Source of the DNA: Patescibacteria group bacterium
GTDB lineage: Bacteria; Patescibacteriota; Patescibacteriia; UBA2591; JAQUPP01
Assembly: GCA_028716665.1 (NCBI GenBank)
Contig: JAQUPP010000001.1
Coordinates: forward strand, 1 to 35,312
Direction: 5' to 3'
Length of the DNA stretch: 35,312 bases
Part shown: positions 1 through 35,312 of the stretch, one piece after another
Position numbering within the stretch: the first letter of the stretch is position 1
Layout: each line of letters starts with the position of its first letter
Notes under the pieces: generated by a model
Databases searched by the model: none
What the model was told of the DNA's origin: nothing
What the model saw: only the letters and a program-made list of their open reading frames with translations
Made by a program: the position numbers and the translations under genes

Positions 1-148
1 GCGTTTTAGCGCAAATAGGTTACCCCATTCGGAAATCTCCGGATCAAAGGTTGCTTGCCACCTCCCCGAAGCTTATCGCAGGCTGCTACGTCCTTTATCG
101 GCTTTTGATGTCTAGGCATCCACCACATGCTCTAATTTTCTAATTCAC
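1..148 (-). rRNA. rrl: 23S ribosomal RNA, 5' end only (gene continues past window start)
   Basis: Reverse complement reads ...GCATGTGGTGGATGCCTAGAC...GATAAAGGACGTAGCAGCCTGCGATAAGCTTCGGGGAGGTGGCAAGC...GGAGATTTCCGAATGGGGTAACC. This matches the conserved 5' domain of bacterial 23S rRNA (E. coli ACGGTGGATGCCCT...GCGATTTCCGAATGGGGAAACC). The exact 5' end (about 140-150) is estimated. Confidence 0.85.
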
Positions 149-440
149 CACTTAACTCACAAAAAATATTTTGTGAAAAAACTTACTTTAATTTAAATTG
201 GACGATATTGATACATTACTCTATTTCTATTTTCGATTATTAAATTGTCAAAGTACTGAGGAAACTCTTTAAATTTTAGAGTCTGAAAGACGAATAAAAT
301 TTTACTAGAGTTTCGCTCACCCTGTTAAATAATTTCGCCTCTGGCGAAATTCCCGCTCTGCGGGATTTAATAGGGTTCTTTATTTTATTTTTAAATTTTC
401 TACGATTTTCAATCTTTAAAATTTTCACAAGATAAAACAA

Positions 441-461
441 AAAACCGCTTCAAGCGGTTTT
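441..461. terminator. Bidirectional intrinsic terminator hairpin
   Basis: AAAACCGC-TTCAA-GCGGTTTT stem-loop. It has A-runs and T-runs on both sides (minus sense: AAAACCGCTTGAAGCGGTTTTTTGTTTT). Confidence 0.6.
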
Positions 462-572
462 TAAACTGCCCAAAAAGGACAGCAAAATCAGCCGCTTAAT
501 TGTAGATTGTTTGAAAAAACAATAATGTTTTGTTTTATAATTTTTAACATTTTAAAAATTGTTGTAATAGGT

Positions 573-601
573 ACTATACAAAAAATGGCAAAATAAGTCA
601 A
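573..601 (-). promoter_or_regulatory. Sigma-70-type promoter on the minus strand, with DnaA-box-like 9-mers immediately upstream at 602-610 and 621-629
   Basis: Minus sense reads TTGACT (596-601), a 17-nt spacer, then TATAGT (573-578). Directly upstream in the same sense are ATATCCACA (602-610, 8/9 match) and TTATCCACA (621-629, 9/9 match to the DnaA box consensus). Confidence 0.5.
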
Positions 602-796
602 TGTGGATATTACACAATACTGTGGATAAGTTGTTATAAAATATTTTTAATCAATTTTTCTGTTTTTCTTCCTTAAAATATCCCTCTAAACAACATTTTA
701 CCATTTCTTTCTTGGCATGTAATTCTACTTTTACCCATGGCTCATCTTTAAAAAATTCTGTAATTTTCTCAGCTTTCTAAAAAATCAGCCCATTTA

Positions 797-1642
797 TTAA
801 CATTTATTAAATTGGAGCTTCCTTATGCCAATTGCCATTAGTAATTTCAAATGATTATCACTTTCTTTTTCTAGATTTTCTTTAGCTCTTTTATAAGTTT
901 CTGTTCTCAAAAAATTTTCTACTTCTTTTTCGGTTTTAAATTCTTCTATAACTTTATCATCATCCCATTTCTCTTTAATAATAAATTTTTGTTTAAACAA
1001 TAATCTTTTTCTTTCAACACAATATCCTGTATTGCCCACCATTCTTACATATTTAAGACCATCAGGCCCTATTACTTCCAAGTCTGGTAGCTGTATGAAT
1101 TCCTTATCATCTTTCATTGCTTTGAAGATAGGAAATTGTATTTCATATCTTAATTCTTGCAAAGCTTTTTCAATAAATTCTTCCCTAAAAAGATCTAACT
1201 TTTTTTGGGTGTTCTCAGATTCTTTTATTTCTTCTTCCGTATTTTTATCAAAATTTATCTTTTCAGCCTCATTATATATTTTTTTCTCAACTTCAGGATG
1301 ATTTGAAATTATTTTTATTTCTTGATCAATTTCAGTTTGACGCTTTTCTAAATTATCAACTAAAATTTTAAGCTCATTCAATTCCTTGATATCATTAGGA
1401 TCTTTTAAATCTCCCTGTTTCTGTAAAGAATCAAAATAACCCAAACTTTCCTGAGCAGTTTTGAGTAATCCATCATTTTTTTGAGCTTCTGTAATCAGAG
1501 ATTCTCGATCAATAATTTTTAATTCAATATTTTTTTCTTGCTCTCCTTTTTTTGTTTCAAGTCTTGTCTTTAATTTTGTCGCTAAATCTTCAGGATTATT
1601 AATCCCTATATCTTTTGATGACGGTCCACCTTCTCTATTCAT
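797..1642 (-). CDS. Hypothetical protein, Lys/Glu-rich and predicted coiled-coil in the N-terminal two thirds
   Basis: 281-aa ORF. GAGGT Shine-Dalgarno upstream of the ATG at 1642 and its own promoter (1702-1730). No family recognised. Confidence 0.55.
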   Translation of the reverse strand: MNREGGPSSKDIGINNPEDLATKLKTRLETKKGEQEKNIELKIIDRESLITEAQKNDGLLKTAQESLGYFDSLQKQGDLKDPNDIKELNELKILVDNLEKRQTEIDQEIKIISNHPEVEKKIYNEAEKINFDKNTEEEIKESENTQKKLDLFREEFIEKALQELRYEIQFPIFKAMKDDKEFIQLPDLEVIGPDGLKYVRMVGNTGYCVERKRLLFKQKFIIKEKWDDDKVIEEFKTEKEVENFLRTETYKRAKENLEKESDNHLKLLMAIGIRKLQFNKC

Positions 1643-1701
1643 ATATTTACCTCATTAAGATTGTTTTTAAACAATCTTTAATTTATTATATATCTACTAT
1701 T

Positions 1702-1730
1702 ATTTAAGCACATTTTTTAGTTTTTGTCAA
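1702..1730 (-). promoter_or_regulatory. Promoter, copy of the conserved GGRTTGACAAAA...TGTGCTWAAATAATA module
   Basis: Minus sense reads GGGATTGACAAAAACTAAAAAATGTGCTTAAATAATAG. This gives TTGACA (1725-1730), a 17-nt spacer, an extended -10 TGc and TTAAAT (1702-1707). Confidence 0.55.
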
Positions 1731-1863
1731 TCCCTCACCCTTCGGTGATAATGCTCGTCCCGCATTTTCCTAATTAATTTTTTTAAAATATAAGTAAACT
1801 CTCTTAAATCAATGGTAAATTAAATAAATTAGTAAAATACTGGCTCGCATCTGGAAAATGACA

Positions 1864-3498
1864 TCACCGAAGGGTGAGGGATTTCTTCCCTAAACACGCT
1901 TTAATAAAGGCCTTAAACAAAGGATGTGGCTCCAAAAATCTTGATTTATATTCCGGATGAAATTGCGTGCCGACAAAAAACGGATGATTGTTTAATTCAA
2001 TCGCCTCCACCAATTTATCGTCCGGCGAAGTGCCGCCGATTATTAAACCGTTTTTAACCATCATCTCCCGATATTTATTGTTAAATTCATAGCGGTGGCG
2101 ATGTCTTTCAAAGATTTTTTCTTGTTGATAAATGTTATAAATTTTTGTTCCTTTTTTTAAAGCGCACGGCCAAGCTCCCAATCTGATTGTTCCGCCGTAT
2201 TGTTTTTTGGCCAAATATTCTTTTTGATTCGGCATAATATGAATCACCGGATACGGAGTTTTTGGGTCCGCTTCTTCGGAATTCGCTTTTTTTAATTTGC
2301 AAATATGACGGGCAAATTCAATCACGGCCATTTGCATTCCATAACACAAACCGAAATACGGTTTTTTCTTTTCCCGGCAATATTGAATCGCCTTAATCAT
2401 TTCTTCCGAACCGCGCGAACCCCAACCTTGAGGCACAATCACGCCGTCCAATTTTTCCAAAATTTTTATTCCTTGGCTGGCGATTTCGTCCGTGCTGATC
2501 CAAACAAAATTCGGTCTACAATTATTGATCCAGCATCCGTGTTTAACCGCTTCAATCACTGAGATATAAGAATCGCTTAAAATAAATTGTCCGGTTCTAA
2601 AATATTTTCCCACCAATCCAATATTAACCGTTTTTTTGGCGTTTTTCATTATTCTGGCCGCCTTGGTCCATAATTTCAAATCGCCCTTGCGCGTTTTTAA
2701 ATTAAATTTTTCCAAAATTTTCGTGCCCAGTTTGTCTTTTTCAAAATTCATCGGAATATCATAAATAGAAGTGACATCCGGCGCGGAAATAACGTCGTTT
2801 TCATTAAGATTGCAAAAAATTGAAATTTTTCTTTTTCTTACTTTATCCAATGGCATTGATGCTCGAGCTAAAATAAAATCCGGCTGAATACCGGCCGAAT
2901 TGAGAGTTTTTACCGCCTGCTGAGTCGGTTTTGTTTTCATCTCACCGATTTTTGACGGAACCGGCAAGAAAGAAAGCATTATAAAAATGACATCTTGAGG
3001 TGATTTCAAATGCATCATTCTGGCTGCTTCCAAAAAAAGCATATTCTGATATTCGCCGACCGTGCCGCCGATTTCAATAATCATGATTTCCGATTTGGTC
3101 GCTCTGACCGCTTTCTTAATCCGGTCAATCACTTCATTCGGAATGTCCGGCACCACTTCAACGCACCGGCCGCCATATTCCAAATTTCTTTCTCTGTTGA
3201 TCACGGATTGATAAACACTGCCCGTGGTCATGTAATTCGTTTTGTAAATATTTTGATTTAAAAATCTTTCGTAATTGCCGAGATCTTGGTCTGTCTCAAG
3301 CCCATCTTCGGTCACAAATGCCTCGCCGTGTTCCATCGGATTCATCGTACCGGCATCAACATTAATGTAAGGATCAATTTTAATCGCCGAAACGCGATAA
3401 CCCTTGCTTTGCAAAATTTTGGCGATTGAAGCAACGGCAATCCCCTTACCGACCCCTGACATTACCCCGCCCATCACGAAAATGTATTTTGTTTTCAT
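1864..3498 (-). CDS. pyrG: CTP synthase
   Basis: 544 aa. N-terminus MKTKYIFVMGGVMSGVGKGI...KIDPYINVDAGTMNPMEHGEAFVTEDG. C-terminal glutamine amidotransferase domain with GLCYGMQ and HRHRYEFN. Confidence 0.97.
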   Translation of the reverse strand: MKTKYIFVMGGVMSGVGKGIAVASIAKILQSKGYRVSAIKIDPYINVDAGTMNPMEHGEAFVTEDGLETDQDLGNYERFLNQNIYKTNYMTTGSVYQSVINRERNLEYGGRCVEVVPDIPNEVIDRIKKAVRATKSEIMIIEIGGTVGEYQNMLFLEAARMMHLKSPQDVIFIMLSFLPVPSKIGEMKTKPTQQAVKTLNSAGIQPDFILARASMPLDKVRKRKISIFCNLNENDVISAPDVTSIYDIPMNFEKDKLGTKILEKFNLKTRKGDLKLWTKAARIMKNAKKTVNIGLVGKYFRTGQFILSDSYISVIEAVKHGCWINNCRPNFVWISTDEIASQGIKILEKLDGVIVPQGWGSRGSEEMIKAIQYCREKKKPYFGLCYGMQMAVIEFARHICKLKKANSEEADPKTPYPVIHIMPNQKEYLAKKQYGGTIRLGAWPCALKKGTKIYNIYQQEKIFERHRHRYEFNNKYREMMVKNGLIIGGTSPDDKLVEAIELNNHPFFVGTQFHPEYKSRFLEPHPLFKAFIKACLGKKSLTLR

Positions 3499-3502
3499 AT
3501 AT

Positions 3503-3919
3503 TTATTTTATTTCTTTTTCAGTTAATATTTTAATTTTATGTTTTTTCAGAAGAGCGGCAAAAACGCCGTCGCCTTTGATTAATTTTCCGGAAAAAGTGC
3601 CGTCATAAACCATTCCCGAACCGCAAGACGGAGATTTTGATTTTAATATCGCTTGTTTGCAATTTACCATTTGAGCGATTCTTAATCCAATCTCAGCTCC
3701 TCTCTCAAATTCTATGGTTACGTCTTTTTTATTTTTTGTAAAAACTTTATCACCCTTTTGTTCAGCAGGCAATCTGGGCGTTGTTAACCCGCCAAACTGT
3801 CCAGGGCAAACCGGGATTGCCTTGCCGCGTTTCACTAAATCAATAACCCTGCGACAAGGTTTCGCACTGCCGTCCCATCTGCATTTTATTCCCACTAAAC
3901 AAGCGCTGACTATTTTCAT
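3503..3919 (-). CDS. DUF523 family protein (2-thiouracil desulfurase TudS-like Fe-S protein)
   Basis: MKIVSACLVGIKCRWDG...PVCPGQFGGL...KSKSPSCG is the typical DUF523 signature with three conserved Cys. The start is moved to the internal Met (3919) to remove the overlap with the upstream gene. Confidence 0.75.
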   Translation of the reverse strand: MKIVSACLVGIKCRWDGSAKPCRRVIDLVKRGKAIPVCPGQFGGLTTPRLPAEQKGDKVFTKNKKDVTIEFERGAEIGLRIAQMVNCKQAILKSKSPSCGSGMVYDGTFSGKLIKGDGVFAALLKKHKIKILTEKEIK

Positions 3920-3923
3920 ATAT

Positions 3924-4874
3924 TTAAATAATTTTAAATGTTTTACGAATATTTTCAAATGTAATTTTTTTGATTTGTTTTTTACTCAGTCCGATGCTTG
4001 GTAAAAATTTTTCCGTGAAATTTTTATAAAGATACAAAGAAGGATAACCCGGACAATATGGCGAAAATAATTTTTCACCAATGATATGCGGCGCGTGATC
4101 GGTTTCTATCCAGTCTATTTTACCGTCTTTCAAATATTTTCTTAATTTTTTAACGTCTTTTTTGTCTCTGAGCGGCGGATTTGTGGTATAAAGCAAACCA
4201 TCGGGTTGTTTTAACATCTCATTGCTCCACAAAATATGATGCGGCGTCACACCGCAAGTAATTTTTATTTCTTTTCTCGCTCGATCAATTAATTCCACGG
4301 ATTCCGGACATGAAACATGGCAAATATACAAAGTTCCTTTAAAATTTGTTTGTTTGGCGAATTTTATTTGATCTTTAACAGATTCTATTTCAGCCTTCTT
4401 TGGCCTGGCAAAACAATGCGTGATCGGTTTTAAAGGATTCCAAAGTTTTGGTTTTAAAAAACTTTCTTTTTCGCAATGAACAGCCAACACGCCTTTGTAT
4501 TCAAATTCAGAAAGAGTTTTATATATTTTTATTTGATCTTTAACGCTGATAATCGCCAGATTTCCTGCTGATTTTCCGGCATATAATTTAAAACCGATAA
4601 CTTCGCGATATTTATCATAACACTTTATCGCCTCTTTCAATTGTTTTCTATTCGCGGTCAAACCGATATATAAATAGTAGTCGTTTTTTCTGTTTTTAGG
4701 AACGAGTTTTAGTCTCGCCTTAACATCTTTTTCAAATAAAATCGGCGGAGTGGTATTAGGCATGTCAAAAATTTTATTCACGCCCTGTTCATCGGCAATT
4801 TTAAAAACATGCTCTATGGTTTCTTTATATGCTTGTTTGCCATCGCGGCAATGCACATGCGGATCTATGATCAT
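3924..4874 (-). CDS. pyrC: Dihydroorotase-like amidohydrolase (short form)
   Basis: 316 aa. Motifs: DPHVHCRD, MPNTTPPI, KLYAG (carbamylated Lys region), AVHCE, CHVS, TPHHIL, NPPLRDKKD, ETDHAPH. Confidence 0.7.
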   Translation of the reverse strand: MIIDPHVHCRDGKQAYKETIEHVFKIADEQGVNKIFDMPNTTPPILFEKDVKARLKLVPKNRKNDYYLYIGLTANRKQLKEAIKCYDKYREVIGFKLYAGKSAGNLAIISVKDQIKIYKTLSEFEYKGVLAVHCEKESFLKPKLWNPLKPITHCFARPKKAEIESVKDQIKFAKQTNFKGTLYICHVSCPESVELIDRARKEIKITCGVTPHHILWSNEMLKQPDGLLYTTNPPLRDKKDVKKLRKYLKDGKIDWIETDHAPHIIGEKLFSPYCPGYPSLYLYKNFTEKFLPSIGLSKKQIKKITFENIRKTFKII

Positions 4875-4882
4875 AAAAAAAT

Positions 4883-7408
4883 TTATATCTTCGCTAAATT
4901 CAATTTTTGGCGGCGATAGTAAAATAATTTTACTATTTCACTTGATATAAAATAAGCAATCACCAGGCCGAAAACAATTAAGACATAATTAATCGGCGGC
5001 GCGGCAAAATGGAAAAATTTCTGGCCCAAACCGGTAAAAGGCAAAATGACGATAAAAATAGCATCCAAGACAACAAGAAGCGTTAAAGTTAAACTTGGTC
5101 TTTTTGTTTTTAAGAAAAAATGCCTGGTTCTGACAATAAAAAGGAGGGCCAATTCAGTAAGAATACTTTCAATAAACCAAAGAGTTTGCATAAATGCCGG
5201 CTTGATGCCATGAAAAATTCCAAAAAATATAAAATCAAAAGCCGTGCTGACTAAAGCTAGAATTATTATCAAACCGATAAAATTGCTAAGCCGGGAAGTT
5301 TTTGGTTTTTTAAGTTCTTCGGTATCAACCGTGTCGGAAGCAATGGCAATCAAAGGAAAATCCGATAAAAGATTGCCAAGCAATATTTGAATCGGCAGCA
5401 TTGGCAAAAAAGTGATAAACAAAGAAATTACGGCGATTGAATAAAAATTGCCGAAATTGCTCGCCATGGCGCATTTTATGTATTTATTGATATTTGAAAA
5501 AATCTTTCGCCCGTTTTTAATGCCGTCAATAAGCACTCTTAAATCTTTTTCGAGCAAAATTACGTCAGCCGCTCCCCTCGGAACATCAGCTGCTTCTTGA
5601 ACAACGATTCCGACATCAGCGATTTTTAAAGCCGGCGTATCATTCAACCCCTCGCCCAAAAATCCGACTTCAAATTTTTTCTGGAGAGATTTGATGATTT
5701 TTAATTTTGTCTCAGGAGAAATTCTGGCAAAAATGAAAAATTTCAAACAAGCTTCGTCAAATTCTTTTTCCGGCAAAGAATCCAAAACTTTTCCTGAAAT
5801 AACTTCACTTACGTCTCTAACCAACCCAACTTTGTGAGCAATATGCCCGGCCACTTCTTTGCTGTCCCCTGTGATCATTTTTATTTGAATGCCTAGTTTT
5901 TTCGCCGTCTGAATCGCTTCTTTCGCCGTTTCTTTCAATGGGTCAACAAAACAAAAATATCCCAAAAAAGTCATATTTTCTTCGCTTTTTTCCGAATATT
6001 CTCCTTTTAATTCTTTATAAGCAATGGCCAAAATTCTTTTTCCTTCGCGTCCATGATTTTCAATTTCTTTTTGCACTTCGCTTTTTTCTTTTCCGTATTC
6101 AAATTCCGAAGATAAATCCAAAATAATTTCCGGCGCGCCTCTGACAATAAGAAAACATTTTCCTTCTTTATCTTTTACTACCATGGTGTTTCTTAAACGC
6201 TCTGATTCAAAAGGAATAAATGAAACTTTCTTGAAATTTTTTAAATTTAAACGAACACTTGGAGAAGATTTTTCGTAAAGAGAAAAATCAAATGCGTTCA
6301 AGCTGTTTTGAGCGCCGTCTTCAATGTAATGAGAAGCGAGAAGACCGTAAAGAAAAAGTTTTTCTTTATCTTGGGCAAAAATTTCTTCAAGTTCAAGTTT
6401 GTTTTTAGTCAAAGTGCCGGTTTTATCAGTGCATAAAATTTCAATATTTCCCAAATCTTCAACCGCGGAAAGTCTTTTGACAACCACTTTTTCCCTGGCC
6501 AATCTTAATGCTCCACTGGAAAAAGAAAAAGTAATAATTAACGGCAATGCCTCCGGAATAATACTCACTATCAAAGCAATGGAAAAAATCAAGAAATCAA
6601 AAATATTCTTCGTTCCCTTGATCATCAAATTCGCCAAAAAAATCAAAAGAACAGCCGTTATAACCGTTCTCAATATGATTTTATAAAATTTTAAAATATC
6701 TTTTTCAAAAACGCTTTCCCTAGTTATGCCTGAAACCAATTTCGTAATTTCACCGAAAGCTGTTTGTTTGCCCGTGCCCACCACTATCCCTTCGGCTTCG
6801 CCGGAAGAGACTGAAGTTCCGGCAAAAATAATATTTTTCGCTTCAAAAACTTCTTTGGTTTCCGCGGAAAGAGGATTTAAAATTTTACCGAGATGAATTG
6901 ATTCGCCGCTTAAAACCGATTCATCAACCAAAAAATCATCTGTTTCCAAAACTCTTAAATCAGCTGGAACAATACTGCCTGTTTCAAGAAGAACTATATC
7001 GCCCGGAACCAAATATTTTTTATCAATGACTTTTTCCATTCCGTCTCGACGAACTCTCACCTTGGACGGAATAAACTTTTGCAAAAGCGAAATGGCTTTT
7101 TGGGCTTTCGCTTCTTGAAAAAATCCGAAAGAAACATTGATAAAAATAAAAGCGAAAAGAACCAAAGCGTCAACTTTTTCGCCAACCGCGAGAGCAATTA
7201 ATCCGGCAATAAAAAGCAAATAAAAAAATGGCGATTTGAATTGCCTTAAAAAAATATCAAGCAAACCGTTTTCTTTGGCTTTTAATTCGTTAAAACCGTA
7301 AGTTTTCAAGCGGCTTTCCGCTTCTTGATCAGAGATTCCGTTTTGGCCGGTTTTCAGCGCTTCAAAAGTTTCTTGAATATTTTTAATTGTATATTGAGGA
7401 AAATTCAT
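4883..7408 (-). CDS. Cation-transporting P-type ATPase (P2/P3-like, Mg2+/Ca2+ type)
   Basis: 841 aa. Motifs: TGES-like SGES, phosphorylation site CTDKTGTLT, TGD, and GEGLNDTPALK hinge (Glu replaces the usual first Asp of GDGxNDxP). About 10 TM segments. Confidence 0.9.
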   Translation of the reverse strand: MNFPQYTIKNIQETFEALKTGQNGISDQEAESRLKTYGFNELKAKENGLLDIFLRQFKSPFFYLLFIAGLIALAVGEKVDALVLFAFIFINVSFGFFQEAKAQKAISLLQKFIPSKVRVRRDGMEKVIDKKYLVPGDIVLLETGSIVPADLRVLETDDFLVDESVLSGESIHLGKILNPLSAETKEVFEAKNIIFAGTSVSSGEAEGIVVGTGKQTAFGEITKLVSGITRESVFEKDILKFYKIILRTVITAVLLIFLANLMIKGTKNIFDFLIFSIALIVSIIPEALPLIITFSFSSGALRLAREKVVVKRLSAVEDLGNIEILCTDKTGTLTKNKLELEEIFAQDKEKLFLYGLLASHYIEDGAQNSLNAFDFSLYEKSSPSVRLNLKNFKKVSFIPFESERLRNTMVVKDKEGKCFLIVRGAPEIILDLSSEFEYGKEKSEVQKEIENHGREGKRILAIAYKELKGEYSEKSEENMTFLGYFCFVDPLKETAKEAIQTAKKLGIQIKMITGDSKEVAGHIAHKVGLVRDVSEVISGKVLDSLPEKEFDEACLKFFIFARISPETKLKIIKSLQKKFEVGFLGEGLNDTPALKIADVGIVVQEAADVPRGAADVILLEKDLRVLIDGIKNGRKIFSNINKYIKCAMASNFGNFYSIAVISLFITFLPMLPIQILLGNLLSDFPLIAIASDTVDTEELKKPKTSRLSNFIGLIIILALVSTAFDFIFFGIFHGIKPAFMQTLWFIESILTELALLFIVRTRHFFLKTKRPSLTLTLLVVLDAIFIVILPFTGLGQKFFHFAAPPINYVLIVFGLVIAYFISSEIVKLFYYRRQKLNLAKI

Positions 7409-7412
7409 TTTT

Positions 7413-8210
7413 TCACTTTAATAAAAGAAGAGACAAAACCAATAAGCCCAAAACTATTCTATAATAGCCGAATGGCGTAAAATTTTTTCGCTGAATATAT
7501 TTTATCAAAAAAGCTATTACTGCCCAAGCCACCAAAAAAGAAACAACAAATCCGGTTGAAAGAATAAGAATATCCATTTTGCTCATTGCCATTCCGTATT
7601 TTAACAAACTATAACCTGAGGCGGCAACCATGGTCGGGATGGCCAGAAAGAAAGAAAATTGCACGGCCAATAAGCGCGAAGCGCCCAGAAGCATGGCGCC
7701 GATAATAGTCGCAGCCGAACGCGATATGCCGGGGATCATGGCTAAACATTGAATCAAGCCAATCAAGAGCGCGATTTTATAACTCATTTTTGCCACTGAA
7801 AATATTTTACTTTCTTTTTTTCTTTTTTCAATGATAATCAGCAAAACGCCGCCGATTATCAAAGCCAGAGAAACAGTCAGTAACCCGAATAATTTTTTTT
7901 CAATAAAATCGCCCAAAAGCGCGCCTAAAATTATAGCCGGCACAACTCCGACAATTGTTTTTTTCCATAAATCAATAACTTCCGCTTGCTTTTCTTTGTT
8001 ATGACTGAATGGCCATAATTGCTTTCTAAAATAAAAAATAACGGCGAAAATCGCGCCGAGCTGAATAACCACATCAAACATTTTTGTAAAATCTTGGCTG
8101 AAATAAATCCAGCGATTAACAATAATCAGATGGCCGGTTGAAGAAATAGGCAAAAATTCCGTTATGCCTTCAACCACTCCCAAAATAATCGCTTTAAAAA
8201 AATCAAACAT
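7413..8210 (-). CDS. uppP: Undecaprenyl-diphosphate phosphatase
   Basis: 265 aa polytopic membrane protein with GITEFLPISSTGHL and PGISRSAATI motifs. Confidence 0.93.
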   Translation of the reverse strand: MFDFFKAIILGVVEGITEFLPISSTGHLIIVNRWIYFSQDFTKMFDVVIQLGAIFAVIFYFRKQLWPFSHNKEKQAEVIDLWKKTIVGVVPAIILGALLGDFIEKKLFGLLTVSLALIIGGVLLIIIEKRKKESKIFSVAKMSYKIALLIGLIQCLAMIPGISRSAATIIGAMLLGASRLLAVQFSFFLAIPTMVAASGYSLLKYGMAMSKMDILILSTGFVVSFLVAWAVIAFLIKYIQRKNFTPFGYYRIVLGLLVLSLLLLK

Positions 8211-8214
8211 ATTT

Positions 8215-8556
8215 TTATTTTTCTTTTAGTGAAATTAGAGCAATCTCCAATTCTCTCATATGTGCTTTTTCGAGGTCAATTCCATAGTGATTAGCAATCC
8301 TAATAATCATAAAAAATATATCGGACAACTCATTACCAATCTCATCTTTTGAAGCCTTATTATAGTTAGGATTATCCATTCTTTCGGCAAGATAATATTT
8401 CTCCAGAACCATAACATTCTTACTAAGCTCGCCAATCTGCTTCGTAAGTTCAATGATATTACCTTCTATTCCCCACTCCCGTTGTTCAACTTTTTTAAAA
8501 GCATCAATGACTTCATTGGTTTTTTGCACAACCTCTTTAAATGTTAAATCTGACAT
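8215..8556 (-). CDS. MazG-like nucleotide pyrophosphohydrolase domain protein
   Basis: 113 aa counted from the internal Met (MSDLTFKEVV...). All-helical, with EWGIE...E..EL...ELSD..F pattern typical of the MazG/all-alpha NTP-PPase family. The upstream 46 codons of the tracked ORF overlap the neighbouring gene and were discarded. Confidence 0.65.
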   Translation of the reverse strand: MSDLTFKEVVQKTNEVIDAFKKVEQREWGIEGNIIELTKQIGELSKNVMVLEKYYLAERMDNPNYNKASKDEIGNELSDIFFMIIRIANHYGIDLEKAHMRELEIALISLKEK

Positions 8557-8566
8557 ATTTAAAAAT

Positions 8567-9829
8567 TTAATCGTTAATTTTTTCAGCTGCGTGGGTTCCG
8601 GCTGCGTAACCGGTACTCCAGCAAATTTGAAGATTATATCCGCCGGTCGGACCGTCAAGATCCAAAATTTCGCCGGCAAAAAACAAATTATCAATAATTT
8701 TAGATTTCATTGTTTTTGAATCCACTTCTTTCAAACTGACGCCGCCGCTGGTCGCGATCGCCTGATCATATCCCATTAATCCCACCACTGACACTTTCAT
8801 TTCTTTTAAAAGATGAACTAAAATTTTCCTCTCTTCTTTGGTAATGGCGTTAATTTTCGTATTGGCAATAATTCCGGATAATTTGATTATCACGCCGATC
8901 ATTTTTTTGGGAACAAGCTGAGGCAGATAATTTTCAAAATTTTTATTCGCGTTTTCCTGAAAATCTCTTTTTAACCGCTCGTCAAGATGCTTGAAATCAA
9001 GCGCCGGCTTGAAATCAATTTCAATCTCCACTTCTCCCTTTTTAAGAAGTTCTCCAATTTCCCTGCTCGCATCAAGAATAATCGGACCGCTTAATCCAAA
9101 ATGAGTAAAAATCATTTCGCCGAAACGAGTGGCTTGTTTTTTATTATTTTGAAAAATATTAATCGCGACATTTTTTAAACTCAATCCTTGCAAATATTGA
9201 ATCCAAGATTCATTGGTTCTGATAGGAACAAGCGTCGGATCTGTTTCAGTAATAGTATGTCCCATTCTTTTTGCCCATTGATAACCGTCGCCCGTTGATC
9301 CGGTGGTCGGATAAGATTTTCCGCCCGTGGCGATAATATAATTGCGCGCCTGAACAAACCCGTCTTTTAATTTTATTTTTTCAATTCGGTTATTTTCCAA
9401 TTTAAAATCAAAAATTTCCGACCCGTAAATAAATTTAACTTTGTTTTCTTTGAGATATCTTTGTAAAACTTTCAACACATCTTCCGCCTGGTCAGATGTC
9501 GGAAAAACTCTTTTTCCTCTTTCCGTTTTAAGCGGCAAATTATGAGATTTGAAAAATTGCATTGTTTCTTCCGGACCAAAACAAGCCAATGATGAAAATA
9601 AAAACTTTCCGTTCGCGCCGATTTTTTTAATGAATTCTCTGTTATCCGGTTGATTCTGCGTCAGATTACATCTGCCTTTTCCGGTCATAAGCAATTTTTT
9701 CCCGAGATTGTTATTTTTTTCCAAAAGCACCACGCTGGCGCCCAATTCCGCCGCTCTTCCGGCTGCCATCATTCCCGCCGGTCCGCCGCCGATAACCGCC
9801 ACGTCAAATATTTCTATGGTTTCTTGCAT
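8567..9829 (-). CDS. HI0933/BaiN-like NAD(FAD)-utilising flavoprotein
   Basis: 420 aa. N-terminal FAD fold VAVIGGGPAGMMAAGRAAELG, then LLEKNNNLGKKLLMTGKGRCNLT, and C-terminal FFAGEILDLDGPTGGYNLQ. Confidence 0.85.
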   Translation of the reverse strand: MQETIEIFDVAVIGGGPAGMMAAGRAAELGASVVLLEKNNNLGKKLLMTGKGRCNLTQNQPDNREFIKKIGANGKFLFSSLACFGPEETMQFFKSHNLPLKTERGKRVFPTSDQAEDVLKVLQRYLKENKVKFIYGSEIFDFKLENNRIEKIKLKDGFVQARNYIIATGGKSYPTTGSTGDGYQWAKRMGHTITETDPTLVPIRTNESWIQYLQGLSLKNVAINIFQNNKKQATRFGEMIFTHFGLSGPIILDASREIGELLKKGEVEIEIDFKPALDFKHLDERLKRDFQENANKNFENYLPQLVPKKMIGVIIKLSGIIANTKINAITKEERKILVHLLKEMKVSVVGLMGYDQAIATSGGVSLKEVDSKTMKSKIIDNLFFAGEILDLDGPTGGYNLQICWSTGYAAGTHAAEKIND

Positions 9830-9841
9830 AAAAAATTAAAA

Positions 9842-11095
9842 TTAATATCTTCTGGGTTTATGAAATCTATATGATCGATAATCATCTCTGTTTTTTGGCG
9901 CCGTATTTTCCCGTCTTCTTGGCGCTTCTGTTTTTTGTTGCGTTAATCCTTTTCTCATTGGAGGAAGTTCCGGAGTTTTTGAAATTGGAATATTTTTTCT
10001 GACCAAACGTTCAATGTCCCGCAATTCCCCTCTTTGATATGGAGTGGCAAACGATATGGCGTGTCCGACCGCTCCGGCTCGCGCTGTTCGGCCGATGCGA
10101 TGCACATAATCTTCGCTGTTTTCCGGCAAATCATAATTGATAACCAATTCAATGCCGACAACATCCACTCCGCGAGACGCGACATCGGTCGCAACCAATA
10201 CTCTGTATTTTCCGGTTTTAAATCCGGTAAGCGCTTCTCTGCGCTGGCCAAGAGATCGGTTTGAATGAATTTCATTTGCCGTATATCCCAAAGACTGAAT
10301 TGATTCGTTTAATTTTTTCGCGCCGTGTTTTGTCCGCGTAAAAATAAGGACCGATCCTTTATATTGCGTTAATAATTTTTCCAATAATGGAAATTTATCT
10401 TGTTGCGGAATAATAAAAATTTCTTGCGTAACTTTATCCACGGTTGTTCCGGTCGGCGCGACTTCAATTTGTATCGGAAGTTTCATGTAAGTTTTTGCCA
10501 TGGTCAAAATTTCAGCCGGCATGGTGGCGGAAAAAAGCATGGTTTGTCTTTCCGGAGAAATTGCCTGAAATATGGTTTTGATTTGCGGCGCAAATCCCAT
10601 ATCCAACATTCGGTCAGCTTCATCCAGGACTGCAATAACCACATTATTAAGCCGAACTGTTCTTTGCTGAAGATGATCATTTAAACGGCCGGGCGTAGCG
10701 ATAATAATATGAGGGCTTCTGTTTAAAGCGCGAATTTGCGCTCCCATCGGCGCTCCGCCAATAACCACGGCGGTTCTTAATCCCACTGCCGCGCCCACTT
10801 TGTATAATGCTTCATCAACTTGCAAAGCAAGTTCGCGAGTAGGAAGAACAACAAGCCCGCAACCTTTTATTTGATTAAGGCGTTGAATCATCGGCAATCC
10901 GAAAGCAAGTGTTTTCCCGGTTCCAGTTTGAGCAATACCAACCACATCTTTTCCTTCAAGAGCTATTGGAATTGTTTTTTGTTGAATCGGTGTCGGAACA
11001 GTAAGATTTAATTTTAAGAGACTGTTGTAAAGCGCCGGAGCAATGCCGAGTTCGGCAAAATTTTGAACTGCAGTTTGTGGTGAATTTTGAGTCAT
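9842..11095 (-). CDS. DEAD-box ATP-dependent RNA helicase
   Basis: Motifs: Q motif (F..LG...L......PTPIQ), AQTGTGKT, PTRELA, DEAD, SAT, HRIGRTARAG. Basic C-terminal tail. Confidence 0.93.
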   Translation of the reverse strand: MTQNSPQTAVQNFAELGIAPALYNSLLKLNLTVPTPIQQKTIPIALEGKDVVGIAQTGTGKTLAFGLPMIQRLNQIKGCGLVVLPTRELALQVDEALYKVGAAVGLRTAVVIGGAPMGAQIRALNRSPHIIIATPGRLNDHLQQRTVRLNNVVIAVLDEADRMLDMGFAPQIKTIFQAISPERQTMLFSATMPAEILTMAKTYMKLPIQIEVAPTGTTVDKVTQEIFIIPQQDKFPLLEKLLTQYKGSVLIFTRTKHGAKKLNESIQSLGYTANEIHSNRSLGQRREALTGFKTGKYRVLVATDVASRGVDVVGIELVINYDLPENSEDYVHRIGRTARAGAVGHAISFATPYQRGELRDIERLVRKNIPISKTPELPPMRKGLTQQKTEAPRRRENTAPKNRDDYRSYRFHKPRRY

Positions 11096-11139
11096 AAAAT
11101 ATAATTTTAATACATTTAATTAATAAGGTTGAAATGAAT

Positions 11140-11733
11140 TTATTTTTTAACAGCGAATAATTTTTTAAAAATTTTGCGATGATAAACAGAAAAAATAAGA
11201 GAAATACACAAAACTACCAAATATACGGGAAAAGCGCACGATGAAAAATTCCATATTTTTATCGCCGCAAAACTTGTAAGCGCATTAAATAACCCGGTGA
11301 TGTAAGCAGTAACAGTTTCTGTTTCCGGATATTTCCACGATTTTACTAAAGTTGGAATTCCCGCAAATCCATCACTCGCGATCGCGAATATAATTGCGAT
11401 AATCGGCTCTTTGGTCAAACCCCAAAGAATAAGCGCCAATATTGAACAAAGACCGCAAAGATAATCAAATTTTTCCAATTTCCAATAAGAATTTTTATTT
11501 ACAAAAGAAGCGACAAAAATTAATAAAGGGCAAAGCCCTGCCATAAAAACAGACAAAACAGACCATCTCACTCCGCTTGAAAGTGCCGCAAAGGTCGCTA
11601 TTAATGGAGCGACAGACCACATTAACCAAGTAACTTTATTCGGCTTGGTGTTCCCTTTTAAAGTTTCTTTTATATAAGAAAATGCTCCAAATAAATTAAC
11701 CGCGGCTCCGACAAAAACTAAATATTGCAACAT
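11140..11733 (-). CDS. Hypothetical integral membrane protein (about 6 TM)
   Basis: 197-aa hydrophobic ORF. No recognisable family. Confidence 0.55.
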   Translation of the reverse strand: MLQYLVFVGAAVNLFGAFSYIKETLKGNTKPNKVTWLMWSVAPLIATFAALSSGVRWSVLSVFMAGLCPLLIFVASFVNKNSYWKLEKFDYLCGLCSILALILWGLTKEPIIAIIFAIASDGFAGIPTLVKSWKYPETETVTAYITGLFNALTSFAAIKIWNFSSCAFPVYLVVLCISLIFSVYHRKIFKKLFAVKK

Positions 11734-11761
11734 AATTTATTATAACTTTTTTAAAATTTAC

Positions 11762-12496
11762 TTAAAAATCCAGACTCAAAGCCAAATGATCTGATATTAC
11801 GTCTTGAATGACTTCAAAATTTTTCACTTTTATTTCCGGCGAAACTAAAACATAATCGGCGAATTTTATATCCTTTTTGTAAAGATGGCTCCTGGTTGAA
11901 GTAACATTATATTCCTTAATTAAATTTTTCATTGAACTTTCCAATATTGCCATGCTTTTTGTATCCGGAGTCAGATTGAAATCACCGCACAAAATTTTTA
12001 AACCGTCAAAATTATCTAAAAATTTCTTTGTATTTTCCGACTGTTCCAATCTTATCGGATTATCTTTTTTAAAGTCAGGGCACCATTGGCCGTGCAAATT
12101 ACAAATCATGTGTTCTTTTCCGTCTTTTATAAATTTCAGATATTGGAGATTTACTCCCCACGTGGTAAGGTCTTCGTTTTCCATCGCATTTTTCCAGCGA
12201 TAAACAAAATGGTCGCCGATTTCTTTAATATCCAAATCTTTTCTGATAAACATGGCCAAACTTTCTTCATTATCCTGTCTTGGAGCAAAATATCCATTAA
12301 ATTCTTTCAATATACTGGCAATGTCTTGATAGATGTCTTCTTTTGCGCTTTGCTGAACTTTACTTTTTGTATGTAATGGATTATTAAAAACTTCTTGCAA
12401 GCAAAAAATGTCCGTATCTTGGGCGTGTTTTTTAAAAAAATCCATCAAGGGATTAAATACTCTCCCTCCCCAAATATTGAGTGTAATTAATTTCAT
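11762..12496 (-). CDS. Endonuclease/exonuclease/phosphatase (EEP) family protein
   Basis: 244 aa. Motifs: MKLITLNIWGG start, DIFCLQEV, GDFN, and SDH near the C-terminus. Confidence 0.7.
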   Translation of the reverse strand: MKLITLNIWGGRVFNPLMDFFKKHAQDTDIFCLQEVFNNPLHTKSKVQQSAKEDIYQDIASILKEFNGYFAPRQDNEESLAMFIRKDLDIKEIGDHFVYRWKNAMENEDLTTWGVNLQYLKFIKDGKEHMICNLHGQWCPDFKKDNPIRLEQSENTKKFLDNFDGLKILCGDFNLTPDTKSMAILESSMKNLIKEYNVTSTRSHLYKKDIKFADYVLVSPEIKVKNFEVIQDVISDHLALSLDF

Positions 12497-12507
12497 TTTA
12501 TTTAAAA

Positions 12508-13278
12508 TTAAAGTGTTTGATTGAATTTTTTATTTACGGCCCAAATAAATCCCATTTTTTTATCAAATTTTGAAGGAAAAGTCTGGACACCGAAACCTTT
12601 CTCGCGTAAATGATTTTCTAAAATTTGGTGATGATTTCCTTTATTTTCATGATATTCCAAAATAATTGATTCAACTCTGGCAAAATCTGCGGAGCTGAAA
12701 GAATTAATCAACCGATATTCCGCGCCTTCAATATCCATTTTCAATAGGGAAATTTTTTTAATTTTTTTCTGCTCACAAAAATCAGCCAAACTGAAAGTTT
12801 TTATTTCTTGATTTTTTTGTTCGCCAGTCAACTCATTTCCATTGGCTAAAAAATGATTGTGATTATCGGGCATTAAAATCAATTTTCCTTGACCGGATTT
12901 TTCCGCCATGGCCGCTTCAACAATTTCAATATTTGACAGCTGATTTTCCGAGATGTTTTGTTTTAAAATTTCAAGATTATTTTTTTCCGGTTCAAAAGCG
13001 TAAATTTTTACTCTCGGATTAAAACTGCGACAATAAAAAATAAATAAGCCGATGTGAGCGCCGACGTCAATAATCGGCATCGCGGCTTGTTTTATTTTTT
13101 CTTTAGCCTTGCGATATTCTTCAAATTTGAATATTTCGTTAAAAACGCTTTTATCAACTTCATCGCGCAAATAAATTCGCCAATTTTTATTTTTTCCGCT
13201 TGAGACGTGGACCCAAGTCTCATCAGCCTTGGGCTGAGACCGGCTTTGAGCTGGAAATTTTAAATTAACTTTTTCCAT
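12508..13278 (-). CDS. FkbM family SAM-dependent methyltransferase
   Basis: IIDVGAHIGLF SAM-binding loop, AFEP, and KMDIEGAEY motif characteristic of FkbM. Confidence 0.8.
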   Translation of the reverse strand: MEKVNLKFPAQSRSQPKADETWVHVSSGKNKNWRIYLRDEVDKSVFNEIFKFEEYRKAKEKIKQAAMPIIDVGAHIGLFIFYCRSFNPRVKIYAFEPEKNNLEILKQNISENQLSNIEIVEAAMAEKSGQGKLILMPDNHNHFLANGNELTGEQKNQEIKTFSLADFCEQKKIKKISLLKMDIEGAEYRLINSFSSADFARVESIILEYHENKGNHHQILENHLREKGFGVQTFPSKFDKKMGFIWAVNKKFNQTL

Positions 13279-13327
13279 TTTAAAATTCTATAAATCAACA
13301 AATTGAATGACTCTTCTTAAATAAAAC

Positions 13328-13354
13328 ATATAAATACGGAGGCGAGATGGTTCG
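13328..13354 (-). repeat. Partial copy of the tRNA-Ser 3' end plus its downstream flank
   Basis: ATATAAATACGGAGGCGAGA at 13328-13347 is identical to 13575-13594 at the real tRNA-Ser 3' end. It then continues with a degenerate T-arm (TGGTTCG). Confidence 0.6.
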
Positions 13355-13472
13355 ACAGGCTCACCATTCTCAAACCAATTTTTCATATTTCAAAAAATAA
13401 AAGTGCAGATCCTCCCGACCCTAAACTCAATACTTTTCTCCTTTCCGAAATAAAGTACTAAGCTTGTCGAAG

Positions 13473-13492
13473 TACGGAGGCGAGAGGATTCG
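13473..13492 (-). repeat. Partial copy of the tRNA-Ser 3' end
   Basis: TACGGAGGCGAGAGGATTCG is identical to 13582-13601 of the genuine tRNA-Ser. No matching 5' half is present. Confidence 0.6.
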
Positions 13493-13583
13493 CTTCTCGC
13501 CATTGCTATGGCTCGAAACCTTCGCCCCCTCGCCGGGGACTGCGGCCCGCGGTTCGAATCTTATCTATCTGTGTATATAAATA

Positions 13584-13670
13584 CGGAGGCGAGAGGATTC
13601 GAACCTCTGATACCCTTACGGATATAGCAGTTTTCGAAACTGCCGCTTTCGACCACTCAGCCACGCCTCC
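13584..13670 (-). tRNA. tRNA-Ser (anticodon CGA), class II with long variable arm, CCA not encoded
   Basis: Minus sense reads GGAGGCG-TG-GCT-GAGTGGTCGAA-AGC-G-GCAGT-TTCGAAA-ACTGC-(variable arm ATATCC GTAA GGGTAT)-AGAGG-TTCGAAT-CCTCT-CGCCTCC-G. The cloverleaf was folded by eye. Confidence 0.9.
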
Positions 13671-13796
13671 ACACCAAATGGGGATATTATATTTATCTCC
13701 CGTATATTTATCTTTATTAATGGTGCCATTAAAATATTATTTATTTTTTCCACGCCCGTTTGGTGTGGAGGCACGCCTCTTAAAGATAATTAAATT

Positions 13797-14057
13797 TTAT
13801 GCATTTTCTAATGTACTCTTGAGTCTCTTTTTTAATTGAGCAAAAGCTCTAGATTTTAACTTTAAATTATGTTCTCGATGTCTTGCGTCTTTTTCAGAAA
13901 AATAAGCTTCATAATAAATTAATTTTAATGGTCGATAAAAATTAGTAGAAACAACTTTTCCTAAATTATGTTCTTCTAATCTTTTGTTTAAATCTGAAGT
14001 TGATCCGATGTAAAACCACTTATTTTTAGAGCTTTTTAAAATATAAACAAAAAACAT
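13797..14057 (-). CDS. Stand-alone GIY-YIG nuclease domain protein (COG2827/UPF0213-like)
   Basis: 86 aa. Motifs: FVYILKSSKNKWFYIGSTSDLNKRLEEHN...YYE...A..RE..LK. Confidence 0.85.
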   Translation of the reverse strand: MFFVYILKSSKNKWFYIGSTSDLNKRLEEHNLGKVVSTNFYRPLKLIYYEAYFSEKDARHREHNLKLKSRAFAQLKKRLKSTLENA

Positions 14058-14116
14058 ATTGATATATCTTAAGTATGATATTTTTTAACAATAAGTCAAA
14101 TTTTAAAAAATAAAAC

Positions 14117-14141
14117 GGCGGGAGAATATTTTTCTCCCGCC
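14117..14141 (-). terminator. Intrinsic terminator of the 14146-14556 gene
   Basis: GGCGGGAGA-loop-TCTCCCGCC stem, followed on the minus strand by GTTTTATTTTTT. Confidence 0.7.
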
Positions 14142-14145
14142 TTAT

Positions 14146-14556
14146 TTATTTCTGTTTTTCCGGCTCTATTGCTTTATGCAAAGCCTTAATTTCATCTCCT
14201 CCCTCTGCCCAGAATCTTAGATAGCACGCCGCCGTCTCCAATTTGGTAAATGTTCTTTTTGCAATGGAGAAAATTGAAGGATCAGGAAAATCAGTTTCAT
14301 CGGCAAAAATGATTGTTATACTCTTTCGATAAGCTATTCCGGCCCAAAGTCCCATTTCAAAACAATCAATAATTTTCTTGGGACGAAATACAAACAGAAT
14401 ATCACATTGTTCCACTGCTTTCAAATTGTCGCGCACATAATATAGCGGATAATCTGACGCCTCAAGCGGATTACAAATTTCATATCCGTCCTTTAATGTT
14501 TCAATCGTCATTTTTCGCCAAATCCCAAAATCTCCTGCAAGATAAATTTTTTTCAT
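14146..14556 (-). CDS. Nucleoside 2-deoxyribosyltransferase-like (flavodoxin-like fold) protein
   Basis: 136 aa. Motifs: MKKIYLAG start, CDILFV, and D.FEMGLWAGIAY, resembling the NDT/YtoQ-type pattern (D.G...E.G.A). The assignment is from motif memory only. It has its own promoter: TTGACA (14608-14613), a 16-nt spacer, TATACT (14586-14591). Confidence 0.45.
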   Translation of the reverse strand: MKKIYLAGDFGIWRKMTIETLKDGYEICNPLEASDYPLYYVRDNLKAVEQCDILFVFRPKKIIDCFEMGLWAGIAYRKSITIIFADETDFPDPSIFSIAKRTFTKLETAACYLRFWAEGGDEIKALHKAIEPEKQK

Positions 14557-14629
14557 TTCTCCCCCCTTATTTTATAATTAAATAAAGTATAACAAATTTT
14601 TAAAATTTGTCAAGAAAAACCAAAAGGGG

Positions 14630-15055
14630 CTATTTTAGCCCCTTTTTCTTAATTTTAATCATCTCTAAACCCGGATTAAATGTTCCTAACCCGACAATCA
14701 AAAAACTTATCCAAAAAAAATCAGATGCTATGCCCTTTAAACAAATAGTTTTAAACCGCAGAAAAGGATAAACCAAAAAAGTAAGCATTGCCGCATAACT
14801 GAAAATAAATAGATATACGCGAGATATCTTGCAACGCAAGGTTTCTTCTTCTTTTTTCTGACTATGCTTGATAAGAGAATAGTTGTCGTACACTATTTGT
14901 GCTAAAATATACAGAATTATTATTTCTGCCACAAATGATAATATTGATAATAATTCAGATATTTCACCGCAGAAACCCATCCAAAAAAAATACCAATAAA
15001 CAATGGTGACTATACCTAAAAAATTTAAAGATAATTTTATAAAGAACTTTTTCAC
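14630..15055 (-). CDS. Small 4-TM membrane protein, paralogue A (GTG start)
   Basis: 141 aa, MKKFF...IKIKKKGLK. Shares nucleotide-identical 5' and 3' ends with 15147-15536. Confidence 0.6.
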   Translation of the reverse strand: MKKFFIKLSLNFLGIVTIVYWYFFWMGFCGEISELLSILSFVAEIIILYILAQIVYDNYSLIKHSQKKEEETLRCKISRVYLFIFSYAAMLTFLVYPFLRFKTICLKGIASDFFWISFLIVGLGTFNPGLEMIKIKKKGLK

Positions 15056-15146
15056 CTCTTCCCCCTTTTGTCCGCTGATAGGCAGACTTTATTTAATTGT
15101 TGTTTAGTGTAACAGATTGTAAAAATTTGTCAATATAAAAAAGGGG

Positions 15147-15536
15147 CTATTTTAGCCCCTTTTTCTTAATTTTAATAATTTCTATACCTTTAAATAAAGC
15201 CATAAATCCAACAAATACCTGAACCGCCCAAATCATATCTGTGGCTATATTGCCATAACCCGAGCCTCGTAAATTAAAATAATTCCATCCGGTAAACATT
15301 GCTCCGATTCCAAAAACAAGCAAATATAATTGAATTGGTTTATGACAAGGCATAAGCTGGTTATATTCTAATATGTTTATCAGAATACCCGTGCCTATTA
15401 TTATCACGAAAAATAACCAACCCAATATTCCGGATTGCATGCTACCGTGAACTGTCAACCAAAAGATAAAAAAATAACCAACCGCGACTCCGATGGCGAA
15501 AAAATATAAAAATATATTTGAAAAGAACTTTTTCAT
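15147..15536 (-). CDS. Small 4-TM membrane protein, paralogue B
   Basis: 129 aa, MKKFF...IKIKKKGLK. GGGGG Shine-Dalgarno. The terminator hairpin overlaps the last codons. Confidence 0.6.
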   Translation of the reverse strand: MKKFFSNIFLYFFAIGVAVGYFFIFWLTVHGSMQSGILGWLFFVIIIGTGILINILEYNQLMPCHKPIQLYLLVFGIGAMFTGWNYFNLRGSGYGNIATDMIWAVQVFVGFMALFKGIEIIKIKKKGLK

Positions 15537-15598
15537 TTTTCCCCCTTTTTCTAATTATCTTTAATAATGTCAAATTTTAGACAAATCGTCAATAGATT

Positions 15599-16477
15599 TT
15601 ATTTAACATTAACAATTTCTTGATATTCTTGCAAAAATTTTTCATTAAAAATTTGTGAGCCGTATTCTACTTTCACCTCCTCTACGTCCGCAATTATTCT
15701 TGTGCGCGCATATTCCTTTTCTATTTTGTTACTCATTTCTTTATACTCCTGTATATGAGTAATAATATTATCTATTGTTTTTTCTAAATTAATTCTATCT
15801 TCTGTCTCGGCGGATTCGCCCGGTTTTGAATTTTTTGTATTATCAGGATGTCGCTTATTCATAATTTCAACGAATTTATCTAAATCAATAATACCACTTC
15901 CTTCTATGGTTGTGAAAGAGCCTTTCAACTGTAAATCATTCTGAATAATCCCTTCCCAATCAACCCAAAATTGGATTTTTTTACCATCAGACAGGGATTT
16001 TAATTTGGTCGGTTTTAATCCATCTTCCCAAAGTGGTCGTTGTTGGTGCTCCCATATAAATTTTCCCGCACCCTTATCTTCCATAAAAATAACAGTATAT
16101 GATTGACGAAAAAAAGATATATTACCTGCATTAATAGAATCAATAGCCGCATCAAATTGATCTCCTACTTCTTGGGCATATTCTTGATGCATTTGGATTT
16201 CTTCTTCTGACATGTTTTCTTGTTCTTCTGCCGGATCTACTTGTTCTTGGGTTGTCTGTTGCTGTGATTCTTGGTGTCTAAAAAAAGTAAATGCTTCGGC
16301 GGTAGCAAAATTAGTTAAAAGACCTAACCCGAAAATTAAATCTCTGACCGGCCTTGGTACGCCGCCAAATCTGAATTTTGAAAATAATTTATTTTCTTTA
16401 TCTTTAATCTCGGTTATCGGATCTTTTTTCTCGATTTCCGACTCTTGTCCTGTAAATTGTTCGTAAGATCTTTCCAT
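15599..16477 (-). CDS. Hypothetical acidic protein with one predicted TM/hydrophobic segment
   Basis: 292-aa ORF. No recognisable family. Confidence 0.5.
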   Translation of the reverse strand: MERSYEQFTGQESEIEKKDPITEIKDKENKLFSKFRFGGVPRPVRDLIFGLGLLTNFATAEAFTFFRHQESQQQTTQEQVDPAEEQENMSEEEIQMHQEYAQEVGDQFDAAIDSINAGNISFFRQSYTVIFMEDKGAGKFIWEHQQRPLWEDGLKPTKLKSLSDGKKIQFWVDWEGIIQNDLQLKGSFTTIEGSGIIDLDKFVEIMNKRHPDNTKNSKPGESAETEDRINLEKTIDNIITHIQEYKEMSNKIEKEYARTRIIADVEEVKVEYGSQIFNEKFLQEYQEIVNVK

Positions 16478-16483
16478 ATTTGA

Positions 16484-18103
16484 TTAAATTAATTTTTTAA
16501 TCATTTCCTCTTCTTCTTTTAAAATATTTTCCCATAAATTAAAATTTTTGGAAGAAATAATTTCCATTTTATCTTTTAAATTTTTATTCAAAAGATTAAA
16601 GTTGTCGGGGTTATTCTCAATTAAATTAAGCAAAACGTCAATTTGCTCCAAATTTAAATGGCCGATCAACCTAAGCCAAAAATCTTTATCTTCCTTGCTT
16701 AAAGAAGAAAGAGAAATTATTTTTGTTAATCTTCTTTGTTGAATAAGGTCTTTAAATAACTCATCTATATTATTATTTTGATCTTCCATATTTACATTAT
16801 GTCTCATTTTATCGCTTTTGTCAATAATTATATTTAAGCCGATAATTAACCAAAATAAAACTGACAAATCATTTTTAAAATAAGGAGTGTCCACCAAACC
16901 ATGAATTAATATTGTTACCATGGCGGCCATAATCGTTAAGCTGGTAGGTTGGTAAGTTGGTAAGTTAATAAGTTTTATTTTTCTAAATCCGTCACGAAAA
17001 AATTTAATTAAAATCCACAAAAAAACAATCAATCCTGCCAACCCTAATTCGCACCAAAGAGCCAAAAATAAATTATGCGGATAAGGATGAGTTTCCACGG
17101 AAATCAATTGATGCGTTATTGGATCATAAAATCTGGCTTGATATTGGGAAATTAAATTCTGATAACCGCTTAAACCCACACCTAAAATCGGGTTGGTTTT
17201 AATCAAAGAAATCGCCCCTTGCCAAATATTAACCCGCAATTGTCCGGAAAGATTATAAAAAGTCACTTCTTGCCAAACATAATTTCGCGCCACTGGCAGC
17301 AATTCAATAATTAATAATAAAATAATTAAAGCAATTGTCGTCCACTTCCTGCTTGATTTATGAACAAGTCCCATAAAAATCAACCCGGCTAAAACTCCCA
17401 AAATCGCCCCATTACTTCTCGCTAAAATAATAGCTAAAACTGAAAATAAAATAGTAAAAGAATAAAATAAAATTTCAAATAATTCTTTATTTAATTTTAA
17501 ATTTTGCATTGTCATTTTGACTTTTGCACTTTGCACTTTGCACTTTAACTGGCCAATGGCCAGTATTATAATCGGACCCAGATACAATCCTAAAAAATTT
17601 GACTGGGGAAACAGACCGGTCGCCCGCCAAGTTTTCGGCGCGCCCCAAACTTCAGTGCTCATCATGCCGCCGAAATGAAAAATCTTTTGGCAAATCGCCC
17701 AAACAGAACAATAAAAAGCGGAAAAAATCAGCGCGTTTAAAATTAAATTAAAATCTTTTTTTGTTTTTATCAAATCAAGAAAAACTATTAATAAAAGAAT
17801 CGGTTCAATAAAATACGCTTTCCAGATTCCGGCCGCCTCTCGCAAATTTGGAGCAATAAACATGGAAATGGTGGCCACTGCTAACCAAATCAGAATTATC
17901 CAAAACCAGTTATTTAATTTTAAATTTTGAATTGTAATTTTGATTTTTGATTTTTGATTTTTGATTTTTTGTATCAGCCAAACTAAAAACAAAATCAAAA
18001 TCATTATTTCCAATAAAGTCATCGGCAAACCTAAAATCTGAAATCTGATTTGATAAGCCGGTAAAGCGGCGCAAACTAAAACTAAAAAATAAAAAATATA
18101 CAT
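16484..18103 (-). CDS. O-antigen ligase/polymerase-like (Wzy_C family) membrane protein with a soluble C-terminal tail
   Basis: 539 aa, more than 10 TM segments. The loop with ...RSNGAILGVLAGL... and HPHNLFL... is typical of O-antigen ligase-like proteins. It contains three low-complexity in-frame DNA repeats. Confidence 0.7.
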   Translation of the reverse strand: MYIFYFLVLVCAALPAYQIRFQILGLPMTLLEIMILILFLVWLIQKIKNQKSKIKITIQNLKLNNWFWIILIWLAVATISMFIAPNLREAAGIWKAYFIEPILLLIVFLDLIKTKKDFNLILNALIFSAFYCSVWAICQKIFHFGGMMSTEVWGAPKTWRATGLFPQSNFLGLYLGPIIILAIGQLKCKVQSAKVKMTMQNLKLNKELFEILFYSFTILFSVLAIILARSNGAILGVLAGLIFMGLVHKSSRKWTTIALIILLLIIELLPVARNYVWQEVTFYNLSGQLRVNIWQGAISLIKTNPILGVGLSGYQNLISQYQARFYDPITHQLISVETHPYPHNLFLALWCELGLAGLIVFLWILIKFFRDGFRKIKLINLPTYQPTSLTIMAAMVTILIHGLVDTPYFKNDLSVLFWLIIGLNIIIDKSDKMRHNVNMEDQNNNIDELFKDLIQQRRLTKIISLSSLSKEDKDFWLRLIGHLNLEQIDVLLNLIENNPDNFNLLNKNLKDKMEIISSKNFNLWENILKEEEEMIKKLI

Positions 18104-18253
18104 ACCAGGTAGTGAAAATTTGACAGTTATTATTTTGTCAAAATTTTAAAAAATTATATTATTTAATAAAAATATTATTCATACTCTATACCATAGTAGT
18201 GTTTTAAATTTTCCCTTTGGAAAAATTTTGGTCAAATTTCTACTACCTGGCAT
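18102..18253. repeat. Inverted-repeat-bracketed element 1 (23-nt arms, unrelated core)
   Basis: ATACCAGGTAGTGAAAATTTGAC (18102-18124) and GTCAAATTTCTACTACCTGGCAT (18231-18253). It fills the whole flippase-ligase intergenic space. The left arm abuts and overlaps the ligase-like start codon. Confidence 0.8.
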
Positions 18254-18258
18254 AAAAA

Positions 18259-19680
18259 TTATTTCAAATTCGCAATTTCTTTAATGGTTTGAGAAGAAAT
18301 TGTTTTCAAAAAATAAAGCGCGGCAAAATATATTATTATTGCCACAAAAATCAGGAAAAATAAATTTTGGCCGCTTAAAATCAACAGAAAAAATCCCATA
18401 ATCAAGCTGGCCAGAAGCGACTTTGAACCGATTTTAAAATTGGGCAAAAATTTGGTTGTTTTATAAATAATCCAGAAGGATAAAACCGTGGTCAATAATT
18501 CGGCGATAATTGTCATATAAGCCGCACCGTAATAAGAATATGTAGGAATAAAAATAAGGTAACCGATTAAACCCACTAGAGCGGAAATAAAATAAAAAGG
18601 AAGCATTAATTTTTGTTTTTCTATGGCAACCACGGCATAAGTTGACAAAGTTCCCAAGAAAATCAAACCGGTGGCCCAAATTAAAATTCTGAGCGGCGGC
18701 GCGGAAACAAGAAAATCTGCGCCGGCAACAAACATCATCAAAGGCGCGGCCAAACACATTGTTCCGATAATGAGCGGCCAAATAATAACCATAAAAAAAT
18801 CAAAAGATTTTTGAAAAATCATTTTAAAAGATTCAAGATTTTGTTCAGCCCATGAACGGCTTAAATAAGGCATAATCAATCCGACAAAGATCGGCGGAAA
18901 CATAATCAAAGTTTCTAAAATTCGATAAGATGCGCCGTAAATGCCGACATCGTTCTGCGATTGGAACAGAGAAAGAATAATCGTGTCACCCTTAAAATAA
19001 ACTGTTGTCAAAATCATTGAAAGAGCGACCGGCCAAGATTTTTTAAAAATATTCAAATGAGCATGGAAATCGGGCAATAAAGATATTTTGATTTGCTGGC
19101 CCAAAAATCGATAAAGAACATAAAATTCAACCAAACTGGAAAAAATAAGAGCCACCAAAACTCCAATCAAATGCGTTTTCAATAAAATCGCCGATTCGGT
19201 TAGAATTAATAAAACCAAACGGCCGGCTATTTCGGCAAAAACCACTTTTTTAATTTGCATTTTGGTCTGAAAAAAACCGGTCAATAACTGACTCAAAGAA
19301 GTGAAAATATAACTAAAAACAGTAATGAATATTCCGATTCTTATCAAGCCTGAATATTGAGGAATCAACAAGGCAATCAAGGGAGCGATGAACAAAAGAA
19401 CAATACTGGAAATCAAACGAAAACTGAAAAAATCACTGATTACTTTTTTTTCATCGGTTTTAGGCGCGGAAAGTATTTGAATAAAAACCAAATATAAACC
19501 AAGATTGGCGAAAATGGCAAAAACTTGAAGAAATGAAGTTACGGTCGTAAATTGACCAAATCCTTCTGTGCCCAAATAGTGAGTGATCATACTGAAAATA
19601 ATCAAACTCAAAAAAAGGCTGATTATTTTGCCGACTAAATGGACAAATGTGTTTTTACTGACCAAACTGGTTAAACTCAT
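18259..19680 (-). CDS. Polysaccharide/oligosaccharide flippase (Wzx/MOP superfamily)
   Basis: 473 aa, about 12-14 TM. The N-terminus KNTFVHLVGKIISLFLSLI...LGTEGFGQF is typical of polysaccharide biosynthesis (Polysacc_synt) proteins. Confidence 0.8.
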   Translation of the reverse strand: MSLTSLVSKNTFVHLVGKIISLFLSLIIFSMITHYLGTEGFGQFTTVTSFLQVFAIFANLGLYLVFIQILSAPKTDEKKVISDFFSFRLISSIVLLFIAPLIALLIPQYSGLIRIGIFITVFSYIFTSLSQLLTGFFQTKMQIKKVVFAEIAGRLVLLILTESAILLKTHLIGVLVALIFSSLVEFYVLYRFLGQQIKISLLPDFHAHLNIFKKSWPVALSMILTTVYFKGDTIILSLFQSQNDVGIYGASYRILETLIMFPPIFVGLIMPYLSRSWAEQNLESFKMIFQKSFDFFMVIIWPLIIGTMCLAAPLMMFVAGADFLVSAPPLRILIWATGLIFLGTLSTYAVVAIEKQKLMLPFYFISALVGLIGYLIFIPTYSYYGAAYMTIIAELLTTVLSFWIIYKTTKFLPNFKIGSKSLLASLIMGFFLLILSGQNLFFLIFVAIIIYFAALYFLKTISSQTIKEIANLK

Positions 19681-19823
19681 ACCAGGTAGTGAAAATTTGA
19701 CTACTTAAATAATTTGATGTTATTGAAATCTAAACTAGATACCAGAATAGCAAGAATTTGATTTATTAATATTTATTTTTAGTCCCGCTTTAACGGGACG
19801 GTCAAATTTCTACTACCTGGCAT
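19679..19823. repeat. Inverted-repeat-bracketed element 2 (same arms as element 1, different core)
   Basis: ATACCAGGTAGTGAAAATTTGAC (19679-19701) and GTCAAATTTCTACTACCTGGCAT (19801-19823). The left arm abuts and overlaps the flippase start codon. Confidence 0.8.
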
Positions 19824-19901
19824 ATTTAATTAAATTATATCAAAAAATAACAATTTGGCAATTGATTCCACGTCTTTATATTATTACTAAAAGGCACGGG
19901 G

Positions 19902-19931
19902 TTGACAAAAACGTAAAAAATGTGCTAAAAT
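19902..19931 (+). promoter_or_regulatory. Strong sigma-70 promoter of the rSAM-peptide operon
   Basis: TTGACA (19902-19907), an 18-nt spacer, an extended -10 TGc and TAAAAT (19926-19931). AAGGAGG Shine-Dalgarno at 19974-19980. Confidence 0.65.
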
Positions 19932-19986
19932 AATAACAATTACCCCTCTAGTTTGGGGGTGCAGTACCTTAAAAAGGAGGCAAAAG

Positions 19987-21252
19987 ATGAAAAAAAATTT
20001 CTTTTTTCTGAATAAAAAATGTGTTCTAGTTAAAGGGGCTTTGTGCGGTGCTTTATATGATTTGAAAACAGGAAATGTTTATTCAATTGATAGAACCTCA
20101 TTAAGACTTCTGGATTTTTGTAGTGAGGAAGGATTCTCTCTAAAAGAAGTTCTGGATATTTTAAATAATGAGTTGGCCAAGAAAGAAGCCTTGAGTTATT
20201 TATTACAACTTCAAAAAATGGGGTTGGGGAATTTTTCTCAAAGAAAAAAGATTAAGAGAAAAATAATGTTATTTTGTAACAAGAAAAAATTAGATTTTCT
20301 TTGGATAGAGTTAACCTCAAGTTGCAATCTAAGATGTCTCCACTGTTATAATTCCAGTGGTTGCAGAAAACTCGAATCAGAGAATATGGAATTAACAGAC
20401 TGGAAGAGAACTATTTCTCAGGCGAGAAAAATAGGATGTCGGAAGATTCAATTTACCGGTGGGGAACCGCTCTTGTGTCGACCTACTCTTTATCTATTGA
20501 TAAAATATGCCAAGAAATTACATTACGACTTTATCGAAATTTTTACAAACGGGACACTTCTGACAGATTCTGATATTGAGTATTTTTTAAAACAGAAGGT
20601 TCATGTAGCAGTTTCTTTTTATTCTGTTATAGAAAAAATCCATGAGAGTATTACTCAAGAATGTGGTAGTTATAAAAATACACTTTCAAACTTGAGAAAA
20701 CTTCAGAAAGCGGGCGTACCTTTCCGAATAGCTATTACGGTTATGAGAAACAACCAGAATTGCATAAAATCTACTGTTCGCTTTCTTAGAAAAAAAGTAG
20801 GGGCCGAAAAGATTAAATATGATATAGTGCGTCCTCTTGGTCGGGGCTGTGAATCAGGACTACTTACTGAAAATCTTAAGAAGGATTTACTCATTAAAAA
20901 ACCAAAATTTACCAAAATCCATGAGAAAACCTTTTTAAAAAGATTCTGTGGGCATAATTGTTATTCAGATCATTTATGTATTTCATCGCAGGGCGATATT
21001 TTCCCTTGTATTATGGAACGCGGATTAAAATTGGGTAATATAAAAAAAGATTCCATACAAAAAATTTGGGAATCTTCAACGGCTCAAAAAATAAAAAGTT
21101 TATCTAAAGATAAAATAATGGTTTGTCGAGACTGCGAATATCGCTATGCTTGTTTTGATTGCCGAGCAAAAGTGATGCAGCAAACAGGAAATTTATATGC
21201 GAAGCCTTTAGAATGCCAGTATAATCCCTATACGGGCAGATGGGGGCAGTAA
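19987..21252 (+). CDS. Radical SAM/SPASM-domain peptide maturase (RiPP-type) with N-terminal extension
   Basis: 421 aa. CNLRCLHCYN is the CxxxCxxC cluster motif. QFTGGEPL follows. The SPASM Cys pattern is C-x10-G-x4-C (CYSDHLCISSQGDIFPC), CRDCEYRYACFDC and a final ECQ. A ~100-aa domain precedes the rSAM core. Confidence 0.88.
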   Translation: MKKNFFFLNKKCVLVKGALCGALYDLKTGNVYSIDRTSLRLLDFCSEEGFSLKEVLDILNNELAKKEALSYLLQLQKMGLGNFSQRKKIKRKIMLFCNKKKLDFLWIELTSSCNLRCLHCYNSSGCRKLESENMELTDWKRTISQARKIGCRKIQFTGGEPLLCRPTLYLLIKYAKKLHYDFIEIFTNGTLLTDSDIEYFLKQKVHVAVSFYSVIEKIHESITQECGSYKNTLSNLRKLQKAGVPFRIAITVMRNNQNCIKSTVRFLRKKVGAEKIKYDIVRPLGRGCESGLLTENLKKDLLIKKPKFTKIHEKTFLKRFCGHNCYSDHLCISSQGDIFPCIMERGLKLGNIKKDSIQKIWESSTAQKIKSLSKDKIMVCRDCEYRYACFDCRAKVMQQTGNLYAKPLECQYNPYTGRWGQ

Positions 21253-21273
21253 ATAACAAAAGGAGGTGAAAAA

Positions 21274-21414
21274 ATGTTAAAGATCACGAATGTTACAACA
21301 GAAAAAGGAGGAGCGAAAACTTCTTGCCCTCCTGAAGACCATTGTAACCCTACTGACGGGAAGCCATGTAACCCAGAATGTATTCCTTCTGCCTGTGCAC
21401 CAGCGGGTAATTAA
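21274..21414 (+). CDS. Candidate RiPP precursor peptide, 46 aa, 5 Cys and 7 Pro (absent from the supplied ORF track)
   Basis: ATG at 21274, preceded by AGGAGGTG (21261-21268). Translation: MLKITNVTTEKGGAKTSCPPEDHCNPTDGKPCNPECIPSACAPAGN, with TAA at 21412-21414. It starts 21 nt after the rSAM stop and is followed by a terminator. Confidence 0.7.
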   Translation: MLKITNVTTEKGGAKTSCPPEDHCNPTDGKPCNPECIPSACAPAGN

Positions 21415-21423
21415 TCTCATCGT

Positions 21424-21466
21424 AAATAGGCTTTATTGTTATAAAACAGTAGAGCCTATTTTTTTG
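21424..21466. terminator. Stem-loop plus T-run ending the rSAM-peptide operon; it overlaps the 3' end of the convergent gene
   Basis: AAATAGGCT (21424-21432) pairs with AGCCTATTT (21453-21461), with a 20-nt loop, then TTTTTTT. Confidence 0.5.
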
Positions 21467-22242
21467 TCTATATTCTTCGAAAAAGTAAAAAAACTATTTT
21501 TTCCATTTTTATTTTCTCTAAGATATTTATGCCATTGAGGTAAAATTTGTTTTTCTAATTTTCTTAAAGATTTATGACCTATCTTAAATTTTCTTTCTTG
21601 GAAATATTTACCATTTTTATTCAACCTTATTCGCAACTCATTATCGCAGATGAGTTCAATTAGAGCGTGAAGATTGGTTTTGTCTCCAGAATAATTCTTA
21701 GTCAAGAAATGCATTATTTCATGACATAAGTAAACGGTAGTGTAATTTTGCCAATCCTCAGAATGACCATAAGTAATTATATTTAATTTTTTACCCCAAT
21801 ATCTTCCATTATGAAGTGCGGGGTGAACCAAGTAAACAGTTAAGGTTGCATCAGGTAAGGTTATTCCGGTTATATTTTTTAGATGTTTTAACGCCTCTTC
21901 TTTATTTTTTGACCATTGATTTTCTATTTCTTTTTTATAATTTTTTGTTTCTTGATAAATTTTTTTAAACTCTCTCGATTGAAACTCTTTTTTCAATATT
22001 TTTTCTGCAATCTTAATTTTTTTAGAAAGAGCCTGAATAAAAGTTTTAATTTCTCTATTTTCTAAACTGAGAGAAGAAATAAACCAATTATAATAAATTC
22101 CCGAGAGAATATAGTATGTACTTTCGGACTTCTTCCATAAACTGGATCCTAAGAGTTTTTTATTCTTATCTAAAAATTCAGCCTGCTTTATCAATTGTAA
22201 ATAAAGATAAATTTTATTGATTTCAAATTTCAATTTAAACAT
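21439..22242 (-). CDS. Hypothetical HExxH (zincin-like) metallopeptidase-motif protein
   Basis: 267 aa, no signal peptide. VYLCHEIMHFL, with a possible third ligand Glu in HALIELICDNE about 20 residues later. Confidence 0.5.
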   Translation of the reverse strand: MFKLKFEINKIYLYLQLIKQAEFLDKNKKLLGSSLWKKSESTYYILSGIYYNWFISSLSLENREIKTFIQALSKKIKIAEKILKKEFQSREFKKIYQETKNYKKEIENQWSKNKEEALKHLKNITGITLPDATLTVYLVHPALHNGRYWGKKLNIITYGHSEDWQNYTTVYLCHEIMHFLTKNYSGDKTNLHALIELICDNELRIRLNKNGKYFQERKFKIGHKSLRKLEKQILPQWHKYLRENKNGKNSFFTFSKNIDKKIGSTVL

Positions 22243-22328
22243 AATTAATTTAAATATTTATATTTAAATTATAGCATAAAATAAAATAATATGCAAAATT
22301 AATATCTTACTAATCTTATACAAACTAG

Positions 22329-22356
22329 TTGACTAATTTTAGTTTTTTGTTAGAAT
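22329..22356 (+). promoter_or_regulatory. Promoter of the SpoIID-domain gene; predicts a leaderless or near-leaderless mRNA
   Basis: TTGACT (22329-22334), a 16-nt spacer, TAGAAT (22351-22356). The ATG at 22364 lies only 7 nt after the -10 element, and there is no Shine-Dalgarno. Confidence 0.5.
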
Positions 22357-22363
22357 ATACGAT

Positions 22364-23899
22364 ATGCGAAAGATTTTTTATTCAAAAATCATTTTGATTT
22401 TAGGACTGTCATCAGCCTTACTTTTGACTTTTCCAAATCAAACTTTCGCTCAATCGGATTATCAGGCTCAAAGATTAGAACAAAGTTCTGCCGGCATACC
22501 GGAAGTAATCACGGGAGGAACGGTTGATTATTGGGTTAAATTTAAAAATACCGGTCAAATGTATTGGAGTGGCACCGGCCCACAAGCTATAACCTTACGA
22601 ACTGTCTCCGGAATGAAAAGTAAATTTGCTTATCCGACTTGGTATGACAATAATATGCCAAATCGAATTAATTCATTTTTAACAATTGACCCTCAAGGAG
22701 AAATAACTTTTAATTTTACTCTCTTGGCTCCCGGTCAACCCGGTTTATATTGGGAAAAATTAAATCTTTTTGCCGGTAATAATTTAATTCCTGGCGGAGA
22801 AATTGAAATTGCCTTAAAAGTAACTTCCAGTTCTTCTTCGGTAATTCCTGCCCCAACTCCTACTCCGACGCCCACCCCAACGCCCGTGCCTACTCCAACC
22901 CCAGCTCCGACAACAGGGACTTTCTGGAAAAGTATTCCATCTGAAATAACCATTGCCACTCAACCTCTTTTTCAATGCACCTCTGAGGGGCCGGATATAA
23001 GAGTCGGATTGCTTTATTTGGAAGAAAAAGAAAAAAAAGATTATTTGCCTTTTAAAATTTCAACTCTTGATAAAAAAGCTTACCAACTTCTTGATCAAAA
23101 TAATAAACTTTTAATTCGCGTCAGTGACGGCGGAATTATGGAAGTAGATTTTGACTTTAAACTGAAACGATATTTTATTCTCGACGACAAAGGAAAAAGA
23201 TTAATGATGTTGGACTCTTTTGTTAAATTTAAAGGAGATGATTCAATAATTTTTAAAATTCAAAGTTGGCAGAATGGTCCATTCTGGGATGGCGGAGAAA
23301 ATGATAATGAATTTCGAGGGGATATGGAAATACAATATAATGCTTCAACTCAACGCCTCTGGCTGATCAATCAATTGCCGATGGAAGATTATTTAAAAGG
23401 ATTGGGCGAGGCGGGAGATTCTTCACCAATAGAATTTTTAAAAGCTCAAGCAATTGCCGCCAGAACTTATGCTGCTTCCAGATATATCAGTCCAAAGTAT
23501 ACCAATACGCCAGACGGAGATTCTTTATTCACTGTACGTTCCACTCAGGCAGATCAAGTTTATCGCGGTTATCAACGGGAACTAAGAATGACAAATACTT
23601 TAACTGCTTTAGCCGCGACGCAAGGCGTAGTGGCGACTTATCAAAACAATCCAATTTCAGCTTATTATTTCGCTCAAAGCGATGGACGAACCAGATCTTC
23701 TATTGAAGCATCAATGACGGCAGCGCCAGTAGCTTATTTGATTTCCAAAACAGATCCACCCGGGGCAGGAAAAACTTTATTGGGACATGGCGTTGGGATG
23801 CCTCAACGCAGCGCAATTGTCGCCGCCAATCAAGGCGCAAATTTTTCTCAAATTTTAAAATATTATTACACCGGCATTGATTTGACTAAAATATATTAA
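22364..23899 (+). CDS. Secreted SpoIID/LytB-domain protein with an N-terminal Ig-like module and a Pro/Thr linker
   Basis: Signal peptide MRKIFYSKIILILGLSSALLLTFPNQTFA. Linker PAPTPTPTPTPTPVPTPTPAPT. C-terminal SpoIID motifs: AQAIAARTYA, VYRGY, ATQGVV, AYYFAQSDGRT, GHGVGMPQ. Confidence 0.85.
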   Translation: MRKIFYSKIILILGLSSALLLTFPNQTFAQSDYQAQRLEQSSAGIPEVITGGTVDYWVKFKNTGQMYWSGTGPQAITLRTVSGMKSKFAYPTWYDNNMPNRINSFLTIDPQGEITFNFTLLAPGQPGLYWEKLNLFAGNNLIPGGEIEIALKVTSSSSSVIPAPTPTPTPTPTPVPTPTPAPTTGTFWKSIPSEITIATQPLFQCTSEGPDIRVGLLYLEEKEKKDYLPFKISTLDKKAYQLLDQNNKLLIRVSDGGIMEVDFDFKLKRYFILDDKGKRLMMLDSFVKFKGDDSIIFKIQSWQNGPFWDGGENDNEFRGDMEIQYNASTQRLWLINQLPMEDYLKGLGEAGDSSPIEFLKAQAIAARTYAASRYISPKYTNTPDGDSLFTVRSTQADQVYRGYQRELRMTNTLTALAATQGVVATYQNNPISAYYFAQSDGRTRSSIEASMTAAPVAYLISKTDPPGAGKTLLGHGVGMPQRSAIVAANQGANFSQILKYYYTGIDLTKIY

Positions 23900-23904
23900 A
23901 AAAA

Positions 23905-23978
23905 CGGGCTGTAGTATACCGGTAGTACGTCTGCTTTGGGAGCAGATAGACTGGGTTCGATTCCCAGCAGCCCGACCA
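23905..23978 (+). tRNA. tRNA-Pro (anticodon TGG), CCA encoded
   Basis: Acceptor stem CGGGCTG/CAGCCCG, anticodon arm TCTGC-TTTGGGA-GCAGA, T-arm CTGGG-TTCGATT-CCCAG, then A-CCA. Confidence 0.9.
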
Positions 23979-24083
23979 TCCTTCGCCAAGGATACGGAAT
24001 GGCACAATAAAAATTTTGAATAAATTTAAAAACAGAAAGCTAAAAGCGGGCCTGCCCGCCGAAGCTTTTTGCAAAAAGCGTAG

Positions 24084-24157
24084 GCGGGTATCGTATAACG
24101 GTATTACCACAGCTTTCCAAGCTGTTGACAGGGGTCCGACTCCCCTTACCCGCTCCA
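24084..24157 (+). tRNA. tRNA-Gly (anticodon TCC), CCA encoded, unusual T-loop
   Basis: Acceptor stem GCGGGTA/TACCCGC, anticodon arm ACAGC-TTTCCAA-GCTGT, T-arm AGGGG-TCCGACT-CCCCT, then T-CCA. Confidence 0.85.
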
Positions 24158-24283
24158 CCACCAGAATGGCAATAAATGCTTGTTATGTATTTTTAAAAAA
24201 AGATTAGATTATAAAAAAAATAAATATAGATTTATTTATTAGAAGCAATGTTTCCGCATTTATAAAAAATACATTGCCATTCA

Positions 24284-24306
24284 GGTGGTGGAGCCCGCTC
24301 CAAAAT
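24284..24306 (+). repeat. Left copy of the 23-bp direct repeat flanking the GIY-YIG gene
   Basis: GGTGGTGGAGCCCGCTCCAAAAT, identical to 24582-24604. Confidence 0.9.
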
Positions 24307-24318
24307 TTCCAACTGATT

Positions 24319-24573
24319 ATGCTTTATGTATATTTATTAAAAAGTAAAAAAGATAAAAAATTATACATCGGTTTTACTGATGATTTGAAAAAACGTTTTA
24401 TTGAACATAGTAGAGGATTAGTCAAAGCGACTAAACCAAGACGTCCATTTGAAATAATTTATTACGAATCATATAAATCCAGAGAAGACGCTAAACAAAG
24501 AGAGTCTCGTTTAAAAAAATATAGTCGGGCTTATCATCAGCTTAAAATCAGAATAGAAAAAAGTTTAATGTAA
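24319..24573 (+). CDS. Stand-alone GIY-YIG nuclease domain protein (second copy)
   Basis: 84 aa from MLYVYLLKSKKDKKLYIGFTDDLKKRFIEHS...YYE...A..RE..LK. By eye it is roughly 40-45% identical to the 13797-14057 product. The tracked TTG-start extension (24274) runs through the flanking repeat and was discarded. Confidence 0.85.
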   Translation: MLYVYLLKSKKDKKLYIGFTDDLKKRFIEHSRGLVKATKPRRPFEIIYYESYKSREDAKQRESRLKKYSRAYHQLKIRIEKSLM

Positions 24574-24581
24574 AACATATT

Positions 24582-24604
24582 GGTGGTGGAGCCCGCTCCA
24601 AAAT
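24582..24604 (+). repeat. Right copy of the 23-bp direct repeat flanking the GIY-YIG gene
   Basis: GGTGGTGGAGCCCGCTCCAAAAT, beginning 9 nt after the GIY-YIG stop codon. Confidence 0.9.
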
Positions 24605-24608
24605 AAAA

Positions 24609-24644
24609 TAAATACCTGTTTTAAAAACAGGTATTTATTTTTTG
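24609..24644 (+). terminator. Intrinsic terminator
   Basis: AAATACCTGTT-TTAAA-AACAGGTATTT stem-loop, followed by ATTTTTTG. Confidence 0.7.
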
Positions 24645-24791
24645 AATATATTTTTACTCCAGCCGATCCGCTTGTGTCAATTCGCTATAAAATTTCGCAA
24701 TGGCTATTGTTGAACTTCGTTAAATATAGTATAATAATATCAGTCGAACAATAACAATTAAAATAATTTACAAAATTTAATTATTAAAATT

Positions 24792-25556
24792 ATGGGAATA
24801 CTTTTAACTTGGCCAATCTTAATAATCATTATTTTCTTTTTCCTCTCCGGTCTAAGAGTTATTGATCAATATGAACGAGCTGTTGTCTTAACGCTTGGAA
24901 AATATACCGGAACAAAACAGCCGGGATTAACTTGGATTTTCCCAGGTTTTCAAAGAATGATAAAAATTGATATGCGTATCACGACTACTGACATTCCTCA
25001 ACAAGAAGTAATTACGAAAGATAATGTTCCTGTCGGTATAAATGCTGTCGTGTATTTTCAGGTGCAATCCGCGGAAAATGCAATTTTAAATATTAAAGAT
25101 TATACTCTTGCCGTTTCTCAATATGCTCAAGCCGCTCTCAGAGACGTAATAGGCGGCATTGAACTTGATTCTTTGCTTTCGGAAAGAGAAAAAATAGCGG
25201 AAGAAATTCAAAAAATTGTCGTAGCCGCCACTCAATCATGGGGCATATTGGTTACAGACATAAAAATACAGGATATTGAATTGCCGGCTGATATGAAGCG
25301 CGTTATGGCAAAACAAGCCGAATCTGAACGAGAACGACGCGCCATTATCATCAGGGCAGAAGGAGAATTTCAGGCCTCCGAGCGTTTAGCCCAGGCAGCT
25401 CAAGTGCTTAGTTCAGTTTCCGGCGGTCTTTCAATGAGAACTCTGCAAACTATTGAAAAAATAAATCCCGATCCGTCAAAAACAGTAATCTTTGCCTTGC
25501 CGGTTGAAGTACTGGAAGGAATAAAAGCAATTTCTCAGGCAGTCAAACCAAAATAA
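24792..25556 (+). CDS. SPFH/Band 7 (stomatin/slipin-like) membrane protein
   Basis: 254 aa. N-terminal TM segment, then YERAVVLTLGKY...PGLTWIFP, a coiled-coil AKQAESERERRA, and no adjacent NfeD gene. Confidence 0.9.
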   Translation: MGILLTWPILIIIIFFFLSGLRVIDQYERAVVLTLGKYTGTKQPGLTWIFPGFQRMIKIDMRITTTDIPQQEVITKDNVPVGINAVVYFQVQSAENAILNIKDYTLAVSQYAQAALRDVIGGIELDSLLSEREKIAEEIQKIVVAATQSWGILVTDIKIQDIELPADMKRVMAKQAESERERRAIIIRAEGEFQASERLAQAAQVLSSVSGGLSMRTLQTIEKINPDPSKTVIFALPVEVLEGIKAISQAVKPK

Positions 25557-25571
25557 TAATGAAATAAATCC

Positions 25572-26486
25572 TTATTTTATTTCTCCCAAAAAAGATTCAG
25601 CCAGTTTGGCGGTTTCAATGTTTGGTTGATAAAAATTCTTCCAAACAACGACAATATCAGCATCATTAAAAATTGCTCGTTGCACTTCTCTAATAGTATC
25701 TCCTCCGGCTACGGCGACTAAAATATTATAATTTCCCTTAATCTGTTTTATTTGATAATAAGGAATTTGCTTTTCTTTGGAAAATTCGCTTTCATCGACT
25801 CCCCTGTGCAGTATCACTGCATTGGGGAGTTTTTTTAATTTTTTTAAAACCAAAAGAGCATTTTCAACATTCATCATGTCAATCATTGAATCAATATTGA
25901 ATTTTTCGCATTCCTCTATAAAACTATCAATCGTTTCAATCGGCGCGACCCCAAGACAAGTTGACGCATTAGCACCGGCGTTGGCCATCATCTCCACTTC
26001 GCGTGCCGCTAAATCCGCGCATTTATTGTCAGCAACTATGTAAGTTCCGGCGGAAGCCATATTTCTAATTTGCGAAATAGCGCCTGCCCCATATATTTTT
26101 ATCAAAGGCGTTCCGGCTTCAATTAAGATTCTATCCGAAACCGGAATTTGCGAAATAATTTCTCTCGCCTCTTCAAGCGTGCTGTTAAGGGCGATTTGAA
26201 GATATTTTTTGTTTTTTACCAGTCTTATTTGATTGGACAAAGGATGAACAACAAGAGGCTTAATTGAAGTTATTTTTTCAATAATTAATTGCTCCATTGT
26301 TTGATTATCTGTATTATTTACTATATTTTTTTTAATTAAATCAAAAAACGAAGATTTGGGATTTTTTTTGACATAAATAATAAGTATAATTATTAAAATT
26401 ATACTTAAACTTGGATTTATAATCATTGCAATAATAATTGCCAAGATGATCGGGTTAAATTTATTTTTTATATTTTTCGTCGGCAT
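25572..26486 (-). CDS. 3-hexulose-6-phosphate synthase-like (OMP decarboxylase superfamily) paralogue with an N-terminal TM extension
   Basis: 304 aa. Residues 1-40 are hydrophobic (IILAIIIAMIINPSLSIILIIILIIYV). The C-terminal ~210 aa carry LQIALN, IEAGTPLIK, VADNKCAD, MIDMMNVE, LHRGVDE, AVAGG. Confidence 0.6.
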   Translation of the reverse strand: MPTKNIKNKFNPIILAIIIAMIINPSLSIILIIILIIYVKKNPKSSFFDLIKKNIVNNTDNQTMEQLIIEKITSIKPLVVHPLSNQIRLVKNKKYLQIALNSTLEEAREIISQIPVSDRILIEAGTPLIKIYGAGAISQIRNMASAGTYIVADNKCADLAAREVEMMANAGANASTCLGVAPIETIDSFIEECEKFNIDSMIDMMNVENALLVLKKLKKLPNAVILHRGVDESEFSKEKQIPYYQIKQIKGNYNILVAVAGGDTIREVQRAIFNDADIVVVWKNFYQPNIETAKLAESFLGEIK

Positions 26487-27157
26487 TATTTTTTGATCGT
26501 TTTTAAAAATTCCTGCGCTAAATTAGCGGTATTTTCCGGTGATTCGTAAAAGGATTGCCAAATTACAGCAATATTAGAATCATTAAAAAAAGTTCTTACA
26601 ACATCGCGCGGGGTTTCTCCACCAGCAACTGATATCAAAACATTGCCATAAGTTCCTTTTATCCTGTGAATTTGATCATGCGGAATTTTTTTCTCTCTGT
26701 TTTTTTCTTTTTCATCTGCCCCGCGGTGCAATACAACCACGGTAGGAAGTTTTTTTAATTTTTGTAAAATTTCAAACGGAAATTCAACATTCATCATGTC
26801 AATCATTGAATCAATATTGAATTTTTCGCATTCTCTAATAAATTCATTTATAGTTTCCGCCGGCGCCAAACCCAAGCAGGTAGCCGCGGAGGCGCCTGCC
26901 TCGGCAACTGCTTCAACTTCTCTTGAGCCCCTGTCCATACATTTTAAATCAGCAACAATATATCCCGGTTTCTGTATTTTATCGCTCCACCAATTTTTTA
27001 ATGCAATAATGCCTTTCTGTCCGTATTTTTTTATCAAAGGCGTTCCGGCTTCAATAATTATTTTTTCCGAAGCAGGAAGCATCGCGATCATATTTCTTAC
27101 TTCATCAAGAGAGCGATTAAAAGCTATTTGTAAATATTTTGATCTTTGATTAAGCAT
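26486..27157 (-). CDS. 3-hexulose-6-phosphate synthase-like (OMP decarboxylase superfamily) protein
   Basis: 223 aa. Motifs: LQIAFN, IIEAGTPLIKKYG, VADLKCMDRG, AEAGASAATCLG, MIDMMNVE, LHRGADE, SVAGGETP. Its stop overlaps the downstream start (TAATG). Confidence 0.65.
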   Translation of the reverse strand: MLNQRSKYLQIAFNRSLDEVRNMIAMLPASEKIIIEAGTPLIKKYGQKGIIALKNWWSDKIQKPGYIVADLKCMDRGSREVEAVAEAGASAATCLGLAPAETINEFIRECEKFNIDSMIDMMNVEFPFEILQKLKKLPTVVVLHRGADEKEKNREKKIPHDQIHRIKGTYGNVLISVAGGETPRDVVRTFFNDSNIAVIWQSFYESPENTANLAQEFLKTIKK

Positions 27158-27185
27158 AAATATACGCGATCCCTATAATTTTATT

Positions 27186-27875
27186 TTATAAATCCTTGGT
27201 TGATCTTAAAACTTTTATTCCTTGATTCCTGGATATTAAAGATAAAATTCTGTCTTCGGAAATCACCACCAGTTTATTTTCAATTTTTTTGCGCCTGAGC
27301 AAAAAAATGGCCGCGGCTAAAATTCTCAAATCCGTGCTGCCGACCAAATCGCCCAAACTCATTTCCGGATCAAATTTCTGGCTTCTCTTTTTCAAGAGAG
27401 CTTTTAATTCTTTTTTAATTTCCGGATCCAAATCATCAACTTTTCTCCTGCTGATCCATCCCACAATTCCGGTTCCGCGGGAAGAAATGATTTTCCAATA
27501 ATGTTTGTTTAACATTTGCGTCATAATCACTTCCGCTCTCTGCGCCGCTTCTTTGGTTTTCTTGATGAGAATCTCAGATTTTAACGGCGTTTTGGCAACC
27601 AAGCAATCTTCTTTGTCGGGTTCTTCAACGCACACAAGTTCCGGATTGACCATCCTTCCGATTTGCTGCCAAACAGAACGCGGAACCCAAATATTTTTCA
27701 AGCAAGCCAATCTTTCTATTTCACGGCTGCTTAAAAGCGCGCAAGTATCAACGACAATATGGATTTGCTTGTATTTTAAAGCCCAAATTTTATAATAAAA
27801 TCTTTTTATTATTCTGATCGGAGTCCATCGGCCGATAGTTCTGAATAAATATTTTTTCTTTTTTTGATATAACAT
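27186..27875 (-). CDS. Hypothetical protein, possibly a PIN-like nuclease domain with an insertion
   Basis: 229 aa. HIVVDTCALL near the N-terminus, and GSTDLRILAAA and VVISEDRIL near the C-terminus, resemble PIN acidic motifs. The assignment is weak. Confidence 0.35.
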   Translation of the reverse strand: MLYQKKKKYLFRTIGRWTPIRIIKRFYYKIWALKYKQIHIVVDTCALLSSREIERLACLKNIWVPRSVWQQIGRMVNPELVCVEEPDKEDCLVAKTPLKSEILIKKTKEAAQRAEVIMTQMLNKHYWKIISSRGTGIVGWISRRKVDDLDPEIKKELKALLKKRSQKFDPEMSLGDLVGSTDLRILAAAIFLLRRKKIENKLVVISEDRILSLISRNQGIKVLRSTKDL

Positions 27876-27878
27876 AAA

Positions 27879-29015
<1,137 letters not shown>

Positions 29016-29060
29016 TCAAAATGACAAATTAATTTTACATTTTGATTTTTAAATTTTAAT

Positions 29061-29774
29061 TTACTTAAGATGCCATCGATAGAACTTTTTAATAACATTC
29101 TGAGCGGCTAAAAAACTTTTTTCGTCAAAATGCCAATTTTCCAAATAATCAAAATTTTTATATAAAAGATTATGTAAAATTTCCAAAGTTCTTGAATTAA
29201 TTCTTACCGCCGATATTCGGCTTTCCCTGCATTTAAAACAGCAGATTCCGCCTTTTTCAAAATCAAAATAAATATTTTCCCCCAATAACTTGGCATCTTT
29301 ACGGCAGTCAAAACATTGTTTTATTTCCGGCCGATAACCCAATAAAGATAACAATTTAATCAGACAAGCATAATAAATAATTTGAACTTTCCCCGGGTTA
29401 ATCTGGTCAATTTTTTCTAAAAATCTTATCAATAAAACTGAAATTTTTGAATCAGGCCTGTGAAGATTTATCAGAACGCTAATCCGACGGAATAAATTGG
29501 TAGCGTGAATTATTTTTTTATAATCTCCGCTGACGCCCTTAAAATATCTTTTAACTTCTCCGCCAATTAAATGATAAAAGCTTTTTCCCGGCGCGACAAC
29601 CAGCTCCAATAAAGCGAATGGCGAAACGAAAGGATTTAATTTGCTTTTTATTTTTCGCGCTCCTCTCACCAAAATTTCAATTTTACCCAATTCCTGAGAA
29701 TAAAAAATTAAAACGCGATCATTTTCCCTGAAATTTTGAGATTCCAAAATAATTCCATTAAGATGAGAAGTCAT
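29061..29774 (-). CDS. recO: DNA repair protein RecO
   Basis: 237 aa. N-terminal OB fold (GIILESQNFRENDRVLIFYSQELGKIEILVRGARK) and a C4 zinc finger (CFDC...CCFKC). Confidence 0.85.
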   Translation of the reverse strand: MTSHLNGIILESQNFRENDRVLIFYSQELGKIEILVRGARKIKSKLNPFVSPFALLELVVAPGKSFYHLIGGEVKRYFKGVSGDYKKIIHATNLFRRISVLINLHRPDSKISVLLIRFLEKIDQINPGKVQIIYYACLIKLLSLLGYRPEIKQCFDCRKDAKLLGENIYFDFEKGGICCFKCRESRISAVRINSRTLEILHNLLYKNFDYLENWHFDEKSFLAAQNVIKKFYRWHLK

Positions 29775-29785
29775 TTTTTTAAATT

Positions 29786-32752
29786 TTATTTTTCCGTTAA
29801 AACCAAAGCAATAGACATTTTATTTCCATCGATGTCAAATTCTTTTTGAATCAAAGATTGATCGGGTATTTTTTTGAAGATATTCTTGCTGGCGGTTTTT
29901 TCTTTCAGAAGATTCGCAAAATCATTCATTACTTCTTCAAGGTCTGCAAAAGAAGTTTGATAATAAATATCAACTTGATCTTTTTGCGTTAAACCGGATT
30001 CTTTTCGCAAAGAATTGATGTTTCTGGTCAATTCCCGCGCCAATCCTTCCTTTTTCAGTTCTGGAGTGACATTTGTCTCAAGGGCTATTTTAATTTCAGA
30101 GTCTTCGTTTATTTGCTGTCCATTTCCTTGCGGCAAATTTTCCACAAAATTAATTTCTTTCAGATTAACTTCATTTTTAATTAAATCAATCAAGCCTTGA
30201 TTGGCAAATAGTTTCATTTTTACGGAAAGTGTTTTAAGCGGTTGGCGAACTTTAATCTTCGCTTTTAATCTGAGATTGTGCGATATTTCACAAATTTTTC
30301 TGACCGTTTCCATTTCTTCCAATAATTTTTCTCCTTGTTTTATTAATGCTTCGTCCGCGGTCGGCCAATCATCCAAATGAACCGATTCTTTAATTTTTCC
30401 TTGAGTTAAATCAAGATATAATTTTTCGGCGCAGAACGGCGTAAATGGAGCCAATAATTTCGTTAAATTCAATAAAATATAATAAAGAGTTTGACTCGCC
30501 TCTTCTTGTTTGTCGGAAAAACGATCGCGAGAACGCCGCAAATACCATTGAGATAAATCAGTGATGAAAGCTTCAATAATTCTGGTTGTTCCGGTTAAAT
30601 CATATTTGTCCATTTTCTGACTAACTTCTTTAATCAATAAAGAAAATTTAGTCAAAATCCACTGATCAATAATATTTTCTGATTTTTTAAATTCTGCCGG
30701 ATTAGAAACCTTTAAACCATAAGTATTATAAAATTCAAAAACATTCCAAAAAATCAAAAACATCCGCTGAGTGGCTTTTTTAATTTCTATCGGATCAAAT
30801 GATTTACTCTCGCCGGATTGATTAACCGTATATAAAAACCACCGAATGGGATCAGCGCCATATTGCTCAACTGCATTCCAAGAAACAACATTGCCTTTTG
30901 ATTTGGACATTTTTTCTCCCTTAGCATCCAAAACAAAATCAAGACAAATCACATTTTTATAACTGGCGCCCTTGTCAATCAAAGTTGAAATCGCCAAAAG
31001 TGAATAAAACCAACCTCTGGTTTGATCCATTGCTTCGGAAATAAAATCAGCCGGATAACTTTGACCTTGAGCCTGTCCTGAGCTTGTGGTTCGATCTTGC
31101 TCACCACCATGAACTTGTTGAATGGTCGAAGGATCAATTTTTTCAACATTTTCAAAAGGATAGTGCCATTGAGCAAAGGGCATTGAACCGGAGTCAAACC
31201 AACAATCCAAAACTTCCGGCACTCTTTTCATTTCTCCGCCACAATCAGGGCAAGACCAAGATAATTCGTCAATTTGCGGCCGATGCGGATCAAAATTTTC
31301 TCCCAAATTTTTATTTGTTTTTTTCGCCAATTCTTCAAAGGAACCGACGCATTCGCGATGTTTGCATTTTTGACATTCCCAAATCGGCAAAGGCGTGCCC
31401 CAATATCTTTCGCGGGAAATCGCCCAATCTCTGATATTTTCTAGCCATTCGCCGAATCTTCCCTCTTTGATATGAGCCGGGACCCAATTGATAGTCTGAC
31501 TGTTTTTAATTAAATTTTCTTTCACCTGAGGATCAGTAACTTTTATAAACCAAGACATTTTGGCGTAATAAAGTAAAGGAGTTTTACAGCGCCAACAAAA
31601 AGGATAATCATGATGAATTTTTTCCGTTTTAATTAAAATTTTTCTGTTTTCCAAATCTTTGATAATCAAGGGGTCGGCGTCTTTAACCCAAATTCCGGCC
31701 CAAGGCTTAATTTCATTTTTCATTTTTCCATCAAGCTCAACTGTCATCAAAGTTGGTAAATTATTTTCTTTACCCGCTTCCATATCTTCTATGCCAAAAG
31801 CCGGAGCAATATGAACAATACCTGTGCCGTCTCCCGTGGAAACAAAATCTCCATGAATGACAAACCAAGCCCGTTTTTCCGGTTTAATAAAATCAAAAAG
31901 CGGCTGATAATCCAGATTTAATAATTTCTCTCCCAAAAATTCTTCAACAATTTCATAATCGCCATCAATCACATTTAACCTGCTTTTTGCCAAAATCCAA
32001 TATTCTCCATCTTTTGAAATTTTTACATAATCAACACCCTTATTCACTGCTAAAGCAACATTGCCCGGCAAAGTCCAAGGCGTGGTTGTCCAGGCCAAAA
32101 GATATGTTGGAATTTGGAATTTGGAATCTAGAATTTGGAATTTTAAATAGACCGAAGTTTCTTCAATATTTTGATAACCTTGAGCGACTTCGTGAGAAGA
32201 TAACGCCGTGCCGCAACGCGGACAGCAAGGCACAACTTTATAATCTTGATAAAGCAATCCTTTATTCCAAATTTTCGCCAAAATCCACCAAACAGTTTCG
32301 ATATAAGACGAATCATAAGTTACATAAGGATGTTTTAAGTCCAACCAAAAACCTATTCTTTCAGTCATTCTTTCCCATTCATCTTTGTATTTCCAAACAT
32401 TTTCCCGACATTTTTGATTGAATTTATCAATGCCGAATTTTTCAATATCCGGTTTGCCGCTGATGCCGATTTCTTTCTCCACTTCGAGTTCAACCGGCAA
32501 GCCCTGGGCATCCCAACCAGCCTTGCGATCAACGTGAAATCCTTGCATTGTTTTATACCGCAAAACCGCGTCTTTGTAAAAACGCGTTAAAGCATGGCCG
32601 ATATGCGGACGGCCATTGGCGGTTGGTGGACCTTCAAAAAAGACGAAATTGCCCTGAGGGGCTTTTTTTGACAGAGATTTATCAAAAATCTCTTTTTCTC
32701 GCCAAAATTTAAGGATTTCCTCTTCAATTTGTAAAAAATTTATTTGAGCCAT
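29786..32752 (-). CDS. ileS: Isoleucine--tRNA ligase (type 2, eukaryote/archaeal-like form)
   Basis: 988 aa. Motifs: PPTANGRPHIGH (HIGH), WTTTPWTLPGN (editing domain), DQTRGWFYS, KMSKSKGN. Confidence 0.97.
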   Translation of the reverse strand: MAQINFLQIEEEILKFWREKEIFDKSLSKKAPQGNFVFFEGPPTANGRPHIGHALTRFYKDAVLRYKTMQGFHVDRKAGWDAQGLPVELEVEKEIGISGKPDIEKFGIDKFNQKCRENVWKYKDEWERMTERIGFWLDLKHPYVTYDSSYIETVWWILAKIWNKGLLYQDYKVVPCCPRCGTALSSHEVAQGYQNIEETSVYLKFQILDSKFQIPTYLLAWTTTPWTLPGNVALAVNKGVDYVKISKDGEYWILAKSRLNVIDGDYEIVEEFLGEKLLNLDYQPLFDFIKPEKRAWFVIHGDFVSTGDGTGIVHIAPAFGIEDMEAGKENNLPTLMTVELDGKMKNEIKPWAGIWVKDADPLIIKDLENRKILIKTEKIHHDYPFCWRCKTPLLYYAKMSWFIKVTDPQVKENLIKNSQTINWVPAHIKEGRFGEWLENIRDWAISRERYWGTPLPIWECQKCKHRECVGSFEELAKKTNKNLGENFDPHRPQIDELSWSCPDCGGEMKRVPEVLDCWFDSGSMPFAQWHYPFENVEKIDPSTIQQVHGGEQDRTTSSGQAQGQSYPADFISEAMDQTRGWFYSLLAISTLIDKGASYKNVICLDFVLDAKGEKMSKSKGNVVSWNAVEQYGADPIRWFLYTVNQSGESKSFDPIEIKKATQRMFLIFWNVFEFYNTYGLKVSNPAEFKKSENIIDQWILTKFSLLIKEVSQKMDKYDLTGTTRIIEAFITDLSQWYLRRSRDRFSDKQEEASQTLYYILLNLTKLLAPFTPFCAEKLYLDLTQGKIKESVHLDDWPTADEALIKQGEKLLEEMETVRKICEISHNLRLKAKIKVRQPLKTLSVKMKLFANQGLIDLIKNEVNLKEINFVENLPQGNGQQINEDSEIKIALETNVTPELKKEGLARELTRNINSLRKESGLTQKDQVDIYYQTSFADLEEVMNDFANLLKEKTASKNIFKKIPDQSLIQKEFDIDGNKMSIALVLTEK

Positions 32753-32814
32753 ATTGGATATAAAGTTTTAATAACTTAATTTTAACAGAAAAAAATAAAA
32801 AAGCAAGGGATTGA

Positions 32815-32852
32815 CCCCCGCCTAAATTTTTTGTAAAAAATTTAGGCGGGGG
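32815..32852. repeat. Perfect 18+18 bp palindrome abutting the -35 element
   Basis: CCCCCGCCTAAATTTTTT-GT-AAAAAATTTAGGCGGGGG, flanked on both sides by TTGA (32811-32814 and 32853-32856). Confidence 0.9.
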
Positions 32853-32881
32853 TTGACAAAAGGCAAAAATTATACCAAAAT
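32853..32881 (+). promoter_or_regulatory. Promoter, third copy of the conserved GGGGTTGACAAAA...AAAATAATAACAA module
   Basis: TTGACA (32853-32858), a 17-nt spacer, CAAAAT (32876-32881). The sequence GGGGTTGACAAAAGGCAAAAATTATACCAAAATAATAACAA aligns with 19898-19938. Confidence 0.5.
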
Positions 32882-32931
32882 AATAACAAGCAAGTTTGCT
32901 ATAAATATAGCACCTTTAAAAGGGGGAAGAG

Positions 32932-33342
32932 ATGAAAAATTTATTACTTGTTGTTCTAATGCTATTTTCTCAAATATCCGCATTGGAAGCAAAAAATATG
33001 ATTGGGCCGGCGCTCGAATGGAAATCTCCGAATACTTTTTCTCTAAATGCTCTCTACTTAATTCCTACCAGCGAAAATTTCAGTCTTAGGATAGAACCCG
33101 GGATCAGTTCTTCTAACCAATTTTGCAAGATTGGAATACAGATATCTTTAGGTCCTGAACGAAAAGTTTATGGCTGCGTTCTGGGCGTATTTTCCCCGGA
33201 TCAAATAGCCATTAACACCGGGATAGGAATTATGTGCAATACTCATTATGGATTAGAGTGCAGTCTGGTAGCACCGATGGTGACTAATCTCAATCAAGAC
33301 GCGTCATATTCAATTTCAAGTGAAGTTTATTATCTCTTTTAA
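32932..33342 (+). CDS. Small secreted beta-rich hypothetical protein (4 Cys, C-terminal YYLF)
   Basis: 136 aa. Signal peptide MKNLLLVVLMLFSQISALEA, GGGGGA Shine-Dalgarno, alternating hydrophobic pattern. A strong terminator follows. Confidence 0.6.
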   Translation: MKNLLLVVLMLFSQISALEAKNMIGPALEWKSPNTFSLNALYLIPTSENFSLRIEPGISSSNQFCKIGIQISLGPERKVYGCVLGVFSPDQIAINTGIGIMCNTHYGLECSLVAPMVTNLNQDASYSISSEVYYLF

Positions 33343-33344
33343 CA

Positions 33345-33377
33345 AAAAATGGCTCTCAAAAAACGAGAGCCATTTTT
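33345..33377. terminator. Bidirectional intrinsic terminator between convergent genes
   Basis: AAAAATGGCTCTC-AAAAAAC-GAGAGCCATTTTT, a 13-bp stem with A/T runs on both sides. Confidence 0.8.
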
Positions 33378-33394
33378 CTATTGAATTTTTAAAA

Positions 33395-35293
33395 TTAAAT
33401 TACCCTGCCTTTCCCTTCGCCAATCGGATCGTCCTGTAAATTGCTATCGAGTGAAGCTTTTTGATCTTGAATTATATTGCCGGTAAATTGGTCTTTTGCT
33501 TCCATGGTTATGGGGTCGGTTAAAAATAATATTTGACCGGAAGATGAAGAATCAGGTGTAGCACTGACCTCAAAAGATGATTCTACAAACGAGTATGATC
33601 CGCCCTGATAAGCGTCTAATTGCGGAATTTGCCAACTTATTTCACGAGTGGATTCGTCATAAGAAATTGAACCGTGGCTGGCCTTTGTCTGCCCGATCCA
33701 AGAAACACCGGCCGGCAACTTGGTTCTGACCGAAATATTTTCCACCGGATTAATGGTATTTTTTAATTGCCAAAAAATCCAATAACGAGTTTCTTGACCG
33801 ACTTGCGGCGGCAATGGTCCTTGGCCAATTACTGCATTTTCATCATCATAATAACGAGCTTCGGCATTTAAATTAAGATTTGTATTTATCTTAACATTTA
33901 TTTTAAGTCCTTCTATTTCAAATAATCGGGAAGCGTCGCTTAATTGTCCGTTTGCCAAAGCTTGAATTTCAATTTTGGGTTGAGAACCGGCATTAATAAT
34001 CGCGTTAAGTTGTTTAATCGGCAAATTAAAACTTATTTTTCCGCTCGCCCCGGGCGCAATTTCCGAAAAATCAGGATTTATTTTTTTATCCCAAGAAATA
34101 ATATATTCATCCGAAGAATCCGAGCCGGCGTTGGAAGACCAAATTTTTGACTGAATAAGCGGCGAAATATTGTCTTCGCCGAAATATTGCCAAAAAGATT
34201 TTTTAAGTCCGACAAAATCAATATATGAAGCATCTGTTAATTTCAATTGAAGAACCAAATCTTTAATGGTTTTAAAACTATTATTTTGATAACTTAAATT
34301 GATTGGCAATATGCCTCCCCAACTGACACTCTGCTCAGAATCTTGTTTTGAAGCCACTTCCAGAGCAACACTTAAATCAAATTTTTGAATAAGAATTTTT
34401 TTCTCTTCGGAAAATTGAGGAGAAAATCGGCCATTATTTAAATCACCTGCTTCCATTTTAAAATTCAATGATTCTAAAAGAGAATTTTTAGTATAACCGT
34501 CAATTTCCAATAACTTTTTTTCATTAGGACCGAGATTGTCAATTGTCCATTTAATTTTATTTTCTTCTTTCTGAGATTCCGGACGGGACGCATTAACAAT
34601 AAAATCCGGACCGGTGTCAACATTCACTTGAAGAGAAGGGATATTTTCATTACTGACATTTTCCACCAGTAACGAAGAAGTTAAAGTTTCACTGAAATTA
34701 TAAGTTTCGGGAGTTTCCCATTGGACGCTGATAATCGGCTTTAGAATAACGCTGTCAGAAAATTTTTTCTGAAAATCAGCGGAAAATCCGGAAAGACGAA
34801 AATTTAATTTTCCCTCAAATACGCCCTCTTCATTGGCCAAACCGAATAATTTTCCTTTTAAATCAATTCTTTTTAATTCATCTTTGCCGATTTTAGTGAA
34901 AAGCCAAACACAACCGTGGACTAAAGTTTGATTGCATTCCGGCGCGCTGGAAGTAAAAATAAATTTATCGGGAAAATTTAAAACAACCTCCACATTTTCC
35001 AGATCATTTTTCTCTTCATTTTTAACAAAAACGGAAAGAGTATTTTCCTCTCCGATTATTTGTTCATGGCTGTAATCCAGCCAAAATTTTACATCTTCAT
35101 TGTCATTTTGCGTTTTGTGGGAATTAAAATAAAAAAAAGCGCCGATACTGGCCGCTATAACTAAAATCAAAAAAATAAAAAAGAAGCCAAAGGTGCTCGG
35201 CTTTTTTGATTTTGCCCGATCTAGCTTCTTTGTTTTAAAAGAAGAATTTTCAGGCCTAAATTGCTCTAGGCCTGATAAATATCTTTTAGCCAT
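33395..35293 (-). CDS. Large membrane-anchored extracellular hypothetical protein (repetitive beta-rich ectodomain)
   Basis: 632 aa. Basic N-terminus followed by one TM segment (FGFFFIFLILVIAASIGAFFYF), then a long hydrophilic beta-type region. No catalytic motif recognised. Confidence 0.55.
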   Translation of the reverse strand: MAKRYLSGLEQFRPENSSFKTKKLDRAKSKKPSTFGFFFIFLILVIAASIGAFFYFNSHKTQNDNEDVKFWLDYSHEQIIGEENTLSVFVKNEEKNDLENVEVVLNFPDKFIFTSSAPECNQTLVHGCVWLFTKIGKDELKRIDLKGKLFGLANEEGVFEGKLNFRLSGFSADFQKKFSDSVILKPIISVQWETPETYNFSETLTSSLLVENVSNENIPSLQVNVDTGPDFIVNASRPESQKEENKIKWTIDNLGPNEKKLLEIDGYTKNSLLESLNFKMEAGDLNNGRFSPQFSEEKKILIQKFDLSVALEVASKQDSEQSVSWGGILPINLSYQNNSFKTIKDLVLQLKLTDASYIDFVGLKKSFWQYFGEDNISPLIQSKIWSSNAGSDSSDEYIISWDKKINPDFSEIAPGASGKISFNLPIKQLNAIINAGSQPKIEIQALANGQLSDASRLFEIEGLKINVKINTNLNLNAEARYYDDENAVIGQGPLPPQVGQETRYWIFWQLKNTINPVENISVRTKLPAGVSWIGQTKASHGSISYDESTREISWQIPQLDAYQGGSYSFVESSFEVSATPDSSSSGQILFLTDPITMEAKDQFTGNIIQDQKASLDSNLQDDPIGEGKGRVI

Positions 35294-35312
35294 AATAAAA
35301 AATTAAGGCGAT

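Follow-up and report, generated by a model that had tools for sequence, protein, structure and literature searches.

Recent insertions of MITE-like elements at the start codons of two surface-glycan genes in a Patescibacteria genome, and their GIY-YIG nuclease-carrying relatives

Two elements at the start codons of surface-glycan genes

The window analyzed here, a 35,312-nt stretch of DNA from a Patescibacteria group bacterium, carries two neighboring genes on its minus strand, which encode a Wzx-like Polysacc_synt protein and a Wzy_C (O-antigen ligase/polymerase-like) protein; these domain matches agree with the original prediction, in which the genes were called a Wzx-like flippase and an O-antigen-ligase-like gene. 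Our arm search located four arms, two on the plus strand (18102-18124 and 19679-19701) and two on the minus strand (18231-18253 and 19801-19823), against none expected by chance (100 shuffles), confirming both the positions first reported and the identity of the arms between the two elements. The arms had been described as 23-nt brackets overlapping the start codons. The true inverted repeat is 20 nt long (18105-18124/18231-18250 in element 1; 19682-19701/19801-19820 in element 2), and the element boundaries are 20-nt inverted arms of the form CCAGGTAGT(AG|GA)AAATTTGAC. The outer ATA/ATG bases of the 23-mers fall within a 4-bp direct repeat (TATG in gene sense, CATA on the plus strand), with copies at 18101-18104, 18251-18254, 19678-19681, and 19821-19824, which includes the host start codon. 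Accordingly, two of the three asymmetric positions originally reported do lie within the arms (GA versus AG), and the third corresponds to the target-site duplication.

Element 2 (19682..19820, minus strand) is a non-coding MITE-like copy of 139 nt at the flippase start codon. Its gene-distal arm is of the AG type and reads CCAGGTAGTAGAAATTTGAC in gene sense (19801..19820, minus strand), and its gene-proximal arm, the complement of a GA-type arm, reads GTCAAATTTTCACTACCTGG (19682..19701, minus strand). The ATG of the upstream TATG copy (19821..19824, minus strand) opens a 14-codon relic ORF, MPGSRNLTVPLKRD (19823-19779, minus strand), while the downstream copy (19678..19681, minus strand) includes the flippase start codon (19680-19678). 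Just inside the gene-distal arm, both the MFE and the centroid folds contain a G+C hairpin, GTCCCG-n6-CGGGAC (19782..19799).

Element 1 (18105..18250, minus strand), a non-coding MITE-like copy of 146 nt, lies between the flippase stop codon and the start codon of the ligase-like gene. It likewise has an AG-type gene-distal arm (18231..18250, minus strand) and a gene-proximal arm complementary to the GA type (18105..18124, minus strand). Its upstream TATG copy (18251..18254, minus strand) opens a 24-codon relic ORF, MPGSRNLTKIFPKGKFKTLLWYRV (18253-18179, minus strand), and its downstream copy (18101..18104, minus strand) holds the ligase start codon (18103-18101). The hairpin just inside the gene-distal arm, AAAATTTTTCC-AAA-GGGAAAATTT (18206..18229; MFE and centroid folds), is identical in a sibling copy in L146. 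The two cores had been considered unrelated, and they are indeed mutually unalignable, but they have a common architecture, each with a G+C hairpin right inside the gene-distal arm plus an additional, degenerate arm-like piece. A G+C hairpin is found at the same position in most non-coding members of the family described below.

Empty sites in sister genomes and an element family across CPR bacteria

Two sister genomes, L144 and L145, encode flippases that are 99 and 98% identical to that of the window. At both junctions of both genomes there is a single TATG and the element is missing: the empty site of element 2 reads TATAATTTAATTAAATATGAGTTTAACC in L144 and L145, and that of element 1 reads GAAATAATTTATGTATATT in L144 and GAAATAATTTTTTATGTATATT in L145. 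Because of these single TATG copies without an element, both elements are recent, precise insertions with target-site duplication. Element 1 also has a sibling with the same core and different flanks at another locus (L146, 1921-2068), whose host gene is rplV-like, and near-identical cores occur at different loci of one MAG (L003 and L047); no sibling of the element 2 core was found in the collections searched. The empty sites, the target-site duplications found throughout the family, and the sibling of element 1 overturn the initial dismissal of MITE copy-paste.

The original prediction had also raised the possibility of invertons, in which a site-specific recombinase would flip the core between the arms and thereby control the glycan genes. 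Such systems at polysaccharide loci, including the Mpi-controlled promoters of Bacteroides fragilis, combine a recombinase, a promoter, two orientations per population, and a fixed locus. The elements resemble them in having inverted repeats of the right size (~20 bp) around 100-200 bp before surface-polysaccharide genes, at several loci, with the same arms enclosing different cores. In addition, the same cargo occurs with both arm configurations across the family, so that rare inversion between the arms probably happened in evolution. None of the four defining features, however, holds for the elements of the window. A single orientation is present in three independent assemblies, no invertase gene was found in the window, and our promoter scan, which recovered the outward-facing match in core 1 noted earlier, found no promoter reading through either core towards the gene; inside the elements the gene strand gave a single match, a weak 9/12 site that begins in the upstream arm of element 1. 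The native promoter of the flippase gene (TTGCCA-16-TATAAT, extended TG; 19834..19861, minus strand; 11/12 matches) lies outside element 2 and is kept in the empty-site genomes. The sister genomes simply do not have the elements, and other members of the family occur at essential genes and can contain an ORF in place of a promoter. We therefore regard the inverton explanation as extremely improbable.

The empty sites bear equally on the proposal of a cassette recombination system, in which the elements would be integron-like attC sites and the flippase gene a cassette. The elements recall attC anatomy in their imperfect inverted repeats, conserved mismatch, and variable center of 60-150 nt, and two copies of the same orientation enclose the flippase gene. 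Nevertheless, the arms have GTCAAAT and no GTTRRRY/RYYYAAC boxes, integrase and array are both missing, and the flippase gene is in place in the sister genomes, where just the two elements are missing. Moreover, integron recombination does not make variable 4-bp target duplications, and elsewhere the elements are single and located at housekeeping genes. The arms are the ends of a mobile unit, which preserves the cassette reading in a loose sense; the chance that the system is integron-like is, in our judgment, negligible.

The search for further copies of the arms, suggested in the original prediction, was successful: the same arms are present at a minimum of 60 loci in many CPR genomes (MAGs of Parcubacteria, Portnoybacteria, Berkelbacteria, Doudnabacteria, and other CPR), with several copies per genome, and paired elements always combine an AG arm with a GA arm. 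Non-coding copies measure 63-150 nt and gene-carrying copies 300-330 bp. The preferred targets are a start codon (TATG) or a Shine-Dalgarno sequence (GGAGG), and the element points in the same direction as its host gene. Among 57 distinct copies, ~36 are placed at a start codon and 12 inside a Shine-Dalgarno sequence. The flanking direct repeats comprise ~30 CATA, 6 TATG, 12 GAGG-type (some of them imperfect), and 9 other repeats, the target duplication being 3-4 bp long across the family. Host genes include leuS, rpmE, gpmI, the rpsU-dnaG operon, a gene with a GAGG Shine-Dalgarno sequence, and the rplV-like gene of L146. In orthologous insertions the arms changed at 1 of 40 positions, versus ~19-22% in the cores and ~30% in the flanks; collecting elements by exact arm match inflates arm conservation family-wide and leaves this orthologous-pair comparison unaffected.

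Arm covariation in relatives, proposed earlier as a check, is strong. Across the family 94% of cells in the stem are paired, with two-sided changes in 10 of 20 pairs, a level reached by 0 of 500 shuffles, and slid controls collapse; a G.T + A.C tandem mismatch is invariably kept. RNA folds gave z-scores of -7.0, -5.5, and -7.6. Each element has the overall shape of a single long hairpin, whose arms close a loop holding either junk/hairpin sequence or one gene. The long-range stem anticipated in the original prediction is therefore real and covaries family-wide. It could belong to a cis-regulatory RNA evolved by the host, with a 20-23 bp stem occluding the initiation region or creating an RNase III site between cistrons, and the high stability of the stem in gene-sense RNA, its covariation, and the better conservation of the arms than of their surroundings in old insertions are all in keeping with this. 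Yet the stem is missing at this locus in the sister genomes, which refutes such an origin, and the same arms accompany dozens of unrelated genes, with target duplications. No Rfam match for the elements was found, and either strand can form the stem equally well, as would be expected of DNA ends. A host-evolved regulator is thus very improbable, the stem being a property of the mobile element and, in its RNA form, likely a consequence of insertion rather than its origin. A role of the stem in RNA is nonetheless plausible, and it could plausibly affect or rescue translation after insertion.

Taken as a whole, including the arm-closed hairpin, the GIY-YIG-carrying relatives, the start-signal targeting, and the mobility proposed below, we consider it very probable that the pair in the window arose by recent and independent insertion of two non-coding, MITE-like copies belonging to a mobile family spread across CPR/Patescibacteria.

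GIY-YIG nuclease genes between the arms

The gene-carrying relatives harbor a single gene between their arms, which encodes an 87-aa single-domain GIY-YIG nuclease (E = 1.7e-17 for the L039 ORF) and is co-oriented with the host gene. In alignment A3 the order is TATG, arm, 7-nt linker, ORF with its stop at the arm edge, arm, and the TATG of the host gene; the nuclease ATG is in frame with the host ATG in only 7 of 15 full-length copies. The catalytic residues are invariant in 19 nuclease proteins (50-77% identity), and the nuclease matches UPF0213 and SLX1 in the PDB. Among 80 homologue loci, 16 have the exact arm motif beside the nuclease gene (at 14 loci it is present on both sides and at 2 on one side), and diverged bracketing repeats were found at ~10 of 14 further loci tested, 8 of them recognizably the same arm.

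The window itself encodes a free-standing GIY-YIG nuclease of 86 aa (13797..14057, minus strand; Pfam PF01541, E = 1.5e-16), which is 51% identical to the arm-bracketed nuclease (E = 6e-22) and near which no arms were found. The paralogue is a candidate trans-acting enzyme. The earlier statement that the window contains no recombinase holds as far as an invertase is concerned, and is qualified by this gene, whose family travels inside such arms.

Bacterial MITEs that are co-transcribed with genes, such as Correia/NEMIS of Neisseria, RUP, and ERIC, are thought to be mobilized by DDE transposases and have TA-like targets anywhere between genes. The CPR elements are similar to them in size (~70-150 nt), terminal inverted repeats, short duplication, and many gene-adjacent copies, and in forming a long transcript hairpin able to affect mRNA processing or translation. 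In contrast, only a GIY-YIG nuclease is associated with the CPR elements, which target start codons or Shine-Dalgarno sequences in an orientation that follows the host gene. The elements could be ordinary MITEs that depend on a conventional insertion sequence of the DDE type located elsewhere in these genomes, with the GIY-YIG gene as a frequent passenger or trapped host gene. Inverted arms of 20 bp together with a duplication of 3-4 bp are classically associated with DDE elements, nucleases of the GIY-YIG family are not known to join DNA, and a transposase encoded elsewhere would escape notice in collections searched only around arm matches. Within that search, however, no transposase lies between the arms at any locus, and GIY-YIG is the sole gene type found there (16 exact-arm and ~8 diverged-arm loci). 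The arms co-diverge with the GIY-YIG gene across lineages while keeping the mismatch, and the gene spans the loop, beginning 7 nt past one arm and ending at the border of the other, unlike a passenger. Homologous Ssn proteins, furthermore, have been matched biochemically to their own flanking hairpins (PMC11893778). On balance, a DDE origin seems unlikely.

Ssn nucleases and their SRM/NTS hairpin repeats, including NTS-ssnA-NTS units, have been described by Chenal et al. (2025; PMC11893778). These enzymes act on ssDNA only, require both hairpin sequence and structure, and cut ~3 nt upstream in a strand-specific manner, the hairpin loop being dispensable or extendable (PMC11893778). The CPR nuclease is likewise a single-domain GIY-YIG protein of ~90 aa whose catalytic Tyr/Tyr/Glu residues occupy equivalent positions (Y6/Y16/E62, versus Y6/Y17/E64 in SsnA), encoded between cognate inverted repeats that are also present as many gene-less genomic copies, with conserved stem sequence and structure and a free loop. 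It shares 45% identity with a Rhizobium GIY-YIG protein (E = 2e-13; hhalign probability 98.3%), whose gene is flanked by perfect SRM hairpins fitting the SRM consensus. The systems differ in that the CPR repeats are two halves of one hairpin with the gene or core in its loop, whereas Ssn genes have two local hairpins, and in that the CPR arms fail the published SRM consensus (HGTCWY...). The CPR elements also insert at translation start signals, and CPR hosts are unmentioned in the Ssn study (PMC11893778). Mobility, only a hypothesis in that study, is seen here in the empty sites, the 4-bp duplications, and the siblings, and the full-size relatives with an Ssn-related nuclease suggest that nuclease-plus-repeat units really move.

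NTS repeats in Neisseria cluster near surface/antigen genes and modulate transformation (PMC11893778), which raises the alternative of a domesticated, now immobile Ssn/NTS-like system, in which hairpin marks maintained by the host near surface genes would act with the nuclease to control incoming or single-stranded DNA. The window copies do border surface-glycan genes, the window also has a free-standing nuclease paralogue, and the arms are kept in place. On the other hand, both copies are missing beside flanking genes that are 98-99% identical, with a clean 4-bp duplication, most family members are found at housekeeping genes (rpmE, leuS, gpmI, rpsU) instead of surface genes, and sibling copies occupy unrelated loci. 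Domestication in place of mobility is thus quite improbable, although a secondary host role may exist alongside mobility.

IS200/IS605 elements use HUH/Y1 enzymes and have a subterminal hairpin at each end; they lack terminal inverted repeats and do not duplicate their target. Together with PATE and REP/RAYT, they resemble the CPR family in relying on a small nuclease-type enzyme that recognizes DNA hairpins, probably in single-stranded DNA, in the multiplication of gene-less hairpin copies, and in strand or orientation biases, but no HUH protein is associated with the CPR arms. These relatives are also discussed in the Ssn study (PMC11893778).

Proposed route of movement and effects on host genes

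We infer the following route of movement and reason for start-signal targeting. The GIY-YIG nuclease would recognize single-stranded or extruded DNA folded into the arm hairpin and cut a few nt outside this hairpin, like Ssn enzymes, and this cutting would drive mobility, non-coding copies being mobilized in trans. In this genome the enzyme could come from the paralogue (13797-14057) or from a full-length copy located beyond the window. GIY-YIG/Ssn enzymes are known as nucleases, and because we know of no strand-transferase activity in them, movement may require a further factor from the host or the element.

The arm has a single open frame, ATG-CCA-GGT-AGT..., and landing on a start codon would bring this frame under host initiation signals, which would thereby express an otherwise signal-less nuclease. 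The ATG regenerated after the second arm, the looping-out of the stem, and termination-reinitiation would together keep the host gene translated, and such continued translation would account for the tolerance of the element by essential genes and for the preservation of arms in situ. In the window copies a gap of ~70-95 nt separates the end of the relic ORF from the host ATG, so that termination-reinitiation in its simple form is a weak account of these two cases. No demonstrated mechanism accounts for the near-exclusive targeting of start signals or for the shared orientation of non-coding copies and their host genes. Palindromic elements of Rickettsia are inserted inside genes and translated as part of the protein. 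Like them, the CPR elements are short palindromic mobile repeats of a reduced genome, tolerated in or next to coding sequence by keeping a frame open; the CPR element differs in being located at the initiation signal, which it restores.

Both host genes of the window were correctly noted to have no Shine-Dalgarno sequence, and the empty sites show that none was ever present. At the empty sites the ligase starts 3-6 nt after the flippase stop codon, and the flippase is almost leaderless, with the TATAAT of its native promoter 10 nt before the original ATG. In the window, this promoter now reads into element 2, and the presence/absence polymorphism probably alters how the Wzx-like and Wzy-like surface-glycan genes are expressed in comparison with the sister strains.

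Two short insertions in front of the surface-glycan genes

Two minus-strand genes, an O-antigen ligase/polymerase-like gene (Wzy_C; 16484-18103) and a Wzx-like flippase gene (Polysacc_synt; 18259-19680), are each preceded by a short element bracketed by inverted repeats: element 1 (18105-18250, minus strand) lies in front of the ligase-like gene and element 2 (19682-19820, minus strand) in front of the flippase gene. The original prediction had named both genes correctly and had placed all four arms exactly, each arm being identical between the two elements (0 expected by chance). The inverted repeat it described is real, but its length of 23 nt has to be corrected to 20 nt, since the outermost bases of the 23-mers form a 4-bp direct repeat, TATG; likewise, two of its three asymmetric positions lie within the arms (AG in one arm, GA in the other), and the third lies outside them, in the direct repeat. 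In gene sense, both elements read TATG, CCAGGTAGTAGAAATTTGAC, core, GTCAAATTTTCACTACCTGG, TATG-gene, with the start codon held by the downstream copy of the direct repeat. The arms are complementary at 18 of 20 positions in both copies, and on the folded strand the AG/GA positions give one G.U(T) pair and one A.C mismatch. Neither element carries a mobility gene; element 1 (146 nt) contains a relic ORF of 24 codons and element 2 (139 nt) one of 14 codons, and these relic ORFs end ~70-95 nt ahead of the host ATG. The core of element 2 holds a G+C hairpin (CGTCCCG...CGGGAC). The cores also contain a degenerate extra arm-like piece (e.g., 19739-19762), which may be a relic of a tandem or nested insertion.

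A homology search with the flippase retrieved two sister genomes without the elements, L144 and L145, whose flippase proteins are 99 % and 98 % identical to that of the window. At the site of element 2, both read ...TTGCCA-N16-TATAATTTAATTAAATATGAGTTTAACC..., with a single TATG followed directly by the second codon. At the site of element 1 they read GAAATAATTTATGTATATT and GAAATAATTTTTTATGTATATT, with 3-6 T between the flippase stop codon and the ligase ATG. TATG flanks both elements on both sides in the window and occurs once only in L144 and L145, and the excess of the window is exactly 139 + 4 and 146 + 4 bases. Both elements are insertions with a 4-bp target-site duplication, and the 1-2 % divergence of the flippase proteins indicates that the insertions are younger than that. 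The empty sites also account for the missing Shine-Dalgarno (SD) sequences, correctly noted in the original prediction: the flippase mRNA is natively almost leaderless, and coupling of the ligase start to the stop of the flippase gene is the native state. In a promoter scan of 16-21 kb, the native flippase promoter was found outside element 2; it is strong, and its -10 box ends 10 nt before the ATG.

Three explanations had been offered for the elements, and the first, a phase-variable promoter switched by inversion of the core, drew on an outward-facing promoter in core 1. This promoter-like match was recovered (10/12, pointing away from the gene), chance matches being common in such A+T-rich DNA. 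No match reads through either core towards the gene; the only gene-strand site is a weak 9/12 match that starts in the element 1 arm itself, subject to the same chance level, and the scan revealed no terminator in the elements. The lack of an inward-reading promoter may speak against an inverton, which is contradicted by the empty sites in the sister genomes, by the filled allele, which is identical base for base, core orientation included, in three independent assemblies, and by the lack of a recombinase among the scanned ORFs. The claim that no recombinase lies in the window held for tyrosine and serine recombinases, none of which was found in a scan of its main ORFs that covered 30 of the 51 with a length of at least 80 aa, but must be qualified by a GIY-YIG nuclease paralogue at 13797-14057.

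Another explanation offered was recombination sites of a cassette system; an integron-like cassette is also contradicted: the flippase gene stays in place where the elements are absent (L144 and L145), the arms read ATTTGAC / GTCAAAT and not RYYYAAC ... GTTRRRY as in attC sites, the scanned ORFs include no integrase, and there is no array of cassettes. A search of the window against Rfam, group I and II introns included, gave no match at gathering score, and only noise was returned at E up to 1 for the two elements and a full-length relative. The features that mark miniature transposable elements with inverted repeats (MITEs) are present, namely terminal inverted repeats, target duplication with an empty site, small gene-less size, multiple copies, and a longer coding relative.

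A family of covarying arm pairs at start signals of CPR genes

Further copies of the arms, as suggested originally, were sought in a species-representative genome collection using the 20-mer with RR at the two asymmetric positions. At least 60 DNA stretches match, often at several loci per MAG, and all of the MAGs among these matches are of CPR/Patescibacteria type (Parcubacteria, Portnoybacteria, Berkelbacteria, Doudnabacteria, and others), although automated TPA records label some of them differently. When the partner arm was permitted to carry mismatches, we recognized 59 distinct elements of 63-310 nt, at least 57 of which are distinct copies, and every complete element has one AG arm and one GA arm. 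The flanks were tallied by hand with each element written AG arm first: ~30 elements have CATA...CAT(A/G), i.e., TATG for a gene on the opposite strand; 6 have TATG...TATG, the two of the window included; 12 have flanks of the GGAGG...GAGG type, 5-9 nt upstream of an ATG; and 9, mainly the shortest elements, have other flanks (AAA, TTT, CACG, TCAA, TATT). According to ORF calls, elements abut the start codons of rpmE (L005), gpmI (L011), and leuS (L039). In L016 the insertion lies within the SD of a gene for a membrane protein, and in L027 within that of the leading gene of the rpsU-dnaG operon, for which a second locus (L043) has an orthologous insertion.

The elements sit on start signals, in sense orientation, and essential genes are among their hosts. 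Such a preference for start codons and SDs is very unusual, and it raises the question of how translation persists across an insertion of 140-310 nt. Nearly all targets are either TATG at a start or GGAGG at an SD, two motifs whose common trait is that they are parts of ribosome-binding sites and not a DNA sequence. Random use of TATG followed by purging from coding sequence does not predict this pattern, and targeting of open complexes at leaderless promoters fails at operon-internal sites such as those of element 1 and L146.

Most cores are unrelated to each other, apart from some subfamilies. One core is common to L003 and L047, which represent two loci of a single MAG, and a metagenome scan with a piece of the element 1 core identified a sibling, L146, whose core agrees with that of element 1 in its first 36 and its last 28 bases. 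This sibling follows TAA-AAAAT at the start codon of an rplV-like gene, and a compensatory change is seen in its arms (ACTTTGAC/GTCAAAGT). The same core at different loci indicates that the elements are copied and are mobile; taken together, the data show both insertion with duplication of 4 bp and copy-and-paste of gene-less copies. A 28-mer search of the collections for a sibling of the element 2 core was empty, and its 19-nt hairpin gave matches in unrelated phyla only, which we regard as chance matches. Tandem or nested elements sharing one TATG are found in four loci (L073, 1400-1787; L040, 4940-5115; L034, 2249-2436; L038, 7812-7974); as each insertion regenerates the target on both sides, arrays can build up.

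Some arms have no recognizable partner within 400-600 nt (L044, 3914-3933; L041, 2169-2188; L058, 4637-4656), and here either the arm stands alone or the second arm of the element has decayed strongly. Near the unpaired arms of L041, L044, L051, and L058 we found no transposase or distant partner, and only ordinary genes or a small unrelated ORF, such as the 124-aa ORF at the expected core position in L041. Carriage by phages was dropped because matches in viral contigs are at chance level (78 single 16-mer matches, 0 full 20-nt arms, and 0 paired arms). The gene-less copies are polar: a G+C hairpin lies beside the gene-distal arm in ~28 of 29 judged by eye (exception, L002 1746-1899). The idea that this hairpin is a terminator selected against in one orientation was rejected, as a proper U-tract is missing. 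The cores are also not detectably decayed nuclease genes, beyond a possible CTGG(C/T)A relic, and the likeness of the arms to Cas12a repeats, splice sites, or SD/anti-SD sequences is limited to short similarities with no supporting feature.

The remaining original explanation was a long-range RNA stem, with covariation of the arms as a check. The outer half of the arm, CC(A/G/C)GGTAGT, is conserved across lineages, and the inner half varies in step on both arms (TTCGAC/GTCGAA, TTTGAT/ATCAAA, TGCGAC/GTCGCA, AAGTTTCAG/CTGAAACTC, and AAACTTCATG/CATGAAGTT), while the GA-against-AG asymmetry is kept in every lineage. In an alignment of the arms only (17 arm types, transcribed by hand, with an artificial loop between the two arms), pairing holds in 94 % of cells and 10 of the 20 stem pairs show two-sided changes, values reached by 0 of 500 shuffles; when the partner arm is slid by one base, pairing falls to ~46 %. 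Stem positions 10 and 11 always form one G.U and one non-pair. Homologous cargo occurs with both configurations (GA...CT in L064; AG...TC in L066 and L072), and element 1 has AG...TC vs GG...CT in its sibling L146, showing that the conserved feature is the mismatch itself and not the identity of left and right ends. A symmetric configuration was never seen, though both asymmetric ones exist.

Comparison of orthologous insertions in two pairs, both old, shows a difference at 1 of 40 arm positions, compared with ~19-22 % of core and ~30 % of flank positions, a constancy with a probability on the order of 1e-3 per pair in a simple binomial calculation. This shows that the arms are held constant in place, by selection or conversion. 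Since elements were ascertained by an exact arm match, family-wide arm conservation is inflated, but the result for the orthologous pairs is unaffected. In RNA folds of the two window elements and a full-length relative, the arms enclose everything else (z = -7.0, -5.5, and -7.6), and the same pairing is open to either DNA strand. The predicted stem was borne out in that it covaries and folds; a regulatory RNA evolved by the host is contradicted as the origin of the elements and survives as an effect only.

A small GIY-YIG nuclease gene inside the arms

The 310-nt element of L039 is a coding relative of the window elements. From its upstream TATG, a 97-codon ORF reads across the arm (MPGSENLTAI) and, without a change of frame, on into a GIY-YIG protein of 87 aa with PF01541 as its only Pfam domain (E = 1.7e-17). 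Coding elements of this arm-GIY-YIG-arm type span 300-330 bp. Using the L039 protein as query, we retrieved 80 homologue loci from CPR genomes, 16 of which have the exact arm motif beside the nuclease gene (14 on both sides and 2 on one side). Among 14 further nuclease loci, ~10 have diverged bracketing repeats, 8 of these being recognizably the same arm, 3 are directly preceded by a short arm-arm element, and 1 has nothing. Fifteen aligned full-length elements share one plan: TATG, arm, ~7 nt (nGCGATT), ATG-nuclease-stop, arm, and TATG-host ORF. In these elements, the nuclease ORF is always co-oriented with the downstream host gene, its stop codon lies across the second arm's inner edge, 20 nt ahead of the host ATG, and its ATG is in frame with the host ATG, depending on linker length, in 7 of 15. 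The arm is open only in the TATG-CCA frame, because the other two frames hold TAG-TGA/TAG-TAG or TGA. Elsewhere, full-length copies occupy an SD (L075, GGAGG...GAGG) or an A-run (L100), or stand in tandem with a short element with which they share TATG (L073).

The residues Y6, Y16, G18, R26, H30, N31, and E62 are invariant among 19 nuclease proteins that are 50-77 % identical, indicating that the gene is under purifying selection. It lacks a promoter and an SD, and in full-length elements its start region (GCGATTATGTTC) forms a conserved second stem with the gene's own E-H-N codons (GAACATAATCGC) ~75 nt downstream, with up to 17/17 complementary positions (L064, 1495-1512 with 1585-1602; also L077, L080, L081, and L103). 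IS10 employs fold-back inhibition of translation, and by analogy this second stem may repress translation of the nuclease mRNA. The nuclease gene is the sole cargo found between the arms, whose stem is both conserved and mismatched, and the GIY-YIG protein is a candidate for the enzyme that mobilizes the MITE-like copies. That a conventional transposase moves the elements, with the nuclease as a passenger, seems unlikely to us. The elements of the IS200/IS605 PATE and REP/RAYT systems, in contrast, have subterminal hairpins, no terminal inverted repeats or target duplication, and an HUH/Y1 enzyme, and are not matched by CPR elements that combine terminal inverted repeats, duplications, and a GIY-YIG protein.

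The window itself contains a free-standing GIY-YIG gene (13797-14057, minus strand; 86 aa, Pfam E = 1.5e-16), a paralogue with 51 % identity to the protein of the arm-bracketed family (E = 6e-22) that has Leu in place of the invariant Trp44 of the family. No arms were found at this gene, only AAAATTTGAC, 37 nt upstream of the ATG. Adjoining it are three direct copies of a tRNA 3' end, TACGGAGGCGAGAGGATTCGA (13328-13355, 13466-13493, and 13575-13602), only the last of which belongs to an intact tRNA (13584-13670); in appearance they are remnants of the att sites of integrative elements.

Among solved structures, those nearest in sequence to the nuclease are 1zg2 and 1ywl, both UPF0213 proteins, and the SLX1 nuclease domain (E = 1e-5 to 2e-4), and NCBIfam returned no informative family for the nuclease. 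A closer parallel is Ssn, a family of ~94-aa single-domain GIY-YIG proteins (CDD cd10448); cognate hairpin repeats (SRM; NTS in Neisseria), each a local hairpin of 20-50 nt, flank their genes and are multicopy in the genome (PMC11893778, 2025). Ssn binds the hairpin only as ssDNA, with both sequence and structure of the stem needed, cuts one strand only, ~3 nt upstream of the hairpin in the variable flank, and tolerates loop replacement, a split hairpin, and long loop extensions (PMC11893778). The authors likened NTS-ssnA-NTS to an insertion sequence and only speculated on mobility of the gene-plus-repeat unit, with no report of duplications, empty sites, insertion preferences, or CPR (PMC11893778).

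Like Ssn, the CPR nuclease is a single-domain protein of similar size (87 aa, against ~90-100 aa) with the catalytic residues, and its gene is flanked on both sides by its own repeats, with several copies per MAG. In contrast to Ssn repeats, the CPR arms are not self-complementary; the two arms pair across the loop as one hairpin split around the gene. Their sequence departs from the SRM consensus HGTCWYN(0-2)YYVSBRHN(0-5)WNVSBRGN(0-2)RNCYNB, GTCAAA and GTCGAA failing at W-Y when compared by eye. A tblastn search of plasmids with the CPR protein identified an Ssn-type GIY-YIG gene on plasmid pRheCIAT894e of Rhizobium sp. CIAT894 (L234, 586297-586785) flanked by a perfect 33-nt inverted pair, CCGTCATCCCAGGGCTTGACCCTGGGATCCA, each copy of which is a local hairpin that fits the published SRM consensus (checked by hand). 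The two proteins share 45 % identity over the catalytic core (E = 2e-13; hhalign 98.3 %), and because of this match we regard the CPR nuclease as a putative Ssn-type or Ssn-related protein and its arms, judged from sequence, as a probable variant repeat in which a single hairpin is split around the gene. A domesticated, non-mobile role like that of Ssn/NTS is, in our estimate, even less probable than a passenger nuclease. The Rhizobium unit, whose inverted similarity extends to ~90 bp on each side, beside an IS4 transposase gene, has the look of a transposon-like unit, and as its host is a cultivated bacterium it might be used as an experimental model. G+C hairpins in the cores, e.g., that of element 2, were considered as possible degenerate SRM-like sites.

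A tentative mechanism and its implications

The most far-reaching interpretation, which we put forward tentatively and with more doubt than confidence, is that of a minimal autonomous transposon of ~300 bp whose sole protein, an 87-aa Ssn-type nuclease, is encoded inside its own recognition hairpin, and which would insert specifically and in sense into start signals, borrow host initiation, and be rendered harmless by start duplication and looping-out. By analogy with Ssn biochemistry, the nuclease would recognize the arm hairpin in single-stranded or extruded DNA and cut a few bases outside it, the Ssn cut distance being of the same order as the 4-bp duplication; the stem mismatch may mark the strand used. 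After landing on a host start codon, ribosomes recruited by host signals would read the open frame of the arm into the nuclease gene and stop translating at the second arm's edge, 20 nt ahead of the regenerated host ATG, so close that they could plausibly reinitiate there. When the insertion is of the SD type, the native spacing to the ATG is kept by the downstream copy of the SD. Pairing of the arms in mRNA could bring the two copies of the start signal together and loop the element out, which would explain both the preservation of arms in place and the tolerance of insertions by ribosomal-protein and synthetase genes. For the gene-less copies of the window, looping-out and not reinitiation would have to carry host translation, because of the distance between the ends of their relic ORFs and the host ATG. 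It is quite possible that expression of the glycan genes is reduced relative to the sister strains, and a secondary host function of the elements is possible.

Both MITEs and, since 2025, small GIY-YIG nucleases flanked by cognate hairpin repeats are already known, and our literature search on CPR MITEs, GIY-YIG transposons, and start-codon MITEs found nothing specific. New are the direct genomic evidence of mobility for a nuclease-plus-repeat unit of putative Ssn type (clean filled and empty sites, target duplications, siblings, and gene-less derivatives), the split-hairpin architecture with the gene in the loop, the CPR host range, and the start-signal target with sense orientation. If the proposed mechanism is true, it would represent a new, GIY-YIG-driven transposition chemistry for prokaryotes and also a novel means by which a parasite becomes 'translationally transparent'. 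The genomes of CPR bacteria are tiny and dense, and mobile DNA is considered scarce in them, a picture changed by a family with several copies per genome in many CPR lineages. Ssn enzymes are under development as ssDNA tools, and the present family, its split hairpin being long and easily re-designed, is a natural source of new specificities.

In CPR rRNA genes, GIY-YIG-encoding insertions that are not introns have been reported to be scattered over sites, along with many short (<200 bp) uncharacterized insertions (PMC11270868). Membership in the family described here may explain these insertions, in which case the arm stem could be cut out as an intervening sequence is. In the window, the insertions are strain-level differences in front of Wzx-like and Wzy-like genes and could underlie cell-surface variation, relevant to the episymbiotic lifestyle and to phage attachment.

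Other repeats were observed in the window. The Wzy_C coding sequence contains two perfect heptanucleotide arrays, TTTTGAT x4.6 (17938-17969), which is the same in L144 and absent from L145, and TTTGCAC x3.4 (17523-17546); since a 7-nt unit shifts the frame on a change in copy number, this gene may hold a slipped-strand phase-variation site. Two tandem paralogous small genes (14630-15055 and 15147-15536) have no Pfam match and are each followed by the same terminator hairpin, AAAAGGGGCTATTTTAGCCCCTTTTT, their repeats extending over 14622-14671 / 15139-15188 and 15018-15069 / 15499-15550. Finally, the adjacent OMP-decarboxylase/HUMPS-family genes (ORFs 25572-26486 and 26486-27157) have in common a 120-nt stretch with 74 % identity (26089-26208 and 27021-27140), indicating a tandem duplication.

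What the first reader, a model, noticed from the sequence alone, without database searches (positions are those of the whole stretch)
19902..21466. Hidden 46-aa Cys/Pro-rich ORF directly behind a radical SAM/SPASM enzyme: candidate thioether RiPP operon (ranthipeptide/sactipeptide-like)
Seen in the sequence:
(i) 19987-21252 encodes a 421-aa protein with the radical SAM cluster motif CNLRCLHCYN. It has a C-terminal SPASM-type Cys constellation (CYSDHLCISSQGDIFPC ... CRDCEYRYACFDC ... ECQ). A ~100-aa N-terminal extension precedes the core, where RiPP maturases usually carry a precursor-recognition (RRE/PqqD-like) domain.
(ii) 21 nt after its stop, behind a strong AGGAGGTG Shine-Dalgarno, an ORF too short for the supplied track (21274-21414) encodes MLKITNVTTEKGGAKTSCPPEDHCNPTDGKPCNPECIPSACAPAGN.
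(iii) This peptide has a Cys-free hydrophilic N-terminal third ending in a GG-A motif. A 33-aa segment with 5 Cys and 7 Pro follows. Every Cys is followed by x-Pro (CPP, CNP, CNP, CIP, CAP), and the first two units are CxxxD (CPPED, CNPTD).
(iv) A consensus-like extended -10 promoter upstream and a stem-loop plus T-run right after the peptide gene delimit a two-gene operon.
Established knowledge: SPASM radical SAM enzymes next to short Cys-rich ORFs install Cys-derived thioether crosslinks. Examples are sactipeptides and ranthipeptides such as SCIFF and freyrasin; freyrasin uses CxxxD repeats.
Inference: this is a leader-core precursor plus its maturase. I cannot assign the Cys-x-Pro periodicity to a named family. 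RiPP loci are poorly explored in small-genome CPR-like lineages. The operon contains no transporter, immunity gene or C39 protease, so export and leader removal are unexplained.
Basis: partly seen in the sequence, partly recalled or inferred. Interest (0 to 1): 0.88.

Follow-up and report, generated by a model that had tools for sequence, protein, structure and literature searches.

The report
Cys-x-Pro peptide, radical SAM maturase, zincin
The hidden 46-residue Cys/Pro-rich gene is real: it belongs to a widespread and apparently undescribed family of ribosomal peptides built from Cys-x-Pro units, encoded next to a dedicated radical SAM enzyme and, in many small-genome (CPR) bacteria, next to a previously unnoticed candidate zinc protease.

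Summary
A 421-aa radical SAM/SPASM gene (19987-21252) is followed 21 nt later by a 46-aa ORF (21274-21414) in which all five Cys are C-x-P.

Comparative genomics shows this is a conserved system:
- 61 of 80 homologous loci, from many bacterial phyla and archaea, carry a C-x-P-rich small ORF within 700 nt of the rSAM gene. Five more have it just beyond an intervening gene.
- The peptide is under purifying selection: 14 synonymous against 6-7 non-synonymous codon changes relative to its closest relatives.
- The peptides share a short leader motif resembling (E)LKKVT.
- The enzyme has an N-terminal RRE-like domain, and its best structural match is the SCIFF maturase CteB.

The convergent 267-aa ORF (21439-22242) belongs to an unannotated family with an invariant HExxH motif. 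It neighbours the rSAM gene in 20 loci, and an unrelated HEFGH family fills the same slot in 7 others. It is a candidate leader peptidase.

The chemistry is not established. C-x-P units occur back-to-back and at the very C-terminus, so the modification must be local. A short-range thioether is most likely. An anSME-like oxidation of Cys is a serious rival, because sulfatase motifs also begin C-x-P.

No Pfam model, NCBIfam model or searchable paper describes the family.

The parts
19902..19931 (+). Sigma-70-like promoter with extended -10 (TTGACA, 18 nt, TG-TAAAAT) upstream of the rSAM gene
   Evidence: matches 11 of 12 positions with TG before the -10. This is a consensus match only; function was not tested.
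19987..21252 (+). Radical SAM/SPASM peptide maturase, 421 aa
   Evidence: PF04055 4.5e-22, PF13186 6e-12; 519 homologues. AF2 pLDDT 92.4; best fold match CteB, E 1e-19.
19987..20241 (+). N-terminal RRE-like (PqqD-like winged-helix) domain, residues about 1-85
   Evidence: four beta-strands then three helices (residues 5-77); weak PqqD hit, E 0.044, residues 23-76. PF05402 precomputed on 12 of the 120 listed homologues; the alignment to CteB starts at residue 24 and covers the full length.
20323..20346 (+). CX3CX2C radical SAM cluster motif (C113, C117, C120)
   Evidence: Cys present in 38, 39 and 39 of 39 homologues.
20959..21216 (+). SPASM region with seven invariant Cys (C325, C341, C380, C383, C389, C392, C410) plus C331
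   Evidence: the seven are Cys in 39 of 39; C331 is Cys in 28 of 39 (Ala in 7). PF13186.
21261..21268 (+). Shine-Dalgarno AGGAGGTG, 5 nt before the peptide start codon
   Evidence: read directly from the sequence.
21274..21324 (+). Leader of the precursor peptide (MLKITNVTTEKGGAKTS), including the conserved core motif ITNVT
   Evidence: motif [ILVF]x[KLERQN][VLI][TS] in 38 of 39 curated leaders against 9.8% of control ORFs; relatives have MLEIKKVT and MLEIQKVT.
21325..21414 (+). Core of the precursor: five C-x-P units (CPP, CNP, CNP, CIP, CAP) plus stop codon
   Evidence: over 27 core codons, 14 synonymous-only against 6-7 non-synonymous changes versus L083 and L085; differences by codon position 6/3/20 and 5/3/20.
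21424..21471 (+). Terminator-like hairpin and T-run after the peptide gene; it overlaps the last codons of the convergent gene
   Evidence: 17-pair stem, 4-nt loop, followed by TTTTTGTCTAT.
21439..22242 (-). 267-aa soluble HExxH protein, a candidate zinc metallopeptidase (leader peptidase) and third gene of the cassette
   Evidence: neighbour of the rSAM gene in 20 loci; 70 homologues, all 'hypothetical', none with a Pfam domain; invariant H174, E175, H178, H192, E202; pLDDT 94.4; 530 cluster representatives; no hydrophobic segment.
21709..21723 (-). HEIMH (HExxH) motif, residues 174-178 of the 267-aa protein
   Evidence: invariant in 21 locus-derived and 47 database sequences.
22268..22297 (-). 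Promoter-like site upstream of the HExxH gene (TTTGCA, 18 nt, TG-TATAAT)
   Evidence: 10 of 12 matches. Consensus match only.

Best explanation
This is a compact three-gene RiPP cassette.

1. The 46-aa gene encodes a precursor. It has a short leader carrying a conserved beta-strand-like motif ((E)LKKVT type; here LKITNVT) and a core made of five self-contained Cys-x-Pro units.
2. The 421-aa enzyme docks the leader on its N-terminal RRE-like domain. It then uses its radical SAM cluster and two SPASM auxiliary clusters to modify each Cys in turn.
3. The only conserved context is Pro at +2, and units can abut one another or end the peptide. The chemistry must therefore be local to the unit. Most likely it is a short-range thioether from the Cys sulfur to a backbone or ring carbon of a residue within two positions. 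The precedents are the micro-ring sactionines of enteropeptin, whose modified Cys sits in a C-P-P context, and suisactin.
4. The convergent, soluble HExxH protein is the candidate zinc peptidase that removes the leader.

Shown: the genes, their conserved linkage, coding selection, the leader motif, the domain architecture, and the invariant metal-binding-type residues.
Inferred: leader binding, iterative modification, thioether chemistry, the peptidase role, and the biological role of the product.
For: Linkage. 49 of 80 loci have a same-strand ORF with at least 3 C-x-P within 600 nt. Among nearby ORFs 54 of 1335 reach that count, against 6 of 3733 distant ORFs. A start-codon-independent census gives 61 of 80, plus 5 where the peptide lies beyond the HExxH gene.

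Motif. 372 of 396 Cys are C-x-P, and Pro at +2 is 95%.

Coding. 14 synonymous against 6-7 non-synonymous codon changes.

Leader. The motif is in 38 of 39 curated leaders against 9.8% of controls.

Enzyme. Radical_SAM plus SPASM; seven invariant SPASM Cys; RRE-like fold; weak PqqD hit. The best PDB profile hits are SkfB, CteB and anSME. Foldseek ranks CteB at 1e-19, ahead of SkfB, SuiB and TigE, with anSME at 1e-13.

Local chemistry. There are 32 back-to-back CxPCxP occurrences in 10 peptides. Five peptides end exactly at C-x-P and 14 have one residue after it. The x position includes Gly 30 times.

Precedent. Enteropeptin has a thiomorpholine at ...G-O-C-P-P-S, and suisactin has 9-membered sactionine rings (PMC12395415).

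HExxH gene. It is adjacent in 20 loci with invariant HExxH, H192 and E202. An unrelated HEFGH family sits in the same position in 7 loci. The weak fold hits are mostly M1/M61 gluzincins, including the lanthipeptide peptidase EryP.
Against: - No chemistry was or could be tested. No acceptor residue is conserved, and a thioether to Pro or to a variable backbone carbon within a 3-residue unit has no exact precedent.
- The enzyme reaches no sactipeptide or ranthipeptide NCBIfam cutoff.
- C331, a possible fourth ligand of auxiliary cluster I, is present in 28 of 39 sequences. Most members may therefore lack the open coordination site that CteB uses to bind the substrate Cys (the CteB and anSME ligand details are from my own knowledge).
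- The HExxH protein has no significant structural or profile match to any peptidase (all Foldseek E > 1; PDB profile E > 0.1).
- The closest full-length enzyme homologue (L082) has neither the HExxH gene nor a C-x-P cluster.
- No exporter is present.
Confidence: 0.55

Rival explanations
1. The cassette and the precursor-maturase relationship are the same, but the chemistry is oxidation of the Cys itself. The enzyme abstracts the Cys C-beta hydrogen, as anaerobic sulfatase-maturating enzymes do on C-x-P-x-R motifs, and forms a thioaldehyde. That is either hydrolysed to formylglycine or trapped by the neighbouring carbonyl as a thio-oxazole (as with SbtM). Pro at +2 supplies the turn that presents the Cys.
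For: C-x-P is exactly the first three positions of the sulfatase motif CXPXR recognised by FGE and anSME (PMC13638132). The modification unit is self-contained and needs no acceptor residue. anSME is among the closest solved structures. C325-x5-C331-x9-C341 resembles the fully ligated auxiliary cluster I of anSME (the anSME ligand numbering is from my own knowledge). SbtM shows that rSAM enzymes can turn a peptide Cys into a thio-oxazole.
Against: Arg at +4 is essentially absent (9 of 416 units). The TIGR03942 score is 65 against a cutoff of 349. CteB, SkfB, SuiB and TigE all rank above anSME structurally. The enzyme carries an RRE, which anSME lacks. The residue after C341 is Ile, not the Asp that follows the equivalent Cys in anSMEcpe (for this family; the anSME residue is from my own knowledge). 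Peptides with up to 19 aldehydes would be unusually reactive.
Confidence: 0.2
2. One reading: a freyrasin-like or SCIFF-like ranthipeptide, or a classical hairpin sactipeptide. Each Cys is linked to a specific downstream side chain (Asp at +4, or Thr/Asn) or to distant residues.
For: The first two units of the window peptide and of its closest relatives are CPP[ED]D and CNPTD. At +3, 218 of 416 units have one of D, E, N, S, T or Q. CteB and SkfB are the closest solved enzymes.
Against: Only 31 of 416 units are CxPx[D/E]. Units occur back-to-back with no spacer 32 times and at the very C-terminus in 5 peptides, which leaves no side-chain acceptor. Three of the five window units lack Asp at +4. 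No SCIFF, PapB-type, AlbA, SkfB or StsB model cutoff is reached.
Confidence: 0.1
3. The rSAM and zincin genes are accessory tailoring genes of a graspetide (ATP-grasp) pathway, as described for CPR ATP-grasp loci, and the C-x-P ORF is not their main substrate.
For: Makarova et al. 2022 (PMC8939145) report SPASM rSAM enzymes and two zincin families in CPR ATP-grasp loci. An MvdD-type ATP-grasp lies near the cassette in L005, L013 and L014. The C-terminal SPASM part scores best against the grasp-with-spasm model TIGR04193 (87-118 bits).
Against: None of the window ORFs scanned against Pfam (the cassette's neighbours and most of the larger ORFs) is an ATP-grasp. Only 3 of 20 cassette loci have one within the flanks. 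The C-x-P ORF is the partner that stays linked to the rSAM gene across phyla. The TIGR04193 cutoff of 175 is not reached.
Confidence: 0.05
4. The small ORF is a chance reading frame and the rSAM enzyme acts on something else.
For: No homologue was found by the word-indexed protein search, and there is no Pfam or NCBIfam hit.
Against: Strong Shine-Dalgarno; third-position-dominated divergence; conserved adjacent C-x-P ORFs in 61-66 of 80 loci; 54 of 1335 nearby ORFs against 6 of 3733 distant ORFs.
Confidence: 0.02

Closest known systems
CteB / SCIFF system (ranthipeptide thermocellin; PDB 5WGG, 5WHY)
   Same: The architecture is the same: N-terminal RRE, radical SAM core and SPASM domain with two auxiliary clusters. 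CteB is the best structural match (Foldseek E 1e-19 over about 430 columns) and a profile hit that starts in the RRE. Both have a short Cys-rich precursor next to the enzyme, occur in anaerobes, and often lack an exporter in the locus.
   Different: Identity is about 19-20%. The SCIFF maturase and peptide models are not matched. The precursor motif here is C-x-P, not the SCIFF Cys pattern. Most members have a Cys (C331) where CteB aligns an Ala. A dedicated HExxH gene is present.
Enteropeptin and suisactin micro-ring sactipeptides
   Same: In both, a radical SAM enzyme links a Cys sulfur to the alpha-carbon of a residue one or two positions away (6- and 9-membered rings). The enteropeptin Cys sits in a C-P-P context (...G-O-C-P-P-S) (PMC12395415). 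This is the best precedent for a self-contained local unit.
   Different: Those peptides have one or two Cys rather than 3-19 repeated units. Enteropeptin also carries N-methylornithine. Homology between their maturases and this enzyme was not tested. Whether Pro is required there is unknown to me.
PapB / freyrasin (CX3D ranthipeptide)
   Same: A short Cys-containing unit is modified iteratively by one rSAM/SPASM enzyme. The first two units of the window core fit CxxxD.
   Different: Asp or Glu at +4 occurs in only 31 of 416 units. The conserved residue here is Pro at +2. Enzyme membership was not shown.
Anaerobic sulfatase-maturating enzymes (AtsB, anSMEcpe; PDB 4K36-4K39)
   Same: These are radical SAM/SPASM enzymes acting on a Cys in a C-x-P(-x-R) motif, and they are among the nearest solved structures.
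   Different: They have no RRE and act on folded-protein (sulfatase) substrates. R at +4 is absent here (9 of 416). TIGR03942 scores 65 against 349 bits.
SPASM and zincin genes in CPR ATP-grasp (graspetide) loci (Makarova et al. 2022)
   Same: The lineages (CPR) and the gene types (SPASM maturase, zincin peptidases) are the same. That paper could not identify precursors in most branch-2 loci. Three related loci here have an MvdD-type ATP-grasp nearby.
   Different: The window cassette has no ATP-grasp. The C-x-P precursors and the specific rSAM-peptide-HExxH linkage are not described in that paper.

Membership tests
Radical SAM/SPASM RiPP maturase (general class) | CX3CX2C radical SAM motif and TIM-barrel core | tested here: met
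   PF04055 E 4.5e-22. C113, C117 and C120 are conserved in 38-39 of 39 sequences.
Radical SAM/SPASM RiPP maturase (general class) | SPASM domain with the 7-Cys motif for two auxiliary 4Fe-4S clusters | tested here: met
   PF13186 E 6e-12. Seven invariant Cys.
Radical SAM/SPASM RiPP maturase (general class) | RiPP recognition element (PqqD-like domain) fused or adjacent | tested here: met
   AF2 gives four strands then three helices at residues 5-77. PqqD hit at E 0.044, below the cutoff. PF05402 is recorded on 12 listed homologues. Full-length alignment to CteB including its RRE.
Radical SAM/SPASM RiPP maturase (general class) | Co-located short precursor with a conserved leader and a variable core | tested here: met
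Ranthipeptides (SCIFF or freyrasin type) | Cys sulfur linked to a beta- or gamma-carbon of the acceptor residue | not testable with these tools
   Requires MS/MS and NMR of the modified peptide.
Ranthipeptides (SCIFF or freyrasin type) | Family HMMs (SCIFF peptide and maturase) or the CX3D acceptor pattern | tested here: not met
   No NCBIfam hit for the peptides. No SCIFF maturase model appears among the best 25 shown of 78 hits. CxPx[D/E] in 31 of 416 units.
Sactipeptides | Cys sulfur to alpha-carbon (sactionine) bonds | not testable with these tools
   Requires chemical analysis.
Sactipeptides | Membership of a characterised sactisynthase family (AlbA, SkfB, StsB models) | tested here: not met
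   AlbA 82.5 against 850 bits, SkfB 77.6 against 300, StsB 88.2 against 625. Homologues give the same picture.
Anaerobic sulfatase-maturating enzyme | TIGR03942 equivalog score | tested here: not met
   65 bits against a cutoff of 349.45.
Anaerobic sulfatase-maturating enzyme | Substrate motif C/S-x-P-x-R in a sulfatase | tested here: not met
   C-x-P is present, but R at +4 occurs in only 9 of 416 units. The substrate is a 46-aa peptide, and none of the scanned neighbouring genes is a sulfatase.
Grasp-with-SPASM system (TIGR04193) | Equivalog score and an associated ATP-grasp ligase | tested here: not met
   87.5 against 175 bits, C-terminal part only. No ATP-grasp among the window ORFs scanned.
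Zincin metallopeptidase (for the 267-aa protein) | HExxH motif plus a third metal ligand on the following helix | tested here: met
   H174, E175 and H178 are invariant, and H192 and E202 are invariant on the next helix (188-208).
Zincin metallopeptidase (for the 267-aa protein) | Significant sequence or structural similarity to a known peptidase family | tested here: inconclusive
   No Pfam hit. PDB profile E > 0.1. Best Foldseek E 2.3, but 19 of the 24 weak hits are to M1/M61 gluzincin peptidases, including EryP.
Zincin metallopeptidase (for the 267-aa protein) | Proteolytic activity on the precursor | not testable with these tools
   Requires a biochemical assay.

The most novel reading that the evidence does not exclude
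Cys-x-Pro is a self-contained three-residue modification unit whose chemistry is not yet known among RiPPs. It could be a Cys-to-Pro (or Cys to adjacent backbone) micro-ring, or an anSME-like conversion of every Cys to a formylglycine- or thioaldehyde-derived group. In either case it is installed iteratively by one rSAM/SPASM enzyme. In CPR bacteria the product, released by a new family of zincin peptidases and lacking any exporter, would act inside the cell as a cofactor-like or metal-binding molecule, in the manner of PQQ or mycofactocin, rather than as a secreted antibiotic.
Probability: 0.3. Interest if true: 0.82.

Novelty: new variant of a known kind. Interest (0 to 1): 0.62.

Why it matters
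Radical SAM/SPASM enzymes next to Cys-rich peptides are a known paradigm. Here, though, the substrate logic is unusually simple and strict: only Cys and Pro at +2 are conserved, in 3 to 19 repeats. The family reaches from CPR bacteria to Firmicutes, Synergistota, Desulfobacterota, Chloroflexota and several archaeal lineages, and it has no curated model or searchable description.

It offers four things:
- A defined minimal recognition unit for enzymology and peptide engineering.
- A direct test of whether the sulfatase-type C-x-P logic has been recruited into RiPP biosynthesis.
- Candidate precursors for the CPR SPASM/zincin loci whose substrates earlier work could not find.
- Two unannotated HExxH families as candidate RiPP leader peptidases.

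A conserved cassette of under 2.5 kb in otherwise minimal CPR genomes also suggests a function important to their lifestyle.

Tried and rejected
- Word-indexed homologue search with the 46-aa peptide: no candidates. Relatives were found through genomic context instead.
- Pfam and NCBIfam scans of the window peptide and ten homologous peptides: nothing relevant.
- NCBIfam scans of the window enzyme and six homologues, including cultured Sporomusa, Pelosinus, Clostridium, Selenomonas and Lutispora: no cutoff reached.
- Ten literature searches: no description of a C-x-P rSAM RiPP family. Hudson 2019 and Haft 2011 could not be read because they are not held.
- PDB profile and Foldseek searches for the HExxH protein: no significant match.
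- Pfam scan of longer HExxH-family proteins for informative fusions: only M23 and beta-lactamase domains, probably uninformative.
- hhalign between the two HExxH families: no homology beyond the motif.
- Using auxiliary-cluster ligation (C331) to choose between thioether and anSME-type chemistry: inconclusive, since the family is mixed.
- ATP-grasp association: rejected for the window.
- Rfam scan: no riboswitch or regulatory RNA at the locus.
- My first ORF-based census undercounted (49 of 80), because some ORFs extend into the rSAM gene or lie on the other strand. It was replaced by a stop-to-stop census (61 of 80).
Full report
**1. The observation**

- ORF 19987-21252 (+) encodes a 421-aa protein containing CNLRCLHC. 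After a 21-nt spacer holding AGGAGGTG (21261-21268), a 46-aa ORF (21274-21414) reads MLKITNVTTEKGGAKTSCPPEDHCNPTDGKPCNPECIPSACAPAGN.
- Pfam finds Radical_SAM at residues 107-267 (E 4.5e-22) and SPASM at 326-384 (E 6e-12).
- The promoter-like site (19902-19931, 11 of 12 matches with TG) and the hairpin plus T-run (21424-21461) are both recovered by the consensus scan.
- All five Cys are followed by x-Pro. Only 34 of 200,000 shuffles of the core reach that count, and no other C-x-P cluster exists in the 35-kb window.

**2. Is the small ORF a gene, and is it linked to the enzyme?**

The peptide has no hit in Pfam or NCBIfam, and none in a word-indexed search of 5.8 billion proteins. The enzyme, by contrast, has more than 500 full-length homologues. 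At least 576 stretches in one-genome-per-species GTDB contigs encode a relative.

I fetched 80 of these loci. They include Patescibacteria, Sporomusaceae, Clostridia, Selenomonadales, Synergistaceae, Desulfobacterota, Chloroflexota, Latescibacterota, Methanosarcinales, Bathyarchaeia and Woesearchaeota.
- 49 of 80 have a same-strand ORF with at least 3 C-x-P within 600 nt of the rSAM gene. Such ORFs make up 54 of 1335 nearby ORFs but only 6 of 3733 ORFs more than 1.5 kb away.
- A census independent of start codon and strand raises this to 61 of 80. In five more loci the peptide lies just beyond an intervening gene.
- In 50 such peptides, 372 of 396 Cys are C-x-P. No other position is conserved. 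The peptides were selected for having at least 3 C-x-P, so this figure is partly, though not wholly, a consequence of selection.

The closest relatives with a peptide (enzyme about 54% identical) encode MLEIKKVT...CPPDDSCNPTDGSPCSPECIPAACSPS and MLEIQKVT...CPPDDICNPTDGSPCSPECIPAACSPADD. Over 27 aligned core codons there are 14 synonymous-only changes against 6-7 non-synonymous ones. Differences by codon position are 6/3/20 and 5/3/20. The ORF is therefore translated and under purifying selection.

The leaders share a core motif [ILVF]-x-[KLERQN]-[VLI]-[TS], for example ELKKVT, IELVT, or ITNVT in the window. It is present in 38 of 39 curated leaders against 9.8% of control small ORFs, and it ends 6-26 residues before the first C-x-P. 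I defined the motif after seeing the data, so the contrast is illustrative.

**3. The enzyme**

- The AlphaFold model is confident (pLDDT 92.4). Its N-terminal domain has four strands followed by three helices at residues 5-77, resembling the PqqD-like RRE fold.
- Pfam PqqD matches residues 23-76 weakly (E 0.044). PF05402 is recorded on 12 of the 120 listed homologues.
- A family profile hits SkfB (2e-29), CteB (7e-22, aligned from residue 24) and anSME (8e-21) in the PDB.
- Foldseek ranks CteB first (1e-19, about 430 columns), then SkfB, SuiB and TigE, which are all RiPP maturases. anSME follows at 1e-13.
- Seven SPASM Cys are invariant. An eighth, C331, is present in 28 of 39 sequences and aligns with an Ala in CteB.
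- No NCBIfam equivalog cutoff is approached by the window enzyme or by six homologues, including those from cultured Firmicutes. The recurring partial hit is the C-terminal part of the grasp-with-spasm model.

**4.

The 267-aa ORF on the opposite strand (21439-22242) ends inside the terminator hairpin.
- Clustering the neighbours of all loci shows this protein next to the rSAM gene in 20 loci, usually arranged rSAM → peptide → ← HExxH.
- H174, E175 and H178 (HExxH), together with H192 and E202, are invariant in 47 database homologues.
- The family has 70 close homologues, all called hypothetical and none with a Pfam domain. It has 530 cluster representatives among 1.84 billion proteins.
- The model is confident (pLDDT 94.4), and the protein has no hydrophobic segment.
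- No structural match is significant. Even so, 19 of the 24 weak hits are to M1/M61 gluzincin peptidases, including the lanthipeptide leader peptidase EryP.
- In seven other CPR loci a different family with HEFGH occupies the same slot, and hhalign finds no homology beyond the motif. Two unrelated HExxH families in one position argue that a zincin activity is part of the system. Leader removal is the obvious candidate.
- None of the window ORFs scanned against Pfam (the cassette's neighbours and most of the larger ORFs) is an exporter, a C39 peptidase or an ATP-grasp. The only transporter found is a P-type cation ATPase about 12.5 kb away.

**5. How it most likely works**

Shown: a conserved rSAM-peptide(-zincin) cassette, a leader motif, an RRE-like domain, and a strict C-x-P core.

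Inferred: the RRE binds the leader, the enzyme processes each Cys in turn, and the zincin trims the leader.

The data constrain the chemistry (59 peptides, 416 units).
- C-x-P units occur back-to-back 32 times.
- Five peptides end exactly at C-x-P and 14 have one residue after it.
- The x position can be Gly (30 times).
- Arg at +4 occurs in 9 of 416 units, and Asp or Glu at +4 in 31 of 416.

A conserved side-chain acceptor is therefore excluded. The reaction must take place within or immediately around the three-residue unit.

Two chemistries fit.
- (a) A short-range thioether to a backbone alpha-carbon or a Pro ring carbon. Precedents are enteropeptin, a six-membered ring whose Cys is in ...G-O-C-P-P-S, and suisactin, with nine-membered rings (PMC12395415).
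- (b) Oxidation of the Cys C-beta, as in anSME, whose substrate motif CXPXR begins with the same C-x-P (PMC13638132). This would give formylglycine or a thio-oxazole.

I favour (a), because the nearest relatives are thioether synthases that carry RREs. I hold it at only about 0.45-0.5 as chemistry, and at 0.55 for the overall model. I put (b) at about 0.2.

**6. Comparison with what is known, and novelty**

The system works like a sacti- or ranthipeptide system and is architecturally closest to CteB/SCIFF. It fails every family-level membership test that could be run (SCIFF, AlbA, SkfB, StsB, anSME, grasp-with-spasm).

Makarova et al. 2022 noted SPASM maturases and two zincin families in CPR ATP-grasp loci but could not identify most precursors. 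Three related loci here have an MvdD-type ATP-grasp nearby, while the window and most cassettes do not.

Ten full-text searches found no description of C-x-P precursors. The library lacks most subscription-journal papers, so prior description cannot be excluded.

I rate it a new variant of a known kind, with interest 0.62. It is a solid, widespread and apparently unnamed RiPP family with an unusually minimal recognition unit and new candidate peptidases, but it lies within an established paradigm and its chemistry is unproven.

Noticed in passing
L002:2410-2685: In an uncultured archaeon the rSAM ORF continues in frame into a C-x-P-rich tail with 8 units. This is either a natural enzyme-substrate fusion or a lost stop codon or assembly error.
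   Followed up: no
L012:2698-2832: A Wolfebacteria precursor has an in-frame TAG between the leader (MKNKKLKLEIKKVTPAS) and the C-x-P core (AVGSGPCGPQTCTPADPDQCQPTHGW). It could be a pseudogene, a sequencing error or read-through.
   Followed up: partly
L082:2727-2849: The closest full-length enzyme homologue (54% identity, 304-kb contig) has no HExxH gene and no C-x-P cluster. An upstream 40-aa ORF (...SIKLVNSLSKKKDGKRCGPLIDD) has a leader-like motif and a single CGP, so it may be a one-unit precursor.
   Followed up: partly
L062:1504-3851 and L067:2967-3903: Selenomonadales loci carry arrays of up to nine C-x-P precursor genes. Their leaders are of the double-glycine type (LDKVSGG), unlike the CPR leaders.
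   Followed up: no
L029:3406-3900, L034:5-310, L038:3695-3979: Archaeal members encode longer C-x-P proteins (94-164 aa) with a C-terminal coiled-coil-like segment (...IDEI.A.VE.LTAEIE.LKK...).
   Followed up: no
L009:5229-5414, L014:1434-1571, L015:2973-3101: A CPR sub-clade has a variant core, CGPDTCPW(V/I)xC, with only one canonical C-x-P. It keeps the leader motif (LEIQLVT) and the HExxH neighbour.
   Followed up: no
L072:3711-3809, L078:3695-3814: Two deltaproteobacterial homologues have instead a 3-Cys peptide without C-x-P (KLISLVEHVENFSCGNGDSHCMCSLG). Related enzymes may therefore serve other precursor types.
   Followed up: no
L007:1893-2552 (also L010, L015, L043): A third small HExxH protein type (219 aa, HEIMH) recurs in four cassette loci. 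It has weak Peptidase_M78 and SprT-like hits.
   Followed up: partly
L005:6866-7855, L013:722-1732, L014:2652-3659: An MvdD-type ATP-grasp ligase lies within a few kb of the cassette in three CPR loci. This links some cassettes to the graspetide loci of Makarova et al. 2022.
   Followed up: partly
window:17487-17540 and 17910-17963: A 54-nt direct repeat (83% identity) lies inside the Wzy_C/O-antigen-ligase-like ORF (16484-18103, minus strand). Each copy codes for a Lys/Ile-rich ...QNLKLN... insert.
   Followed up: no
window:23905-24573: tRNA-Pro(TGG) and tRNA-Gly(TCC) are followed immediately by a 99-aa GIY-YIG nuclease-domain ORF (24274-24573).
   Followed up: no
window:25572-27157: Two adjacent ORFs (304 and 223 aa, minus strand) both match the OMP decarboxylase/HUMPS family.
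   Followed up: no
window:19943-19959: There is a small CCCC...GGGGG inverted repeat in the 5' untranslated region, between the promoter-like site and the rSAM start codon. No Rfam family matches there.
   Followed up: no
window:1-146: The 5' end of a bacterial 23S rRNA gene lies on the minus strand at the window edge. The homologues' names place the window in Patescibacteria/Parcubacteria.
   Followed up: no
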